Positions 1-64,000 are shown, counted from the stretch's first letter. The stretch: DNA of 64,000 nt from an uncultured bacterium (GCA_963716985.1 OY970323.1:1760001-1824000); one strand, 5' to 3'. Program-made: numbers and translations. Notes: generated by a model from the sequence alone, not told the origin.

Positions 1-698
1 GGCTGAAAATGAATGCAGCCCTGTTCGATTTCCCGGCCGAAAAGCGTCCTGGTCAAAGGGGACGTACTGCACAGAAAGGCGTCAAATTGCAAAATTTTAA
101 ACAGATGCTATCTCTGAAGGGATTGCCCTGGAAAGAAATGGAAGTAGTCGGTTACGGCGGAGAGAAACGGGTAGCTCGCGTGCTGTCTAACACATGTATG
201 TGGGGAGCCGATGGAGCGACTCCTATTCCCATCCGATGGACTTTGGTGGTGGATCCTACAGGAAAACTTGATCCTCTACCTCTTATGAGCACAGATCCAC
301 TCATGACGGCAGAACGTATGATAGAATTATTTATCGATCGCTGGGGACTTGAGGTCACATTCGAAGAAACACGCGAACATCTTGGCGTAGAGACCCAGCG
401 GCAATGGTCGGATCGAGCAATAGCCCGATCGACTCCCATATTGATGGGGCTATATAGTTGTGTATGCCTAATGGCAAATCGATTGGGACAGGTAAAGTTG
501 CTGAAAGTAGAGGCAACTGCTTGGCACCAAAAAGAACAAGTCACATTTTCCGATATGTTGAGGGCTGTGCGCATGGTAATATGGAGGGATAATTTAATTT
601 CCGGGAAGGCTAAAATCACCCCTTCCGTGGAAAATATTACTCCAGAAATGGTGGATTGGATGGATGATATAGTAAGACGAATGCTTCAGGCGGCCTGA
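1..698 (+). CDS. IS701/IS4-like DDE transposase, C-terminal part (5' end probably outside window)
   Basis: Motif RWGLEVTFEETREHLGVETQRQW (RW-x-E, third DDE residue) and TFSDML. The element probably ends near AAAGTCGAG at ~727. Confidence 0.8.
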   Translation, partial: LKMNAALFDFPAEKRPGQRGRTAQKGVKLQNFKQMLSLKGLPWKEMEVVGYGGEKRVARVLSNTCMWGADGATPIPIRWTLVVDPTGKLDPLPLMSTDPLMTAERMIELFIDRWGLEVTFEETREHLGVETQRQWSDRAIARSTPILMGLYSCVCLMANRLGQVKLLKVEATAWHQKEQVTFSDMLRAVRMVIWRDNLISGKAKITPSVENITPEMVDWMDDIVRRMLQAA

Positions 699-891
699 GC
701 TAAGCCGCTAAAAGTTGCAAAGTCGAGATCATTCTATTTATAGCGCAGATATGCTAATGAATCATTACCCAAGCATCAGGAGGAGCACATTATAGTTTTT
801 GAACTTATAATAATTTTTTTTAAAAATTGACAAAGTAAAATTTATTTATTAATTTTCTCTGCCTTCAAGTTTTTCACAAAGGAGGTCTAAA

Positions 892-1296
892 ATGAGTATT
901 GATGCAATTGATTCAGCAACATTTATTCAAGACGCAGCCATTGGTGAAGAAATAGTAAAAGAATCCTTCGAGGACAAAGCTTCCGAGACTTCTTCTCTTG
1001 TTCAAAAATGCATGAAAAATAAAACCTTCTCCCATTGTGATTCATTAAAACCTGCAATCGTTTTATGCAGGGAGAAAGAGACCAATTCCTCAAGTGATAA
1101 CCAAAAGGGGGAATGGCATGGAGGTTATGGGGGCAATGCAAAAATGGATGAGCAAGGAAAGAAGTCTCTTAATTTCGATGCTCACCAGGAATATAAAGAC
1201 CAAAATTCAGGATCGAGCACTCGAGTTAGAGAATCCATATCCGTTGATGAAAAAGGAAAAGTATCTGGCCAGGTCGGTGTAGACCATACTTGGTAG
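892..1296 (+). CDS. hypothetical protein, 134 aa
   Basis: GGAGG RBS just upstream, AT-rich promoter region, no recognised motif. Confidence 0.65.
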   Translation: MSIDAIDSATFIQDAAIGEEIVKESFEDKASETSSLVQKCMKNKTFSHCDSLKPAIVLCREKETNSSSDNQKGEWHGGYGGNAKMDEQGKKSLNFDAHQEYKDQNSGSSTRVRESISVDEKGKVSGQVGVDHTW

Positions 1297-1378
1297 TTTT
1301 TCTATGCAAACATGCGAAATTTAGGGAGCGGGCTTGATCGCTCCCTAATATGTAGAAAAAGTTTTTTGCCAAGAGGCC

Positions 1379-2329
1379 TTGATGACAAAAAGAAAATATC
1401 TTGCATTCTTAACAATTTTGATTTTTTTGGGATGCGCGTCAGCCTTAATTTGGCGTTTTTCTCTTCCAAAAAATCACTGCGCAATTCCTATTCACTTTTT
1501 ACCCTGTTTCGATACTCCCTGTACGATTGCTGAAGTTGAGGGACGCGAATATTGTTTAATATTTGATTTGGGAATGGGACTTCCCTGCGCTCTTCACAAA
1601 AAAATCTTAGAAACTTTCAAGAAAGAATCTTATGGAACGGCTTCATGGAGTGACTTTAAGGGAAATAAATACAAATCCCCCATCTATACCATTCCAAAAT
1701 TCAAAATTGGGAAAGCAACATTTACACATATGCGGATTCATGAGGAAAGCCAGGATTTTGCAAGCAACGTTATTTCTTCTCTTCCGGGCAATATAAAAGA
1801 TAAAGAAGAGTATGACGATCAAATTGACGGATTTTTAGGATTGGGTTTGTTTCTTGAGACAAAATTACCTGCGCTTTTTTTGGACTTAAACCATTCTACA
1901 GTATTCATGATCGAGAATATCAACGACTTTGATGAGAATAGATATTCCATTAAGAATATGGTTAAAATCCCTTTGGAAAGAGCACACTCTTGCCTTGCGA
2001 TCGAGGTGGACACAGATTTCGGAAAAAAAAGATTCCTCCTAGACACGGGAGCTACTGAGAATTTGATCAATTCTTCTCTACTCTCTGATGCTTTTTCTGT
2101 CGAAAGCTCCCCGCAGGGAAAAGAGCTTCTGTTTACTTCTTTCAAATTTCAGATCGGGGGTAAGAATTTTGGAAACGAAAAATTCTCCCCTTCCTCGATC
2201 AGCCCTGCTTTTAACGATATCGATGGAATTTTAGGGATGTCCTTTTTTAGAAAATATGCAGTTTTTTTGGATTTTAATAACAACCTCGCCTATATCGGCC
2301 CGAGTCAGGCTAAAAATTCAAGAAACTGA
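1379..2329 (+). CDS. two-domain retropepsin-like aspartyl protease with N-terminal signal/anchor
   Basis: LIFDLG...DGFLGL and FLLDTGA...DGILGMSFF motifs; hydrophobic N-terminus. Confidence 0.8.
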   Translation: MMTKRKYLAFLTILIFLGCASALIWRFSLPKNHCAIPIHFLPCFDTPCTIAEVEGREYCLIFDLGMGLPCALHKKILETFKKESYGTASWSDFKGNKYKSPIYTIPKFKIGKATFTHMRIHEESQDFASNVISSLPGNIKDKEEYDDQIDGFLGLGLFLETKLPALFLDLNHSTVFMIENINDFDENRYSIKNMVKIPLERAHSCLAIEVDTDFGKKRFLLDTGATENLINSSLLSDAFSVESSPQGKELLFTSFKFQIGGKNFGNEKFSPSSISPAFNDIDGILGMSFFRKYAVFLDFNNNLAYIGPSQAKNSRN

Positions 2330-2600
2330 TCAAGAAAAATGAGAAAAGTAAATTTTTCTCTCGCGGTCAGTATGTCCATTTTCTCTGGACTTAATGGCTG
2401 TGCAATTCCTTGTTCTATTCGCTCCTTCACTCTCCCAAGTCTTTTTGCGGGAAAATGCATGCATTGCTTTTCAGAGAAAGGAAGGTTCGTGTCAAAGAAA
2501 AAGACTGGTATGATTTTGTTTGGGTTTTTTCTCCAAAAATACCACTGCATTTAGCTCATTTGGAAGCTCGGATACGGCAGACTTTGATTCCAAAGATTTC

Positions 2601-3821
2601 CTATTTTTGAGAGGCCATTGCATCTGCCGCAATCCACCCCGATGTCCAGCCGTGCTGCAGATTGAATCCCCCCGTCCTCCCGTCGACATCTAAAATTTCT
2701 CCCGCAAAGTAGAGGCGAGGAACATTGCGGCTCTCAAAGGTCTTGCAATCTACCTCTTTCAAACAAACGCCTCCGCAAAGAACAAATTCTCCCTTGTCCG
2801 ATCTCCTGTTTTTGATTCGGTAAAGGTCCTCGGTGAGTTTTTCTGCAAGAAGTTGCAGCGATTTGTCCGCAAGATGAGTCATCAAACAATCCTCCGAAAT
2901 GCGGCAAAGCTCCAAAAACTTTTTCCAAAGACGCTGCGATAAGCCAAACAGAGCAGTTTTTCCCATTCGTGTCAGAGGTTTTTCCCTTTTAAGTTTTTTT
3001 AATAGAGAAAAAGACTCTTCTTTTTTCATGCTGCCAAGCCAATCGACCAAAAGCTCTGCTTGATAGGATCTCTCAGACAAAAATCGCGCCGCCCAAGAGG
3101 AAAGATTCAAAATGCTAGGGCCGCTAAAGCCAAAATGGGTGATGAGAAGCGACCCCGTCTCTTTGAACGGTGTTTCCTTCATTGAAACAAGAGCGCTATC
3201 GACACTCACCCCGGATAAATCTTTTAAAGCAAACGAATCGATCTCAAAGGAAAAGAGCGAAGGAACAGTCGCCACAATCCGATGACCCAAAGATGCGGCA
3301 AGGGAATGCCCGTCTGAACTATTTCCCGAGGCCAAAAGAAGAAAATCAGAAAAGAGCAAATCCCCCGTCTTCAAGGAAAGTTCAAATCCTTCTTTTTTTC
3401 TTTCGATGGAAACAATCTCCTGTCCGAATCGAACATCCACTTGAAGGCGCTCTAGCTCTTGTGAAAGACAATCCACAATGGTTTTGGCTTTTCCGCTTTG
3501 GGGAAACACCCGCCCATTTTCTTCGACTTTGAGAAAAACGCCATGTGCTTCAAACCAGTCCATTGCATCTTTCGAAGAAAATCGTGAAAAACTGGAGAGC
3601 AGCTCTTTTCTCCCTCTTGGATAATTTTGCGCAAAAGAGTGCAAGTCAAACGTCGCATTAGTGAGATTGCATCTCCCTCCGCCTGTGAGAAGAACCTTGC
3701 TCAATAGAGCGTCTGTTTTTTCCAAAAGAATGACCGAAAGGCCTCTTTCAGCTGCCCGAATCGCGGCAAATACTCCAGCAGCACCTCCACCCACAATGAT
3801 CAGTTTTTTCGACTTATTCAT
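2601..3821 (-). CDS. HI0933/BaiN family NAD(P)/FAD-dependent oxidoreductase
   Basis: IVGGGAAG, TGGGRCNLTN, THFGFSGP, LYFAGEILDVDGRTGGFNLQ. Confidence 0.92.
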   Translation of the reverse strand: MNKSKKLIIVGGGAAGVFAAIRAAERGLSVILLEKTDALLSKVLLTGGGRCNLTNATFDLHSFAQNYPRGRKELLSSFSRFSSKDAMDWFEAHGVFLKVEENGRVFPQSGKAKTIVDCLSQELERLQVDVRFGQEIVSIERKKEGFELSLKTGDLLFSDFLLLASGNSSDGHSLAASLGHRIVATVPSLFSFEIDSFALKDLSGVSVDSALVSMKETPFKETGSLLITHFGFSGPSILNLSSWAARFLSERSYQAELLVDWLGSMKKEESFSLLKKLKREKPLTRMGKTALFGLSQRLWKKFLELCRISEDCLMTHLADKSLQLLAEKLTEDLYRIKNRRSDKGEFVLCGGVCLKEVDCKTFESRNVPRLYFAGEILDVDGRTGGFNLQHGWTSGWIAADAMASQK

Positions 3822-4276
3822 AACGTGTTTAAAAACATGTAAATGAAATACTTAAAGTTAGGAAACAATCATAACGGGCTTGATGGTTTGATTGCACCAA
3901 AGAGTTTTTAAAATACTTTTTTTTGAATTTTCCGGACATTGCTGAGATGCCGGCAAAATCAGCTGAATTATAGTGTAAATACTATAGATTTTTTATATTT
4001 ATATTCCCTATAAGCATAAAAAATATTGAATATTGGACTTTACGACTTAGGTATTAAAAAGGGTTGTTTTTCTCTATGGAAAATCGAGTATTACCCTAAT
4101 ATCGTGTTTTAAAATTTTGCATATGCCTTTAGACATATCTGTAGGGGCATTTACGCAAATCATTTCTTTGTTTTTTTACGCTAACCCGGAAAGTCCCGCT
4201 AAGCTATTTTCTTTTATGGTCTGCTGTCAAATATTGCCACTTTTGGGACCCAAGTGGGCCATAAGTGTGCCGATGC

Positions 4277-5140
4277 TTAAACTGGTGGCAAAAGAATATT
4301 TTGAGGAAGATCACTAGAATTTTGCAAAGCCTTTTCATCCTGGCTTTTGATTCTCCTTTCTAGTTTCTTGACATCTTCTTCCGGAGGCAATTCTTCAGGA
4401 TAGATGTTGCTCTTTGCTAACACTTGCCGAACGTCTTGATTATTTTTTTCATGCTCTTTCGTAATTTGAAGCTCTCCCTGCAAATTTTCTTTTTTTACAT
4501 TAAAGTGAGTTATTTCAGCTGCAAAATCTTTAGCCTTGATTGTGATGGTAGGCAAAAAATCAGCAAGGGGCCGGGTAGTAGGGACTCCCAGTTTTTTCTT
4601 CATTTGTATGGTAGTGCGCCCACCAAAAAGAGCTTGATCTCCTCTGCTGCGAACGCGCGCGAACCCTTGATCATCAATACCATGTTCATAAAGAGTTGTT
4701 GACAGCTCTTTTTCTGTGTGCATAAGCTTTCTTCGAGCTTCAAGACGTTCCCATTCACGAATACGCTTCTCTAAAATTTCTTGTTTTCTTGTCTGAATTG
4801 CAAAGTAAGTCTGAGCAAAAGCTATGCTTTCTTTACGCGAGTCCCCGTTTTGAGCAATCAAATAACAGGCATAACGAGAAAGAACTATATCCAAAACCTC
4901 TCGCACCCCTTCTGAGCCAATCATCACCATTCTGTTGACCTCAACAAAATGGTCATCAAGAGAGCGTCCAGAATTTTGGCAAGCAATTTTTGCTTTTTCA
5001 ATCACCTTACAGAAGTTTCGCCATTCTTCATACTCCAGTAGTTTTTGAAGATCTCTAGCCATCCAATATTCGATCTCTGCTTCTATGTGGACGCTTTCTT
5101 CAAAATTTTTCGTTAGTTTTACAAGAGTATCTTTCTTCAT
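4277..5140 (-). CDS. dinD: DNA damage-inducible protein D (BRO-N-like)
   Basis: YWMARDLQKLLEY, LSRYACYLIAQNGD, FAQTYFAIQTRKQE, GDQALFGG. Start set to ATG 5140 (MKKDT). Confidence 0.88.
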   Translation of the reverse strand: MKKDTLVKLTKNFEESVHIEAEIEYWMARDLQKLLEYEEWRNFCKVIEKAKIACQNSGRSLDDHFVEVNRMVMIGSEGVREVLDIVLSRYACYLIAQNGDSRKESIAFAQTYFAIQTRKQEILEKRIREWERLEARRKLMHTEKELSTTLYEHGIDDQGFARVRSRGDQALFGGRTTIQMKKKLGVPTTRPLADFLPTITIKAKDFAAEITHFNVKKENLQGELQITKEHEKNNQDVRQVLAKSNIYPEELPPEEDVKKLERRIKSQDEKALQNSSDLPQNILLPPV

Positions 5141-5258
5141 CGAGCACCTCAAATGCATAAAAATGCTGGAACAACTCACAAATTTACCAGAGAAAAGAAT
5201 ATATAATAAAATGAAAAAGGCAGCCAGGGTTTTCACTCTAACTGCCTCTTAATCAGAA

Positions 5259-5352
5259 CTCCGGATGTGAGATTCGAACCTACGACGGGTTAGAGCAGGA
5301 ATGAGTTAAACTATGCCTACTCTAACCCTATGCAATATTATAAGCTCTACCG
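5259..5352 (-). pseudogene. degenerate tRNA-like remnant (Asn-like 3' half) with inserted hairpin
   Basis: Minus strand reads GTCGTAGGTTCGAATCTCACATCCGGAG (T-loop and acceptor 3' strand, T-stem mismatched), with CGGTAGAGC (D-loop-like) at 5344-5352. No 5' acceptor strand is present. Confidence 0.45.
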
Positions 5353-5389
5353 AGAATAACACGTCTGTCTGCCAAAAAAATCTTATGAC

Positions 5390-6199
5390 TTAATTAGATT
5401 TCAAAGGCCCGCTCACCTTCTCCCAGCTAAAAGTCACATTTTCTTTGCGTGTGCGGTCATAGCGCACTTGAACGCCGATGTAGGGATTGCCATGTTGATT
5501 ATCAAAATCTCTTCCTTCCTGTTTTTTATAAAGCTTGATGAATATTTCTTTGTTATACCAAGGAAGAGTCGAGACGTTCGTCTGCTTTTGAAAGCGTTGA
5601 AAATGGGTAAACTCCGGCTGTTTTTTCGTTAGAGGGTCTTGCTGATAATACTCTTGTAGAATACCCACGATCTTTTCCGGCTCATTCTCCATTCCGGCAA
5701 CGTAAAAATCCACCTCGGCTCCCATCATGTGCTTGGAGCTCATATTTTCTTTGGATGGATCTGCGTAGGTATTATGGCGCAAACACCTGTGGCCGCAAGT
5801 GATCACTACCCGTTTTTGCGTCTTTTTTTGCACATAGTTCAAAAGATCTGGAAGAATTGGATAAACCCCTTCTTTCCCCTGAATGAAGGGCAAAGGATGC
5901 CTTTTTCCCCCTTCGCAATCCACAACCACTTCTTGATTGTCTAAACGAATCGTTTGCGGACTTGCTGCGCTACCTTTGCAGCGAAAATATTCTTTTGTGA
6001 TTTTCGCAAAGGCTTGATCTTTTCCCTTTTCCCAAGGATAGGGCTCTCGCTTTCTCGAGCAAGGAGTGGTGAGAAAAAAATAAAAATCCTTCGATTTTCT
6101 TCGAATATCTTCCGGCTTTTCTAAAGCTGACTCTGCCCAGGTAAAATCTCCCTGTATGAAGAAGAGAAAAAAAAGAAAAAAGATCCCGTTCTTTTTCAT
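5390..6199 (-). CDS. exported protein with Peptidase M15 (D-Ala-D-Ala carboxypeptidase)-like Zn motif
   Basis: ITCGHRC..HN and SKHMMGAEVDF; signal peptide after MKKNG; divergent from ctcB. Confidence 0.65.
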   Translation of the reverse strand: MKKNGIFFLFFLFFIQGDFTWAESALEKPEDIRRKSKDFYFFLTTPCSRKREPYPWEKGKDQAFAKITKEYFRCKGSAASPQTIRLDNQEVVVDCEGGKRHPLPFIQGKEGVYPILPDLLNYVQKKTQKRVVITCGHRCLRHNTYADPSKENMSSKHMMGAEVDFYVAGMENEPEKIVGILQEYYQQDPLTKKQPEFTHFQRFQKQTNVSTLPWYNKEIFIKLYKKQEGRDFDNQHGNPYIGVQVRYDRTRKENVTFSWEKVSGPLKSN

Positions 6200-6285
6200 G
6201 GAAAATCTCGTTTTCGAATCAATATTTGTGGAATATAGCACAATTTCTTATAGTTCAAAATAGAACACATTCTTCTTTTTTGGCG

Positions 6286-7560
6286 ATGCATCATTCTCTT
6301 TTAAACCAGATCCAGCAGGCTGCGGATCTTGCCCTAAAAAGCGCAACACTCGACGAGGGCGTCCGCCATCTTGCCACCGCTTTTTCTCTTTTTTCCGAAG
6401 AGGCCAAACGCTTAGAAAGCGGATATGAAAGACTGCAAGAGCGATTCAAAGAGGTGCGCGCAGAGCTTGAAAAAACCAACCTTACGCTGCGTCAAAAAAA
6501 CCTCGAGCTCCACACTCTGTCCGGATACTTGAACAACATCTTAAAAAACATTTCGCAGGGCATTCTTTTCATTGATAGCGAAGGGAGCATCACGACCTTT
6601 AACGAAGCCGCAGAATCGATTTTAGAAAAAAAAAGCGCATCCATTCTTTTCACCAATTTTTGGGACCATTTTGCCGATGATTTCTTCGGATTTTCCATCC
6701 GCCACGCCCTTGCCTTTGGCTTGTCGCAAAACCTTACCTACATCAACCTCTCTCTTCTCGAGGGACAGAAGAAAGAGGTCGAGGTTTCTGCAAGCTACGT
6801 TTACGATGCTCCCAAAAAATATCAGGGCATCATCCTTCTTTTTCGCGACGTGACCAAATTGCAAAAACTGCAAGCGATTGCCAATCGCAACGACCGCATG
6901 AAGGAGCTTGGAGAAATGGCCGCCTCCGTTGCCCATGAGGTACGCAATCCGCTCGGAGGAATTCGAGGATATGCCTCCCTTCTCTACCGCGATCTGGAGG
7001 CCTCTCCTCATCTGCAAGAGATGGCAAGCTTCATCATCGAGGGGACAAAAACGCTGGAAAGGCTCGTAAATAACGTATTACAATTCTCTCGCCCGATCCA
7101 TTTGCAATCCACCCTGATCGATCTTGGAAAATTCTTAAAAGAGATCTGCAAATTCATTAAAGTCGACCCCTCCTTTCCCGAAAACGTCACTATGAATTTG
7201 CATCTTTCGCCGGAACCACTATATGCTCCGATCGATAAGGAACTTTTGCAATCGGCTCTTTTAAATCTCTTCGTCAACGCTCTGCAAGCCATGGAGGATA
7301 AGGGAGGATCTTTGACCGTTTCTCTTTGGAAAAACAACGACTCTTCCGTCATCACCGTGGCTGATACAGGCAAGGGAATCGAGGCCAAAGATCTAGAAAA
7401 AATCTTCTCTCCCTTTTTTACGACAAAACAGACGGGAACCGGCCTCGGCCTATCGGAAGCCTATAAAATCATCCAGGCGCATCTAGGCCAGATCGACGTT
7501 CGATCAAAAATCGGAGCCGGCTCCACCTTTACCATTACTCTACCCTTAAAGAGATCGTAG
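6286..7560 (+). CDS. ctcB: PAS-domain sensor histidine kinase (AtoS/CtcB-like), soluble
   Basis: H-box [12 protein letters not shown]-box [27 protein letters not shown]; adjacent to an NtrC-type regulator. Confidence 0.9.
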
Positions 7561-7568
7561 GAAAAACC

Positions 7569-8915
7569 ATGTACATTCAAAAGATTCTCGTTGCAGATGA
7601 TGAACCGCTCATGAGAAACTTCTTAAAAGAAGTTCTCTTAAGACAAAAATTTACGGTTTTTCTTGCCGAAAATGGAAAAGAGGCCATTTCTCTTCTCGAA
7701 AAAGAGAGTTTTGATCTTGTCCTCACCGATATCAAAATGCCCGAAAAAACAGGCATCGATGTATTAAAATTTGCCAAAAGCCATACGCCCAATATCCTCG
7801 TCATCCTGATGACCGCATTCGGAAGCGTCGAGAATGCCGTAGAAGCTATGAAACTCGGCGCTTTCAACTATCTCATCAAGCCCTTTTCCCCGGAATCGAT
7901 CGAGACTTTGATCCAAAAAGCAGAAGAACAGCTCTTGCTCGCCGCAGAAAATCGCTACCTCAAGGAAAATCGAACCACCTCTCTGATTGCCGTATCGAAT
8001 CTAATGAAACAGCTCCTTTGCGATATTGAAAAAATTGCGAAGAGCAATGCCAGCGTCTTTATCAGCGGGGAGTCGGGAACGGGCAAAGAGGTGATTGCAC
8101 AAGCCATTCACGAGCTTTCACTCAGAAGCAAAAAACCCTTCATCAAAGTCAATTGCGCAGCCATTCCCGAATCGCTTCTCGAATCGGAATTTTTCGGCCA
8201 TGAAAAGGGATCTTTTACCGGTGCCAACGTGAGAAAAGAGGGGCGGTTTGAACTGGCAGACAACGGGACTCTTTTATTAGACGAAGTGACGGAAATCCCC
8301 GTTTCTTTGCAACCCAAACTTTTACGAGCGATTCAAGAACAGGAGTTTGAACGCGTAGGGGGTACGCGGAGCCTATCTGTCGACATTCGTTTCATTTCGA
8401 CAAGCAACCGCATGATGAAGCAAGCGATTGCCTCCAACCTCTTCCGCGAAGATCTTTTTTACCGCTTGAGCGTCATGCCGATCCATGTGCCCCCTCTGCG
8501 GGAGCGCCCCGAGGACATTCTGGCGCTTTCCCGGTATTTTTTAGATCGTTTCTGTCTGGAAAACCACAAACCCAAAAAAACGCTATCTCCGGACGCAGAA
8601 CAAAAACTGCTGGCCTACTCTTGGCCGGGAAACGTTCGAGAGCTTGCCAATATCATCGAGCGCACCGTCGTCATGGATTTTGCCCCCATCATTGCAAGCG
8701 AGCATCTCTACCTGGACGCCTCGCCTGCACAAACGCCGACTGTTTCTTTTTCCGGCATCTCTTTGGCCGAAATGGAAAAACGCCTCATCTTAGAAACGCT
8801 CCAAAAAGAAAAACAGAATCGCTCTAAAACCGCCAAAATTTTAGGAATTACCGTACGAACGCTGAGAAACAAGATCAAGGAATATAACGACTCTTCGCAA
8901 GGAAAACTCTTTTAA
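7569..8915 (+). CDS. ctcC: sigma-54-dependent response regulator (AtoC/CtcC, NtrC family)
   Basis: Receiver domain, GESGTGKE, GSFTGA (GAFTGA variant), LLLDEV, WPGNVREL, C-terminal Fis-type HTH. Confidence 0.93.
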   Translation: MYIQKILVADDEPLMRNFLKEVLLRQKFTVFLAENGKEAISLLEKESFDLVLTDIKMPEKTGIDVLKFAKSHTPNILVILMTAFGSVENAVEAMKLGAFNYLIKPFSPESIETLIQKAEEQLLLAAENRYLKENRTTSLIAVSNLMKQLLCDIEKIAKSNASVFISGESGTGKEVIAQAIHELSLRSKKPFIKVNCAAIPESLLESEFFGHEKGSFTGANVRKEGRFELADNGTLLLDEVTEIPVSLQPKLLRAIQEQEFERVGGTRSLSVDIRFISTSNRMMKQAIASNLFREDLFYRLSVMPIHVPPLRERPEDILALSRYFLDRFCLENHKPKKTLSPDAEQKLLAYSWPGNVRELANIIERTVVMDFAPIIASEHLYLDASPAQTPTVSFSGISLAEMEKRLILETLQKEKQNRSKTAKILGITVRTLRNKIKEYNDSSQGKLF

Positions 8916-9517
8916 CCGCTTCTTCTCAATCTCTTGGACTGATAATCGATGAGTATCTCTTCCATCGGTTCAATATCTCTTGTCGTTTCATATCCAAAAT
9001 AATAAAAGCCGTTATGCTCTACCCATCGAGTCTGCACGTTAGCGCACTGTCCAAGACCGTGAAAATCATTCACAAAGGTCAGCTCATTTGCGATCCTGCC
9101 CGAGTAGATATAGATCCAGACATGATTGAATAAAAGATGCCAACAATAGACCCCTGTCTGCTTGGAAACGGAGTGCTCGATCCCTTTTTTTGTTAAAAAA
9201 ACCTCTCCCACATATTCCCCAAGGAAGGTTTTTTTCAAAATACTTTCTTTCGCAAACACTCCATGTTGCGCATGCCCTTCAAAGACATCTTGTCCCGCAA
9301 GAGGATGGGGCAATGGCCCGTTATAAACAAACTCCCGCGTGATTTTTTGAATCAAGAGGGACGGATGCACGCTCTTTGTTTCTCTTTGAAAAGATGTCTT
9401 TGGAATCCTCTCAGAGTTTTTTGCCTTTAAATACTCCTGAAAAAACCGTTCATTCGCATCCCTGCAGATGCAAGTCTTAGAGTATTGAAATGCTTGTGGC
9501 CAATTTTCTGGCAACAT
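8912..9517 (-). CDS. SET-domain protein (putative lysine methyltransferase effector)
   Basis: GVFAKESI, FLGEYVGEV, FVND, RDIEPMEEILIDY. Start uncertain (9517 or 9544). Confidence 0.8.
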   Translation of the reverse strand: MLPENWPQAFQYSKTCICRDANERFFQEYLKAKNSERIPKTSFQRETKSVHPSLLIQKITREFVYNGPLPHPLAGQDVFEGHAQHGVFAKESILKKTFLGEYVGEVFLTKKGIEHSVSKQTGVYCWHLLFNHVWIYIYSGRIANELTFVNDFHGLGQCANVQTRWVEHNGFYYFGYETTRDIEPMEEILIDYQSKRLRRSG

Positions 9518-9639
9518 AGGATGCAGAGTCCGTGGTTCTCCCAATACATTTCTCTAATACCCCGGGCGGTTTTCATCAAATAAAATTTTATTGTGAAGCG
9601 AATGCGAACTCTCTCGTTGTGAATCTAAGTCTTTTCATA

Positions 9640-9990
9640 ACGAGCAATCCGACGTTGCATCAATCTAATTCCTGTCATGTAAATCATCGATTCACTGGTG
9701 ATCGCGCGATATCCATAATCTTTGCTTGCCTACGTATCGGTTAATCCTAAAAACGGCAGTTGAACCGCTCCGCATGACCTGAAAATTGTAAATTTCTCTC
9801 TCAGAAATAAATTCTATCTTGAACTTTCACGCCCACCCAATAGGTGAGTGGATAAATTTGAGCAATAACATTGATTTTTAGAGGAGAATCGCGAAAGTTT
9901 TGATTGTGCGGAGCGGTTCAACTGCCGTTTTTAGGTTAATCCAGGCAATTGAGCGTTCCACTACCCACTTTCGAGGAATCACTTCACAAT
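9640..9990 (-). pseudogene. IS5-family transposase C-terminal remnant, interrupted by a MITE
   Basis: EVIPRKWVVERSIAWIN (~9936-9990) continues after the insertion as RY..SKDYGYRAITSESMIYMTGIRLMQRRIA (~9640-9740, frameshifted). Confidence 0.75.
9746..9935. mobile_element. 190-bp non-autonomous MITE
   Basis: Perfect 29-bp TIRs CCTAAAAACGGCAGTTGAACCGCTCCGCA (9746-9774 / 9907-9935); 5-bp direct repeat TTAAT at 9741-9745 and 9936-9940. Confidence 0.92.
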
Positions 9991-10231
9991 TTACAAGTCG
10001 ACAATTTACTGAGAGGCTATGGAGAAGCATAAATTTGTGTTGCAGAAATTGGTGGCGATACACAAAAATTTACATCCAGGTTTTGCTACGGGTTTTAATC
10101 AAAATAGATTTCAAAAGGCTGGTGTACATGACAACTTTAAATGCCACCGAGCTTGCCACCCAACTCTCAACGCTTGCTGACTTTAAAAAACTCAGAAAAG
10201 ATCAACCACTGGCAAACGGCAAAGGTCACAA

Positions 10232-12283
10232 ATGGTCCTTGGAGCTGCAGAAATTGTGCGATGGCTTGAAACAGCTGGAAAAAAAATTGCTGCCGGCGAT
10301 ATCGTTCCGCGCCCATTTCTCGAAAGAATAGAACAAAGGGTTGAGCGACTTACTCGCAAACAATGCTCTCGCGAGGATCTTAAAAAAATTGTCCAAGTGC
10401 AAGAGATTGCATCTGGACTTCTTTCTCCCAGTCTTCCTAGGTTATCTTTTCAAACCAACACCTCCCTTCCTCAAGAGCCACTATTTCCTACCTTTCGATC
10501 CGGATGGGTATCCTGGCTCGCGCAAGGACTCCTCTTTCAAGGGATGATCTCGAACAAACTCACATTGCTTCTTTCTCCACCCCCTTCCAATAAATCCACC
10601 AAAGCTATCGTGGCACCTAGGGTCACGCAAAGCACAGAAGGGTTTTTAATACCAACACAAACCAAACATTTTCTCCCACCTCTCTCAGCCAGCGCAAAAG
10701 CGACACTCTCAAGTCCATTGTCGTCAAAATCCACAGAGAAGCAACCAAAAGCTACCCCTGCAACGACTTCGCTTTTTCAGCCAGTATATGATTTCTTCAA
10801 CTGGATTCGAGGAGTTCCTGCTCTCAGGAACAGAAATCGTCTTGTCAATGATTGTCCCGACCTACACAGAAATCAACTTGATTTCATGGAAGAGGAGGCG
10901 CTTAAGCTCGATTCTTCGTGGAAGAGTGGGGGAGTAGATTTTTCGAGTGCTCAAGAATGGTTGCGATTTCGGGAAGATGATAGACGCAGCAAGTTGCTTT
11001 ATGTTGTCGCGAAATATGACCCGAGCAGGGGGTTATTCCCAGGAAACCAGAGTCAATTATTGCTACCCTTAAGCAAGGCTTACGATATAAAATATGTTGT
11101 TGTTCGAAAGTTCGGAGAAATTTGCAACGAAATCGACCCAGCAAGTCAAACCGGGAAAGTAGCTCATCTCATTATTGACGGACATGGTGACCAAAAGCAC
11201 ATTTATCTTGATTTTCACACAGGTTTTTTTACTCTCAACAACTGGGATCTCATTTCTCGGAAGTCAAGCTTTTCAGAATGTTTTTCTAGAATAGCCCCTG
11301 AAGGGAAAATACTTCTTCTTAGCTGCAATGCAGGCAAATCTCAAAACGGTGATCCTTATAACAACATTGCTTCCACGATTGCAATCAAAACGATGCGAAC
11401 TGTGATTGCTTCTACTGATTTGGTGTACGGAAGTCGGGTTAGTGTCTCATCCACTCAAGAACTAAACTTGGATCATGATAATTATAATCCTTTTTATTTT
11501 TGGGGAAATTATCCAGTAGTTACCGCATATGGACCGATGAATGCCCATTTCCGATCTTTTTATCCTCAATATCCTGGTTGTGACGATGTGTCTGAGAATC
11601 AGCTCCATCCACAGGAGCGCTTGGTTCTTAAGTCTGTCCAAGGCGAACTCGTTAGAAGAGGCTTTTTATGGGAATCTTCTTCTTTACGAGATGTGCAGGA
11701 TTATTTTCGCTTTTGCAATGCTGATCCCAAACGAAAATTGCTTTATCTTCATGCGCCTTTTGAGTTTAGCAAAAGACCTCAACCGAGCCATATCTCTTCT
11801 TTTTTGGTCCAGCTTGCTGACAAGTTTGATTTGAGATTTAAGTTAGTGCAGGAAGAGCGAGAAATTTGCGATGAAGTCAGACAAGCTGTAAAGACCCAAA
11901 ACTTAGCAGCAGTTTTGATTCATTCTCCCGGCAATCCTGACAAACTAAGTTTGCCAGAAAACCCTTTAAGTAGGTGGCGAAAAGCTTACGAAACCATCTT
12001 TGGCGGATCTGAAACTTTTCCTGATTGCCTTGCCGAAATTCCATCTTCTGCCTACATCATCCTTGTAGGTGGATCTACGGGAGCAGACCCAAGCGAAGAG
12101 TTTACAGAAAATCTAGCAACACAAATTGCCCGTAAAGTGCAAAGAACAGTCATTGCTCCCACATCTCTTACTGATGCAAGCAAGCTCACGCTAAGATCCC
12201 ACGACCCTATAGAAATTTATCATCCTTCTATAGGACATTTATTTGATTCGGATACAAACATCTTTAGAAGATTTGATCCCTAA
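10232..12283 (+). CDS. hypothetical protein with Ser/Pro/Thr-rich linker and two tandem caspase-fold/DUF4347-like domains
   Basis: Internal duplication. Domain 1 has HLIIDGHG...ILLLSCNAG; domain 2 has VLIHSPG...IILVGGSTG. Confidence 0.65.
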   Translation: MVLGAAEIVRWLETAGKKIAAGDIVPRPFLERIEQRVERLTRKQCSREDLKKIVQVQEIASGLLSPSLPRLSFQTNTSLPQEPLFPTFRSGWVSWLAQGLLFQGMISNKLTLLLSPPPSNKSTKAIVAPRVTQSTEGFLIPTQTKHFLPPLSASAKATLSSPLSSKSTEKQPKATPATTSLFQPVYDFFNWIRGVPALRNRNRLVNDCPDLHRNQLDFMEEEALKLDSSWKSGGVDFSSAQEWLRFREDDRRSKLLYVVAKYDPSRGLFPGNQSQLLLPLSKAYDIKYVVVRKFGEICNEIDPASQTGKVAHLIIDGHGDQKHIYLDFHTGFFTLNNWDLISRKSSFSECFSRIAPEGKILLLSCNAGKSQNGDPYNNIASTIAIKTMRTVIASTDLVYGSRVSVSSTQELNLDHDNYNPFYFWGNYPVVTAYGPMNAHFRSFYPQYPGCDDVSENQLHPQERLVLKSVQGELVRRGFLWESSSLRDVQDYFRFCNADPKRKLLYLHAPFEFSKRPQPSHISSFLVQLADKFDLRFKLVQEEREICDEVRQAVKTQNLAAVLIHSPGNPDKLSLPENPLSRWRKAYETIFGGSETFPDCLAEIPSSAYIILVGGSTGADPSEEFTENLATQIARKVQRTVIAPTSLTDASKLTLRSHDPIEIYHPSIGHLFDSDTNIFRRFDP

Positions 12284-12347
12284 AGGAAAAGGAATGAACC
12301 CATGTCTCTCAAAAAAATTTTTCTTTCAGTAGAAAGATACAACTTCG

Positions 12348-14313
12348 GGCTATTCGTTTAATTTCGTCCAGTTGGTAGCTTAAGCCGCCTGCTTTTCCAT
12401 GCCATTTTTTGCCCGTCTCTTGTGATTTTTTCTGGGTCTCGGCAATTCCACCTTATCTAATAACCATGTGAACAGATCTCGAGGTTTTTGTTCGAAAAAC
12501 CTTTCTGCCGCAGTAGTGCCATCCGCTCGTCGTATAAAAAAATTGTGCAACACTGTTAAGACCGTGAGTGTATGTGCAGTCAATCGCCGAAATGCATGGA
12601 ATTTTAATGACAACTGGCCATTTCTACCCTCCACACATGAGCTCGATCGTTGAAAAATTTGGGCGCATTCCAAGGCTCTACGCCACCATTCTACCTGCAT
12701 AGAGCAATTTATTCCGCCCCATAACAGATTCTGTTTGAGGCCTTCTTCCAATTTGCGTAAAGTTGTCTTTATCGCTTCTTTTCGGACCTTCTTTTTAGTT
12801 CTTTGCAAACAGAGCTTTAAGTACTCTATCGCAACAAGCTTCTCGAATAACTGCCCATGCCACTCATCTAGTCCCATAGACTTGATTTGGACTGCAAGGA
12901 AGGAAAAGAAAAAACACAGCACGGCAATCATAGAGAGCAGCGATCCCTTGGATTTTTCCAGTTTTTTCTTTTGCTTGTCTGTGCAATCAGCCTCTTTGGC
13001 TACAGTTTCAAGCGTCTCGTAGGCAGTCTCAATCTTCGCTTTAACCTCCTCTGGAGCCTGCTTATCTCCTGTATCTAAACTGAAGGGATGATAAGCATGA
13101 GTGATGGCTCGTCTTGCTTCCTGAGCCATTCTATACTGCTTTTCGGTTGCCTCTATTTTCTTGCGATTCGCTTTTTCCTCTTTTTCTATTTCAAGAAGCC
13201 GATTTCCCACATTTATCCCTCTCTTAGATAGCTCTTCAACCCCACCTGCACGTTTCAACTGATCTCCAAATTTATTCAACGCTTCAAGTTTTTCTTTTTG
13301 CAAATCCTCTTGTTGCTTCTTCACTTGCTGGACAGTTCTTGCCAAGTGGCTTGTAAGTCCCTTGGTGATCTCTTGTTGGACATGAAAAAGATCCGAGCCC
13401 TTTATGACGTTCAGTGAATGGGTGGCAAGTTTTTTGAGTCCTGATGCCTCATCTCCCACTAACTGATATAAAGTGACATTCAATCCCTTGAGAGCAGATT
13501 GCGTGACCTTATGCCAGGTCTCAGCATCTCTTTGTTCTTCAAGCTGCTCTGCTAAAATATAGCCAGAGATCGGCTCCATCAAGATGAGAGTCATATCATC
13601 CATTATAAAGTTTTCATCAAGAGCTCCTGGGATGTTTTTATGTGGCATTTGTTTTGCAAGCCTTTCGAACTCTTCCTTCCCAAATACTGCCACCTGTTGG
13701 CCGAGCGTCTTGCAAACCTTCTGCAATGCAGACTCAGAGGTCCCTACAAATGTGTTTATATCAACTCTTTCAAAAAAATCATGGAGCTCTGGAATACCGC
13801 TATTTCCATTCAGATGGAAATGCATACAAGTGGCTAAAACCATATTATGCAACCAGGTTTGTCCGGAGGGAGATTCGAAAAAATGTACGACAGCCGGATC
13901 TCGCCTTCCATTAAGTGCTTTCTTCCGATCGATCCAGTGTTGCAAGGAAGTTCTGGGAATGTTATATTTTTTAGCTAGATTGCGCTGAGATAGGCCTCTT
14001 GCTTCATCTATAACCTTAGCCTGCGTGGATCGACCGATGATGCAATATTTTCTGGGCTTTTTTGCTTCCGTTTGACATGCTGTTTCCATAAGGCTTGCTC
14101 TTTCTTTATTTTTTTGTCCAAAAAAATTTTACTGAGCAAGTCCTTTTTATTTAAATATTTAAATGTCAGTTTCTGGAGAAATCAAGCTTGTGGGGAATCT
14201 CGGCAGAATCCTAGATAGCGTTCAACAGAAAAGAATCCCAAGAGACGGGCAAAAAATAGCATGGAAAAGCAAGCGGCTTAAGCTACCAACTGGACGAAAT
14301 TAAACGAATAGCC
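12348..14313 (-). mobile_element. complete ~1.97-kb insertion sequence with DUF6399 transposase-like gene
   Basis: TIRs 12348-12430 / 14231-14313 (83 bp, 4 mismatches, first 41 bp perfect); direct repeat CAACTTCG at 12340-12347 and 14314-14321. Confidence 0.93.
12380..14089 (-). CDS. DUF6399-family transposase-like protein
   Basis: N-terminal HTH; ALDENF, LVGDEA, DLFHVQQE, QRSSSCVEGRNG, RADGTTAAERFF; lies between TIRs. Confidence 0.85.
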   Translation of the reverse strand: METACQTEAKKPRKYCIIGRSTQAKVIDEARGLSQRNLAKKYNIPRTSLQHWIDRKKALNGRRDPAVVHFFESPSGQTWLHNMVLATCMHFHLNGNSGIPELHDFFERVDINTFVGTSESALQKVCKTLGQQVAVFGKEEFERLAKQMPHKNIPGALDENFIMDDMTLILMEPISGYILAEQLEEQRDAETWHKVTQSALKGLNVTLYQLVGDEASGLKKLATHSLNVIKGSDLFHVQQEITKGLTSHLARTVQQVKKQQEDLQKEKLEALNKFGDQLKRAGGVEELSKRGINVGNRLLEIEKEEKANRKKIEATEKQYRMAQEARRAITHAYHPFSLDTGDKQAPEEVKAKIETAYETLETVAKEADCTDKQKKKLEKSKGSLLSMIAVLCFFFSFLAVQIKSMGLDEWHGQLFEKLVAIEYLKLCLQRTKKKVRKEAIKTTLRKLEEGLKQNLLWGGINCSMQVEWWRRALECAQIFQRSSSCVEGRNGQLSLKFHAFRRLTAHTLTVLTVLHNFFIRRADGTTAAERFFEQKPRDLFTWLLDKVELPRPRKNHKRRAKNGMEKQAA

Positions 14314-15373
14314 CAACTTCGTGGATCAAAATTTTTCTGAAAACAAAAAAGAAGTTTTGCTTCATGCGTTCATTGCAACCATCAGCATTGTAGCTCTAGG
14401 CATCTTAGTAAGCTATCCTATCACCCTCGCAACAGGCTTATCTATAGGATTGCTTTCTATTTGCGCTGTTTCTTCTAGTGTTTTCCTTGCGACCAAACTG
14501 TTGCAAAATCCTCCTTCGCCGAAAAGTTTTCTTTTCAAACCAGCTAGTAAGATAAAAGCTTGGATTAAAAACCATCCATATCTCTTCCTCTCCTCAGTAA
14601 TATTCTCTGCAGCAATTCTGGTCACAGTGACTTACCAAGTCTTCGGAAAAGATAGCCGGCCATTGCTAGACAATTGCTTTCCTGAAGGTAAGAGAGTAGC
14701 AGGGTTGAAAAAAGCAATCTTTGATCTCCACAGAATGATCAATTGGTTCGAAAGAAGAACTTGTATTTTATTCTTCGATCCACCTAGACCTCCTTTTGAA
14801 GAACAGATCGGACCAATTAATAACTCCTCTTCCTTAGCTCAAAATCAAAAGTTTTATGATAGTATAACTTATTCTAATGCCAAGACCATTGTCGATCACT
14901 TTCAGCAACAGATTGGCTGGCATACACAACGCACATGCATTCGCATTCTAAATCCTATAGGAGAAGATTTTAATTATATCGAGAAGTTAAAAGAAATCGC
15001 CAAAGTCACCTTCTGTAGGTAACAAGGAGGTAGCAAAGAAATGTTTCCTTCAATTTGAGATTTAACATCGAACACCCAGAGATATTAACATTTTTTACCA
15101 CAAACCACTGTAAATCAATCAACTGACAACCTGTCAGAAAACAGCTATTTTAACAATAACTCTTTCAGGAAATTAACTTTATGCAATTTTTTCTCTACGT
15201 TTGAGAGCATCAGAATTCCAGGGCGATTGCACGATAAATTTCTTGACTCGGTCTTCTCAAAGACGATTCGCCAAAAACCAGAGATGGTAAGCACTTACTT
15301 TCAGAACTGCTAAATCGGGGGAGTTCTCTATGAAAAGTCCTGTCAAGAAATTGATCATGAACTTTAATAAAAG

Positions 15374-16351
15374 TTAAATCATTTGACGCAATTTTAAAAC
15401 TGACACTGTATTGTTCACTAGATGAAGGGTCGTTGAAGCCCAAAGATCTCCGGTTGTTTCTTTTAGAATCGACATAATCATCCCCATAAGAGTAATGACC
15501 AGCATAACCGGTACATTTGTCCACGCCATCGCAGGAGATAAATGGACAACACCAAAAATCAATGAAACTTTCAAAATTGTTTTTATTTTTTCCCGACTCA
15601 AAGAACCTGGATGACCCGCTTTTATTTCTGCCAATGATTTTTGAGTTTTGAAGCACTTTTCATATAATCTACCTATAAAACCTTTCTTAAGACTTGCTTT
15701 TTCTTGCGCATGTTCTTGTGCTGTAACCTCAAAATAATTATGAAGACAACCTCTAAATATGTATTCTTCGATGATAGGAGCTCCAACTGCGCCATAGAGA
15801 CTCATAAGGAGGCCGATTATGCTATTATCTTTCATCAAAGTAACAACACTTTGTTCTTCAGTTATGGAAATGTTGAAATATTTTTTCAAGACAGAAGATA
15901 TCTCATTTTCTATTAGAGGCTCTAAGCGACCAAAAATTAAGAAAACGACAACTCCCATTAATATTTTAAAACTCACTTTAATTATGGAGTCTATAGGAAA
16001 GGTTTCGTTTCGACTTGGAAGGGCTTTTTTTTCGAGCAATTTTCTTACACCACTTTCCATGGCTTTCAGAAAAACAATACCTGCAAGAACTTGAAAAATT
16101 ATTTCAGAGATCCCGAATGAAAAAAATACCGCAGCAGAAAATAAGGTCATTATTGAGAGATTGATGAGATTTTTTTTGGAAAAAAAATCTTCAAAAACAC
16201 TGCTTATTAGATTTTTGGAAAAATTGGCTGTGCAAATAAAAGGAGCTATAACCGCTTCTTTAATTTTTTCAATAGTAGACAATTCCGCTTCCGGACGAGA
16301 AAATGGATTGATGCCGTGAATAAATTTTGAAATCGAAAATGTAATCATCAT
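15374..16351 (-). CDS. CPBP (CAAX protease/Abi) family intramembrane metalloprotease
   Basis: PIIEEYIFRG, SLIFGVVH, TLHLVNN motifs; multiple TM helices. Confidence 0.87.
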   Translation of the reverse strand: MMITFSISKFIHGINPFSRPEAELSTIEKIKEAVIAPFICTANFSKNLISSVFEDFFSKKNLINLSIMTLFSAAVFFSFGISEIIFQVLAGIVFLKAMESGVRKLLEKKALPSRNETFPIDSIIKVSFKILMGVVVFLIFGRLEPLIENEISSVLKKYFNISITEEQSVVTLMKDNSIIGLLMSLYGAVGAPIIEEYIFRGCLHNYFEVTAQEHAQEKASLKKGFIGRLYEKCFKTQKSLAEIKAGHPGSLSREKIKTILKVSLIFGVVHLSPAMAWTNVPVMLVITLMGMIMSILKETTGDLWASTTLHLVNNTVSVLKLRQMI

Positions 16352-16443
16352 GTTCTTTTGCCTTTTTTTCAAATGAAAAAATAATAAAAAATCAAATAGA
16401 AGTCCAGGTCAAAAGCCGCATTCCCGCCCCTATTGAATGATCT

Positions 16444-18219
16444 TCAGGTATTCGAGAAAACTGCCAAGTGATCTTTGACCGATAGGTGCATGCGTTGCCA
16501 TTTTTCTTTGCGCCTCTGAAATGAACAGTTGCTCAAAGGATCCTTGTGAGAATCCGGATATTTTCTCTCTAAAACGCGCTCGATCGCAGCGGGAAGATCG
16601 GAGAGAAAATAGAGAAAGGCATCCTCCTCTTTCAGGTCCATATCCGCAAGAATCATCGCGCTTGTCTCAAAAGAATCCCTCCCGTCGATTCCCTCTTTTT
16701 CGATCCCTTCCAACTCGGACAAAATTTTTGCAATCAGCTGTTCGCATCGTACAAAGCTTTTCTTTAACCGTTTTTTAAAACGATCCATTTTTTTGTCTGT
16801 TTCTCGTGCAAAACGCGTCCTTTCCATCTCAGCGTGAAGAAATGCTGTTATATCCATGCTTTGCAACAGCTCTTTTTGCAAAAGATCCGGCAAGGAAGCA
16901 TAGGGAATTCCGGCAATGGAGAGGCCTTTTGCCGATGTATTGAAAAAACGCGTCTTGGGAAACTCTTTGGCATAAGAAGAGATCGCATCGGTCTCCATGA
17001 GCCATTTGGTAGAGGTGTGGATTTGTTTTCCATCGAGGCTTCTTCTTTCAAAGATGCGATCGCTTACGATCTTTTTTCCCTCGACCTCTTCAATCCATGC
17101 GCGATTGTCCGCAACGATTCCTTCTGCATAGCGCTTCTGATCTCTATAGGAGAGGTCCACGCCGCACAAAAGGATCGGATCGCATCCCAAAAAACGGGCA
17201 AGGGCAATTGCAATGGTGGTCACGGAAAGAGCTTCTTGAGAGAGCTTTTCTCCGATAAGGTTTTCTTTCTGAATGCGCAGATTTTCATCCATCCAAAGCT
17301 CCTCAAGGCCACCGATTGCAGAGCGCATATATCCCAACGGGCCATTGAAAGTGGAAAAGGATCGAGAAAATAAACGCGTGGCAAAGAAAAAGGGTATTTC
17401 CCAAGCAAAGGAGGATTTCATGCGAAGATACTCTTCAAAATTGGGATCAAAAGCCATTGCGATATGGGGAAAAACGCCGTGCGAAGAGAGCGCCGCGATG
17501 GCCGATCCCCCGGCCATGACCAGTGCTCTATTTTTAACATCCGGAAGAAGTTCTAAAACATCCTGCAAAGAGGGGCCGGCGCCGCAGATGATGGCAGGAA
17601 TCCCCTTCCAGCGCCCCTGCATCCTGTTCACTAGGGACGAAGAGGCAATTTTCCGAGCGTTGGGGAAAAAGTTTGAGAAATGGCGATGGGAAAACAGAGC
17701 ATCGTAAAGAAAGGCCTCAGACAGCGTCGTTTTCCGAAAAAGCTGCAGTTTGATTTTGGCAGCCCTCTCTTCATCATAGGGAGGGACAAACATCAGCTCG
17801 AGATGATTCATGGGGAATTTTTTTGCCACCTCTTCCAAAACATCTTCCCGCACTTCCTTTGGCGTTAAAAATATGTGGACGCGCGGATGGGACAAGCACT
17901 CGTTTGCAATATTCGTTGTAAGAAATCGGCCCAAGCGGACGGGATTTTCTTCGAGGAAAACAAGCTGTCTGTCTGTCTTTTCTTCCAGCCACTTTTTAAA
18001 TAGAAGATAGGGTTGTCCAAGCGCCGTTCCATAAACATAGAGAAGATCGATTTTCTCTAAAGAAAGCAAAGAGGCTCTTTTTTTCATCCCTTCAAGATCG
18101 AAATCCTTCCGACCAGAAAAAGAGCGTCCTTTTTCAAGCTCGGAAAGATAAAAAAAACCTTCAGGAGTGCGGTTTAAAAAAATCTGTCGGTTTTTGTTAA
18201 AAATTTCCGATCTTCTCAT
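16444..18219 (-). CDS. motility-associated-factor (Maf/DUF115) glycosyltransferase-like protein
   Basis: PAIICGAGPSL, MAGGSA, ARFLGCDPILLCGVDLSY. Confidence 0.82.
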   Translation of the reverse strand: MRRSEIFNKNRQIFLNRTPEGFFYLSELEKGRSFSGRKDFDLEGMKKRASLLSLEKIDLLYVYGTALGQPYLLFKKWLEEKTDRQLVFLEENPVRLGRFLTTNIANECLSHPRVHIFLTPKEVREDVLEEVAKKFPMNHLELMFVPPYDEERAAKIKLQLFRKTTLSEAFLYDALFSHRHFSNFFPNARKIASSSLVNRMQGRWKGIPAIICGAGPSLQDVLELLPDVKNRALVMAGGSAIAALSSHGVFPHIAMAFDPNFEEYLRMKSSFAWEIPFFFATRLFSRSFSTFNGPLGYMRSAIGGLEELWMDENLRIQKENLIGEKLSQEALSVTTIAIALARFLGCDPILLCGVDLSYRDQKRYAEGIVADNRAWIEEVEGKKIVSDRIFERRSLDGKQIHTSTKWLMETDAISSYAKEFPKTRFFNTSAKGLSIAGIPYASLPDLLQKELLQSMDITAFLHAEMERTRFARETDKKMDRFKKRLKKSFVRCEQLIAKILSELEGIEKEGIDGRDSFETSAMILADMDLKEEDAFLYFLSDLPAAIERVLERKYPDSHKDPLSNCSFQRRKEKWQRMHLSVKDHLAVFSNT

Positions 18220-19058
18220 GAAAAGGCTCTCTTTTTCTCGCTCCAGTGCAGAACCTTTTCAATCCAATTTCCCTTTTCTTTCTTTTTTTCCACTACTTTT
18301 TCCCGATCGATAAAACGCCTTTCATAGAAGAGATTGCCCTCCTCATCATAGAGCCTCTTATCAAAACGCTCACCGGTATGATAGAAAAGCTCCTCTTGCA
18401 ACATTCCCATTTCATTCCATCTCCGATGCCATCCAATGGGAAGATTGTTCCTATAGGCGCCCTCATCGAGCAAAACTCCCTCTTCGCTCCAAATACGGTC
18501 CCGCCCTTCTCGTTTTCCCTTTAAAAAAAAGGTCTCTCTTTTCACGGTCCCGTTCGGCCAAAAAAGAAGACATTTCCCATGCAGCTTTCCCTCCTTAAAG
18601 GGAATCAACGACCGCTTCGTTTGATCCTCGTAATAATATGTCTGCTCTCCTTCCAACCGGTCCGACCGATAGATTTCCTCTGCATAAAGGCTCAAAGACG
18701 CGTAATATTTACAGCTTTTCCCCTCTCTTTTGCCGTGGCAAAACAAACCTTCGGCAAGAATCTTTCCCTCTTCAGAATAAAAGGTCGAGGGGCCATGCAA
18801 AACACCCTCTTCATAAAACATGCGCCCCTGGACATTTCCCGAGGTGTAAAAAATAAGACACTCTCCATGCATCTTTCCCTTTTTTTCCAAAAAAACTCGT
18901 CTCTTCTTTCCCTTTTCATCTCTTTCCATGCGAATGACCAACTCTCCTACCTGGAGGTTATCTCTGATCTCCTTCGGAAGATAGAGCAAAGAATCTTTCT
19001 CGTGTTTGCGCACCTGTTTTCCATCCATCTTTCGCTGTCTACTCTTACTTTTTTTCAT
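18216..19058 (-). CDS. MORN-variant repeat protein (YwqK-like)
   Basis: Repeated (L/R)(H/E)G-x4-(Y/F/W)-x-x-x-G units. Confidence 0.85.
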   Translation of the reverse strand: MKKSKSRQRKMDGKQVRKHEKDSLLYLPKEIRDNLQVGELVIRMERDEKGKKRRVFLEKKGKMHGECLIFYTSGNVQGRMFYEEGVLHGPSTFYSEEGKILAEGLFCHGKREGKSCKYYASLSLYAEEIYRSDRLEGEQTYYYEDQTKRSLIPFKEGKLHGKCLLFWPNGTVKRETFFLKGKREGRDRIWSEEGVLLDEGAYRNNLPIGWHRRWNEMGMLQEELFYHTGERFDKRLYDEEGNLFYERRFIDREKVVEKKKEKGNWIEKVLHWSEKKRAFS

Positions 19059-20617
19059 AAGGTCCTCCCGAGCCTTTCGACCATCTTTTGGTAATCGGCT
19101 ACCACTCTTTTTAAAAAAAGGATCCGATGCAACGTAAGTTCTTGCACGGAGGCATTTTTTTCAAAAAGGGGAAGCCAGATCCTCCAAAGGGGCGCTACAA
19201 GCAGCTCGTAGCTTTTTTCTTTGAGAAGAGTCTCTTCGATTTCTTCAAAAGAAATGGTATTCCTCTCTTTGCCGCGAGCGATCTCTTTGTCTAAAACATC
19301 GGCTACGTTAGACAGGCTTTTCTGAAATCTCTTTACAAGCAAAACCACCCTCTTTTTGGAAAGGAGGGTAGAGGGTATATTTGTTAGTAGGGCATGTATT
19401 TTTCCCGATAGATCGCTAGAATCTGTCCATTGTTTCGAAAGACTCAAGAGAGATCGGTTTTCCACTCCCTGGAAGGAAAGCCCCCGGCTTGCATCGATCA
19501 GCAAAGACTCTCTTTTCCTGGCAAACTCCTCGATCCAGTTGCGTGCAAGCAGCCAGTCCTTTTGCGTCCACACCTTTTTTCCCCTCCGATCCTTAGTAGA
19601 AAGAAACTCTCTTTTTACACCTCTCTCAACGAGAACACCTCCTGCATAGGGCTTTTTCTCGAAAGAAAAATCCATTCCTACCATGATGATCGGATCGCAC
19701 CCCAGAAAGTCTGCCAAAGAGAGCAAAAAGGTCGCCACCGTCCAGCCTCCGTCGAAAAAGCCGGAGGCAATTGTTAAATTTTCATCGATCCACTTTTCAA
19801 AAGGCAGCTGGGAATATCCTCCCACTCGTATCAGCGGCGCATGCACGAGAGAAAGGTTTAGTGAAGAGATTTGATTTTGAAAGAAAAAAGGAGTTTCAAA
19901 GGAGGCCTGCATCAAAAACCTCTCATGGGGCGACTCCTTATCCACGCTAGCAGCAAAATGAAAGGGAACTGCATTGGCAGAAAGAACATTCAGCGCGCTC
20001 CCCCCCCCAAAAATAAGCGCATGATTTTTCAATTTTTTGAGAAGGGGCAAATTCTCCTTTAACGAAGGACTTGCCCCGCAAACAATGGCGGGAATCTTAG
20101 AAAAAGCTCCTCGCAAATGGGAAAAATCCTTGACCTCTTTTAAGTGCAAAAGATTGTGAAAAACATTGGAAAAAAAGCGCACTCCAAAATCACTAAATTC
20201 AGCTAAGGTGAGCTCCACGCCCATGGAAATCACTTCCAAAAGAGAGGAGATCTCTTCAAACCTTTTTTTCTTTTTCTCCGGCAGAAAAGAGATGAGCTCT
20301 TTTTGAGAAAAAAGAGAGTTCCAGCAAATTTTTTTCAGCAGCGGCTCTAGTTGCAGGGTTGATTCTAAAAAATGGATCTCCACTTGAGGATCTTCGAACA
20401 AAAGAGAGCCATTTGCAATTTTCAAAAAATCCTGTCTGACTTGCGGATCCTCTTCAATGAAAACACAAAGCCGCTCCCTTTTTTCTGCAACCCATTTTTT
20501 AGCCGCAAAGTAGGCCTCTTCGGAAAAACCATAGACGCACAGAAGGCCTCCCTCTTTCATTTCCTTTTTTTGAAAAAAAGAAGCGATCGGATTTTTTTGC
20601 TTATTGGGTTTTCGCAT
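19055..20617 (-). CDS. second Maf/DUF115 glycosyltransferase-like protein
   Basis: PAIVCGASPSL, FGGGSA, ADFLGCDPIIMVGMDFSF; paralogue of 16444-18219. Confidence 0.82.
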   Translation of the reverse strand: MRKPNKQKNPIASFFQKKEMKEGGLLCVYGFSEEAYFAAKKWVAEKRERLCVFIEEDPQVRQDFLKIANGSLLFEDPQVEIHFLESTLQLEPLLKKICWNSLFSQKELISFLPEKKKKRFEEISSLLEVISMGVELTLAEFSDFGVRFFSNVFHNLLHLKEVKDFSHLRGAFSKIPAIVCGASPSLKENLPLLKKLKNHALIFGGGSALNVLSANAVPFHFAASVDKESPHERFLMQASFETPFFFQNQISSLNLSLVHAPLIRVGGYSQLPFEKWIDENLTIASGFFDGGWTVATFLLSLADFLGCDPIIMVGMDFSFEKKPYAGGVLVERGVKREFLSTKDRRGKKVWTQKDWLLARNWIEEFARKRESLLIDASRGLSFQGVENRSLLSLSKQWTDSSDLSGKIHALLTNIPSTLLSKKRVVLLVKRFQKSLSNVADVLDKEIARGKERNTISFEEIEETLLKEKSYELLVAPLWRIWLPLFEKNASVQELTLHRILFLKRVVADYQKMVERLGRTL

Positions 20618-21065
20618 GAATGACGCCCTTGATCATCTGAGGATAAGAAAGCAAACGGGGAATAAACTGATAGTCCTTCTTTTTTTCGTCATACCAAAAG
20701 GTCTTGATTTCCTCTCGATTTGCAACCGCTAGAAAATACGCCCCAACATAATAATTATATCCCATGATCTGTTCAATAGCTTCTTGGAGAGAGGCCTCTG
20801 CTTTGCACTCGACCATCAACAAGGGGTACAAAGGATATTGTGGATGAATCCCTCGGCCAAAACAGAGAAGATCGACCCTTCTTTTGGCCAGAGGCAAAGC
20901 TCTTTTCGTTAAATGGGGCAGCTGTTCCAGCTCTTTTTCGACCACCATCAAGCTCTTGGGGAACCGAAGAGCAGAGACCATCTTGCAGATCAACTCCTGC
21001 CGCACCTGTTCCTCAGGAGTTTTTTCCACCCAACTCTTACGAATAGGATCGTAAAGCCTTTCCAA
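20601..21065 (-). CDS. stand-alone HsdR N-terminal-domain (PD-(D/E)xK-like) protein
   Basis: DPIRKSWV.TPEEQVRQ, RRVD, MVECKA, EQIMGYN. Confidence 0.85.
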   Translation of the reverse strand: MERLYDPIRKSWVEKTPEEQVRQELICKMVSALRFPKSLMVVEKELEQLPHLTKRALPLAKRRVDLLCFGRGIHPQYPLYPLLMVECKAEASLQEAIEQIMGYNYYVGAYFLAVANREEIKTFWYDEKKKDYQFIPRLLSYPQMIKGVIHAKTQ

Positions 21066-21073
21066 AATTCTCT

Positions 21074-21697
21074 CTATTCCAGCTGAATCACGCCGAAATT
21101 TTCATCTTCTCGACGATAGATCACTTTGAGTTTTTGATCTTCTTCCCCTCGATAGACAAAAAAATGATCCCCGGAGAGTTCGATCTTCATCACAGCTTCA
21201 TCTTGCGTCAAGGTTTTCAAAGGCATCGTTTCTGCATTCACTACCCTGTGAAATCGATACTGCGCGACCTCTTCTTGGAGCGTCTCTTTTTCGATCTCAT
21301 CATTCACTTCTGCGGCATCCATAGGCTCCGGACTCAGGACGTGGACGCGCATGTCGATTTCAGGCAGATGCTTGCCTTTGTGTTCTTGTAATCTCCCCTT
21401 ATATTTTTGGATCAATTTTTTGAGCTTATCAACGGCCTTGTCGATAGCAGAATACATATCTTCCGTTGCGGCCAGCACCTTAATCTTGAAATGCAAAAAC
21501 TTGATCAAAATAGAAACGGTATGGGTAAGTTTTTGTATATCCAAAGTCACTAAGACCTCCAGAATATGGGGAGCAAAACGTTCGACTTTTGAAAGCCTTT
21601 CCATGATATAAGATCGAATCGTTTCCGTTACAGGAACATTCTTTCCGGTGATATTAATCGTATATCCTTCGTCTTGAAATTTTGTTTTTGGGGTCAT
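21074..21697 (-). CDS. hpf: ribosome hibernation promoting factor, long form
   Basis: ITGKNVPVT, DMYSAIDKAVDKL, C-terminal EAVMKIEL...FFVY...VIYRREDENFGVI. Confidence 0.9.
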   Translation of the reverse strand: MTPKTKFQDEGYTINITGKNVPVTETIRSYIMERLSKVERFAPHILEVLVTLDIQKLTHTVSILIKFLHFKIKVLAATEDMYSAIDKAVDKLKKLIQKYKGRLQEHKGKHLPEIDMRVHVLSPEPMDAAEVNDEIEKETLQEEVAQYRFHRVVNAETMPLKTLTQDEAVMKIELSGDHFFVYRGEEDQKLKVIYRREDENFGVIQLE

Positions 21698-22028
21698 AAG
21701 CCTCTCCTTTCGAAGAAATTAAATGTGCTAGGAAACAAAGGATAAGTTATCTGGTTTTCGTCTCTATGACAAGAAAAAAATCGGACTACAGGGCAAAATA
21801 GAACTGCCATAGCCAGAAACAAGCGTAGGGTTCCCTTCAATCTTTGCATTTAGAGGCCCCCAGAATCAGCGATCGTATTCTAGATAGGGAGCATGTTGAG
21901 CCTGTTCTAAAGAAGATTTGAGGCATCCTGATCGATACCAGGGTTTTGGGTCTTTAGAATCAATATTTCTAAGAAGTCATTTGATTTTTTATCCCAGATA
22001 ATCTAAAATTAAGGAAATTGGATACTGT

Positions 22029-22265
22029 ATGGTTTTTAAGCCATTAGACGAAAATACGTATCTCAAATATCTAAAGTTGATAGGTTGGACGTTGGCTAAA
22101 GGAAGCATTGACCACAACCTATATGACGAAAATGGCGTGTTTGTGTGCTCAATCAAGATTGCCCATGGAAAAGGAAAGAAAAGAGAAGTGATAGCTTTCA
22201 GTGTTCATAAGACTGAGCAAAAACTTAAAGAAAGAGGGATGCAATGGCCTCCAAAAAAGAAATAG
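22029..22265 (+). CDS. HicA-like toxin
   Basis: 78 aa, LKLIGW..KGSIDH...IAH; overlaps the downstream antitoxin-like gene. Confidence 0.6.
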   Translation: MVFKPLDENTYLKYLKLIGWTLAKGSIDHNLYDENGVFVCSIKIAHGKGKKREVIAFSVHKTEQKLKERGMQWPPKKK

Positions 22266-22654
22266 AAAAAAATCTAAAGATAGCCCTGAAAGAGATCGGT
22301 GAGATCAAACCTCATTTTGATAAGAGGTTTAATGCTTGGATCTTTAGCCATCCGCTTTATCCAGATGTTGAGTATGCGGGGGATTCTTCAGAAGAAGTTA
22401 TCAAAAACTACCCTCTTTATTTGCGTGAATTCATAAAGCAACGACTTGATCAGAATATTTCAGAGAAAGCTGAAAAGAAAACCAAAGGAAGAGGCGGAAG
22501 AAGATCCGGATCAGGAAGGCCTAAAGGCTCCAAGAAAATTCCGAAGAAACGAGTCTATGTTCCTAAGGTAGTTGCTGCTGAAGTCGTTAAATTTTTTGAG
22601 GATCAAGATTCGATTTCTGCTTTTAGACAATTAGTAGCTAAAAGTCATCATTAA
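22244..22654 (+). CDS. HicB-like antitoxin with GRP/AT-hook-like basic motif
   Basis: YPDVEYAGDSSEEVIKN HicB-like motif; RGGRRSGSGRPKG. Confidence 0.6.
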   Translation: MASKKEIEKNLKIALKEIGEIKPHFDKRFNAWIFSHPLYPDVEYAGDSSEEVIKNYPLYLREFIKQRLDQNISEKAEKKTKGRGGRRSGSGRPKGSKKIPKKRVYVPKVVAAEVVKFFEDQDSISAFRQLVAKSHH

Positions 22655-22883
22655 GGCTTCATTCTTTTTTCTTTCTAGATTCTTCTCGGAGCTTTTCGAT
22701 CTGATCGAAGAGAGCTTTTGATTGTGGTCTCTTGCTCTGGAGCTCTATAGAAGGCTTGCTTCGCATCATCTCTGTCCCATCCAAGATCTCTGAACATATT
22801 TCTCATCAGATCCGAACAGCTCTTTCTCGTTTTCCCAAAATCCATAGAGAGGTCGAAAAAAAGCCATATTGCCAAATATCAGA

Positions 22884-23393
22884 TCACGCAAGACGCACGG
22901 ATGTAGAGACGGACGCGAAATCTTTCAGCACCTGCCTCAGATAGTCGAGCAAATCTTCTTCTTTCAGGCAGATCTTATCCAAAGCTTGAGAAATCATTGG
23001 ATTTAACATGGAGCTAGCAAAAGCCGTTCTGTGATCCGTTTTCAATCCCACTAACACCTTTTTTTGCTGCGTTAAAAATCGCTGCCCATAGGCGATGCCT
23101 AGCTCAACACATGCGCCTTCATCAGGCACTCTCCCATCAAGAACAAACAAAAAGATTTCTGCTGCCAAGATTTGGTCTAGATCCATAGTAAACATCGCAC
23201 GCCTGCGATCATCTTTTGACATTTCTTTGTAGGGCATCTTAGAGCTTTCAATGCCATCTCTTTGCGGCAAAAATACGCTACAACCTAGCTCTTCCAATTG
23301 TATGCAAAGTCGTTCATTGAACTGGCGTTCAGCCTGATTAAAAAGAGGACCTGCAAAATATAAACGCAACTGACTTTTTGAAATCACATTCAT
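22884..23393 (-). CDS. nucleoside 2-deoxyribosyltransferase family protein
   Basis: LYFAGPLF, FLPQRD, PDEGACVELGIAY. Confidence 0.88.
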   Translation of the reverse strand: MNVISKSQLRLYFAGPLFNQAERQFNERLCIQLEELGCSVFLPQRDGIESSKMPYKEMSKDDRRRAMFTMDLDQILAAEIFLFVLDGRVPDEGACVELGIAYGQRFLTQQKKVLVGLKTDHRTAFASSMLNPMISQALDKICLKEEDLLDYLRQVLKDFASVSTSVRLA

Positions 23394-23426
23394 ACGCTTC
23401 TATCCCGCTTTACCGATGAATACCGC

Positions 23427-24329
23427 TTATTCAGGGAAGCACTCATTGAGAATTTTTGCAAGACGGTATCCTGCCAAGGCTAATCGCCGACAGGCCACTT
23501 TTCGAGATTTTTGAATATACTCTTCTGAAGGCACCGTATTGATTTCTATACCAAGATATGCTTCTTTTCCAGCGAGGTGGCTTTCTTCAACCCACTTTTC
23601 GGGGGAGATGTTCTCTTTTTCGCTAAGGCTATTTGCCGGATATTCAGCTGTTATTCTATCAGCTAAATCTTCTATAAAATGCAGGGCATTGGCATCTAAG
23701 GGTCGGACATTTTGTGAAGTTGCACCTAGTAAAACGATGGAGTCCCATAAGCCATGCAAATGTTGAGCAGGTCCTTTAAGTTGAAATTTTACGCCACCTT
23801 TGTCGCCTTGAGGAAACTGTTTAGAGTAGACCTGCACACAATGCATGGGGCAGTGGATATCTCCTACAACATGAAGAAGAACCCGTAGCATAAAGGCTTT
23901 TTCCCATTTCCCAGCTTTAGGGTTGGTCAATGTTTCTATGCTTTTTTTAATGGCCGCCACACCATCGTTGCCGTTATATTTTAAAAACATCTTAGTAATC
24001 TCTCGATCAGAGCAAAAACCATCAGGGCAATACGGTCCAGCATGGCCATGCCAGGTACTCACCATAAGAACGCCTCTATTCCGTATGTCATCCAACCAGC
24101 AAGCCGCCTCAACAAAAGTAGCGCTATCAGGACAAGAATTTCCAATCACGTTGATCAGCTGAGTCACTTCCTGTTTGGCGTGAGGATTCAGCCTGTCCTC
24201 AGCTATCTTAGCTACAACCATGTGGCCAGAATCCCACCAGGAAAACACGGGTGATTGAAAGAATAATAAAAAAGCAAAAAGAAGGAGGGTTCTTATTTTA
24301 TTGAAGATCATATAATTCTGAAGAATCAT
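23427..24329 (-). CDS. secreted S1/P1 nuclease
   Basis: Signal peptide followed by WWDSGHM, WLDDIR, HVVGDIHCPMH, LHGLWD. Confidence 0.92.
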   Translation of the reverse strand: MILQNYMIFNKIRTLLLFAFLLFFQSPVFSWWDSGHMVVAKIAEDRLNPHAKQEVTQLINVIGNSCPDSATFVEAACWLDDIRNRGVLMVSTWHGHAGPYCPDGFCSDREITKMFLKYNGNDGVAAIKKSIETLTNPKAGKWEKAFMLRVLLHVVGDIHCPMHCVQVYSKQFPQGDKGGVKFQLKGPAQHLHGLWDSIVLLGATSQNVRPLDANALHFIEDLADRITAEYPANSLSEKENISPEKWVEESHLAGKEAYLGIEINTVPSEEYIQKSRKVACRRLALAGYRLAKILNECFPE

Positions 24330-24447
24330 CTTATTTTTAGGAACGTTATTTTATCATCTGAGGGAATTGCTGGCTATCTAGCTTTTTTGTGGCGGCTCAG
24401 GAATTAGTATAAACGATTCCATTTTTATTCCAAAAATTCCTTACCTG

Positions 24448-25164
24448 TTAGAAAGCAAGAATTGTTCCGGTGCCTATTTTGAAAAAATTCGAGCGATAAG
24501 CTTCTTGCAACTGGCGGACAAGAAGGTCTCCCGAGCAATGACAAGGAGCTACTTTTTGCACGCGAAGCGCTTGCAATTCCTTTACCACAAGTGCGCTATG
24601 TTCTGCCGAAGAAGAAAACAGATGAAATCCTCCCAATACGAAGGAGATATCCGTCTGCAGGTGCCGCTTTGCTGCTTTCAAAATTTCTACAATTCCCGGA
24701 TGGGCGCAACCGGTGATGACGCCAACTCCTTTTGAAGTTTTTAAGATGAGCGCTTGCTCATAGAGGAAAAACCCTCCTCGCAATACCAAAGAATAGATAT
24801 TGGGAGCAATGGTTTCAAAAGATCGTACGACAATCGTTTTTTTTAAGCGAGAAGAGGCATTTTTCAGCAGCAATCGCGGGAATGTCTTTGGTACATAGAG
24901 CGCGGTTTCCTTCCTGACTTTTCCTACAATCTCCTGAAAACCCGCAATGTGATCCGCATGTCGATGAGAAAAAAGGAGGTGGGTAACTTCATGGAAGGGA
25001 ATCCGGAGGATTTGGGCATTTGAAGAAAAAACCGAGGCATCTTCTCCTGCATCAAAAAGAATTTTGGCCCCTTCATGCTCGACAAGGGCAGAAAATCCCC
25101 ATCCTTCCTGCAGACGAGAATCATCACAACGATTGTCGTAGAGAATGGTGATTTTGACTGCCAT
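24448..25164 (-). CDS. MBL-fold metallo-hydrolase
   Basis: SHRHADHIAG, TGCAHPG, GGFHL, PCHCSG. Confidence 0.88.
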   Translation of the reverse strand: MAVKITILYDNRCDDSRLQEGWGFSALVEHEGAKILFDAGEDASVFSSNAQILRIPFHEVTHLLFSHRHADHIAGFQEIVGKVRKETALYVPKTFPRLLLKNASSRLKKTIVVRSFETIAPNIYSLVLRGGFFLYEQALILKTSKGVGVITGCAHPGIVEILKAAKRHLQTDISFVLGGFHLFSSSAEHSALVVKELQALRVQKVAPCHCSGDLLVRQLQEAYRSNFFKIGTGTILAF

Positions 25165-25322
25165 AATAGTTCCTCAAAATCGGACTTGGATAATAGATTC
25201 TATCCGGAATCGAGATCAAGTTTTTTTCGCAAATTTCACCCGCTTGTCATAGGAAAAATCGGTTATTTAAAAAATTTCAAAGCTTTCGAGGCGCTGTTTT
25301 TTTACAAACCACCTTCTCACTC

Positions 25323-26810
25323 TTAAGCGCTACGGTCGCATGGGCGGGAAAGAAGCTCTTTTTCTCTTATACCAGCAGCTCCTTTCTGCAGATCCAGCGC
25401 TGTTGTAAAAAGAGCGCTTAGGACAAAGAAAGGAATCATGCCCCCTTGCAAAAAAAGAGGATAGAAGTCAAAAAGAGCAATGGCCAAAAAGCCCGCAAAA
25501 GAGGCAAGAAGCAAAGAGGCCTCGAGAGAAAGAGATTCTTTTTTGATCCTCAAAAACTGGGAAAAGAGAAAGCCGAAAAAGCAAAACAGGGCGACAAGAC
25601 CCATCTCCGCTGCGATCAGCAAGTAGCAATTATGGGCCATATGCGCCAATTTCCCTCCTGAAATCGCATTGGACGCCTTCATAAAATTCTCTAGTCCAAC
25701 ACCGAAAAAGGGATGGTTTTTGATCAATACTAAAGCAGCGTCTTGAGCGGCCCATCGAGTCGCATCGCTACTTTTTGCAAGTTCATTGTATTGAAATACT
25801 CCTCCTCGATGAAAAAACTGTTCCCCAAAAAAAACAAAAGAAACCAAAAGCGAGAGCAGAATCACGCCGATCAGTCCAACCCACGCTCTTTGAAGAGGGA
25901 CGCTTTTTTCTTTTTCTTGCCGGAAAAAAAGAAGAAGAAAAAAAAGTGCGCTTGCACCGATCCAAGAAAAAAGCGCCGCTCGAGAAAAAGTCACGCTCAA
26001 TGCAAGCACTTGTAGAAAAATGCCGCAGGCAACACTTCTTTGCACCCATCTCCTTTTTGCATGAAAAAAAAGCAGATAAGAGGCCAAAAGAGCGAAGACA
26101 AAATATCCTCCTAAGATATTGGGATGGTTGAACGTGCCGTAAGAGCGCAAGATCACCTCAGGTGCTCTTTTCCATCCGAGCACCCGATCGCCCAGCCACC
26201 GAAATCCGGAAGGGACATGCATACTGCATGGATTCGTCATTTCAGAAACGGGGATCCATCGAAAATGAAGCAGGTCCAGAGAACTTTGAATATAATAGCA
26301 ATAAAGAGCCACGATCGACTCGATCACGGCAATACTTGCAACAAGGTAGAAAATCCGGTGTAAAAATTTTTCCCCACCCTCGCGCAGGAGAAAAACCAGA
26401 GAAGAGAAAAGCAGTATTTTCGTAAAAAAGATAAGCAGTCGGAAGCTCTCTCTATGGTCGAATGGAAATTCACTTAAAATTAAAGAAACAACGCCCATCG
26501 CATAAAACAAGAGAAGCCATCGAGACGGACAGGTCCAAAAAGAGGAGATCCATTCTTTTTTCGAGCGGAAAAAAAAGAGAAAAAAAATGAAAAGGATGAT
26601 CAGGTCGGATAAATAAAAGCTCAATTTCAAATGAACAAAGGGCTCAAGCGCGTGGATGTGCCACTTGAAATGAGAGGGTTCTAAAGGAAAAACAAGCAAG
26701 AGGAGAAAGAAAAGCCCTCTTTGCATTTTTGCAATCGTCGAATCGATCATCCTATTGACGGCGCGGAGGAAGGAAGCACCGCTCCTTTTGTTGGTTTTAA
26801 GTTGTGCCAT
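25323..26810 (-). CDS. O-antigen ligase family membrane protein
   Basis: RSYGTFNHPN, TFSRAA, HPFFGVG, AHNCYL..AAEMG; many TM segments. Confidence 0.87.
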   Translation of the reverse strand: MAQLKTNKRSGASFLRAVNRMIDSTIAKMQRGLFFLLLLVFPLEPSHFKWHIHALEPFVHLKLSFYLSDLIILFIFFLFFFRSKKEWISSFWTCPSRWLLLFYAMGVVSLILSEFPFDHRESFRLLIFFTKILLFSSLVFLLREGGEKFLHRIFYLVASIAVIESIVALYCYYIQSSLDLLHFRWIPVSEMTNPCSMHVPSGFRWLGDRVLGWKRAPEVILRSYGTFNHPNILGGYFVFALLASYLLFFHAKRRWVQRSVACGIFLQVLALSVTFSRAALFSWIGASALFFLLLFFRQEKEKSVPLQRAWVGLIGVILLSLLVSFVFFGEQFFHRGGVFQYNELAKSSDATRWAAQDAALVLIKNHPFFGVGLENFMKASNAISGGKLAHMAHNCYLLIAAEMGLVALFCFFGFLFSQFLRIKKESLSLEASLLLASFAGFLAIALFDFYPLFLQGGMIPFFVLSALFTTALDLQKGAAGIREKELLSRPCDRSA

Positions 26811-27008
26811 CTGCTAGCTGCACATTTTGGCAGCATCGATAATTAATGCCATCCATTTTTTCAAAGAGGGTTGGCCGACGATTTGGCTCTTCCTTAAGAT
26901 CCCTTTTTCAAAAATACAATGCGGAAAGTCTCTTATTCATTTTTTTTATGTTCATATGATGACAAAAAATTTAAAAAAAAATATACGTAGGTAAAGAAAC
27001 ACACAAAG

Positions 27009-29297
27009 TTGTTTATGCCCCAAAAGTTCCTAGGAATCCTTATTTTTTTTCTCCTTATCACGCGTCCATTCCCACTCAATGCGGATACAATCTGGACAGG
27101 AACAACATCATGTGACCTATATGATCCCACGAACTGGTCTCTAGGTCGTCCAAGCCCAGTGATCAGCGCCGATTTTGGCGCTTCCGGTTGTTTGAATCCC
27201 ATTACAAATGTGGCTTCTCGCGACATAAGCGCTTTTTCTTTGGTTTTTACAGGAAACAACAATTATACGTTCACCATTTCTAACGGTGCCAATCTAGATG
27301 TGTATGGTGAAGGTATTAGCCTTCCTCCCTCTCCTCCCAATATAATATTCAATGTGATTAGCTTGTCGAGTACGCTGAACTTTCACAATTGTTTTTTGGA
27401 TGCCGTCGTCATTAATGTCAATGGCGCCGGAACTCTTCAGGGAACGATGGACGGAAGTAATGCCGCAGTCAGTCTGGGGGTACCGACCCAGGGTAACATC
27501 ATACTTGATGGGAATTCATCCCTTGGCTTCTTATCGAGCAGTTCTGCCAATGACGCAATACAGCTACAGGGCCACGAGCTCAGCGTAGGAAACCTGGGGT
27601 TATCTTCAACAATTGTCGGACGAATTGTTGACAGCCTCGGATTTTCTGGAAGCCAATTGACCAAAACTGGCCTTGGAACCTTGGTTCTTTCCGGTTCGAA
27701 TAGCTATTCAGGCCCGACAACCATCTCGAACGGAAGGCTCAACGTGAATGGCACGATTAACTCTCCGGCAGCAGGTGTTGTGGTAAATTCCGGAGCAACT
27801 CTTGGAGGAACGGGCACCATCACGGCAAATATTGTCACTATAAATGGGACTCTGAATCCCGGCAACTCTATAGGAACTCTAAATGTTGTAGGTCCTGTTA
27901 CTTTTAACTCCTCATCCAACTATTTGGTAGAGTTTGATGCTGCCCATTGCGATCTTTTGAACGTTACAGGAAGCGTTACGATTGATCCCGGCGCCTCTGT
28001 TACACTGCAAGCCGATCAAATGATTGCCAATAACACCGTTTACCCGATTATTACAGTAACAAGCCCCCCCATTTCGGGCACATTTACGTCGCTCAATAAC
28101 CCCTATCTTTTTCTAACAGCCCAGCTTTCTTACGCCTCTGTCAACCAGGTACTTTTATTGTTAAGCAGAAACACCTTTGCATCTGTTCTTCCTAGTAATG
28201 CTCCATCGAATGCGATCGCTACAGGAGGTGCCTTAGATCAGGTAAATCCTTTAGGCGGCAGCGATCTTGACAATATCGTAGGTGATTTGATGCTGACGAC
28301 AAGTTTAGATGTGATCATCCACGATCTTTTGCAGATGCAGCCCTCCCAAATCAAAGCCCTTGGAGTTTCCGAGACCAATACCACAGTGCAACTACATTCT
28401 ATCATTGCCGAACATGCCGGCAGTTATATCAAGACTGCTTGCACTATAGAGAGTAGAAAAAAGTGGAGTGCCTGGGGCGATCTTTTTGGAGTCTTCTCTC
28501 ACCAATCCATGCTGCATGGCGAGCTTGGCTTCCATGACAAAACAGGCGGCGGTCTTATTGGTATCGACGCATCGCCCTGCAAAAACCTCTCAGTAGGAGG
28601 GGCTCTTTCCTATACATTTACCCATTTGGATTGGAACCACAACCCCTCCCATGCCACGGTCCAAAATGGTTATGGCATTTTCTATACAAGTTGGTACAGC
28701 AAACACTTTTTTGTCACATCTGCGGCCACTTGCGGCTACAACCACAACGATGTAGACCGCAACATTCTTTTGTTCACAAGCCCCATCAATACCACAGCGC
28801 ATAGCTCTTTTTCCGGCGTCGAGGGAAGCGGCTTTATGGAAATAGGCGCCATTGCAACTGATCAAAAAGCAGAGTTCAAACCCTTTGTATCTCTACATTA
28901 CTGCTATCTACACCACAACCATTTTAGAGAAAGGGGTGCCGACGGGCTCAATTTGAAAGTAGACGATGCCAATGCCAATCTATTGCGCAGTGAAGCAGGG
29001 CTCCAATTTTCTTCCTGCTACAAACGAAATGAGTATGAATGGATTCCACGCCTAACTGCTTCAGTAATTGAAGAGAATCGCTTCAAAGGAAAGCACTATC
29101 GAACTGAATTTGTGGAAAATCCCGGCGTCTTTTTCACTGTCAAAGGCCTACGGCCCCAGCACACGCTGTTTTCTCCAAAGGCAAGCATACAGCTCAAAAA
29201 GGGGGAAAATCTTTCTCTCTTTTTAGGATATGAGGGAGAGTTTGGCTCAAAATTTCATAACAACAGGGCCCATTTGTTTGTGAACCGCTCCTTTTAG
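27009..29297 (+). CDS. autotransporter with passenger-associated transport repeat
   Basis: Signal peptide, LTKTGLGTLVLSGSNSYSGPTTISNGRL, PGNSIGTL, C-terminal beta-barrel ending in F. Confidence 0.88.
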   Translation: MFMPQKFLGILIFFLLITRPFPLNADTIWTGTTSCDLYDPTNWSLGRPSPVISADFGASGCLNPITNVASRDISAFSLVFTGNNNYTFTISNGANLDVYGEGISLPPSPPNIIFNVISLSSTLNFHNCFLDAVVINVNGAGTLQGTMDGSNAAVSLGVPTQGNIILDGNSSLGFLSSSSANDAIQLQGHELSVGNLGLSSTIVGRIVDSLGFSGSQLTKTGLGTLVLSGSNSYSGPTTISNGRLNVNGTINSPAAGVVVNSGATLGGTGTITANIVTINGTLNPGNSIGTLNVVGPVTFNSSSNYLVEFDAAHCDLLNVTGSVTIDPGASVTLQADQMIANNTVYPIITVTSPPISGTFTSLNNPYLFLTAQLSYASVNQVLLLLSRNTFASVLPSNAPSNAIATGGALDQVNPLGGSDLDNIVGDLMLTTSLDVIIHDLLQMQPSQIKALGVSETNTTVQLHSIIAEHAGSYIKTACTIESRKKWSAWGDLFGVFSHQSMLHGELGFHDKTGGGLIGIDASPCKNLSVGGALSYTFTHLDWNHNPSHATVQNGYGIFYTSWYSKHFFVTSAATCGYNHNDVDRNILLFTSPINTTAHSSFSGVEGSGFMEIGAIATDQKAEFKPFVSLHYCYLHHNHFRERGADGLNLKVDDANANLLRSEAGLQFSSCYKRNEYEWIPRLTASVIEENRFKGKHYRTEFVENPGVFFTVKGLRPQHTLFSPKASIQLKKGENLSLFLGYEGEFGSKFHNNRAHLFVNRSF

Positions 29298-29543
29298 AAC
29301 CAGTTCTGATGTATGACTTTTGAGAAATGTTCGCATCAGATAAGGCAGGATGCAAACAGTATGGTTATTGGTGGTTGTCTTTTGAGCATCTGCGTCCTTG
29401 GCAAGCTAATTCACCTGCGGATTCCTGCATTTCGATGGAGTGAATTTGCGAAATTGGATCGAGGAAGGAATACGATATATAGGCAAAAATTAGGCATTTA
29501 ATTTTGAATGAAAACAAGATACCGCTCAATATTGGAGCCAAAA

Positions 29544-29969
29544 TCAAGCAAATGCATAATCAACCGAGAACTCTGGAAATAGTTTTTTTACTTTAGAGAT
29601 TGTCTCTATAGTGGCGTTGCCTTCTTTTTCTAATCTTTGATACTCATATACCCGATTGAACCCCATTTTTTTCGCGGCTTCTTGCTGTGTGAGATTGTCT
29701 TGAATTCTATGGTATCGCAGCATAAACGAAAAAGCGATTGTTGGACCTAGAGAAACTTCAACAACGTACTTTGAAGTCTTGATTTTTTTATTAGGAAAAG
29801 GTGCTAGTTCCTTGGAATCTTCCGGTTCTTGAATATAGAGATTGAGAGCCTCTTCCATATTTGCGATAAGATCTTCCATCGAATCGCCCTGTGTAAGGCA
29901 TCCCTTCAATTCAATGCATTGAGCAGAATATCCAGTTTTTTCCTTTTGGATTCTAAAATGGTACCTCAT
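29544..29969 (-). CDS. hicB: HicB antitoxin with C-terminal XRE-type HTH
   Basis: ELKGCLTQGDSMEDLIANMEEAL; LTQQEAAKKMG..YQRLE. ATG at 29969 overlaps the hicA stop. Confidence 0.88.
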   Translation of the reverse strand: MRYHFRIQKEKTGYSAQCIELKGCLTQGDSMEDLIANMEEALNLYIQEPEDSKELAPFPNKKIKTSKYVVEVSLGPTIAFSFMLRYHRIQDNLTQQEAAKKMGFNRVYEYQRLEKEGNATIETISKVKKLFPEFSVDYAFA

Positions 29970-30166
29970 GACTCCTCCTTTTTGTTCTGTGATAGCAGCT
30001 TTCTTAACGAATGTTCGGTACCTGGCTTGAGTTCTTTGTGGTTTGGAATAATTACTGTAGGGCATCCCTTTTTCTTTAATTTCCAATGGCTTCCTTTGCC
30101 GCCCGGTACAATCTCGTAGCCAGCGTCTATGAAAAGCTTCCGCATTTCCTTGCTGCTTATTGGCAC
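29966..30166 (-). CDS. hicA: HicA mRNA-interferase toxin
   Basis: GKGSHWKL, VIIPNHKELKPGT; GTG start at 30166 with GAGAGG RBS. Confidence 0.9.
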   Translation of the reverse strand: MPISSKEMRKLFIDAGYEIVPGGKGSHWKLKKKGCPTVIIPNHKELKPGTEHSLRKLLSQNKKEES

Positions 30167-30241
30167 AACCTCTCCTCTTAATGATTTGATCTTACCAATT
30201 ATAGTTGGTAAAGTCCAATTTTTTAACTTAACCGCTACATT

Positions 30242-30439
30242 CGCACAGGTTTTCAGCATCTTCTGCCTCAGACAAATCTCTATGGAAACAGTCGCTCAAT
30301 CAGCCAAAGCCTCTCGACCAACTGCATACAAGTGCATGAAAAAAGCTTTTTCTGCAAGCGTGGGAATAACCTTAAAAGAAAAAACATACCTCTGGTCGAA
30401 ACCAGCGACAATCACAGAAGAAGCAAAAGCTTGGACAAT
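30242..30439 (+). pseudogene. possible IS630-like transposase N-terminal fragment
   Basis: ASRPTAYKC...KPATITEEAKAW resembles the IS630 HTH region; abuts the tRNA 3' end. Confidence 0.45.
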
Positions 30440-30512
30440 CGCACCGAAAGGGACTCGAACCCCCAACCCCTTGGTCCGAAGCCAAGTGCTCTATCCATTG
30501 AGCTATCGGTGC
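30440..30512 (-). tRNA. tRNA-Arg(TCG)
   Basis: Full cloverleaf GCACCGA...TCGGTGC, anticodon loop CTTCGGA, GTTCGAG T-loop; CCA not encoded. Confidence 0.95.
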
Positions 30513-30606
30513 TAAAAAACATTATAAGATTATCAAACAGAGCGATTTTCCGCCACGAGAGTCCTTGTCGCCAACATGAATTCCATTGCTTTTTCCCATT
30601 TTCTAA

Positions 30607-31287
30607 ATGAAAATAAGCCCTATGGAAGAAAAAGTAGAAGCCATCGTTCTTAAGAGCATTCCGTTTCAGGAAAAAAATCGCATTCTTACCATTTTTTCGA
30701 AGGAAGAGGGACTGCTTTCGCTCATCGTCAAAAAGATCAGCTCCCCCCATTTGCTTGCTCTGACCACTCCTTTTTGCGTGGGAGAGTTTCTTTATAAAAA
30801 GGGACGAGGAGATCTCTTTTCCTTTCGCGACGGCACCATTTACGACAGCCTCTCTTTTTTACGCAACAACTTCGAATCGCTCCAAGCAGCCTCTTCCATG
30901 GCACGGGCCATCTTAAACTCCCATTTCCCCCAAAGCTACACCTCTCGCCTCTATCTGCTTTTTATTTCCTATCTCAAACAAATGCAGAGTTTTGAAAAAA
31001 AGGAAAACCTCGTCTCTAGTTTCCTGCTGAAAATTCTTTTGCACGAAGGTCTCCTACATCTCTCTTCTTTCTGCAATGTCTGCAAAGAAAAAGCCCCTTC
31101 CTATCTTTTTCGAGGAGAAAGTCAATGCTTTCTTCATCAAGAAAAGGGATCGGTTGCTTTTTCCGAAGAGGAGTGGAAAATTTTAAAACTCTTGACCTAT
31201 AGCAGATCCTTTCAGCTATTAAAAGAGGCGGATCTCACAGGGGAGTTAAAAACGAAAATATCTTCTGTTTTCCAAGAGCTCAGTTAA
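30607..31287 (+). CDS. recO: DNA repair protein RecO
   Basis: EAIVLKSIPFQEKNRILTIFS, FLLKIL..EG, CNVC zinc motif. Confidence 0.88.
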   Translation: MKISPMEEKVEAIVLKSIPFQEKNRILTIFSKEEGLLSLIVKKISSPHLLALTTPFCVGEFLYKKGRGDLFSFRDGTIYDSLSFLRNNFESLQAASSMARAILNSHFPQSYTSRLYLLFISYLKQMQSFEKKENLVSSFLLKILLHEGLLHLSSFCNVCKEKAPSYLFRGESQCFLHQEKGSVAFSEEEWKILKLLTYSRSFQLLKEADLTGELKTKISSVFQELS

Positions 31288-31700
31288 AGCCTACTTTCGA
31301 TTGTGCCGTTTCGATAAAGCCAGCGGCCCTCTTGTCTGACGAAAAAGCTGTTTTCGATAAAAGTGGCCGAACCGCCCCCTTTTTTCAAGTAGGCAATGAA
31401 ACGAATGGTTGCCTCTTCTCTCTTATTTTCCATGTCCAATATTTCGACTCCTTCAAAAAAATGAGAGGAAGAAAAACTGGAAATCCTTTTCTCCCATTCC
31501 TGAAGGTCCCTCTGATATTCGGGATTGTCCGGGTGGGTCGTCTCGATGATAAAATGGGGAAGATTCATAGCATAAGCAGAAAATCTAGAAATCAAAAGCA
31601 AAGCAGCCGTTGGAACAGCCTTTCCCTTGTGATAAGGAGCGCAACAGAGCAGATAACCCTTCTTGCTCCCGCATGCACAATTTTTTTGATTCACGGCCAT
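31284..31700 (-). CDS. YchJ family SEC-C motif protein
   Basis: CACGS..Y..CC.PYH, SRFSAY, ENSFF...WLY..G. Confidence 0.88.
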   Translation of the reverse strand: MAVNQKNCACGSKKGYLLCCAPYHKGKAVPTAALLLISRFSAYAMNLPHFIIETTHPDNPEYQRDLQEWEKRISSFSSSHFFEGVEILDMENKREEATIRFIAYLKKGGGSATFIENSFFVRQEGRWLYRNGTIESRL

Positions 31701-31714
31701 TTCCTAAAAATCAA

Positions 31715-31798
31715 TGCGAGAAGGGGGACTCGAACCCCCACAAGATTTCTCCCACTACCACCTCAAAGTAGCGCGTCTACCAATTCCGCCATTCTCGC
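31715..31798 (-). tRNA. tRNA-Leu(GAG)
   Basis: GCGAGAATGGCGGAATTGGTAGACGCG..., loop TTGAGGT, long variable arm. Confidence 0.95.
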
Positions 31799-31842
31799 GA
31801 GCAACTAAAGACAAAAAATATAGCTGCAAGATCCATATCGGC

Positions 31843-33432
31843 TCAAGAGTTTTTTTCGACAAACTCTTTCTGCCAATCTTCTTCCGAGAAGGGCCGTCCC
31901 AAAACCTTTTCGACCAGCTCCTGCCAAGGATAACTGTTGGCTGGAGAAAATAATTTTTCTTTTAACAATCTTCCCGATTGTGGAGTCCAAAGAACCTCTT
32001 GCCCTTGGCTTTTCAAAAAAGATTTGAGAGAAGACGCAAAGATTTCTCCTAAAAGATAGCTATAGTAATAGACGGGGGCAAGTCCTATGTGAAACTTCGA
32101 CGCCCAGTCTTGGCTGTGCTCGCGGTCGGCAGGCATCTTCACTTTTTGATAGCGCTCTACTAGGTTCCACCAGAGCTTTTGGAGATCTTGGCGGGGGTCT
32201 CGATAGAGAGCCTCTTCAAAGTAGGTCATGACCATCACCCAGCGGCTGAAGATCAATTGCTGTCTTTTGCGCGATTTTTCCGCCTCAAGCATGGCGGCCC
32301 GCTTCTCTTTGCTCATGGGAGAGGAGAGAAATTTTTTTAAGAATTCACTCGAATAGACTTGACTGCCTGCCAAAAGCGCCATGGCTTCCGTTGTGATCAT
32401 ATGAGGAGGCTCGCGAAGAAGCCAGGGAAGAGAATAATCCATTCCTTTTTCATAAACCCCATGGCCCAGCTCATGCAAAAGAGTGTCTGCCCATCGGAGA
32501 GTCGGGACCAAATTATTGAGCGTTCTGACATCCCCCTTGCGATCGATATGAGTGCAGAATGCGTGCTGGTTCTTATTTTCCCTTTCGTAAAGGTCGCTGC
32601 GGCTCAAGATAGATTTCACATCGAGGTCCATGGAGGTATAAAAATTGCGAGCCATTGCGACAAGGTCCTCTCGTTGTACAAGAGCGTCAAATTCTTTAGA
32701 ATAAAGAGGATCTTCTTGGCAAAAAGGATCGCTCCAAGTCCAAGGGAAAAGCTCTTTTCGATCAACGCCAAAACGCTCGCTTAGCTTCTTTTCCAAAAAA
32801 ACCATCAAAGAATCGTAGGATTCTTGCGAACTTTTTTCCACTTTTTCCAAAAAAGAAAAAAGCCACGCATAGTCCACTTCCTGCAAATCGAGCTGCATCA
32901 TAAAATAATTCTCATATCCCAGGTGGCGGGCGGCAATATTGCGCAGTTCGACAATCTCCACAATCAGGGGAGCCAAAAAGCTACCAATCTCTTTGGAGTG
33001 CTGCCAAACCTCTTTTCTTGCCGCCATGCGCTCCTCATCTTTGAGCACCTGGCGAATCTGATTTTCCGTCAAAGCCTTCCCTTCAAAAACAGGCCGAAAC
33101 GTTGCATATTTCTGCGCCAGCTGGCTCTCCTTTTGGGCAATTTGCTCTCGAAGAAAATCGGGTATCATGTTTTCTTTGAATCGCAAAATCAAAAGGTTGA
33201 GCTGCCTCTCCAAAAGGGGATCGTCGATCTTCTCCTTTTTCCAGGACAGAAGCTGCTCATAGATTTTGGGGTCGGAAAAAAACTTTCGATACTCCGTTAT
33301 CAAGCCGGCAAGAGAATGCGCAGCATCTTTAGAACCCGTCGTCTCTAAAATCCAGCTCACTTGCTGCACCTGTTTTGCTTTTTCCTCTACGGGAGGAACA
33401 AAAGACTCAAGAAATGGCTCAAAAAAAATCAT
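31843..33432 (-). CDS. M2/M3-family zinc metallopeptidase
   Basis: LLHELGH, TEAMA, KFHI..APVYYYSY. Confidence 0.88.
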   Translation of the reverse strand: MIFFEPFLESFVPPVEEKAKQVQQVSWILETTGSKDAAHSLAGLITEYRKFFSDPKIYEQLLSWKKEKIDDPLLERQLNLLILRFKENMIPDFLREQIAQKESQLAQKYATFRPVFEGKALTENQIRQVLKDEERMAARKEVWQHSKEIGSFLAPLIVEIVELRNIAARHLGYENYFMMQLDLQEVDYAWLFSFLEKVEKSSQESYDSLMVFLEKKLSERFGVDRKELFPWTWSDPFCQEDPLYSKEFDALVQREDLVAMARNFYTSMDLDVKSILSRSDLYERENKNQHAFCTHIDRKGDVRTLNNLVPTLRWADTLLHELGHGVYEKGMDYSLPWLLREPPHMITTEAMALLAGSQVYSSEFLKKFLSSPMSKEKRAAMLEAEKSRKRQQLIFSRWVMVMTYFEEALYRDPRQDLQKLWWNLVERYQKVKMPADREHSQDWASKFHIGLAPVYYYSYLLGEIFASSLKSFLKSQGQEVLWTPQSGRLLKEKLFSPANSYPWQELVEKVLGRPFSEEDWQKEFVEKNS

Positions 33433-33585
33433 TCAATCTCTCATGGTTGTCAGATCGAACTACTCATCGCATGAAAACGATTTTATGTCAAAATTCAGAA
33501 AAGCAAAAAGAGAAGAGGGTCGGCCCTCTTGAGTAGCGCACAATTTCCCCTTGCCCTTGCAGCTTTTTTCTCCTACAATCGAGGC

Positions 33586-33840
33586 ATGAAAAAAATCTTG
33601 ATTTTCCTAATCAAATGCTACCAATGGACGATCAGTCCCTATTTGGGCTCTTGTTGCAGATTTTATCCGAGCTGCTCCCACTATGCCCTCGATGCGATCC
33701 AAACCTTCGGATGGCTCAAAGGAAGCTTCCTTGCACTCAAGAGGCTCTGCAAATGCCACCCCTTTCATCCGGGAGGGTATGATCCGATTCCCCAGGAAAA
33801 GAAAAACTCTTCTCAAGAAGACTCTTTTCCTATAAATTAG
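33586..33840 (+). CDS. yidD: membrane protein insertion efficiency factor
   Basis: [22 protein letters not shown]. Confidence 0.93.
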
Positions 33841-33862
33841 TGGAAAAATCCTTTGTTTTTTT

Positions 33863-36250
33863 ATGAAAATCCCGCTTTCTTTGATTAAGGAATGGATCGA
33901 AATACATAAGACCCCGCGAGAAATTGCCGATCTTTTAACGCTGGCCGGCATCGAAGTGGACAAGATTGAAAACGAGGCCCCCTCTTTTTCCCATGTCGTT
34001 GTAGGTCAGATTGTTTCTATAGAAAAACATCCCCATGCCGACAAGCTCGTTTTGGTTCAGGTAGACGACGGGAATGAAATTCTTCCCATTGTTTGCGGGG
34101 CCCCCAATTGCAAAAAAGGAATGAAGGTGGCGCTTGCGAAAATTGGAGCCACCCTTTTGGATGAGACGGGAAAAAAGTGGAAAATCAAAAAAACGAATAT
34201 ACGCAACGTCGATTCTTTTGGCATGCTCTGCAGCGGCAAAGAGCTGCGGATCTCGGAGGACTCGTCCGGCATTTTAGAGCTTCCGGAAGAATTTTCCCAA
34301 GGCGCAGACCTCTCCTCTCTTCTCTCTGATCCCGTCTTTGAAATCTCGCTCACTCCCAATCTCGGCCACTGTGCAAGCGCCATCGGAATAGCAAGAGAGC
34401 TTTCCGCATTGACGGGAGATCCTCTGTTTCCCAAAAAATCCCGCCCTCTGGAAGAAAAAGGCGCTTCCATTCATGAAAAACTATCCGTTTCCCTTGAGGC
34501 CAAGAACGACTGCCTTCGCTATGCTTGCCGTTTGGTCGAAGGGATCGAAGAAGCATCCACCCCTTTTTGGCTCAAGCAAACGCTCGAAAGTTCGGGCTAT
34601 CGATCCCTCCATCCGGTTGTCGACGTTTTGAACTATCTCATGATTGCCTATGGCCATCCCCTGCATGCCTTTGATTATGATAAGATCGCAGGGAAAAAAC
34701 TTTTGATCGAAACCAATCGGGAAGTACAAACCCGTATAGGACTCGACGGAAAAGAGTATACCATTCCCTTAGATGCTCTCCTCATCTCTGACGCAGAAAA
34801 ACCCCTCGTCATCGCGGGAATTTTGGGGCTTGAGAATGCATCGATTGCAGCATCGTCGAGAAACATTCTCATTGAAGCCGCCTCTTTTGATCCTATGTCC
34901 ATCCGAAAAAGCTGCAAGGCCCTCAACCTCAAAACAGAAAGCAGTTTTCGCTTTGAAAGAGGAATCGATATCGGCTGCATCCCCTTTGTTTTGGATCAAG
35001 CTGCATCCATGATCCATTCCATTTGCAAAGGAACGATCACTCGAGGGAAAATCGATCTGTATCCGAAAGAACTCGACCCTTCCCAAATTCGCTTCCGACC
35101 ACAAAGAGCCAACCGCCTCCTCGGCACGCAATTAAGCAATAGCGAAATGGAAAACATCTTCGATCGCCTGCAGATGAGCACAAAAGCCGGTGCAGAATGG
35201 ATCGTTTCTCCACCCTCCTATCGAAACGACATCAAAACTGAAATCGATCTGATCGAAGAGGTGGCCCGCATTTATGGCTACAACAACATCGAGAAAAAGA
35301 CGCCTCTCTACGCAAGCTCCAAGTTGCCGCACACCCCTTTATATCTCTTTGAAAAAGAGCTGCGCAAAAATCTCGTCTCGCAAGGACTGCAAGAACTGAT
35401 GACCTCTGATCTCATCAGCCCAAAACTTGCCTCCCTTTGCGAAGAGATGCATTTTGCCGGAGAAGGATTCATCAAAGTTCTCCATTCCAAATCGGAAGAC
35501 TTTTCCATCCTTCGCCCCTCCCTGCTCCCCAGTCTTTTGCAAGTCGTTCAATTCAACCTGGACCATCAGAGAGAAACGCTTTGCGGATATGAAATAGGAA
35601 AAGTCCATTTTAAGAATCAAGAGCGCTTGATTGAAGAAAACATTGTCTCTCTCGTTCTTTGCGGCAAAGAGTCCGCCGTGCATTGGAAGGAAAAATCTAG
35701 AAAGTTTGATTTTTACGATCTCAAAGGAATACTGGAAAATCTTTTTTCTGCCCTTGGAATTTCTCCTACTTCTTTTGAGCCCTCCTCATTTCCTTTCCTT
35801 CATCCGGGAAGACAAGCTAAGGTTCGCCTGGGAAAAGCTGAGATAGGAGTTCTAGGAGAAGTGCATCCTTTTACGCTGAGCCGGCTCGATATAAAAGAGA
35901 AGGTCTATTTTGCAGAGATCAACACACGCTCGCTCTTGGAATCTACAAAAACAGTTGTGAAATTCCGTGACATCCCGCTCTTTCCTTCCTCTGAAAGAGA
36001 TTGGACCTTTGCGATGCCGGAGGGCTTTTCTTATTCCAAAATTAATGATCTGATCGAAAAGGTAAGAACTCCTCTTTTGGAGAGTTTTTCTCTGATCGAC
36101 CTTTATGAGGATCCCATTTCTCTTCAAAAGAAAATCACCCTGCATTTCATTTATCGCGATAAAGGAAAAACAATTACATTAGAAGAAGTAGAAAAGGAAC
36201 ATGACAATTTCATGAAGAATCTTTCTTCGCTTCTTTTTGAAAAAAAATAA
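33863..36250 (+). CDS. pheT: phenylalanine--tRNA ligase beta subunit
   Basis: HPHADKL, VCGAPN, SFRFERG, DLIEEVARIYGY. Confidence 0.97.
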   Translation: MKIPLSLIKEWIEIHKTPREIADLLTLAGIEVDKIENEAPSFSHVVVGQIVSIEKHPHADKLVLVQVDDGNEILPIVCGAPNCKKGMKVALAKIGATLLDETGKKWKIKKTNIRNVDSFGMLCSGKELRISEDSSGILELPEEFSQGADLSSLLSDPVFEISLTPNLGHCASAIGIARELSALTGDPLFPKKSRPLEEKGASIHEKLSVSLEAKNDCLRYACRLVEGIEEASTPFWLKQTLESSGYRSLHPVVDVLNYLMIAYGHPLHAFDYDKIAGKKLLIETNREVQTRIGLDGKEYTIPLDALLISDAEKPLVIAGILGLENASIAASSRNILIEAASFDPMSIRKSCKALNLKTESSFRFERGIDIGCIPFVLDQAASMIHSICKGTITRGKIDLYPKELDPSQIRFRPQRANRLLGTQLSNSEMENIFDRLQMSTKAGAEWIVSPPSYRNDIKTEIDLIEEVARIYGYNNIEKKTPLYASSKLPHTPLYLFEKELRKNLVSQGLQELMTSDLISPKLASLCEEMHFAGEGFIKVLHSKSEDFSILRPSLLPSLLQVVQFNLDHQRETLCGYEIGKVHFKNQERLIEENIVSLVLCGKESAVHWKEKSRKFDFYDLKGILENLFSALGISPTSFEPSSFPFLHPGRQAKVRLGKAEIGVLGEVHPFTLSRLDIKEKVYFAEINTRSLLESTKTVVKFRDIPLFPSSERDWTFAMPEGFSYSKINDLIEKVRTPLLESFSLIDLYEDPISLQKKITLHFIYRDKGKTITLEEVEKEHDNFMKNLSSLLFEKK

Positions 36251-36336
36251 AAGAAGCCTATTTGTTTAAGAATCTCTTGAAAAATAGCTTCTCAAATCCA
36301 TAACATGAATCCATCTAGCTTTATCGGAGTCAGAAT

Positions 36337-37308
36337 ATGAAAAAAGTGGTTTTCGCTTTAGTCTGCTCTCTTCCTCTATTCCTCGCCTGTCAAAAAACGG
36401 GCCAGCAATGCGATTGCATTTCTCAGCAATATATGCACAAATATGGATTTCCCTTAACGGAAAAGGAATGGAAGGAAAGAGAAAAAGACGGGCAAATAAT
36501 CAGCCGTCTCAAAAATGGCTGCACCGTCACCAACAACTACATCGCAGGGGTCTTGCATGGCTCTTCTACGATTACTTTCCCTCATAGCGCCCTCATTCAA
36601 ATGCGCTGTGAATATGATCAAGGAACCCCGGTCAAATATATCCTCCATGACGATTCCGGCCTCCCTTATAAGGAAGTGTCCTTTGAGCCGGAGGACCGAC
36701 AGGTCATCACTCTTTGGAATGAAAAGGGCGTGCCTTTAAGCATTGAAGAATATGAAGGGGGCCTTCTTGTGGAAGGACAATATTTCAATGCGAAGCATGA
36801 ACTCGAATCCTCAGTTGAAAATGGAGAAGGAACACGGCTGCAGCGGGCGCACAATGGCTCTCTGCTCTCTAAAGATGCTTTTAAGAATAGCAAGCTAGCG
36901 TCGCGCACCTCTTTCCATCCCGATGGAAGGGTTGCCGCTGTGAGGAATTTTCAAGATTATCAACTCCATGGAAACCATCTCATTTATTCCACAACAGGCT
37001 CTCTCTTGATGGAAATGAATTGGGAGTCGGGGGTGCTGCATGGCCCTGTGATTACCTATTTCAATGGGACCAAGGCAAAAGAAGTGCCCTATGTCCGCGG
37101 TAAAAAGCAAGGGCAGGAGAATCAATTCGACGACAAGGGCAATCTCATCGCAGAAATCCGTTGGGATAATGACCAAAAGCATGGCAGCTCTCGATACTAC
37201 GACAACAGCCAAACGAATATTCAATGGTACTTCCGAGGAGATGCCGTCTCTTCGAGAAATTTTGAAAAGCTCGACATGCATGAGAAAATGGTTGCCGGTC
37301 TAGAATAA
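36337..37308 (+). CDS. MORN-variant repeat lipoprotein (chlamydial, downstream of pheT)
   Basis: Lipobox FLAC, YMHKYG, repeated LHG units. Confidence 0.82.
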   Translation: MKKVVFALVCSLPLFLACQKTGQQCDCISQQYMHKYGFPLTEKEWKEREKDGQIISRLKNGCTVTNNYIAGVLHGSSTITFPHSALIQMRCEYDQGTPVKYILHDDSGLPYKEVSFEPEDRQVITLWNEKGVPLSIEEYEGGLLVEGQYFNAKHELESSVENGEGTRLQRAHNGSLLSKDAFKNSKLASRTSFHPDGRVAAVRNFQDYQLHGNHLIYSTTGSLLMEMNWESGVLHGPVITYFNGTKAKEVPYVRGKKQGQENQFDDKGNLIAEIRWDNDQKHGSSRYYDNSQTNIQWYFRGDAVSSRNFEKLDMHEKMVAGLE

Positions 37309-37330
37309 GTCTTCACTTTTTTCATGAACG

Positions 37331-37424
37331 AAAGGATCTTTTGCGCTTATTCGCCAGAAGATCCTTTTTTTGTCTGCGGACAAAAAAAAGACCTCTTTCC
37401 TGGCAAGAAAAGAGATCTTTTTTC
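37331..37424. terminator. two intrinsic terminator-like hairpins between convergent genes
   Basis: AAAGGATCTT...AAGATCCTTTTTTT and A8-GACCTCTTT...AAAGAGATC-T6. Confidence 0.65.
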
Positions 37425-37435
37425 GGAAATGAGAC

Positions 37436-37813
37436 TTATTTCTTTGAAGGAGAAGAGCTAGGTTTCTTTGATTTTTTGGAATCTTTTTCTTTGGCCTTCT
37501 TCTCTAGATCAACATCAAGCGCTGAGGTTGTTCCTTTATCCATCTTTGCGCCTTCTGCCGGCAGCGCTTCTTTTTTTTGCTCAACCGGAGCCGGTTCTGC
37601 TTTCTTCATCGCCGTTTCTTCTGAAGTAACAATGTTGCCGACATCCATTTCCGCTTTTGCTTCTTCAGTTACCGAATTTTTTTGCTCATCGAGAAAATGT
37701 GCAAATGTCTCATCTAATTTTGTAGTTTCTCTGTTTTCTGCTTTGCATGCTCCAAAAAGAAGCAGCGAAGTCCCTAAAAGCAACAATTTGCCTTTCAAAA
37801 ACTTTTTTCCCAT
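37436..37813 (-). CDS. small Lys/Glu-rich lipoprotein
   Basis: Lipobox FGAC then KAENRETTKLDETFAHFL. Confidence 0.7.
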   Translation of the reverse strand: MGKKFLKGKLLLLGTSLLLFGACKAENRETTKLDETFAHFLDEQKNSVTEEAKAEMDVGNIVTSEETAMKKAEPAPVEQKKEALPAEGAKMDKGTTSALDVDLEKKAKEKDSKKSKKPSSSPSKK

Positions 37814-38100
37814 TTGAAACCTCGTTTTGTTAATAGGACCATCTATTTTGATGGTATTCTGATCATTCAAGACTCTTGATTTATTGAGCCTTAAGAAGAA
37901 TTTAAGATGGAATACAAATTTAATGCAAGGCACAATTCGCCTCGATTCTGAAGAGACGGGATTGGTTGTGTGAAAAAGCTTTGTTTAACGCTCGTTTCTG
38001 TTTAGGAATATGTCCGAAATGGATAGAGCTTCTTTCAAGAGATCAAAATGCCACCTCCGGAAAAGATGGCATTTTGCAAAAGATCGCGAATTGACAAAAC

Positions 38101-38523
38101 TCAGTTTTCAGGCGGCTTCTCTTCGCCGCAAGCAAACAGTTTGCTTTCCGTTGGCTTTCCTTCTTCAGGAACATTCCTTTTTGCGGGATCTTCGCTAGAA
38201 ACAACCTTGTTCCCTTTCTCTGTGGGCTTTCCTTCTTCAGGAACATCCTTTTTTGCAGGATCTTCGTTAGAAACAACCTTATTCCTCTTTTCTGTCGGTT
38301 TTCCTTCTTCTGAGAGAGGCTTCTTTACAGGATCTTCGTCGCCACAAGGACACTTCCTGCATTCTTTTGGTTTTGCATCTTCAGGGGCCTCTTGCTCTTT
38401 GAGGAATTGAGTAAAAGTTTCATCCAACTTTGAAAGGTCTCTGTTCTCTGCGTTGCAGGTACCCAGAAAAAGAAGGGCGCTGCATAGAAAAACTAGCTTG
38501 GTGTTTAAAATTTTTTTCGTCAT
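38101..38523 (-). CDS. paralogous small lipoprotein with 24-aa repeats
   Basis: LGTC then NAENRDLSKLDETFTQFL; GGAG RBS. Confidence 0.72.
   Translation of the reverse strand: MTKKILNTKLVFLCSALLFLGTCNAENRDLSKLDETFTQFLKEQEAPEDAKPKECRKCPCGDEDPVKKPLSEEGKPTEKRNKVVSNEDPAKKDVPEEGKPTEKGNKVVSSEDPAKRNVPEEGKPTESKLFACGEEKPPEN
38153..38337. repeat. 72-bp coding tandem repeat, ~2.6 copies
   Basis: GG(C/T)TTTCCTTCTTC at 38153, 38225 and 38297. Confidence 0.88.
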
Positions 38524-38607
38524 CCTACAACTCCGTTTTTACATTCGCAAACCAGTATAAACAACCGCGGATCAAATTTCTATTTTTTTTCACCGCTCTT
38601 TTCACAT

Positions 38608-38623
38608 TGGCACACTTTTCGCA
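38608..38623 (+). promoter_or_regulatory. putative sigma-54 (-24/-12) promoter
   Basis: TGGCACACTTTTCGCA = GG-N10-GC, ending 31 nt before the ATG at 38655. Confidence 0.75.
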
Positions 38624-38654
38624 TCTAATATAGGTAGATACAAGGAGAAATCAT

Positions 38655-38858
38655 ATGAAGGAAAAAGACTTACTACAAAGGATAGCAACCCTCGAAACTA
38701 TTAACGATCAATTAATTACAGAAATCAACTATCTAGACAGCATCGCAAGAGAGCTTGGCTTTCATGAAGGCCTTAAAACGCTAAAAGAAGCCGCTCTTGA
38801 GCTCTTAGAAGAAGAAAAAACCGACTCTTCCGAAGAAGAGCCCCCATTGACTGGATGA
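38655..38858 (+). CDS. small coiled-coil protein, CT652.1-like
   Basis: AAGGAG RBS; LETINDQL..E...LGFHEGL.TLK recalled as the CT652.1 family. Confidence 0.7.
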   Translation: MKEKDLLQRIATLETINDQLITEINYLDSIARELGFHEGLKTLKEAALELLEEEKTDSSEEEPPLTG

Positions 38859-38935
38859 TCGCACTAGAAGGAAATACCGCAACTCTCTATCCTTGAAAAA
38901 GCCAATATTCGATCCAATCAATTGGCCCGTGACTC

Positions 38936-39640
38936 GTGAAGCAATTAGCGCCCCCCTTTCTTTCTAGCAAAATATTGATTTTCAAGAGCTTGCGCTATTT
39001 GCTCTCCCAAGATAAAGAAGGTCTTTTTTGGCGATTTTTTGCCCAAAACCCACTCCTCTGCCTCTCTCGTTTTTTCGGACTCTTCTTTCGCAGGGAAGAA
39101 AAAATTTCCCAAGGTGGGTATTTTTTTCACGGACTGAATAACTTGATCGATCTGGAAAGGGCGCTATGTGCAGACAATACCTATCTTTTTATCGGACTCA
39201 GTTATTGCCAAAAACCCTTCGATTGCCCCTCTCAGAGATTTTCGGAAGAATGCCGAGCCTCCTCCCATCCTGCTTGTAATGAGTGTCTTATAGGAAACGT
39301 TTCCCGCAATTTTTCTTCCCACACCTCTTGCATCGTCACCATCCCCACGATCTTCTTTCTTGCAAAAAAAATGATGCAGATCAAAGAGGAGCACCCTTCC
39401 AAACAGATTCTTTTCCTTATTTCCGCATGCCCCCTTTCCCTGCATTTTTTTGCCCCCTGGGCCCATTTTCTTCACCTGCAGGGAGCCTCCCTCCCCCTAT
39501 CAGGTCCCGTCTGCGCAGCTTTTTCCTTTTTTAAGACAGCAGAAGGAGGGGAAAAGAGAGGAGTGACCTATCTCCTCCCAGAACAAGAAGATCAGCTTCT
39601 TGCGCTTCTTGCCCTGAGAAAAAAGGCTTTTCTGACTTAA
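38936..39640 (+). CDS. hypothetical Cys-rich protein
   Basis: YCQKPFDCP..RF...C......CNEC, ISAC, GPVC. Confidence 0.6.
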   Translation: MKQLAPPFLSSKILIFKSLRYLLSQDKEGLFWRFFAQNPLLCLSRFFGLFFRREEKISQGGYFFHGLNNLIDLERALCADNTYLFIGLSYCQKPFDCPSQRFSEECRASSHPACNECLIGNVSRNFSSHTSCIVTIPTIFFLAKKMMQIKEEHPSKQILFLISACPLSLHFFAPWAHFLHLQGASLPLSGPVCAAFSFFKTAEGGEKRGVTYLLPEQEDQLLALLALRKKAFLT

Positions 39641-39709
39641 ATCCTTGTTTGAAAATGCGCTTTTACGTTAGGATGCTTGACTATTGTTGACCTTAATTGA
39701 GGAGAAAAA

Positions 39710-40330
39710 ATGGCTCGTTATACTGGACCGAAAAACCGTATTGCTAGAAGGTTTGGCGCAAATATTTTTGGACGTCTGCGCAACCCTCTTCTTCATAAAA
39801 CAACTCCACCTGGAATGCATGGCGCTAAACGCAAGAAAAAATCAGATTACGGACTCCAGCTGGAAGAAAAGCAAAAGATCCGATCAGTTTACGGAATGCT
39901 CACCCAAAAACAGCTTGTAAAGACCTACAAACAAGCTCTTAAAATGAAAGGCACAACCCATTCTATCTTTTTACAGCTTTTGGAAACCCGCCTCGACAAT
40001 ATTGTCTATCGCCTTCGTTTCGCCGGAACCATTTTTGCCGCACAACAGCTTGTTGCGCATGGCCATATTGAAGTGGACGGAAAAAAGGTGGATATTCGTT
40101 CTTTTACCGTTCGTCCGGGCATGGTCGTTTCTGTGAGAAATAAATCAAAAAATACAAAAATAATCCAAGAATGCATCCAGAATACGGCACGGGAACTTCC
40201 CCCTTATTTGACTCTTGGCGAAGACCGCCTTTCTGGAACGCTGACAGCATTGCCAGAGGCCGATCAGGTGCCGCTTCCCATCTTAATCAACATTCCTCTC
40301 GTATGCGAGTTTCTCTCCCACACGAATTGA
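39710..40330 (+). CDS. rpsD: 30S ribosomal protein S4
   Basis: MARYTGPK, SDYGLQLEEKQK, LETRLDNIVYR, QLVAHGH. Confidence 0.98.
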   Translation: MARYTGPKNRIARRFGANIFGRLRNPLLHKTTPPGMHGAKRKKKSDYGLQLEEKQKIRSVYGMLTQKQLVKTYKQALKMKGTTHSIFLQLLETRLDNIVYRLRFAGTIFAAQQLVAHGHIEVDGKKVDIRSFTVRPGMVVSVRNKSKNTKIIQECIQNTARELPPYLTLGEDRLSGTLTALPEADQVPLPILINIPLVCEFLSHTN

Positions 40331-40351
40331 TGGGTTGTTTTTTAAGAGATT

Positions 40352-41397
40352 ACGCGATGTGCGAGTTTATAAAGCGAAAAATCGCCTATGCTTTTAAGAA
40401 CAAAGCAACTGGTCAAACTGTAAAGGCTCGTTCCCTGCGTTTACATTAAGTTTAATGCCGACAGTATGCGCCAGTAATTTTCTCCAAAATCTTGAAAATT
40501 GATGCCATAAATCTCGCGCCCATACTTTTTCAATCCGAAATCTATCATTGAGCTGCCCTATAACTGTTTCAACCAGTCGCCGAGTCCCTACCAGCCATTT
40601 CAAAAATTTCTTCGGTCTTTCATCTTTCATATTTTCTCTCAGCGAAGTTTGCAAGTACAACCCTTGTTTTTTGAGCAACTCTTTCAATCCAGGTCGTATA
40701 AAACCTTTGTCTCCCAACAAAAGCCCTCCGATTTTTTCCACAATCTCAGGACACACATCGCGCTCATCAATGTTTGCCTTGGCGAATGTAGCTGCTGTCA
40801 CCACCCCTATTGAACTGATGACAACATGGCCTCGAAAACCATAAAAGTGCTCTTTTTTTGTAGCACAATATCCATATGCAGCGTCGCCCTTGAAATTTTT
40901 GCTAAAGTGAGCTCTGGCAAATTTGCAAACTGGAATAGGAAGCCCGTCTATTATGTGCAATGAATCAGAAAGAGCATGTAGGTCAGTTGCTAAACTCTCT
41001 TGTAACAATCGCTTTACTACATGAAGGTTGGCCGCTTGCCTGACAAAATTCGAACGTGCAGGAATATTTGGAAAGAAATGCAACCAGTGCCTTTTGAAAT
41101 ATTCCCAAATGGTTTTGTCACGGTCCATTCCAAAAAATTCTCCAACGACCTCCATCGTAATAACCTCGCTGTCTTTCAATCTAGGCGAGGGACCTCTTTG
41201 ACGAAATTTCTCGTCTGCAAGAACCTTCTTCATCTCATCATCTATCAAACAAAAGGTGGTTATGATAAAATCATCAATCGACATGTCCTGAACTCCTGTT
41301 GTTGTTTTGTCGCAAAACAGTGTGCAGTAAGGACTTGTCATTTTTCAATTATTTTTTTACGTGTGATTTTTTGCTTTGAAAAACTCGCACATCGCGT
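40352..41397 (-). mobile_element. complete IS982-family element (1046 bp)
   Basis: 17-bp TIRs ACGCGATGTGCGAGTTT (40352-40368 / 41381-41397); direct repeat GAGATT at 40346-40351 and 41398-41403. Confidence 0.93.
40394..41284 (-). CDS. IS982 family transposase
   Basis: DSEVIT, IIDGLPIPVC, YGFRGH, LLGDKGF, RRLVETVIGQL. Confidence 0.93.
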   Translation of the reverse strand: MSIDDFIITTFCLIDDEMKKVLADEKFRQRGPSPRLKDSEVITMEVVGEFFGMDRDKTIWEYFKRHWLHFFPNIPARSNFVRQAANLHVVKRLLQESLATDLHALSDSLHIIDGLPIPVCKFARAHFSKNFKGDAAYGYCATKKEHFYGFRGHVVISSIGVVTAATFAKANIDERDVCPEIVEKIGGLLLGDKGFIRPGLKELLKKQGLYLQTSLRENMKDERPKKFLKWLVGTRRLVETVIGQLNDRFRIEKVWARDLWHQFSRFWRKLLAHTVGIKLNVNAGNEPLQFDQLLCS

Positions 41398-41761
41398 GAG
41401 ATTTTAATCCTTTGTATTTTTTCAAAAGATCTCCTTTTGGAAGTAATCTTCCCCACTTGCAAACACTGGACGTTGGGGACAATCCACTTGAAAACCTTTC
41501 TGAGAAGGTCATGCGGCTCCTTCTTGTCAAACCGGAAACACTCTATCTTTCTCTCTTACAAGTGATAAACACGCAAAAACGTACGGAACCACATCCCCAC
41601 TTGCAATTGACCTGCTAAAGTTAAGATTTCCTCCCAAACCAAAATTGGTAGTGTGCGCCTCTGCCCGCGCACATTGCAGCTTTGGCTCTATAGAAGATTG
41701 AAGCTTTCATTGTCAGAATCCTGCTTTTCCCCTAAAATGTTCTCATATTTAGGGGTCTTTT

Positions 41762-42613
41762 ATGCACCATCCGCTTCTTATTGGAGCTCATTTCTCAATC
41801 ACCGGCGGGTATCAAAATGCACTTCTGGCCGGGAAGGCCGTGGGCGCAACGACGGTACAAATTTTTACCTCCAATCAAAGACAATGGCATGGCCACAAAA
41901 TCTCCGATGAAGAGATCCTTGTTTGGAGAGAGACAAAAAAACAGACCGGGATCGATACCGTCGCAAGCCACGATAGCTATTTGATCAATTTAGGCTCTCC
42001 GAAAAAAGCTCCGCTCTTGAAAAGCAGAAAAGCATTTCGCGAAGAGATCGAACGCTGCCATCTCTTAGACCTCTCCTTTCTTGTTTTTCACCCGGGCGCT
42101 GCTTTAGACAGCAGCGAAGAGGAGTGTTTGCACACGATTGCCGAAAGTCTTTTAGAATGTGAAGATCTCTTGAAAAAGGGGAAAACGCGCTGTCTTTTGG
42201 AAACCACGGCCGGACAGGGATCGCAAGTAGGATATTGTTTTGAACACATTGCCCTCATCGTCCAAAAAGTTGGAAAAAAAATTCCCATCGGCGTCTGCAT
42301 CGACACCTGCCATATCTTTGCTGCGGGCTATGACATTCGCACAAAAGAGGGCTGGCAAAAAACATTGCATCAGTTTGATCAAACCGTCGGCCTGGACCAT
42401 TTGCATGCTTTTCACCTCAACGATTCTTTAAAAGAGCTCGGCTCTCGATTAGATCGTCACGCATCTCTTGGAGAGGGCGCTATCGGCCTTACTTCCTTCG
42501 AAGCCCTTATGCGCCATCCGAAAACCAGGCTCGTGCCGAAATATTTAGAAACACCCTTCCCGGAAAAATGGGAGAGGGAAATTCACCTTCTTCGTAAATT
42601 TGGAGAAAAATAA
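41762..42613 (+). CDS. nfo: endonuclease IV
   Basis: IGAHFS, HDSYLINLGS, LETTAGQG, CIDTCHIFAAG, HLNDS, DRH. Confidence 0.96.
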   Translation: MHHPLLIGAHFSITGGYQNALLAGKAVGATTVQIFTSNQRQWHGHKISDEEILVWRETKKQTGIDTVASHDSYLINLGSPKKAPLLKSRKAFREEIERCHLLDLSFLVFHPGAALDSSEEECLHTIAESLLECEDLLKKGKTRCLLETTAGQGSQVGYCFEHIALIVQKVGKKIPIGVCIDTCHIFAAGYDIRTKEGWQKTLHQFDQTVGLDHLHAFHLNDSLKELGSRLDRHASLGEGAIGLTSFEALMRHPKTRLVPKYLETPFPEKWEREIHLLRKFGEK

Positions 42614-43999
42614 ATGCGCAGTAAAATCAAACATCTCTTCCAAGACGCCTCCCTCATTGGCAAAGAGATCACCATTTGCGGCTGGGTCAAAACACTCAGA
42701 CGTCAAAAAAATCTTTCCTTTTTGGAAATCAACGACGGATCGATCTTCACCAATTTGCAAATCATCGTGGAATCTCAGGTAGCCGATGAAGCGCTTCTCG
42801 CAAATCTTTGCCCCGGCGCCTCCGTGTCCGCTACCGGAATATTAAAGCAGAGCCAAGGGAAGAATCAAAGCGTCGAGCTGCTTGCAACGAGTTTATATAT
42901 TTATGGACCGTCCGATCCCGACACCTACCCTCTGCAGAAAAAACAGCACTCCTTTGAATTTTTGCGCACGCTTGCCCACTTGAGGCCAAGGACCAATACG
43001 CAAGGCGCCGTCCTTCGCGTACGCAATGCCCTTGCCTTTGCCACTCACACCTTCTTTCAAAAAAGAAATTTTCTCTATCTACAAACCCCCATCGTCACAG
43101 GATCCGATTGCGAGGGCGGAGGAGAACTCTTTCAAGTCACAACGCTCAAAGAGCCGCTGCCTCGGCTTCCCGATCAATCCATTGATTACTCCAAAGACTT
43201 TTTTAAGAAAAAAGCCTATCTGACCGTTTCGGGCCAGCTCAACGCAGAATGTTTTGCATGCGCCCTTTCCGACGTTTATACCTTCGGGCCCACGTTTCGC
43301 GCTGAAAATTCCAACACTTCCAGACACCTGGCAGAATTTTGGATGATCGAGCCTGAAATGGCCTTTGCAACGCTCGAAGATGATATGGAGCTGGCGCAAA
43401 GCTATTTGAAGTTCACTGCGGAATATGTGTTGAATCATTGCCCGAAAGACATGGAGTTTTTCGATCAATTCATCGAAAAAGGGGTCATTCAGCGCATGCG
43501 CCACGTAATCGAGCAGCCCTTTGAGCAGATCAGCTATACGGAAGCCGTTGATCTTTTGCAAAAGGCAAAAAAAACATTCGAGTTTCCCGTCAAATGGGGA
43601 AGCGATCTGCAGTCGGAGCATGAGCGCTACCTTGCTGAAGAGCTTTTCAAAAAACCCGTCATCGTGACCGACTATCCGGAAATCTTAAAAGCCTTTTACA
43701 TGAGGCGCAATGAAGATCAAAAAACGGTCGCGGCCATGGATATCCTTGTTCCCAAAGTAGGAGAGATCATCGGCGGATCTCAAAGAGAAGAGAGGATCGA
43801 CATTTTAGAAGAAAAAATGGCCAAGATGCATCTGAAGAAAGAAGACTACTGGTGGTATCTCGACCTCAGACGCTTCGGCTCTGTGCCCCATTGCGGATTT
43901 GGCGTGGGATTTGAGCGGCTCGTTCTCTTCTTTACGGGCATGGAAAACATTCGCGATGTGATTCCCTTCCCCAGATATCCCGGGTCGGCAGAATTTTGA
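42614..43999 (+). CDS. asnS: asparagine--tRNA ligase
   Basis: [39 protein letters not shown]. Confidence 0.97.
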
Positions 44000-44079
44000 T
44001 CTGAAAAAGCAAAGAGGAGGCGATCTTAAGAGGAAAATCTCTCTCTTCGCAATCCGGCCGGCTAGCGTGGCCCTGTTTT

Positions 44080-44658
44080 TTAAAAAACCATTTGCTGAAT
44101 GAACGAGAACGCATAGCCTCTTCTTGCAAGGAACGCAATGATCTTTTTCTTTTCCACATGTTTCTTTTTAGCAAGAAGAGCGCGCACCGCTTCTCGCTGC
44201 ACGCTTTCGGAGACGATCTTTTGAATCGTTTGTAGCAAAAGCCCTTTTTCAAACCCCTTGTTTTGAAGCTTGTATTGAATAAGAAGCGGGCCAAAACCCT
44301 TTCGCGCCCATTTTTTTACCTCTTTTTCGATCGAATAATTCTCCTCAATAAACCCCTCTTTTTGCAACCGGTCTAAAAGAGGAAAGACCACTGCATCTGA
44401 AAGACCTTTGGCTTTCAGCTTTTGTGCAAGCAAAGCTTTGGGATAGTTGCGCCGGGATAACCATTGAAGAGCGACTTTTTTGGCAATTTTTTCCTCTAAA
44501 AGGGAAAACCACTCTTGCGCATCCTCTAAAGAAGAAAACTCCATTCGCTTGATCTCTTTCTCGAAAAGAAGACGATCCACCGCGCGAAAAAAGGCTTCCC
44601 GAAAGGTCAAAATCAGTTTTTTTGGATCCCCTACATCGACGCAAACGTTGATCTGCAT
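44080..44658 (-). CDS. recX: regulatory protein RecX
   Basis: ALQWLSRR, GP..I..KLQNKG, IAFLARRGY. Confidence 0.8.
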   Translation of the reverse strand: MQINVCVDVGDPKKLILTFREAFFRAVDRLLFEKEIKRMEFSSLEDAQEWFSLLEEKIAKKVALQWLSRRNYPKALLAQKLKAKGLSDAVVFPLLDRLQKEGFIEENYSIEKEVKKWARKGFGPLLIQYKLQNKGFEKGLLLQTIQKIVSESVQREAVRALLAKKKHVEKKKIIAFLARRGYAFSFIQQMVF

Positions 44659-44837
44659 AAAACACCTATCTCAAAACGTCTAAGGATAGGAAAGATCCCA
44701 TTCTTCGCCACTTCTTTTTTTCAAAAAAACACTATAGCGCTAACTATTAAAGCCTTAAGATGAATGATTGGACTCCATAGCCACATCCAATTGCTCCCCA
44801 ATGAGCTTTGTGATAATGTTAAAAAAAAGGATTTCTT

Positions 44838-45119
44838 ATGGTAGATAAGCCCGCCGACGTCTCTTCGATTCCGCCGCAGATCCCGCAAAAACCTTTGGAG
44901 AATGAAAAACAACCCTCCAAAGTAACGACAAATGCTTCTTATTCCAACCCCTTTCCCACATTCCAATTTAGCGACTCGGAGATCGGCCAAAAGGAGTTCG
45001 TGAAAAAATTTTGGGAATCGATGGAACGGAACATCGGCGATTGTATCAATCGCGATATGAAGCGCATGAAAGAGGCCAATGAAAAACTGAAAAAGAGTCT
45101 CGAGGGAAAAGAAGACTAG
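44838..45119 (+). CDS. small hypothetical protein
   Basis: AAGGA RBS; Pro/Ser-rich N-terminus, helical C-terminus. Confidence 0.65.
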   Translation: MVDKPADVSSIPPQIPQKPLENEKQPSKVTTNASYSNPFPTFQFSDSEIGQKEFVKKFWESMERNIGDCINRDMKRMKEANEKLKKSLEGKED

Positions 45120-45261
45120 GTAAATAATTCATCACAAGCCACTTAAAAAGAAAGTTTCTGTTTTTCAAAAAAATTATCAATAATACGAATAAACAATACG
45201 CAAAAATTACAAATTTGTTATAATAATAAATAGGAAATATAATTTTTTAAGGAGCTAATGC

Positions 45262-45456
45262 ATGAAAATTCAAAAGCCGGGAAAATCAGAGGCAGCCCAC
45301 CTTAACACCCCCGCCGTATCAAAAAGCAAAGATCCTGCAAAACAAGCCATGATTCAATCTCTGTGCAATGAAATGAACAAGACCATTCAGCAAACTACAG
45401 CAAAAGCCGTGGCAGAGAAAAGAAAACAGCGCGCAGATATCGAGCAAGGATCTTGA
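45262..45456 (+). CDS. small hypothetical protein
   Basis: AAGGAG RBS; AT-rich upstream region. Confidence 0.65.
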   Translation: MKIQKPGKSEAAHLNTPAVSKSKDPAKQAMIQSLCNEMNKTIQQTTAKAVAEKRKQRADIEQGS

Positions 45457-45535
45457 TCCATTCTGTTTGTTTTTCTCCCTTGTTTTGTTATGATTCCTTT
45501 ACGCATTTCTAAAAACCGATCTTAAGGATTTTGCT

Positions 45536-46477
45536 TTGGAAGAAACCGATCTTTTTCTGGTACCAAAAGAAGAAAGCGGACAGAGGCTCGACAAACTGCT
45601 CTCAAAGAGATTTGAAGACAAGTCCCGTACCTATTTTCAATATTTGATCGAAGAGGGGTGCGTCTTTCTCAATGGAAAACGCGTCAAGAAAAGAACCATT
45701 GTCTCTGCAAATGACGAAATTGAACTCTTTTTTTTAGCAACTCCCGAGATCTCCCTTGAGCCGGAAAATATTCCCTTAGAGATCCTTTTTGAAGACGAAG
45801 ATCTCCTGGTCGTCAACAAACCTGCGGGCATGGTCGTCCATCCCGCACCGGGCCATTGGACCTCTACCTTCGTGCATGCCCTTCTGTTTCATTGCAAAGA
45901 GCTGCGAGCGACGAAAGACAATGTCCGGCCCGGCATCGTGCATCGCCTGGATAAAGACACCTCCGGCTGCCTTCTCGCGGCAAAAACTGAAAATGCCCAT
46001 AGAAAGCTCATACAGCAATTTCACAATCGGGAAATCGAAAAGGAGTATCTTGCCATTGCAATCGGGAAAACGCCCTCTTTGACCCTTTCCGCCCCGATCG
46101 GACGCCATCCTGTCCGACGAAAGGAAATGTGCGTTTTAGAGGATGGGAAAGAGGCGATCACCCAATTCGAATTGCTATTCGATCTGGATCCGATCTGTCT
46201 TGTCCGCGCACGCCCAAAAACGGGAAGGACCCATCAGATCCGCGTGCATTTAAAACACCTCTCCACCCCCCTTCTCGGAGATCCGGTTTATGGAAAAAAA
46301 TCGTCCATTGCGGCAGCGCGGCAAATGCTGCACGCCCACACGCTTTCTTTTTTACATCCGATGACCCGCGTCCCCTTGAAATTGCAAGCTCATATTCCCG
46401 AAGATATGAAAAACATTCTCAGCAATTGCAAAAAACCATCCTCTCGCGATCGCGAACTCTGGCGACAGATCATCTAA
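45536..46477 (+). CDS. rluD: RluA-family 23S pseudouridine synthase
   Basis: S4 domain, NKPAGMVVHP, HRLDKDTSG, GRTHQIRVH. Confidence 0.92.
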   Translation: MEETDLFLVPKEESGQRLDKLLSKRFEDKSRTYFQYLIEEGCVFLNGKRVKKRTIVSANDEIELFFLATPEISLEPENIPLEILFEDEDLLVVNKPAGMVVHPAPGHWTSTFVHALLFHCKELRATKDNVRPGIVHRLDKDTSGCLLAAKTENAHRKLIQQFHNREIEKEYLAIAIGKTPSLTLSAPIGRHPVRRKEMCVLEDGKEAITQFELLFDLDPICLVRARPKTGRTHQIRVHLKHLSTPLLGDPVYGKKSSIAAARQMLHAHTLSFLHPMTRVPLKLQAHIPEDMKNILSNCKKPSSRDRELWRQII

Positions 46478-46676
46478 CTCGCGCCAAAAAAGAACCTATT
46501 CTTTTTTTGAAGAAGATTTCTCTTCAACGTCTATTCCATCGATTGGATCGATCAAAAGTTTTCCGAAAGGGCATCCAATTTGCTGGCTAAATATCTCTTC
46601 TTTCGATAAAGTGGAAAATGCGAGATTCCAAATTTGGATATCAACTGTTATTTCAACCTAAGCAGAGGATCGCAAT

Positions 46677-46916
46677 ATGAAGGAATTTGTTGAATACATC
46701 GTGAAGAATTTAGTCGATCATCCTGATAAAGTACTCATCAATGAAATCGGAGGCACACATACTCTGATCATTGAATTATCCGTGGAAAAATCTGACATCG
46801 GAAAAATCATCGGTAAAAAGGGGAAGACCATCAATGCTATCCGCACTCTTCTTATGTCGGTAGCAAGCAGAAATGGAATCAGGGTCAACCTTGAAATCAT
46901 CGAAGAAGGTAAATAA
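46677..46916 (+). CDS. khpA: KH-domain RNA-binding protein
   Basis: DIGKIIGKKGKTINAIR. Confidence 0.9.
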   Translation: MKEFVEYIVKNLVDHPDKVLINEIGGTHTLIIELSVEKSDIGKIIGKKGKTINAIRTLLMSVASRNGIRVNLEIIEEGK

Positions 46917-46926
46917 TAGTTTTGTC

Positions 46927-48636
46927 ATGTGGAGCAAAAAAAGCCTTTTTTTTGCTCCCTTGCTTTTTTTGTTTTTTTCTCCTTTTTGCATTTTTTGCGA
47001 GCACAACGTTTCGCCTTTCCCCGAAAGAAAGTCTTTCGTCATCATCGTTGCGGCCTATAACGCCTCTTCGGTGTGCGAACTGGCGCTGCAATCTTTTGCT
47101 ACGCAAACCTATCCCCAATTTCGCGTGGTTTACGTGGATGACGGGTCCAGCGACGCAACGAGGCAAAAAGTCGAAGAGTTTTTGAAAAACTCCGCGCAAA
47201 AAAATCGATTTTCCTTCCTCCGCTATGATCGGAGGAAAGGGAGCGTCGAGCGCCTGATTGAAGAGGCGCAAAAATGCGCCCCCCATGAAATCATTGTTTT
47301 TCTCGAAGGGACATCTCTTCTCTCCTCTCCAAACGTCCTGCAAAAACTCAATGATCTTTATACGAAAAAAGAAGCCCTGGTGGTTTGGGGCCAGCATCAA
47401 GAATTAGAAACCAAAGACATAGGGCCCTGCAAAAAAGTAAAGAGCGCTACCCTCTTTTCTCATTCTATGCGAGGGAAAAAATGGGAGCGGTGCCGCATCA
47501 AATCTTTTTACGCTCTCCTCTTTAACCAGATACCCATCGAAGATTTTTTCTTCCGCGGCCAATGCGTGGATGAAACATTTGACAAAGCCTATATGTTCCC
47601 CCTGCTCGAAATGGCCGGCGATCATGCTCTTTTTGTCAAAGATGTTCTCTGTCTTTCCTCTCAAAAAGAAGAAACGGACAAGACACGGCCCTGCCAAAGA
47701 TCTCCCATCAAATGCGGGCAGATGATCCGCAATCATGCGCCCTTAGCGCCTCTTAAAAAGCCGCTTCTCTCTCCTGCCCCGGCCGGCATGGCCGATCTCA
47801 TCATTTTTTCCTACGACCGGCCCCTGCAGATATACGCTCTTCTAGAGTCCATCCAAAAACACCTGCAAGGACTGCAACAGATTTCCGTCCTCTTTCGAAC
47901 GAGCTCTTTTGCTTTTGAAAAGGCGTATGCAGACCTTAAAAAAGAATTTCCCCATCTGCAATGGGTCGCGCAGTCACAAGAGCACCCGCGAGAAGACTTT
48001 CAAACGCTTTTGCTGCAGACCATCTTTTCCTCCCCCTCGCCCTACATCCTTTTCGCCGTTGACGATATGATCGTCAAAAAAGATGCAAATCTTCAAGAAT
48101 GCGCACATTTTTTGGAAAAAAACCATGCCTTTTTTTTCTCGCTTCGCCTCGGCAAAGATATCACCACATGCTACATGGGAAAGTATGATCAGGCCCTTCC
48201 CCATCATCTCTTTCTCCAAGACCGGGTTCTTGCCTGGCAAATCAATGCGGCCCAAGGAGATTGGAATTATGCAACCAGCGTGGACATGAATCTCTATCGC
48301 AAAAAAGATGTAAAAAAATGTTTTAACCGCATTCATTTCCACAATCCCAACGAACTAGAGCCTGCCTGGGAGCGCTATCTGGAATCCCATCAAACCACGC
48401 AAAGGAAGAAGGGGATGGGCCTCTGCTATGAGGATCCGGTCGTATTGAACATTCCTCTTAACCTCGTGAACAAAAGCGATAATTCCCATATGAATCTCTT
48501 TTCTCCAAACGAGCTTTTGCAGCTCTTTGAAAAGGGAGAGAAAATCGACATTGCTCCCTTGGAAAAAGTAAAGAACCACACGGTTCACGTGGAAATAACG
48601 CCCACTTTCATTAAAAGAGAGAAGAAAACGGATTGA
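46927..48636 (+). CDS. two-domain glycosyltransferase (GT2/GT-A) with N-terminal anchor
   Basis: VAAYNA, YVDDGSSD; second domain FSYDRPLQ..LLESI, FAVDD. Confidence 0.8.
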   Translation: MWSKKSLFFAPLLFLFFSPFCIFCEHNVSPFPERKSFVIIVAAYNASSVCELALQSFATQTYPQFRVVYVDDGSSDATRQKVEEFLKNSAQKNRFSFLRYDRRKGSVERLIEEAQKCAPHEIIVFLEGTSLLSSPNVLQKLNDLYTKKEALVVWGQHQELETKDIGPCKKVKSATLFSHSMRGKKWERCRIKSFYALLFNQIPIEDFFFRGQCVDETFDKAYMFPLLEMAGDHALFVKDVLCLSSQKEETDKTRPCQRSPIKCGQMIRNHAPLAPLKKPLLSPAPAGMADLIIFSYDRPLQIYALLESIQKHLQGLQQISVLFRTSSFAFEKAYADLKKEFPHLQWVAQSQEHPREDFQTLLLQTIFSSPSPYILFAVDDMIVKKDANLQECAHFLEKNHAFFFSLRLGKDITTCYMGKYDQALPHHLFLQDRVLAWQINAAQGDWNYATSVDMNLYRKKDVKKCFNRIHFHNPNELEPAWERYLESHQTTQRKKGMGLCYEDPVVLNIPLNLVNKSDNSHMNLFSPNELLQLFEKGEKIDIAPLEKVKNHTVHVEITPTFIKREKKTD

Positions 48637-48702
48637 GCAGGACTCGAACCTGCGACCGCCCGCTTAGAAGGCGGGTGCTCTATCCAGCTGAGCTATCAAT
48701 CC
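48629..48702 (-). tRNA. tRNA-Arg(TCT)
   Basis: GGATTGA...TCAATCC, loop CTTCTAA; its 3' end overlaps the stop of the convergent glycosyltransferase. Confidence 0.95.
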
Positions 48703-48791
48703 AAATTTCATTCCGGATTTTAAAAGATTGGCCTTTAGATTTCTAGGGTTTTTCTGCTACTATAGCCCCTCTCGAGCTTTAGGAGGTTTTT

Positions 48792-49610
48792 ATGCCCAAG
48801 ATTGCAATCGGAAACTTTTTCATGGGAGAGGGAGAGCCTCTCGTGCTCATTTGCGGCCCTTGTGCAATCCAATCGGAGAGTCACGCTCTTTTTGTTGCCA
48901 AATCCCTAAAAGAAATATCCTCTCAATTTTCCTTTCCCCTCATTTACAAATCGAGTTTCGATAAAGCCAACCGCCTCTCCATTCATTCGTTCCGCGGAGT
49001 CGGGCTAGAGAAGGGTTTGCGCATCTTAGAAAAAGTCAAAAGGGAGTTTGATCTGCCCGTCCTTACCGATATCCATACTCCCGATCAGGCCAGAGCCGCG
49101 GCTGATGTTTGCGATGTAATCCAAATACCGGCGTTCCTTTGCCGCCAAACCGATCTGATTCTGGCAGCCTCTCAAACAAATGCCGTCATCAATCTCAAAA
49201 AAGGGCAATTCCTCTCCCCCTGGGACATGAATTACGCCATTGAAAAAGTCCTCTCCACCCAAAACACACGCCTGTTTATCACCGAAAGGGGAACCTCTTT
49301 TGGCTATAACAATCTCGTCAGCGATATGCGCTCGATTGCGATCATGAAGAAATTCGGCTATCCGATCTGTTACGACGCGACCCATTCCATCCAGCTTCCC
49401 GGAGGCGCCGGAAGCTCTTCCGGAGGAAACAGAGAGTTCATACCCACGCTTGCAAAAGCGGCAGTAGCTGCCGGCTGCCACTCTCTGTTCATCGAAGCGC
49501 ATGAAAATCCAAGCAGCGCCCCTTCCGATAGCGCATCGATGCTCTCTTTTGAAGAATTAAAACCCCTCCTCAAAGAGATCGAAAAAATCCATCATGCCCT
49601 CAATGGCTAG
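48792..49610 (+). CDS. kdsA: KDO-8-phosphate synthase
   Basis: GPCAI, KSSFDKANR, QIPAFLCRQTDL, DATHS. Confidence 0.97.
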   Translation: MPKIAIGNFFMGEGEPLVLICGPCAIQSESHALFVAKSLKEISSQFSFPLIYKSSFDKANRLSIHSFRGVGLEKGLRILEKVKREFDLPVLTDIHTPDQARAAADVCDVIQIPAFLCRQTDLILAASQTNAVINLKKGQFLSPWDMNYAIEKVLSTQNTRLFITERGTSFGYNNLVSDMRSIAIMKKFGYPICYDATHSIQLPGGAGSSSGGNREFIPTLAKAAVAAGCHSLFIEAHENPSSAPSDSASMLSFEELKPLLKEIEKIHHALNG

Positions 49611-49613
49611 CCA

Positions 49614-50222
49614 ATGATTCGAAAATCGATTATCCTCTCCTCTTTCTTGACCTTTGCCTCCCTTTGCATTCTTGTTTTTTTTCTTTTCTTCCCCTCCTCT
49701 TCCGACCGCGAAGATTACCAAAAGATCCTGGAAAAAAGAAAACGCTCTCTTTCTTCCGACGGATTCCCCCAAGAGTCCATCCACCAGATGCGCGATGACG
49801 TCCAAAAAGACCTTTGGGTCATGAACGAGAAAGAGCGCCTCCATTTTCGCATTTGTTCGGAACACTCCGACTTGTGTTTGAGCAGATCCGCGAAAACGAC
49901 CGAGGTCACGGAAAATCTGCAAAACATCCAATGCTGGATCCAAGAAAAAATTCTGCCGCTCGAAGGAGAGCAGCTCATCCGCTTTTTTTCTTCGCAAGAG
50001 GGGATCTATCGCTATCCCTCCCACTCCTTTTTCGCACCCCATTTATTTCTCTTTTTTTTCCAAATACCCGGCAGCGATCTTCCCGAAGACATTTTTTCCT
50101 ATTCCCCCTATCTTCAAGGCCTGGCAGATCAAGTCTACTTTCAGTTCACGGAGAAAATGCCCGGTTTTGAAGCAACCCGTTTGCGTGCGCTTTATAAGCT
50201 CGACAAGGAGGTCTTGCCGTGA
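49614..50222 (+). CDS. membrane-anchored hypothetical protein (LptC-like position)
   Basis: One N-terminal TM; located between kdsA and lptB. Confidence 0.6.
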   Translation: MIRKSIILSSFLTFASLCILVFFLFFPSSSDREDYQKILEKRKRSLSSDGFPQESIHQMRDDVQKDLWVMNEKERLHFRICSEHSDLCLSRSAKTTEVTENLQNIQCWIQEKILPLEGEQLIRFFSSQEGIYRYPSHSFFAPHLFLFFFQIPGSDLPEDIFSYSPYLQGLADQVYFQFTEKMPGFEATRLRALYKLDKEVLP

Positions 50223-50944
50223 CCCATCTTCTAGAAGTGAAACACTTAAAAAAATATTATGCTGCAAAAGCCGTTGTGAACGATCTTTGCTTTTCGATTG
50301 AGGAAGGAGAAGTGGTGGGGCTCTTAGGTCCCAACGGGGCCGGCAAAACCACCGCGTTCTATATGACAATTGGACTCATCCATCCCGACGAGGGAGAGGT
50401 TTTTTTTCAAGGGAAGGAAATCACCCGCTTGCCCATTCATAAAAGAGCCCTTCTGGGCATGGGATATCTTTCTCAAGAGCCCTCGATTTTTCGCCAGCTG
50501 TCCGTCGAAGAGAACATTTTGGCGATATTAGAAACGCTCCCCCTATCCCGCTCCGAGAAGGAAAAGCGTTTAGGAGAGCTTCTGCAAGAGCTGCATTTGG
50601 AACATCTTCGTAAAAAAAAGGCCCTTTCTCTCTCCGGCGGAGAGAGACGACGTCTAGAAATCACCCGGGCCCTCGTTCGCTCTCCCACCCTACTTCTTCT
50701 CGACGAACCTTTTGCCAACATCGATCCTCTGGCCATTCAAGACGTGAAAAAGCTCATTCGCCTTTTGAAGCAAAAAAAGATCAGCATACTCATCACCGAC
50801 CATAATGCGAGAGAAATTTTTTCCATCGTGGACCGCAGCTATCTCATGCAAAATGGACAGGTGATGCTATCGGGCAGAGTCGAAGATCTGGTAAAAAATC
50901 CGGAAGCGAGAAGCTCCTATCTCGGAGAAGATTTTTCTCTCTAA
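50219..50944 (+). CDS. lptB: LPS export ABC transporter ATP-binding protein
   Basis: GPNGAGKTT, LSGGERRR, LLDEPFA, ITDHN. Confidence 0.95.
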   Translation: MTHLLEVKHLKKYYAAKAVVNDLCFSIEEGEVVGLLGPNGAGKTTAFYMTIGLIHPDEGEVFFQGKEITRLPIHKRALLGMGYLSQEPSIFRQLSVEENILAILETLPLSRSEKEKRLGELLQELHLEHLRKKKALSLSGGERRRLEITRALVRSPTLLLLDEPFANIDPLAIQDVKKLIRLLKQKKISILITDHNAREIFSIVDRSYLMQNGQVMLSGRVEDLVKNPEARSSYLGEDFSL

Positions 50945-50946
50945 AA

Positions 50947-51957
50947 TTAGAATGCAACCGACAGGGTCGTAGAGAGCCCCTGCATGTGCAGATGTCCGGG
51001 GAAAAAGTTCGAGGTCGGCGTTTGCGGATCGTTCGGATCAAAGACAAATTGTCGGTCCACTTCATGAATGCAGAAAAAACTATTGAGCTCATAGCCGACA
51101 AAGAGAAAAAGCTTCCACTTTTGAAACTCATATTTCCAAGAGGGCCCAAGCAGAAACTGGAGCTGGGTCACCACGCGAAAATCATCATTATGGGCATGGA
51201 CAATATAACCCATCGCGCCCCCAAATGGATGGGAGCGAATATTGAAACGATTGTCGTGATTGCCGAACAGAGCACAGCCGCACACCCTTGCGTGCAAGCC
51301 AAGGCCCCATTTCATGAGCCAATCCATATCGAGTCCGATCTTGGGCCCTCCCCCTTTAAAATTCCAATCATTCTTGATGTTCAAAGAATTGGCGCTCTTG
51401 GCAAGGCTGTCGTAGTAATTCACTTCCCATCTCTGGCGAAACCAGACGGCGCTCATCGCGTTAATCAGAGTCAAATGCAGATAGGGAGTCGTTTCAAACA
51501 TTCTCTTCAAATAAAAATCCGCAAAATGGGTCCTGAGCGAAAGATAGCTCGTGGCCCGTTCGATGTTGGTTAAAGGAAATTGCGGGAAAATACCCTGGAA
51601 ATGGCGCCCCTCATGCCGCATATGGTCTTCTCTCTGCCAGGGATCGTAATTTCCATATTGAACTTCGAACTGCCATTGATCGGGAGCAAAGGTGTATCCC
51701 ACCGATACCCGAAACCCCCCTCTCCAATAAAATTTTCCGATCTTCATCTCGTCGGTCAGTAGATAATTGGGCGTTAGAGTCGCTACATCGTCATAGACAT
51801 ATTCCAGTCCATCTTCATAGGTATTCCAGCAAAGAAAATCCCCCTGGACCGTCCAGGGAGTCCTTTTTTCTTTTGACATCTCTTGAGTCTTTGGCTCTAC
51901 GTCTGCAGATAAAAAACCAAAACCTAAGATCAATAGTCCAACCAAGGCCCGTCTCAT
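50947..51957 (-). CDS. Lpg1974/MOMP-like outer-membrane beta-barrel
   Basis: Signal peptide, GFRVSVGY, GGGPKIG, GYELN, terminal F. Confidence 0.78.
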   Translation of the reverse strand: MRRALVGLLILGFGFLSADVEPKTQEMSKEKRTPWTVQGDFLCWNTYEDGLEYVYDDVATLTPNYLLTDEMKIGKFYWRGGFRVSVGYTFAPDQWQFEVQYGNYDPWQREDHMRHEGRHFQGIFPQFPLTNIERATSYLSLRTHFADFYLKRMFETTPYLHLTLINAMSAVWFRQRWEVNYYDSLAKSANSLNIKNDWNFKGGGPKIGLDMDWLMKWGLGLHARVCGCALFGNHDNRFNIRSHPFGGAMGYIVHAHNDDFRVVTQLQFLLGPSWKYEFQKWKLFLFVGYELNSFFCIHEVDRQFVFDPNDPQTPTSNFFPGHLHMQGLSTTLSVAF

Positions 51958-52134
51958 AGAAAAACTCTTTCTTGCTTTTTTTTAGGGTATCGATCAAGAA
52001 ATTTATTGACAATCTCATTCTGAAAGAGGCAGGGATCCTTTATGTTTTTTATTTAGCTTTTCAGAGGAAATCGGCTTTTAGAACGCGCCAAAAGCCGATT
52101 TTTCAAGTTCCTTGAATATAATGAACAAAATCGA

Positions 52135-53124
52135 TCAAAAACCCAGACCAAGAGATAAATAAGGCCCCTGATCCGTGTAATTGTAAAAATGCGCACGGGT
52201 TTCACCAACAGCATTGGCAATAGAGTCGAGTTCAGGAATGGCATTCAAAAAAACAGAAAATTCATAGCCCATTTCAAGAGCAACGGTTGTACCGTGGAAA
52301 GTTCCATTATACCCCAAGCCGGCGCGTAGGTTCCATGCAGGGATTACCGTCCAAGTTCTTTCCTGCCTTCCTGTCCAATCAGCACCTAACGTATTATCAT
52401 AAGTAAACTCTGCGTGGGTCTGTGAGACGAGTAAGCTTCCTGTAGCTAAAACCTCTAATGAAAAAAAGGAGCAGGGATCTTTCTCATTTTTCCAAAATCG
52501 ATAATGTCCGTTAATCCCTCCTTGGGGACCTATTCCTAAAAAATGGGTAAACAAATGTGTGTCTTCCAATTGCGTTCCATCATAATGATTATAAAAGCGA
52601 CGATCGGTATGTCGGATATGTGCATATTGCGCTCCTCCTACAAGATGCAATAAAAGGTGTCGCGAACAATACGTTTTTCTTTCCCAAAGAAGGGAAACGT
52701 CATCGTTATAGAGACAAACTTTTGAAGAAGCCGATCCGTTATATGACCCTCTCGCAGCAGTCGATCTACTTCCGGGCGATGTTTGGGTTGGAGAAAGTGC
52801 AAATCCGACAATCACACGTCTTTCATGGCCATTTAAGTGTGACCATTCCAAAGAGAGACAATTCAAACCATTAGAAAAACCATACAATGCTGCGACTCGA
52901 AATCCCGGTTTAAAACCCAAAGAATTTTCTTTTACAACACCACTGCCAATATTTCCCGCACTAGGAGTAACTTCATTTCCATCGAACACAAAATAAGTAT
53001 CTCCTACATTTGGAAGCAGATAAATTGCTTCTCCTTGAATAGTAAATGTTCCCGGAGCAGGAAATTGCTGCGCAAACAAAAAACTACTCATGAATACTGC
53101 TAAAAACGAGAACAACTTTTTCAT
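52135..53124 (-). CDS. Lpg1974/MOMP-like outer-membrane beta-barrel
   Basis: Signal peptide, PGFRV, GIGPQGG, GYEF, QGPYLSLGLGF. Confidence 0.78.
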   Translation of the reverse strand: MKKLFSFLAVFMSSFLFAQQFPAPGTFTIQGEAIYLLPNVGDTYFVFDGNEVTPSAGNIGSGVVKENSLGFKPGFRVAALYGFSNGLNCLSLEWSHLNGHERRVIVGFALSPTQTSPGSRSTAARGSYNGSASSKVCLYNDDVSLLWERKTYCSRHLLLHLVGGAQYAHIRHTDRRFYNHYDGTQLEDTHLFTHFLGIGPQGGINGHYRFWKNEKDPCSFFSLEVLATGSLLVSQTHAEFTYDNTLGADWTGRQERTWTVIPAWNLRAGLGYNGTFHGTTVALEMGYEFSVFLNAIPELDSIANAVGETRAHFYNYTDQGPYLSLGLGF

Positions 53125-53208
53125 TTTTCCTCCGAGGATTCTTCTGCATCAATTTAAAATAAATCACAAAAAGCTAACAGAAAAATTTTTGCATTTTTTC
53201 ACCATTCC

Positions 53209-54315
53209 TTAGCGGATCATCTCTATGATCGCTTCATGAACTCTTTCCACCGGAAGAGAAAAGAGGCAGTCGGCCATTTTAGCTCCGGCGCATCCATCCA
53301 GACAGCAGGGGCGGCAGCTATAAGGCAGGGAGAGGATCTTTGCGTTTGGATTGCGCCAAGGCCCCCAAAGGATCTCCGATGTAGGGCCAAAAAGCACAAG
53401 AGTTTTGGCCAAAAGGGCGCTTGCAATATGAAGAGAGACGGAATCGACGCAAAGAAGAAGCCGGCTCATCTCGATCAGAGCGCCCATCTCTTTGAGCGTT
53501 GTTTGCCCCGAAAAATCGCACAAGAGCGGAGAGTAAATCCCTTCCTTGATCCTCTCCACAAACTCCTTTTCTAACCCATCAACGCCCCCGCAAAGGGCCA
53601 CGGGCATTTTTTTTTCTAAAAGCTGCAGGATCAATTGTTGAAAACAGGAAGAGGGCCAGCTTTTATAGAGCCACCGTGAAGCGGGGTGAATCAAGAGATA
53701 CGAACCCTTGGCAATGTTCTTTTCTTTGAGGCGTTTTTCCATCTCTATTTTCGCAGCATCCGGCACATAAAAAAAAAGTTTTCTCTCTTCTTGGGGAAAA
53801 ATTCCGATCCGTCTCAAAGCATCCAGGTTCTTCTCCACTGTATGGCGCGGGGCGCCATAGTGTTTGATCAGGTGAGTGTAGAGCTTCTTTTTCCCCTTGA
53901 GGCCCGAGCCTTGCGGGTCCATCCCTACGCGAAAACGCGCACCCGAAATCCATGCAACAATGGCTCCGCGATCTCCCTCGGTGAGATTGATGACCATGTC
54001 ATACTTTTTTTTCCGCATCGACAGCATCAGCTTCCCTTCTCGAACAAGACGCTTCCAAAGAGGAAGTTTTTTCCATCCCCTCGGATACCCATGAAAAGAA
54101 GAGATGGCCGGATGGCCCTCGAGCATGGGGATCGATTCTTCATAGAGATAGGCATCGATCTCTGCATGGGGAAGTCTTTCTTTTAAGAGGGTAAAAAGAG
54201 GACTTGTCAGAAGCACATCCCCCAGATGGCGCAGCTTGATAACAAGGACTCGATTCACAGAGGAAAGATCGGGGTAGCTGCCATAGGACATCGTTGGCAT
54301 TATTTCTCCCATCAT
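53209..54315 (-). CDS. GT9 LPS heptosyltransferase (RfaQ/WaaQ-like)
   Basis: VIKLRHLGDVLL, NLTEGDRG, HPASRW..K.W, VDS..LHIA, LFGPT. Confidence 0.88.
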   Translation of the reverse strand: MMGEIMPTMSYGSYPDLSSVNRVLVIKLRHLGDVLLTSPLFTLLKERLPHAEIDAYLYEESIPMLEGHPAISSFHGYPRGWKKLPLWKRLVREGKLMLSMRKKKYDMVINLTEGDRGAIVAWISGARFRVGMDPQGSGLKGKKKLYTHLIKHYGAPRHTVEKNLDALRRIGIFPQEERKLFFYVPDAAKIEMEKRLKEKNIAKGSYLLIHPASRWLYKSWPSSCFQQLILQLLEKKMPVALCGGVDGLEKEFVERIKEGIYSPLLCDFSGQTTLKEMGALIEMSRLLLCVDSVSLHIASALLAKTLVLFGPTSEILWGPWRNPNAKILSLPYSCRPCCLDGCAGAKMADCLFSLPVERVHEAIIEMIR

Positions 54316-54357
54316 TTATAATAGGCTCTTTTCAAAAAAACCCGGAGGCACTTTTCA

Positions 54358-54816
54358 ATGGAACAAACTTTATCTATTATTAAACCCGATGCGGTCGAAA
54401 AAGATCAAATGGGAAATATCCTTGCCCGCTTGGAAAAAGCAGGATTAAAAATCGTTGCGGCCAAGATGGTCCGTCTGACGAAAGCAAAAGCAGAATCTTT
54501 CTATGAAGTGCACAAAGGAAAACCCTTTTATAGCGATCTGACCACCTTCCTCTCATCGGGCCCAATTCTCGTCCTTGTTCTCGAAGGGGAAAATGCAGTT
54601 TTACAAAACCGAAAAGTCATGGGAGCCACCGATCCCGCAAAAGCGGATGCAGGCACCATTCGCAAGGATTTTGCAACAAGCCTCGACAAAAACGCCGTTC
54701 ATGGCTCCGATTCTCTCGAAAATGCCAAAAAAGAGATCGCCTTCTTTTTCAAACCAGACGAGATCTTTTCCCGCTTTCCCTCTCCTAAAAAAAGCTGCTG
54801 CCGCTGCTGTTCTTGA
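54358..54816 (+). CDS. ndk: nucleoside diphosphate kinase
   Basis: [22 protein letters not shown]. Confidence 0.97.
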
Positions 54817-54824
54817 GTCCAAAT

Positions 54825-54849
54825 AGGAGGCTTAAAAACCTCCTTTTTC
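54825..54849 (+). terminator. intrinsic terminator after ndk
   Basis: AGGAGG-loop-CCTCCT followed by a T run. Confidence 0.7.
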
Positions 54850-54972
54850 AAATTTTTTCTTACATATTTAATTAAAGAAATTTTTACTATGTAATCTTTT
54901 TTTAATTAAAAACAAAATTGAAAACAAGTCGTTAATTTGTTATAATAATTATATATTAACGGTAGTTTTAAA

Positions 54973-56616
54973 ATGTCTACTAAAATCGAAATCTTACAAA
55001 GAAGCTCTACGGCCTCGACATCCATCGATGCCCTGCAAGAACCCCAATCACTTGCGTATCTTGACTGCAATGTTCTCGAAATCATTGCACAATCATTGCA
55101 GCCGCGAGACATGGCAGCCCTTGCCGCAACCTGCAAAACGCTGCGTCAACTGATGAATCATTACACCACTGCAGTTGTGGAGGGCAAGCGCGTCGTCACA
55201 CCCGGCATTATTACGACGGAATTAAGACAAAGAATGATTCGTTCGGATGCGAACTTCAATATCGTTACAAAAGACGTCTGCGATCTGCTGATTAAATATT
55301 CAGAATATCACGCATGGCTGCGTGCGCATCAAGCATTAGACGAGTCCCAGGCAGGCGATAAGCAGTCCTATATCCATTTGCGCGCTTTCCCCGATATGAA
55401 TGACGAACAATTAGAACAAATCATCAAAACTCATCCGGAGATAAAAACTCTCGACCTTTCCTCTTGCACAAATCTCACACCGGCCGGCCTGTCCCGTATC
55501 TTATCTAGCGCTCTCGCACCTCATTCTTGGGGACTTGAACATTTGGACCTATCGTCCAGGGAAATTGACAATGCACAATTAGAGCAAATCATCAAGGCTC
55601 ATCCCCATCTGAAATCGTTAAAAATTTCGTCCGAAAATATCACCCCGGGCGGTCTTACCCATATTTTATCGGACAAATCCATCCTGCCTTGTCTGGAGCA
55701 TTTGGATTTTTCGATTTTTCCGCACGTTAATAAGGAACAACTCAAGCAAATCATCGGAGCCCATCCCCGCCTGAAATCTTTAAGACTCGAACACTGCGGA
55801 CTCTCCGGAGAGGACCTGGCCGATATCTTATCTGCCGCTCAAAATTCTCTGGACCTTGAATATTTGGATTTATCTAGGACAGATATCCATGATGAAGAAT
55901 TAGAGCAAATCATCAGAGCGCATCCCCATCTGAAGTCTTTAAAAATCGTTCTTTGCAACAATCTCACCGGAGACGGGCTGGTCCGCATCTTAGCTTCTCT
56001 GGATCTTGAATTTTTGGATTTGTCTTTTCGTAATGGAAATATCGGTGGTGCACATTTAATGCAAATCATCAGAGATCAACCTCGTCTAAAATCTCTATCT
56101 CTCCGCCGGAACCCCAATCCAGCCGAGCTGACCCCTCTTTTAGGTAACGCATCGGAACTTACTTGCTTGGAGCATCTAAATCTATCTTTTACAAATGTTC
56201 TCGATGAGCAATTAGAGCAAATCATCCAAGCTCACCCCCATCTGAAATCTTTAAAAATCGCTCTCTGCCGGAAGCTCTCTGCAAAGATGACGGCCCGTCT
56301 TTTAGGCACTGCATCTTTACCGGAGGTGCAGCTTTTGGATGTAACTGGACACAAAATATCTGATAAACAATTAATGCAAATCAGCAAAGGCTGTCTTCAT
56401 TTGGAATCTATCTTCCTTTCAGCTTGCGATAACCTCACTCGTGGCTGCCTGCACGATCTTGCAACCCATCCCACCTTGAAGGTAATCTATCCGCCTCCTT
56501 CCTGGGAACCTGGAATATTCGTAAAAAAAGGATTTGGGCATTTTAGACCCTACAATTTTGTCGACCAGCCACCCCCTATCGCTTCTAGCTCCTATAATCC
56601 TTGTAGTTTGCAATAA
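54973..56616 (+). CDS. F-box-like + LRR protein ending in CaaX-like CSLQ
   Basis: N-terminal L....L..I...L...D...LAATCK.L; repeats LEHLDLS...I...QLEQII.AHP.LKSL. Confidence 0.82.
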   Translation: MSTKIEILQRSSTASTSIDALQEPQSLAYLDCNVLEIIAQSLQPRDMAALAATCKTLRQLMNHYTTAVVEGKRVVTPGIITTELRQRMIRSDANFNIVTKDVCDLLIKYSEYHAWLRAHQALDESQAGDKQSYIHLRAFPDMNDEQLEQIIKTHPEIKTLDLSSCTNLTPAGLSRILSSALAPHSWGLEHLDLSSREIDNAQLEQIIKAHPHLKSLKISSENITPGGLTHILSDKSILPCLEHLDFSIFPHVNKEQLKQIIGAHPRLKSLRLEHCGLSGEDLADILSAAQNSLDLEYLDLSRTDIHDEELEQIIRAHPHLKSLKIVLCNNLTGDGLVRILASLDLEFLDLSFRNGNIGGAHLMQIIRDQPRLKSLSLRRNPNPAELTPLLGNASELTCLEHLNLSFTNVLDEQLEQIIQAHPHLKSLKIALCRKLSAKMTARLLGTASLPEVQLLDVTGHKISDKQLMQISKGCLHLESIFLSACDNLTRGCLHDLATHPTLKVIYPPPSWEPGIFVKKGFGHFRPYNFVDQPPPIASSSYNPCSLQ

Positions 56617-56797
56617 CCGCATTCGTGCTGCACGATCTTGAAGCCGCCTCGACTTGGGAAGAATAGATCCGCCTCCTTCCCGAGAACTTGAAGCGTTTAT
56701 AATAGCATGCTCAGATAAGTTTTTTATCTTTTTAATTTGTAAATTAATCGTTAATTTGACATAATTGTTTAATTGAAAATCAAACAATGAACTTAAA

Positions 56798-58484
56798 ATG
56801 ACAACCTGCAGCTCAACATCCGCAGTTCTTCAAAATTGCGACTCGACCATTCTAGGATAACATCGCAGAACATTTGCAACCAAGAGAGATGGCAGCACTT
56901 GCTGCAACCTGTCGCAACCTTCATCAACGGATGAACCATTGCACCGTTGATGCTAGCGGAAAGCTCATTGCAACCGGCGTGATCACAATGGAGCTAAGAC
57001 GAAGATTAGATCCGGGCGCTCATTTCAATGTCGTTACCAGCGACAAGCTGACGCTGCTGGTTCAATATTCAGACTATTCTACGTGGCTGCGTGCGCATCA
57101 AGCATTAGACGAACCCTCGGGAAGAGACGTAGAGCCGTATATGCATTTGCTTGCTTTCCCACATATTCAAGACGAAGAATTAGAGCAAATCATCAGAGCC
57201 CATCCCTCTATAAAAACTCTTGACCTTTCCCTTTGCAAAGAGCTCACCCAAGCCGGCCTGGTCCGTATCTTATCTAGCGCTCTCACTCCCGATTCTCAGG
57301 GCCTTGAACATTTGGACATGTCTTCCAAAGTCATTGACAATGCACGATTAGAGCAAATCATCAGAGCACACCCCCATCTAAAATCGTTATATGTCTGCCT
57401 AAACGAACCTGCCCCTGTTTTAGCAAACGAATCTCTACTACGTCATTTGGAGCATTTGAATTTATCAACGATGATGATTAATGAGGAACAATTCAAGCAA
57501 ATCATCAGAGCACACCCCCGCCTGAAATCTTTAAAACTCAGACACTGCGAACTCTCCGGAGAGGCCCTGGCCCACATCTTATCTGCCGCTCAAGGTTCTC
57601 TAGACCTTGAATATTTGGATTTATCTTGGAAAGATATCAATGACGCACAATTAGAGCAAATCATCAGAGCGCATCCCCATCTGAAATCTTTAATAATCGC
57701 TTTCTGCAGAAATCTCACCGGAAAGGGCCTGGTCCCTATCTTATCTGCCGCTCAAAGCCCTCTAGACCTTGCATATTTGGATTTGTCTTCGATACACATT
57801 CACGACGCACAATTAGAGCAAATCATCGGAATGCAACCTCATCTCAAATCTCTATGCCTCGCAGACTGTAGGAAGCTCACCCCAAATGGACTGACACATC
57901 TTTTAAGTGACGTATCGAAACTTCGTTGCTTGGAGCATCTGGCTTTGTCTCCCATTGGTATTGATGATGCACAATTAGAGCAAATCGTCAGGGCTCATCC
58001 CCGTCTGAAATCTTTAAAAATCGCCGGCTGCCCGAACCTCACCGGAAACGGGATAACCCATCTTTTAGGCGCCGCATCTCTACCGGATCTGGAACATTTG
58101 ACGTTAGGAACACCCTGTTCAGGGCGATGTGCCATCAATGCTGCCCAATTAGAGCAAATCATCAAAGGCTGTCCTAGTCTAAAGTCTTTATTTCTTGGGG
58201 CAGGGCCGTTCGATCATCTCACTCCTGACCTCCTACAGGTCCTTGAATGCCACCGCAACCTCAGGGTAATCCTTCCTACCGGATGGTTGGGGCACGACGA
58301 GATCTTCGCAAAAGATGGCCTTGGGCATTTTGGACCCTACAATTTTGTCGAGAGAATATACCCTATCCCCCAGCGACACTCTAACCGCGTCATATGTGCT
58401 GTCACAGGAATTGCCGTGCCGATTTTCGTTGGTCTTTTTGCCATCGCAAGTAGATACTTCCTGTATCAAAAATTTTTCAAATAA
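56798..58484 (+). CDS. paralogous F-box-like + LRR protein with C-terminal TM; apparent +1 frameshift near 56858
   Basis: ATG 56798 gives MTTCSSTSAVLQNCDSTILG*; similarity to the paralogue resumes in another frame (IAEHLQPREMAALAATC, ORF 56874-58484). Confidence 0.75.
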
Positions 58485-58583
58485 AACGCTTTCTTCTTGT
58501 CTTAAAAAAAAACCTTACTTTAGCATTGCTCATCGATTCTCACTTGGGCGAAAGCGAGGAAAAGTTTTTACCGAGGCGTGTTC

Positions 58584-58830
58584 GTCAACCACCCCTCCCT
58601 AAAGGGAGAGGCTTGAGAATCAAGCCTGAAGTTGACCAGCCTTAGTCTTAAGGCAACTTGAGACTACGTTAGGAGCGAATATAATATATAGGCACCTTGG
58701 AATGCCGCCTCAGTTCTAAGCTCTGCGGTTAGCAGTTAAACCAAGCGTACGGGTTAAACCAGTGCTGTTAACATGGTAAACCGCTCCATAACTTTGGCGA
58801 GGGGAACTTTACCCGGGAAACCGGAGATTG
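58584..58830 (+). ncRNA. omegaRNA / HEARO RNA scaffold
   Basis: GTCAAC...GTTGACCAG, GACTACGTT, TAGGCACC..GGAATGC..CTCAGTTC...CTCTGCG, TTGGCGAGGGGAAC.TTACC upstream of iscB. 3' end approximate. Confidence 0.85.
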
Positions 58831-58857
58831 CAGGTAACTGCTATTAGAAATTTGTGT

Positions 58858-60186
58858 ATGCAGAAAATGTTTGTATTAGACAAAAACAGAAAACCACTCA
58901 TGCCCTGCTCGGCACAGAGAGCTAGAATGCTTTTGTCTTCAGGAAAATCAGCTGTTTTAAAACGCTATCCTTTTACCATTATTCTTAAGGATAGAGAGTG
59001 TGGCGATGTACAAGATCTTGAGGTTAAAATTGATCCCGGAAGCAAAACTTCCGGAATTGTTCTTGTTGGAAATTTTCTAAAAGGGAGAAAAGTTCTATGG
59101 GCAGCAAACCTCCAACATAGGGGAAATGCAATCTCATTATCACTTACCTCTAGAAGAGCATTGAGACGAAGCCGCCGTCATAGAAAAACACCCTATCGCG
59201 CCCCACGATTTGATAATCGAAGACGAAAAGATGGTTGGATTGCTCCTTCTTTGCAATCTAGAGTGGACCATATTCACACTTGGGTCTCCAGATTGCAGAG
59301 ATGCTCTCCTATATCTTCCATCGCTGTGGAGACTGTACGTTTTGATACGCAAAAATTGCAAAATCCGGAAATCTCCGGCATTCTCTATCAACAGGGAGAG
59401 TGCCTCGGCTACGAGATCAGGGAGTATCTTCTTGAAAAATGGGGGCGAAAATGCGCTTATTGCGGCACAGAAAACACGCGATTAGAAATCGACCATATTG
59501 TTCCCAAGAGCCAAGGCGGAAGCGATAGAGTCTCAAATCTCATCATCTCCTGCAAAGAATGCAATAGAAAAAAAATACACAGGGACATACAGGAGTTTTT
59601 AGAAAACAAGCCCTCTATTCTATCCAAAATTCTCTCCAAGTCAAAAGTTTCACTAAGCGATGCTGCCGTAGTCAATGCGACGAGAGTAGCAATAGGTCGC
59701 GATCTTCGCTCCTTCAAACTTCCCCTCACATTTTGGAGCGGCGGTAGGACAAAATTCAATAGAGTCAAACAATCGTACGAAAAAGACCACTGGATAGATG
59801 CTGCTTGTGTTGGAGAAACAGGAGAGTTCGTTCGCATCGACAAAACATTTTCCCCGCAAGTGATCAGGGAAACGGGAAGAGGCTGCCGCCAATTCTGCCT
59901 AGTGGATCGATATGGATTTCCAAGAACGAGCGCCAAAAAGCAGAAAAGTGTCTATGGCTTCAAAACGGGAGACCTTGCTAGAGCCATTGTAACGAAAGGC
60001 AAAAAATCAGGGTGTTATCTTGGAAGGGTAGCCGTGAGGCTTTCGGGAAATTTTTGTTTTGACACATCCGTCGGAAAAGTTGATGGCATTAACTATAGAT
60101 ACTGCCAAAATATACAGATGGCAGATGGTTACATTTATTCAATCGAGAAACCAAACAAAAGGAGCAGCGCTTCCTCCCACCCCTAA
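58858..60186 (+). CDS. iscB: RNA-guided endonuclease IscB
   Basis: PLMP; RuvC-I IDPGSK; bridge helix RRALRRSRR; RuvC-II ETVRFD; HNH CAYC..DHIVP..NL..C..CN; RuvC-III HWIDA. Confidence 0.95.
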   Translation: MQKMFVLDKNRKPLMPCSAQRARMLLSSGKSAVLKRYPFTIILKDRECGDVQDLEVKIDPGSKTSGIVLVGNFLKGRKVLWAANLQHRGNAISLSLTSRRALRRSRRHRKTPYRAPRFDNRRRKDGWIAPSLQSRVDHIHTWVSRLQRCSPISSIAVETVRFDTQKLQNPEISGILYQQGECLGYEIREYLLEKWGRKCAYCGTENTRLEIDHIVPKSQGGSDRVSNLIISCKECNRKKIHRDIQEFLENKPSILSKILSKSKVSLSDAAVVNATRVAIGRDLRSFKLPLTFWSGGRTKFNRVKQSYEKDHWIDAACVGETGEFVRIDKTFSPQVIRETGRGCRQFCLVDRYGFPRTSAKKQKSVYGFKTGDLARAIVTKGKKSGCYLGRVAVRLSGNFCFDTSVGKVDGINYRYCQNIQMADGYIYSIEKPNKRSSASSHP

Positions 60187-60215
60187 AGGGATGGGTTTCC
60201 GCGCTGTCAAATAGG

Positions 60216-62060
60216 ATGAAACGGGCGTTGTTATTGTTCCTTCTTTTTGCCGCACGGGCAATGACAAGCCCTGTCCCTATCATTGTAGATTCCTATTCTA
60301 CGCACGATTTCTTAGGAACAAGCAGCGCTCAAGGAACGTCTATAGCCATCACCCTCGGCTCCACTTTGAACTTCCAAGACTCAAGCAATGCAGGAAATGC
60401 CGCCATCAGCACTAGCAACGATTCGTTTCTTAATTTTGAGCAGACAATCGCAACCACCTATTCCGGACAGTTGATGGGAAGCGGCTCCGTGACCAAAAAT
60501 GGCACGGGAACTTTGACGATGACGGGCAACAACTCGGGATTCCCGGGCCCTCTGTTTGTTCAGACAGGCACGCTCATTCTTGACGGTTCCTATGGAGGAA
60601 CAGTTACAGGATCTCCTTCTTCCACGATTATTTATGGCGGTCCGATTTCGGGAGATCTGCATGTAAACGGGACCATTACGACAACCGGCCTGAATACCCT
60701 TTCGGTTGCCGGAAATTACTTTCAGACAGCAAACGGCACGTACATCGCCAATATCAGCGCTTCCGGACAAAGCAGCCTGATCCATATCGCTCAAGCAGCC
60801 AATATTGCCGGCTTCGTTCAAATCGATGCATCAAGAGGAAGCCTCCTAAACCACACCTATCCAATTCTTCATGCAAATAGCGGCGTTACCGGAACCTATC
60901 AACTGATCAATCCCTACCCATTGCTCCAAGCATTCATTTCCTATGATGCCAATGACGTCTACCTGTCATTTATCAACAACATTGAAGCCGCTGCAGTGAC
61001 TCCCAATGAAAAAAACGTGGCCCAGCAGTTCAATCAATTAGTGCCGACTCTTCCCGATGAGCTCGTGCTTCTGAGCGCACTCCTTGTATTACCAATCCCT
61101 GAAGCAGCGGCCGCCTTGAATCAACTCTCCGGAGAGCAATATTCCAACTTTATTTTAGCGACTCTTTACGATAGCAGCAGATTCAATCGAAGAATCTATC
61201 GCTCCTGCCGCGATGCCATCTACCCTTGCGTCAATATTTGCGATACCGTCACTCCTTGGATCCGTTTAGGGGGAAGCAAAGGTGTTCAAAAAAGCGATCG
61301 GACGACTGCAGGCTTTCATTTTTCAACGATTGATATGAGCGCAGGGATGCACTCTTGTCTCAACAACTCTTGGCTCCTCGGCGGATCGCTCGGATATAAC
61401 GCCGACTTTATCCACCCGGACCTACATGGAAAACCAACCCTCAATACAGCCAGCGCTGCCATCTACTCACTGTTTCAAGTGAAGCGAGTCTTTCTCTTAT
61501 CAGATCTAATCGGCGCAAGAAGCTGGAGCGATTGCAAACGTCCCATTCAGTTTGGCTCGATCCACAGATTTGCCCATAGCCACCCTCGTATCTCCTATGG
61601 AAGGTTCGATCTGCAAATCGGCCTGGATGTCGGCAGCTGCCCGTTTCATCTACAACCCTACCTTGAGGGAAGCTACGAACTCTACCACCAACAGAAAATT
61701 CATGAACATGGAGCAGAATCTGCGAACCTCTTGATCTCTCCCATCACCAGAGGGCTAATGAGCAATCAGCTCGGCCTTCATTTCGGCACAAACCGCAGCA
61801 AAAAGCTTTCGCTTGATTTTGATCTGTCCTGGAAACATTACTATGGCCGTTTGCGAATGAGCGAAACGACTCGTTTTAAAGATTTTGGGACCCCTTTTGT
61901 GATTCAGGGCCCGAAGCATGGGGCGGACGGAGCCGTGGGCTCTCTCTACTTCTCTAATTCCATTGAAAGTTCTTGGGGTGTCTATTTGGGCGCCGAGGGG
62001 GAGCTTTGGAAACATTGGTATGATTACGATATTAATGGAGGCGTTAGCTATCGATGGTAA
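60216..62060 (+). CDS. autotransporter with passenger-associated transport repeat
   Basis: Signal peptide, VTKNGTGTLTMTGNN, ALNQLSGE, beta-barrel ending YRW. Confidence 0.87.
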   Translation: MKRALLLFLLFAARAMTSPVPIIVDSYSTHDFLGTSSAQGTSIAITLGSTLNFQDSSNAGNAAISTSNDSFLNFEQTIATTYSGQLMGSGSVTKNGTGTLTMTGNNSGFPGPLFVQTGTLILDGSYGGTVTGSPSSTIIYGGPISGDLHVNGTITTTGLNTLSVAGNYFQTANGTYIANISASGQSSLIHIAQAANIAGFVQIDASRGSLLNHTYPILHANSGVTGTYQLINPYPLLQAFISYDANDVYLSFINNIEAAAVTPNEKNVAQQFNQLVPTLPDELVLLSALLVLPIPEAAAALNQLSGEQYSNFILATLYDSSRFNRRIYRSCRDAIYPCVNICDTVTPWIRLGGSKGVQKSDRTTAGFHFSTIDMSAGMHSCLNNSWLLGGSLGYNADFIHPDLHGKPTLNTASAAIYSLFQVKRVFLLSDLIGARSWSDCKRPIQFGSIHRFAHSHPRISYGRFDLQIGLDVGSCPFHLQPYLEGSYELYHQQKIHEHGAESANLLISPITRGLMSNQLGLHFGTNRSKKLSLDFDLSWKHYYGRLRMSETTRFKDFGTPFVIQGPKHGADGAVGSLYFSNSIESSWGVYLGAEGELWKHWYDYDINGGVSYRW

Positions 62061-64000
62061 AAAACCTATTCTCGCTCTTTTTTAGCTTTTTTACTTTTTT
62101 TTCTACTCACGCTCTTTGCTCTGCCACTGTCACGGCCGATCTCTCTTCCGGAACTACTCTCGGCTGGAACAACTATTCTTCTTTGGAACCTGAAGACACT
62201 CTCCAAATTATTCTGCCCGATTCTTCTGCAGAAGCAACTCTTTTTGGCAACGGGGCGATTGTGATTGCGAACCGAATCGAGTGCAACGGCAAGCTGAAAA
62301 TTTCAACTCCCCGGTCAATCATTCACAAGGGAACGATCACGGCATCTGAAGTGATTCTTGAAGCTACAACAATCATTCTGGAAGATCTCTCCGTCATCAA
62401 TGCTACTTGCAAAGACAATGGCGGCAACGTCTACATTGGAGGAGGATGGCAGGGAGCTGATGCAAACATTCAGAATGCAGAAATGGTCATGATAGAAAAG
62501 GGGGCAAAAATAGTTGCAGACGGCGGGGCAAACGGCAATGGCGGGGTGGTCGTTGTCTGGTCGGAAATTTCCACCCATTTCCAAGGCAACGTTTCTGCAA
62601 CGGGAAGGGGCTCTTTTGGTTCTGGCGGCAAGGTCGAGATCTCAAGCCGCAAATTCTTGCATTTTGATGGCAATGTAGATGTCAATGCAGAAATAGGAAA
62701 TCCGGGACGCCTTCTTTTAGACCCCGTGAGCATTACCATCCAATCGTTAAGCCCGGATATCAATGGCAACGGATCGGGATTGGATATTACGAACATCAAC
62801 CAACTCAACAACGCTACCACCACGCCTTTGGGCTTTCCCAACGCAAATAGCATCATCACGGCAGGGGCGCTAAACGGTCTATTCGTAAACAACGTAATTG
62901 CAACTCTTGCAGCGCAGACGTTCATCACCGTTAACGCAGCCATCAACACGGCAGCCACAAACGTCACTTTGACGCTCGCGAGCCCAACCGTCAACCTCAA
63001 TAGCGCCATCACGCTTGGAGCCGGAGGAACGTTAACCGGCACCGGCGTAAATACCGTGAATGTGGGCCCTTCGGGAAGTGCGCAAAACGGAATCGATATC
63101 GTCTCGACCGGAGGAGTGGTAAATTTAGCGACTGCCACCTATACCGCCCCTCTCAACATTGCGAATAATCTGATACTCAACGGAAACGGACAAGCAAATA
63201 CCACAATTCTCGTAACAGGAGCAGTTCCAAGCCATTCCAGCCGCAATCCTGCAATCTACGTCCAGGGAGGAAGTAATGTCGTAATCCAAAACCTTACTGT
63301 AGATGGAAACAATGTTGGATTTCCTACGAATGCCAATATTACCGGGATTTTTTACGTCAATGCAGGAGGAACCATTACAAATACGCATATCCTCAATATT
63401 GCAAATTCACCTACTCCTTATGGAGGCGGGCAGCAAGGCGTTGCGATACGAGTTTCTGACACTTTAGGCGGGCCATTTGTGCTCAACATCAATGCAAACA
63501 GCATCGATCACTTCCAAAAGGCAGCTATTGTAATCGATGGACCCCAAGTAACAGTCAATATGACCAACAATACAGTTACCGGCGTGGGTCCTTCAACGCC
63601 CGCTTCCATAGGAATTCAAATTTCCGACTGCACCGGCACCATATCAGCAAACACAGTCACTAATCTGGTTTATTCCGATCATCAGTCAACAGCTGCCATC
63701 CTTGCCCTCAATCCAAGTCCCAATCTAGCGATTTTAGGAAATATCATCAGCAATAGCGATGCCGGCATTGTCGTCGAAACCGCAGCAGCAGGACTCAACA
63801 TCGAAAACAACAACATACAAAATAGCGGAGATGTTGGTATTGGAGTTTACGATACGAGCGGCATCGTGCATGTTCTCTCAAATACCCTGACAAATAATGG
63901 CGGGCTTTCTGCCAATGCAAATACCGGAATCTACCTCTTTAGCAGCACAAGCCAACCATTCGACGTAACTACGAATACGATCACGCCGGCGCCGGGAACA
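62054..64000 (+). CDS. large exported beta-helix/filamentous-haemagglutinin-like protein (runs off window, not in ORF track)
   Basis: ATG 62054 MVKNLFSLFFSFF; GGNVYIGGGWQG, GGVVVVWS, GGKVEIS, LLLDP, then Asn/Thr/Ile-rich repeats. No stop seen. Confidence 0.82.
   Translation, partial: MVKNLFSLFFSFFTFFSTHALCSATVTADLSSGTTLGWNNYSSLEPEDTLQIILPDSSAEATLFGNGAIVIANRIECNGKLKISTPRSIIHKGTITASEVILEATTIILEDLSVINATCKDNGGNVYIGGGWQGADANIQNAEMVMIEKGAKIVADGGANGNGGVVVVWSEISTHFQGNVSATGRGSFGSGGKVEISSRKFLHFDGNVDVNAEIGNPGRLLLDPVSITIQSLSPDINGNGSGLDITNINQLNNATTTPLGFPNANSIITAGALNGLFVNNVIATLAAQTFITVNAAINTAATNVTLTLASPTVNLNSAITLGAGGTLTGTGVNTVNVGPSGSAQNGIDIVSTGGVVNLATATYTAPLNIANNLILNGNGQANTTILVTGAVPSHSSRNPAIYVQGGSNVVIQNLTVDGNNVGFPTNANITGIFYVNAGGTITNTHILNIANSPTPYGGGQQGVAIRVSDTLGGPFVLNINANSIDHFQKAAIVIDGPQVTVNMTNNTVTGVGPSTPASIGIQISDCTGTISANTVTNLVYSDHQSTAAILALNPSPNLAILGNIISNSDAGIVVETAAAGLNIENNNIQNSGDVGIGVYDTSGIVHVLSNTLTNNGGLSANANTGIYLFSSTSQPFDVTTNTITPAPGT

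Follow-up and report, generated by a model that had tools for sequence, protein, structure and literature searches.

An IscB transposon docked at the start codon of an autotransporter gene, with an end that probably acts as a hairpin-split ribosome-binding site

An IscB element directly upstream of an autotransporter gene

The window analysed here, a 64,000-nucleotide stretch of DNA from an uncultured bacterium, carries an autotransporter gene whose start codon is immediately preceded by a 1632-nt IscB/HEARO element of the IS200/IS605 type (58584-60215), which targets the position between N and ATGA (Table 1). The left flank, TTACCGAGGCGTGTTC, stops at the junction 58583/58584, where the element opens with GTCAAC, and on the right the closing AAATAGG is followed across the junction 60215/60216 by ATGAAACGG, both as an earlier note on this DNA had read them. 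The identity, boundaries and strand logic put forward in that note are borne out by the Rfam match to RF02033, which begins precisely at the element end 58584 and places a HEARO/omegaRNA upstream of iscB, by the protein model NF040563, by a second copy and by other family ends. The iscB product, an IscB protein with RRXRR region, split RuvC and HNH, scores 434 bits on NF040563 (cut-off 175) and aligns to solved IscBs, and the iscB stop codon lies in the loop of the terminal hairpin. A second full copy at C1:166141, with 96% identity, has concordant boundaries, as do the other family ends in the genome, and loose contig ends in public sequencing runs, at 58584 and 60210-60221, fall at the same borders. 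The closest named IscB comes from a Rhabdochlamydiaceae MAG (69%), for which reason the host is taken to be an environmental chlamydia.

Table 1. Features of the element, its host gene and a second family remnant, in window coordinates
Feature	Position	Strand	Basis
Second family remnant: iscB tail, AAAAGGAG and outer stem	26751..26860	-	sequence comparison, fold
Host leader, predicted omegaRNA guide, including orphaned RBS GAGG	58568..58583	+	sequence; anti-SD pairing -5.9 kcal/mol
omegaRNA-side end (IS right end on minus strand), GTCAA	58584..58615	+	sequence, family ends
HEARO/omegaRNA scaffold	58584..58812	+	Rfam RF02033, 131.7 bits, model 1-211/211
iscB, 442 aa, open frame, RRXRR and HNH domains	58858..60186	+	PF14239, PF01844, NF040563
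Element-borne Shine-Dalgarno AAAAGGAG, 52 nt upstream of ATG in linear sequence	60157..60164	+	-8.1 kcal/mol against the genome's 16S 3' end
Two-level terminal hairpin	60164..60207	+	folds; covariation
Unpaired 8-nt tail, from stem to host ATG	60208..60215	+	folds
Host autotransporter gene, 614 aa	60216..62060	+	PF03797, PF12951; ORF call
ATGAA (TTCAT on minus): start of the host gene, target of the transposon, predicted TAM	60216..60220	+	sequence, family ends, literature

By every feature that could be examined, the element belongs to the ISC family: its subterminal hairpins are imperfect, it has no terminal inverted repeats, its target is a fixed 4-5 bp, and it inserts without target duplication, the junction evidence for this last point coming from orthologues at four other sites rather than from the autotransporter site. 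The 2.07-Mb genome also holds many gene-less or partial copies, together with two intact copies and one broken copy of tnpA, none of them beside a family end. An Rfam search of the window returned no intron family above the gathering score, and hence no group I intron of the kind that marks an IStron. Two terminator-like hairpins lie within iscB on the plus strand. A candidate internal promoter (TTGAGA-16-TATAAT, 58658-58685) was set aside as not being a family feature, because it depends on a 5-nt duplication found in one of six aligned copies; a promoter-like stretch at 58497-58526 was spotted by eye and was not flagged by the promoter scan.

In the reconstructed empty allele, an in-frame stop lies 20 codons upstream of the autotransporter ATG (60216), with no other start codon in between, and the end of the gene is overlapped by a beta-helix gene at 62054. 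Removal of the 1632-nt element places GAGG (58573-58576) 7 nt before this ATG, so the earlier note was right that the insertion separates the two. Its label 'adhesin' for the gene was a guess from the autotransporter domain.

Target and the predicted guide and TAM

Integration at ATGA was reportedly noted by Weinberg in 2009. On its minus strand the locus reads TTCAT, then the element, which ends in TTGAC, and both subterminal hairpins, which contain a C-A mismatch on the plus strand, are there closed by G-T pairs, as the earlier note had observed and as the sequence and a minus-strand fold confirm. By analogy with the architecture of IS608 (PMC5934647), the four bases at the foot of the ATG-side hairpin, GAAA on the minus strand (60196-60199), are predicted to be the guide G_L, and CAAG (58612-58615, minus strand), next to the hairpin 58592-58611 with its C-A mismatch at the omegaRNA-side end, is the predicted G_R. 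Across 87 related ends, ATGA targets are accompanied by GA(A/G)A and ATAA targets by AA(A/G)A, a correlation only, which suggests that the guide tetranucleotide specifies the target.

Insertion between N and ATGA is known for ISC elements (Kapitonov, Makarova, Koonin 2016, PMC4810608), and for GstIscB the measured TAM is TTCAT and the guide is supplied by sequence beyond the element (Meers et al., bioRxiv 10.1101/2023.03.14.532601). The proposal that the 5' flank supplies the guide and ATGA(A) the TAM is what these two studies would lead one to expect, and we adopt it here as a prediction by analogy; guides of 14-21 nt are tolerated by other IscBs (PMC11666462). A search for self-targeting gave no match to a 14-20-nt guide plus ATGA at two or fewer mismatches.

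The ATG-side end as a probable split ribosome-binding site

The end that adjoins the host ATG combines a Shine-Dalgarno (SD) sequence with a two-level hairpin, in which 60164-60170 pair with 60201-60207 to form an outer stem around an inner TnpA-type hairpin (60176-60195). In the ends of this genome the 5' foot of the 7-bp stem carries AAAGGAG, 51-54 nt ahead of the ATG, and the 3' arm stops about 8 nt before the AUG, so that AAGGAG comes to stand 8 nt from the ATG once folded. The motif is kept by 19 of the 20 ends that lie at gene starts, and GGAG is 88-97% conserved over 33 genomes with variable flanking bases. The outer stem is 93.9% paired, with compensatory changes in six of its seven pairs, in a structure derived from the same sequences; the excess of G-U pairs on the RNA strand (40 against 6) owes 33 to one closing pair, leaving 7 against 5. 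A normally spaced SD is found at none of the 20 own ends and at one of 58 in relatives, against 56% of 625 ordinary starts in this genome, itself to be compared with 27% of internal ATGs. In relatives, 45 of 58 ends have 5 nt between GTCA and the ATG (range 3-8). Set against the orphaned host SD, the element's own is the stronger (-8.1 against -5.9 kcal/mol). With a distant SD, no canonical SD and a conserved stem in between, the ATG-side end is likely, on the strength of sequence comparison and folding models, to be a hairpin-split ribosome-binding site (RBS) like those of T4 genes 25 and 38.

The second remnant in the window (26751-26860) abuts the ATG at 26750 of an O-antigen-ligase-like gene (475 aa); its inner TnpA hairpin has been deleted, and the motif, the outer stem and the spacing have been retained.

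Family ends at start codons in this genome

Further family ends were collected with a covariance model of the terminal hairpin from which the ATG was left out and in which only the last two SD bases were included. With 150 of 761 candidates scored, and partial matches at 341816 and 1479559 excluded from the counts, the search gave 22 full-length ends, 12 of them solo ends. The check proposed in the earlier note, whether other copies also precede start codons, came out positive for 20 of the 22, which abut the ATG of ORFs of 79-742 aa; the other two lie just before a tRNA-Glu and, lacking the SD motif, at a site without a downstream gene. The genes behind these ends include rpsF, ntpE, adk, ruvC, sctL and sctC, and of 18 downstream products scanned, 15 have Pfam matches (S6, V-ATPase E, Adk, RuvC, SctL, SctC, MIP, YbbR and others). 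The autotransporter locus itself is thus not special, being one of many such sites. By crude gene calls, 7.2% of ATGAA sites lie at or near starts, rising to 29.5% among sites that do not break a gene, the share to be expected if survival were the sole cause, and against the latter null the 20 of 22 gives p=3e-9; the true null is probably above 30%, because intergenic sites are likely to be too numerous in the gene calls used (81% coding). A replication-strand bias was not convincing (13 of 20 in the expected direction). Nor did selection of SD-bearing targets emerge, since an SD is present in four of eight paired flanks, no more than at ordinary starts, and three of the eight are stop/start overlaps.

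Orthologues of rpsF, ybbR, sctL and ntpE lack the element in five of five relatives, which confirms the junction at these four sites, and the reconstructed ybbR and ntpE junctions match a same-genus genome at the join. Three of the eight paired copies occupy ATGA stop/start overlaps, where the reading frame of the upstream gene is extended by 5, 5 and 10 codons to a new stop in the element. In the present copy the loop of the omegaRNA-side end holds a TAA (58600-58602) in the frame of such an overlap. Of 13 IscB loci inspected, 12 take the new stop from this hairpin loop, at element base 17, a phase that could be chance.

Ends in related genomes

Among 103 genomes of the family, the end model has matches in 53, some of these matches being ATAA-type ends without the motif. 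We examined 165 ends in relatives, a subset favouring high scores, of which 160 from 46 genomes had 5' context and five were dropped; L335, L336 and two secondary matches stand outside the tabulated set. Among ATGA ends with the SD core, 102 of 122 lie before ORFs of at least 60 aa (a majority in 36 of 43 genomes) and 20 precede no long ORF, as against none of seven ATGA ends without the motif, which come from three genomes and, in five cases, from one family. The motif is absent from 23 of 24 ATAA-target ends. The SD-core criterion was adopted after a first one (dG <= -5), by which 58 of 66 ends that passed and none of five that did not were at starts in batch one, and 42 of 54 against two of four in batch two, a difference not significant alone (p=0.24); the two exceptions of batch two keep AGGA. 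Pfam matches were found for 44 of 58 batch-one products, including GyrB, NusA, L2, TopA and Pgk. An age effect was not found: copies with near-identical twins are at starts in 24 of 32 cases and others in 78 of 90 (p=0.16).

TnpB elements carry the same end, and the motif-bearing ones are at gene starts in four of five cases; within one G347 TnpB family, a copy with the motif stands at a gene start and a copy that lacks it at a site with no gene.

How the element may work, and alternatives

Our preferred reading, which we consider probable, is that a non-autonomous IscB transposon sits at an ATGAA start and brings with its ATG-side end what is likely a replacement RBS, hairpin-split, that would keep the host gene translated. 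TnpA supplied in trans would read TTCAT on the template strand through the GAAA guide and insert the element without duplication. Host transcription would then yield an omegaRNA with the old leader as its guide, and IscB would cut the empty allele only. On the mRNA, about 44 nt would be looped out by the outer stem, reducing the effective distance between AAGGAG and the AUG to 8 nt, and at stop/start overlaps the other end would provide a stop some five codons later. We propose that insertions at starts are tolerated by virtue of the replacement RBS and the supplied stop, and that, with the gene having acquired a new hairpin-split RBS, insertion would be close to neutral and the ATG-side end would be retained by the host after the rest of the element decays. 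A replacement RBS alone does not account for the 84-91% of ends at starts; something further must contribute, whether transcribed copies are retained, intergenic ones are lost or TnpA has a preference.

The motif and outer stem might instead serve TnpA on DNA, with AGGAG acting as CTCCT on the transposed strand, host translation being SD-free or coupled to iscB, and the bias reflecting pure survival. The outer stem does fold on minus-strand DNA too, a second left-end hairpin of IS608 has a minor binding role (PMC5934647), at the cut-off used no SD is assigned to 44% of ordinary starts here, 30 nt separate the iscB stop from the ATG in the 58584-60215 copy, and the namZ end of this genome stands before a 410-aa gene without having the motif. 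Against such a role, the motif seems not to be required for movement, because the motif-less G261 family is present at five or more ATGA sites and the ATAA families also do without it; the motif was kept in the 26751-26860 remnant despite deletion of its TnpA hairpin, and coupling to iscB is not available to minis and solo ends, which have no iscB. We regard this explanation as unlikely.

The start bias could also stem mainly from the needs of the element, in that a guide, and with it restoration by IscB following excision, is available only to copies behind a host promoter, or in that TnpA prefers promoter-proximal single-stranded DNA, either of which is compatible with a replacement RBS. This is consistent with IscB elements being oriented with the upstream gene and needing outside transcription (Meers et al., bioRxiv 10.1101/2023.03.14.532601), with the copy that precedes a tRNA, where an RBS is useless, and with the position of near-identical twins, already largely at starts. 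The TnpB elements that share this end make their guide internally and nevertheless favour starts as well, and neither the motif nor its loss in the ATAA families is explained, which makes the element's needs a distinctly improbable main cause. The reliance on a host promoter that the earlier note envisaged is accordingly retained as a part of the story, with the placement of the TnpB elements speaking against its being the whole.

A switch of the kind that the earlier note had suggested, by which the autotransporter operon would lose translation on insertion and regain it on excision, is very improbable: the displacement of the native RBS by 1632 nt, a long-range fold of the 58584-60215 copy in which the element's SD pairs with signal-peptide codons, and the terminator-like hairpins in iscB speak for it, but the same end precedes rpsF, adk and ntpE here and gyrB, nusA, rplB, topA and pgk in relatives, an empty allele would be expected to be cut by IscB, the resident tnpA genes lack an end of the element's family, and no empty allele or joint was found in the own genome, in contigs of four public runs (which show presence, not absence) or in metagenomes, where six exact 19-mer matches all belong to unrelated genes. 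No orthologue of the autotransporter above 29% identity occurs in 40 relatives. Since the element's SD is the stronger and family ends stand before rpsF, adk and ntpE, the filled and empty states are both probably translated, and the element is likely to provide a substitute RBS and not a translation switch.

Relation to known systems

The closest counterparts are ISC1-1_MA, ISC2-1_HM and ISC2-1_MS with their IS605B partners (PMC4810608), which likewise carry iscB as their only cargo, have a 5'-GT terminus and insert without duplication just upstream of ATGA; these transposons also have subterminal hairpins, and one of their ends is common to TnpB elements of opposite orientation. The main text of that paper makes no mention of start codon, translation, Shine or ribosome, and reports neither a start bias nor an end-borne RBS. 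ISGst5/GstIscB and its PATE-like derivatives share with the present element the joint TTCAT target and TAM, the guide from the outer flank, the outside transcription and gene-less copies moved in trans, and in the preprint text an orientation bias relative to the upstream gene is described with no mention of ribosome binding or translation (Meers et al., bioRxiv 10.1101/2023.03.14.532601).

Split RBSs are known from T4 genes 38 and 25, where the SD-AUG spacing is 22-27 nt and an intervening stem likewise brings a distant SD to working distance (PMC3014915). Here the spacing is 51-54 nt and the 44 nt looped out are longer than in T4, and, unlike in T4, the stem is also a transposon end, predicted to serve many unrelated host genes. 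In IS608, a 4-nt guide 5' of the left-end hairpin sets the target as in this element, but its target TTAC cannot be a start codon and no RBS role is described (PMC5934647). IStrons, also of the IS200/IS605 type, lessen harm to host genes at the RNA level as well; they splice out of coding regions, whereas this element, with no intron match, would supply initiation and stop signals (PMC13565253). The literature searched, which included the main texts of PMC4810608, the Meers preprint, PMC9755519 and PMC13565253, gave no description of docking at start codons by elements whose end carries an RBS.

We tentatively suggest, with slightly more doubt than confidence, that IS200/IS605 elements with start-codon targets have evolved a 'safe docking kit', in which the TnpA-recognised end doubles as a hairpin-split RBS (a canonical one in Moorena), the other end offers an in-frame stop for overlaps, the guide is drawn from the host 5' UTR and the start codon serves as TAM, with decayed ends domesticated as leaders of essential genes across Chlamydiota. 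If true, this would show an RNA-guided transposon gaining transcription of its guide and sparing host genes, even essential ones, without splicing; it would give a reason for the recurrence of ATGA(A) targets and TAMs among IscBs; and it would add a widespread natural split RBS at twice the T4 spacing. In Moorena, the SD of the IscB ends is canonical, at 7 nt from the ATG, and the loci have long ORFs in 12 of 15 cases, the other three being one short ORF, one contig end and one end not found.

Family ends and their neighbouring genes

The strongest individual example of domestication among the family ends is a remnant from which the inner hairpin has been deleted, with the SD motif and outer stem retained, standing immediately 5' of an O-antigen-ligase-like gene. 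A second autotransporter gene (762 aa) is divergent from this gene. Elsewhere in the same genome, two mini-elements lie back to back between divergent genes; one abuts the start codon of a 79-aa ORF and the other that of ntpE. A single mini-element stops a few bases 5' of tRNA-Glu and tRNA-Lys, and the ATGA at which it ends opens no gene. Two other IS200/IS605-like hairpins, one of them embedded in a long perfect inverted repeat, were left out of the family count.

Canonical SDs occur at other ends. In a related genome (G228, locus L052), the end that follows iscB lacks the upstream motif and has a canonical GGAGG 4 nt 5' of the ATG, which suggests compensation. The IscB end in Moorena spp. 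(loci L079-L126) is of a different type, where a canonical SD 7 nt 5' of the ATG apparently falls within the terminal stem.

Surroundings of the element in the window

The omegaRNA of the element carries a 5-nt duplication specific to this copy, which creates a predicted near-consensus sigma-70-type promoter that could drive transcription of iscB and the autotransporter. Upstream of the element, the leucine-rich repeats of two tandem paralogues are eukaryote-like, and these proteins are possibly secreted and involved in host interaction.

Features in the window and on the genome's own contig (G000:C1)
Feature	Position	Strand	Detail
Family remnant	window:26751-26860	(-)	
Second autotransporter gene	window:27009-29297		
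Tandem outer-membrane protein genes	window:50947-53124	(-)	two; Legionella_OMP family (PF05150)
Tandem leucine-rich-repeat genes	window:54973-58484		547 and 536 aa
Predicted promoter	window:58658-58685		11/12 match
Single mini-element	L027:1144-1290; G000:C1:1919143-1919569	(-) for L027	340 nt
Mini-element pair	G000:C1:1002542-1004272 (L023)		
Other hairpins	G000:C1:341816 and 1479559
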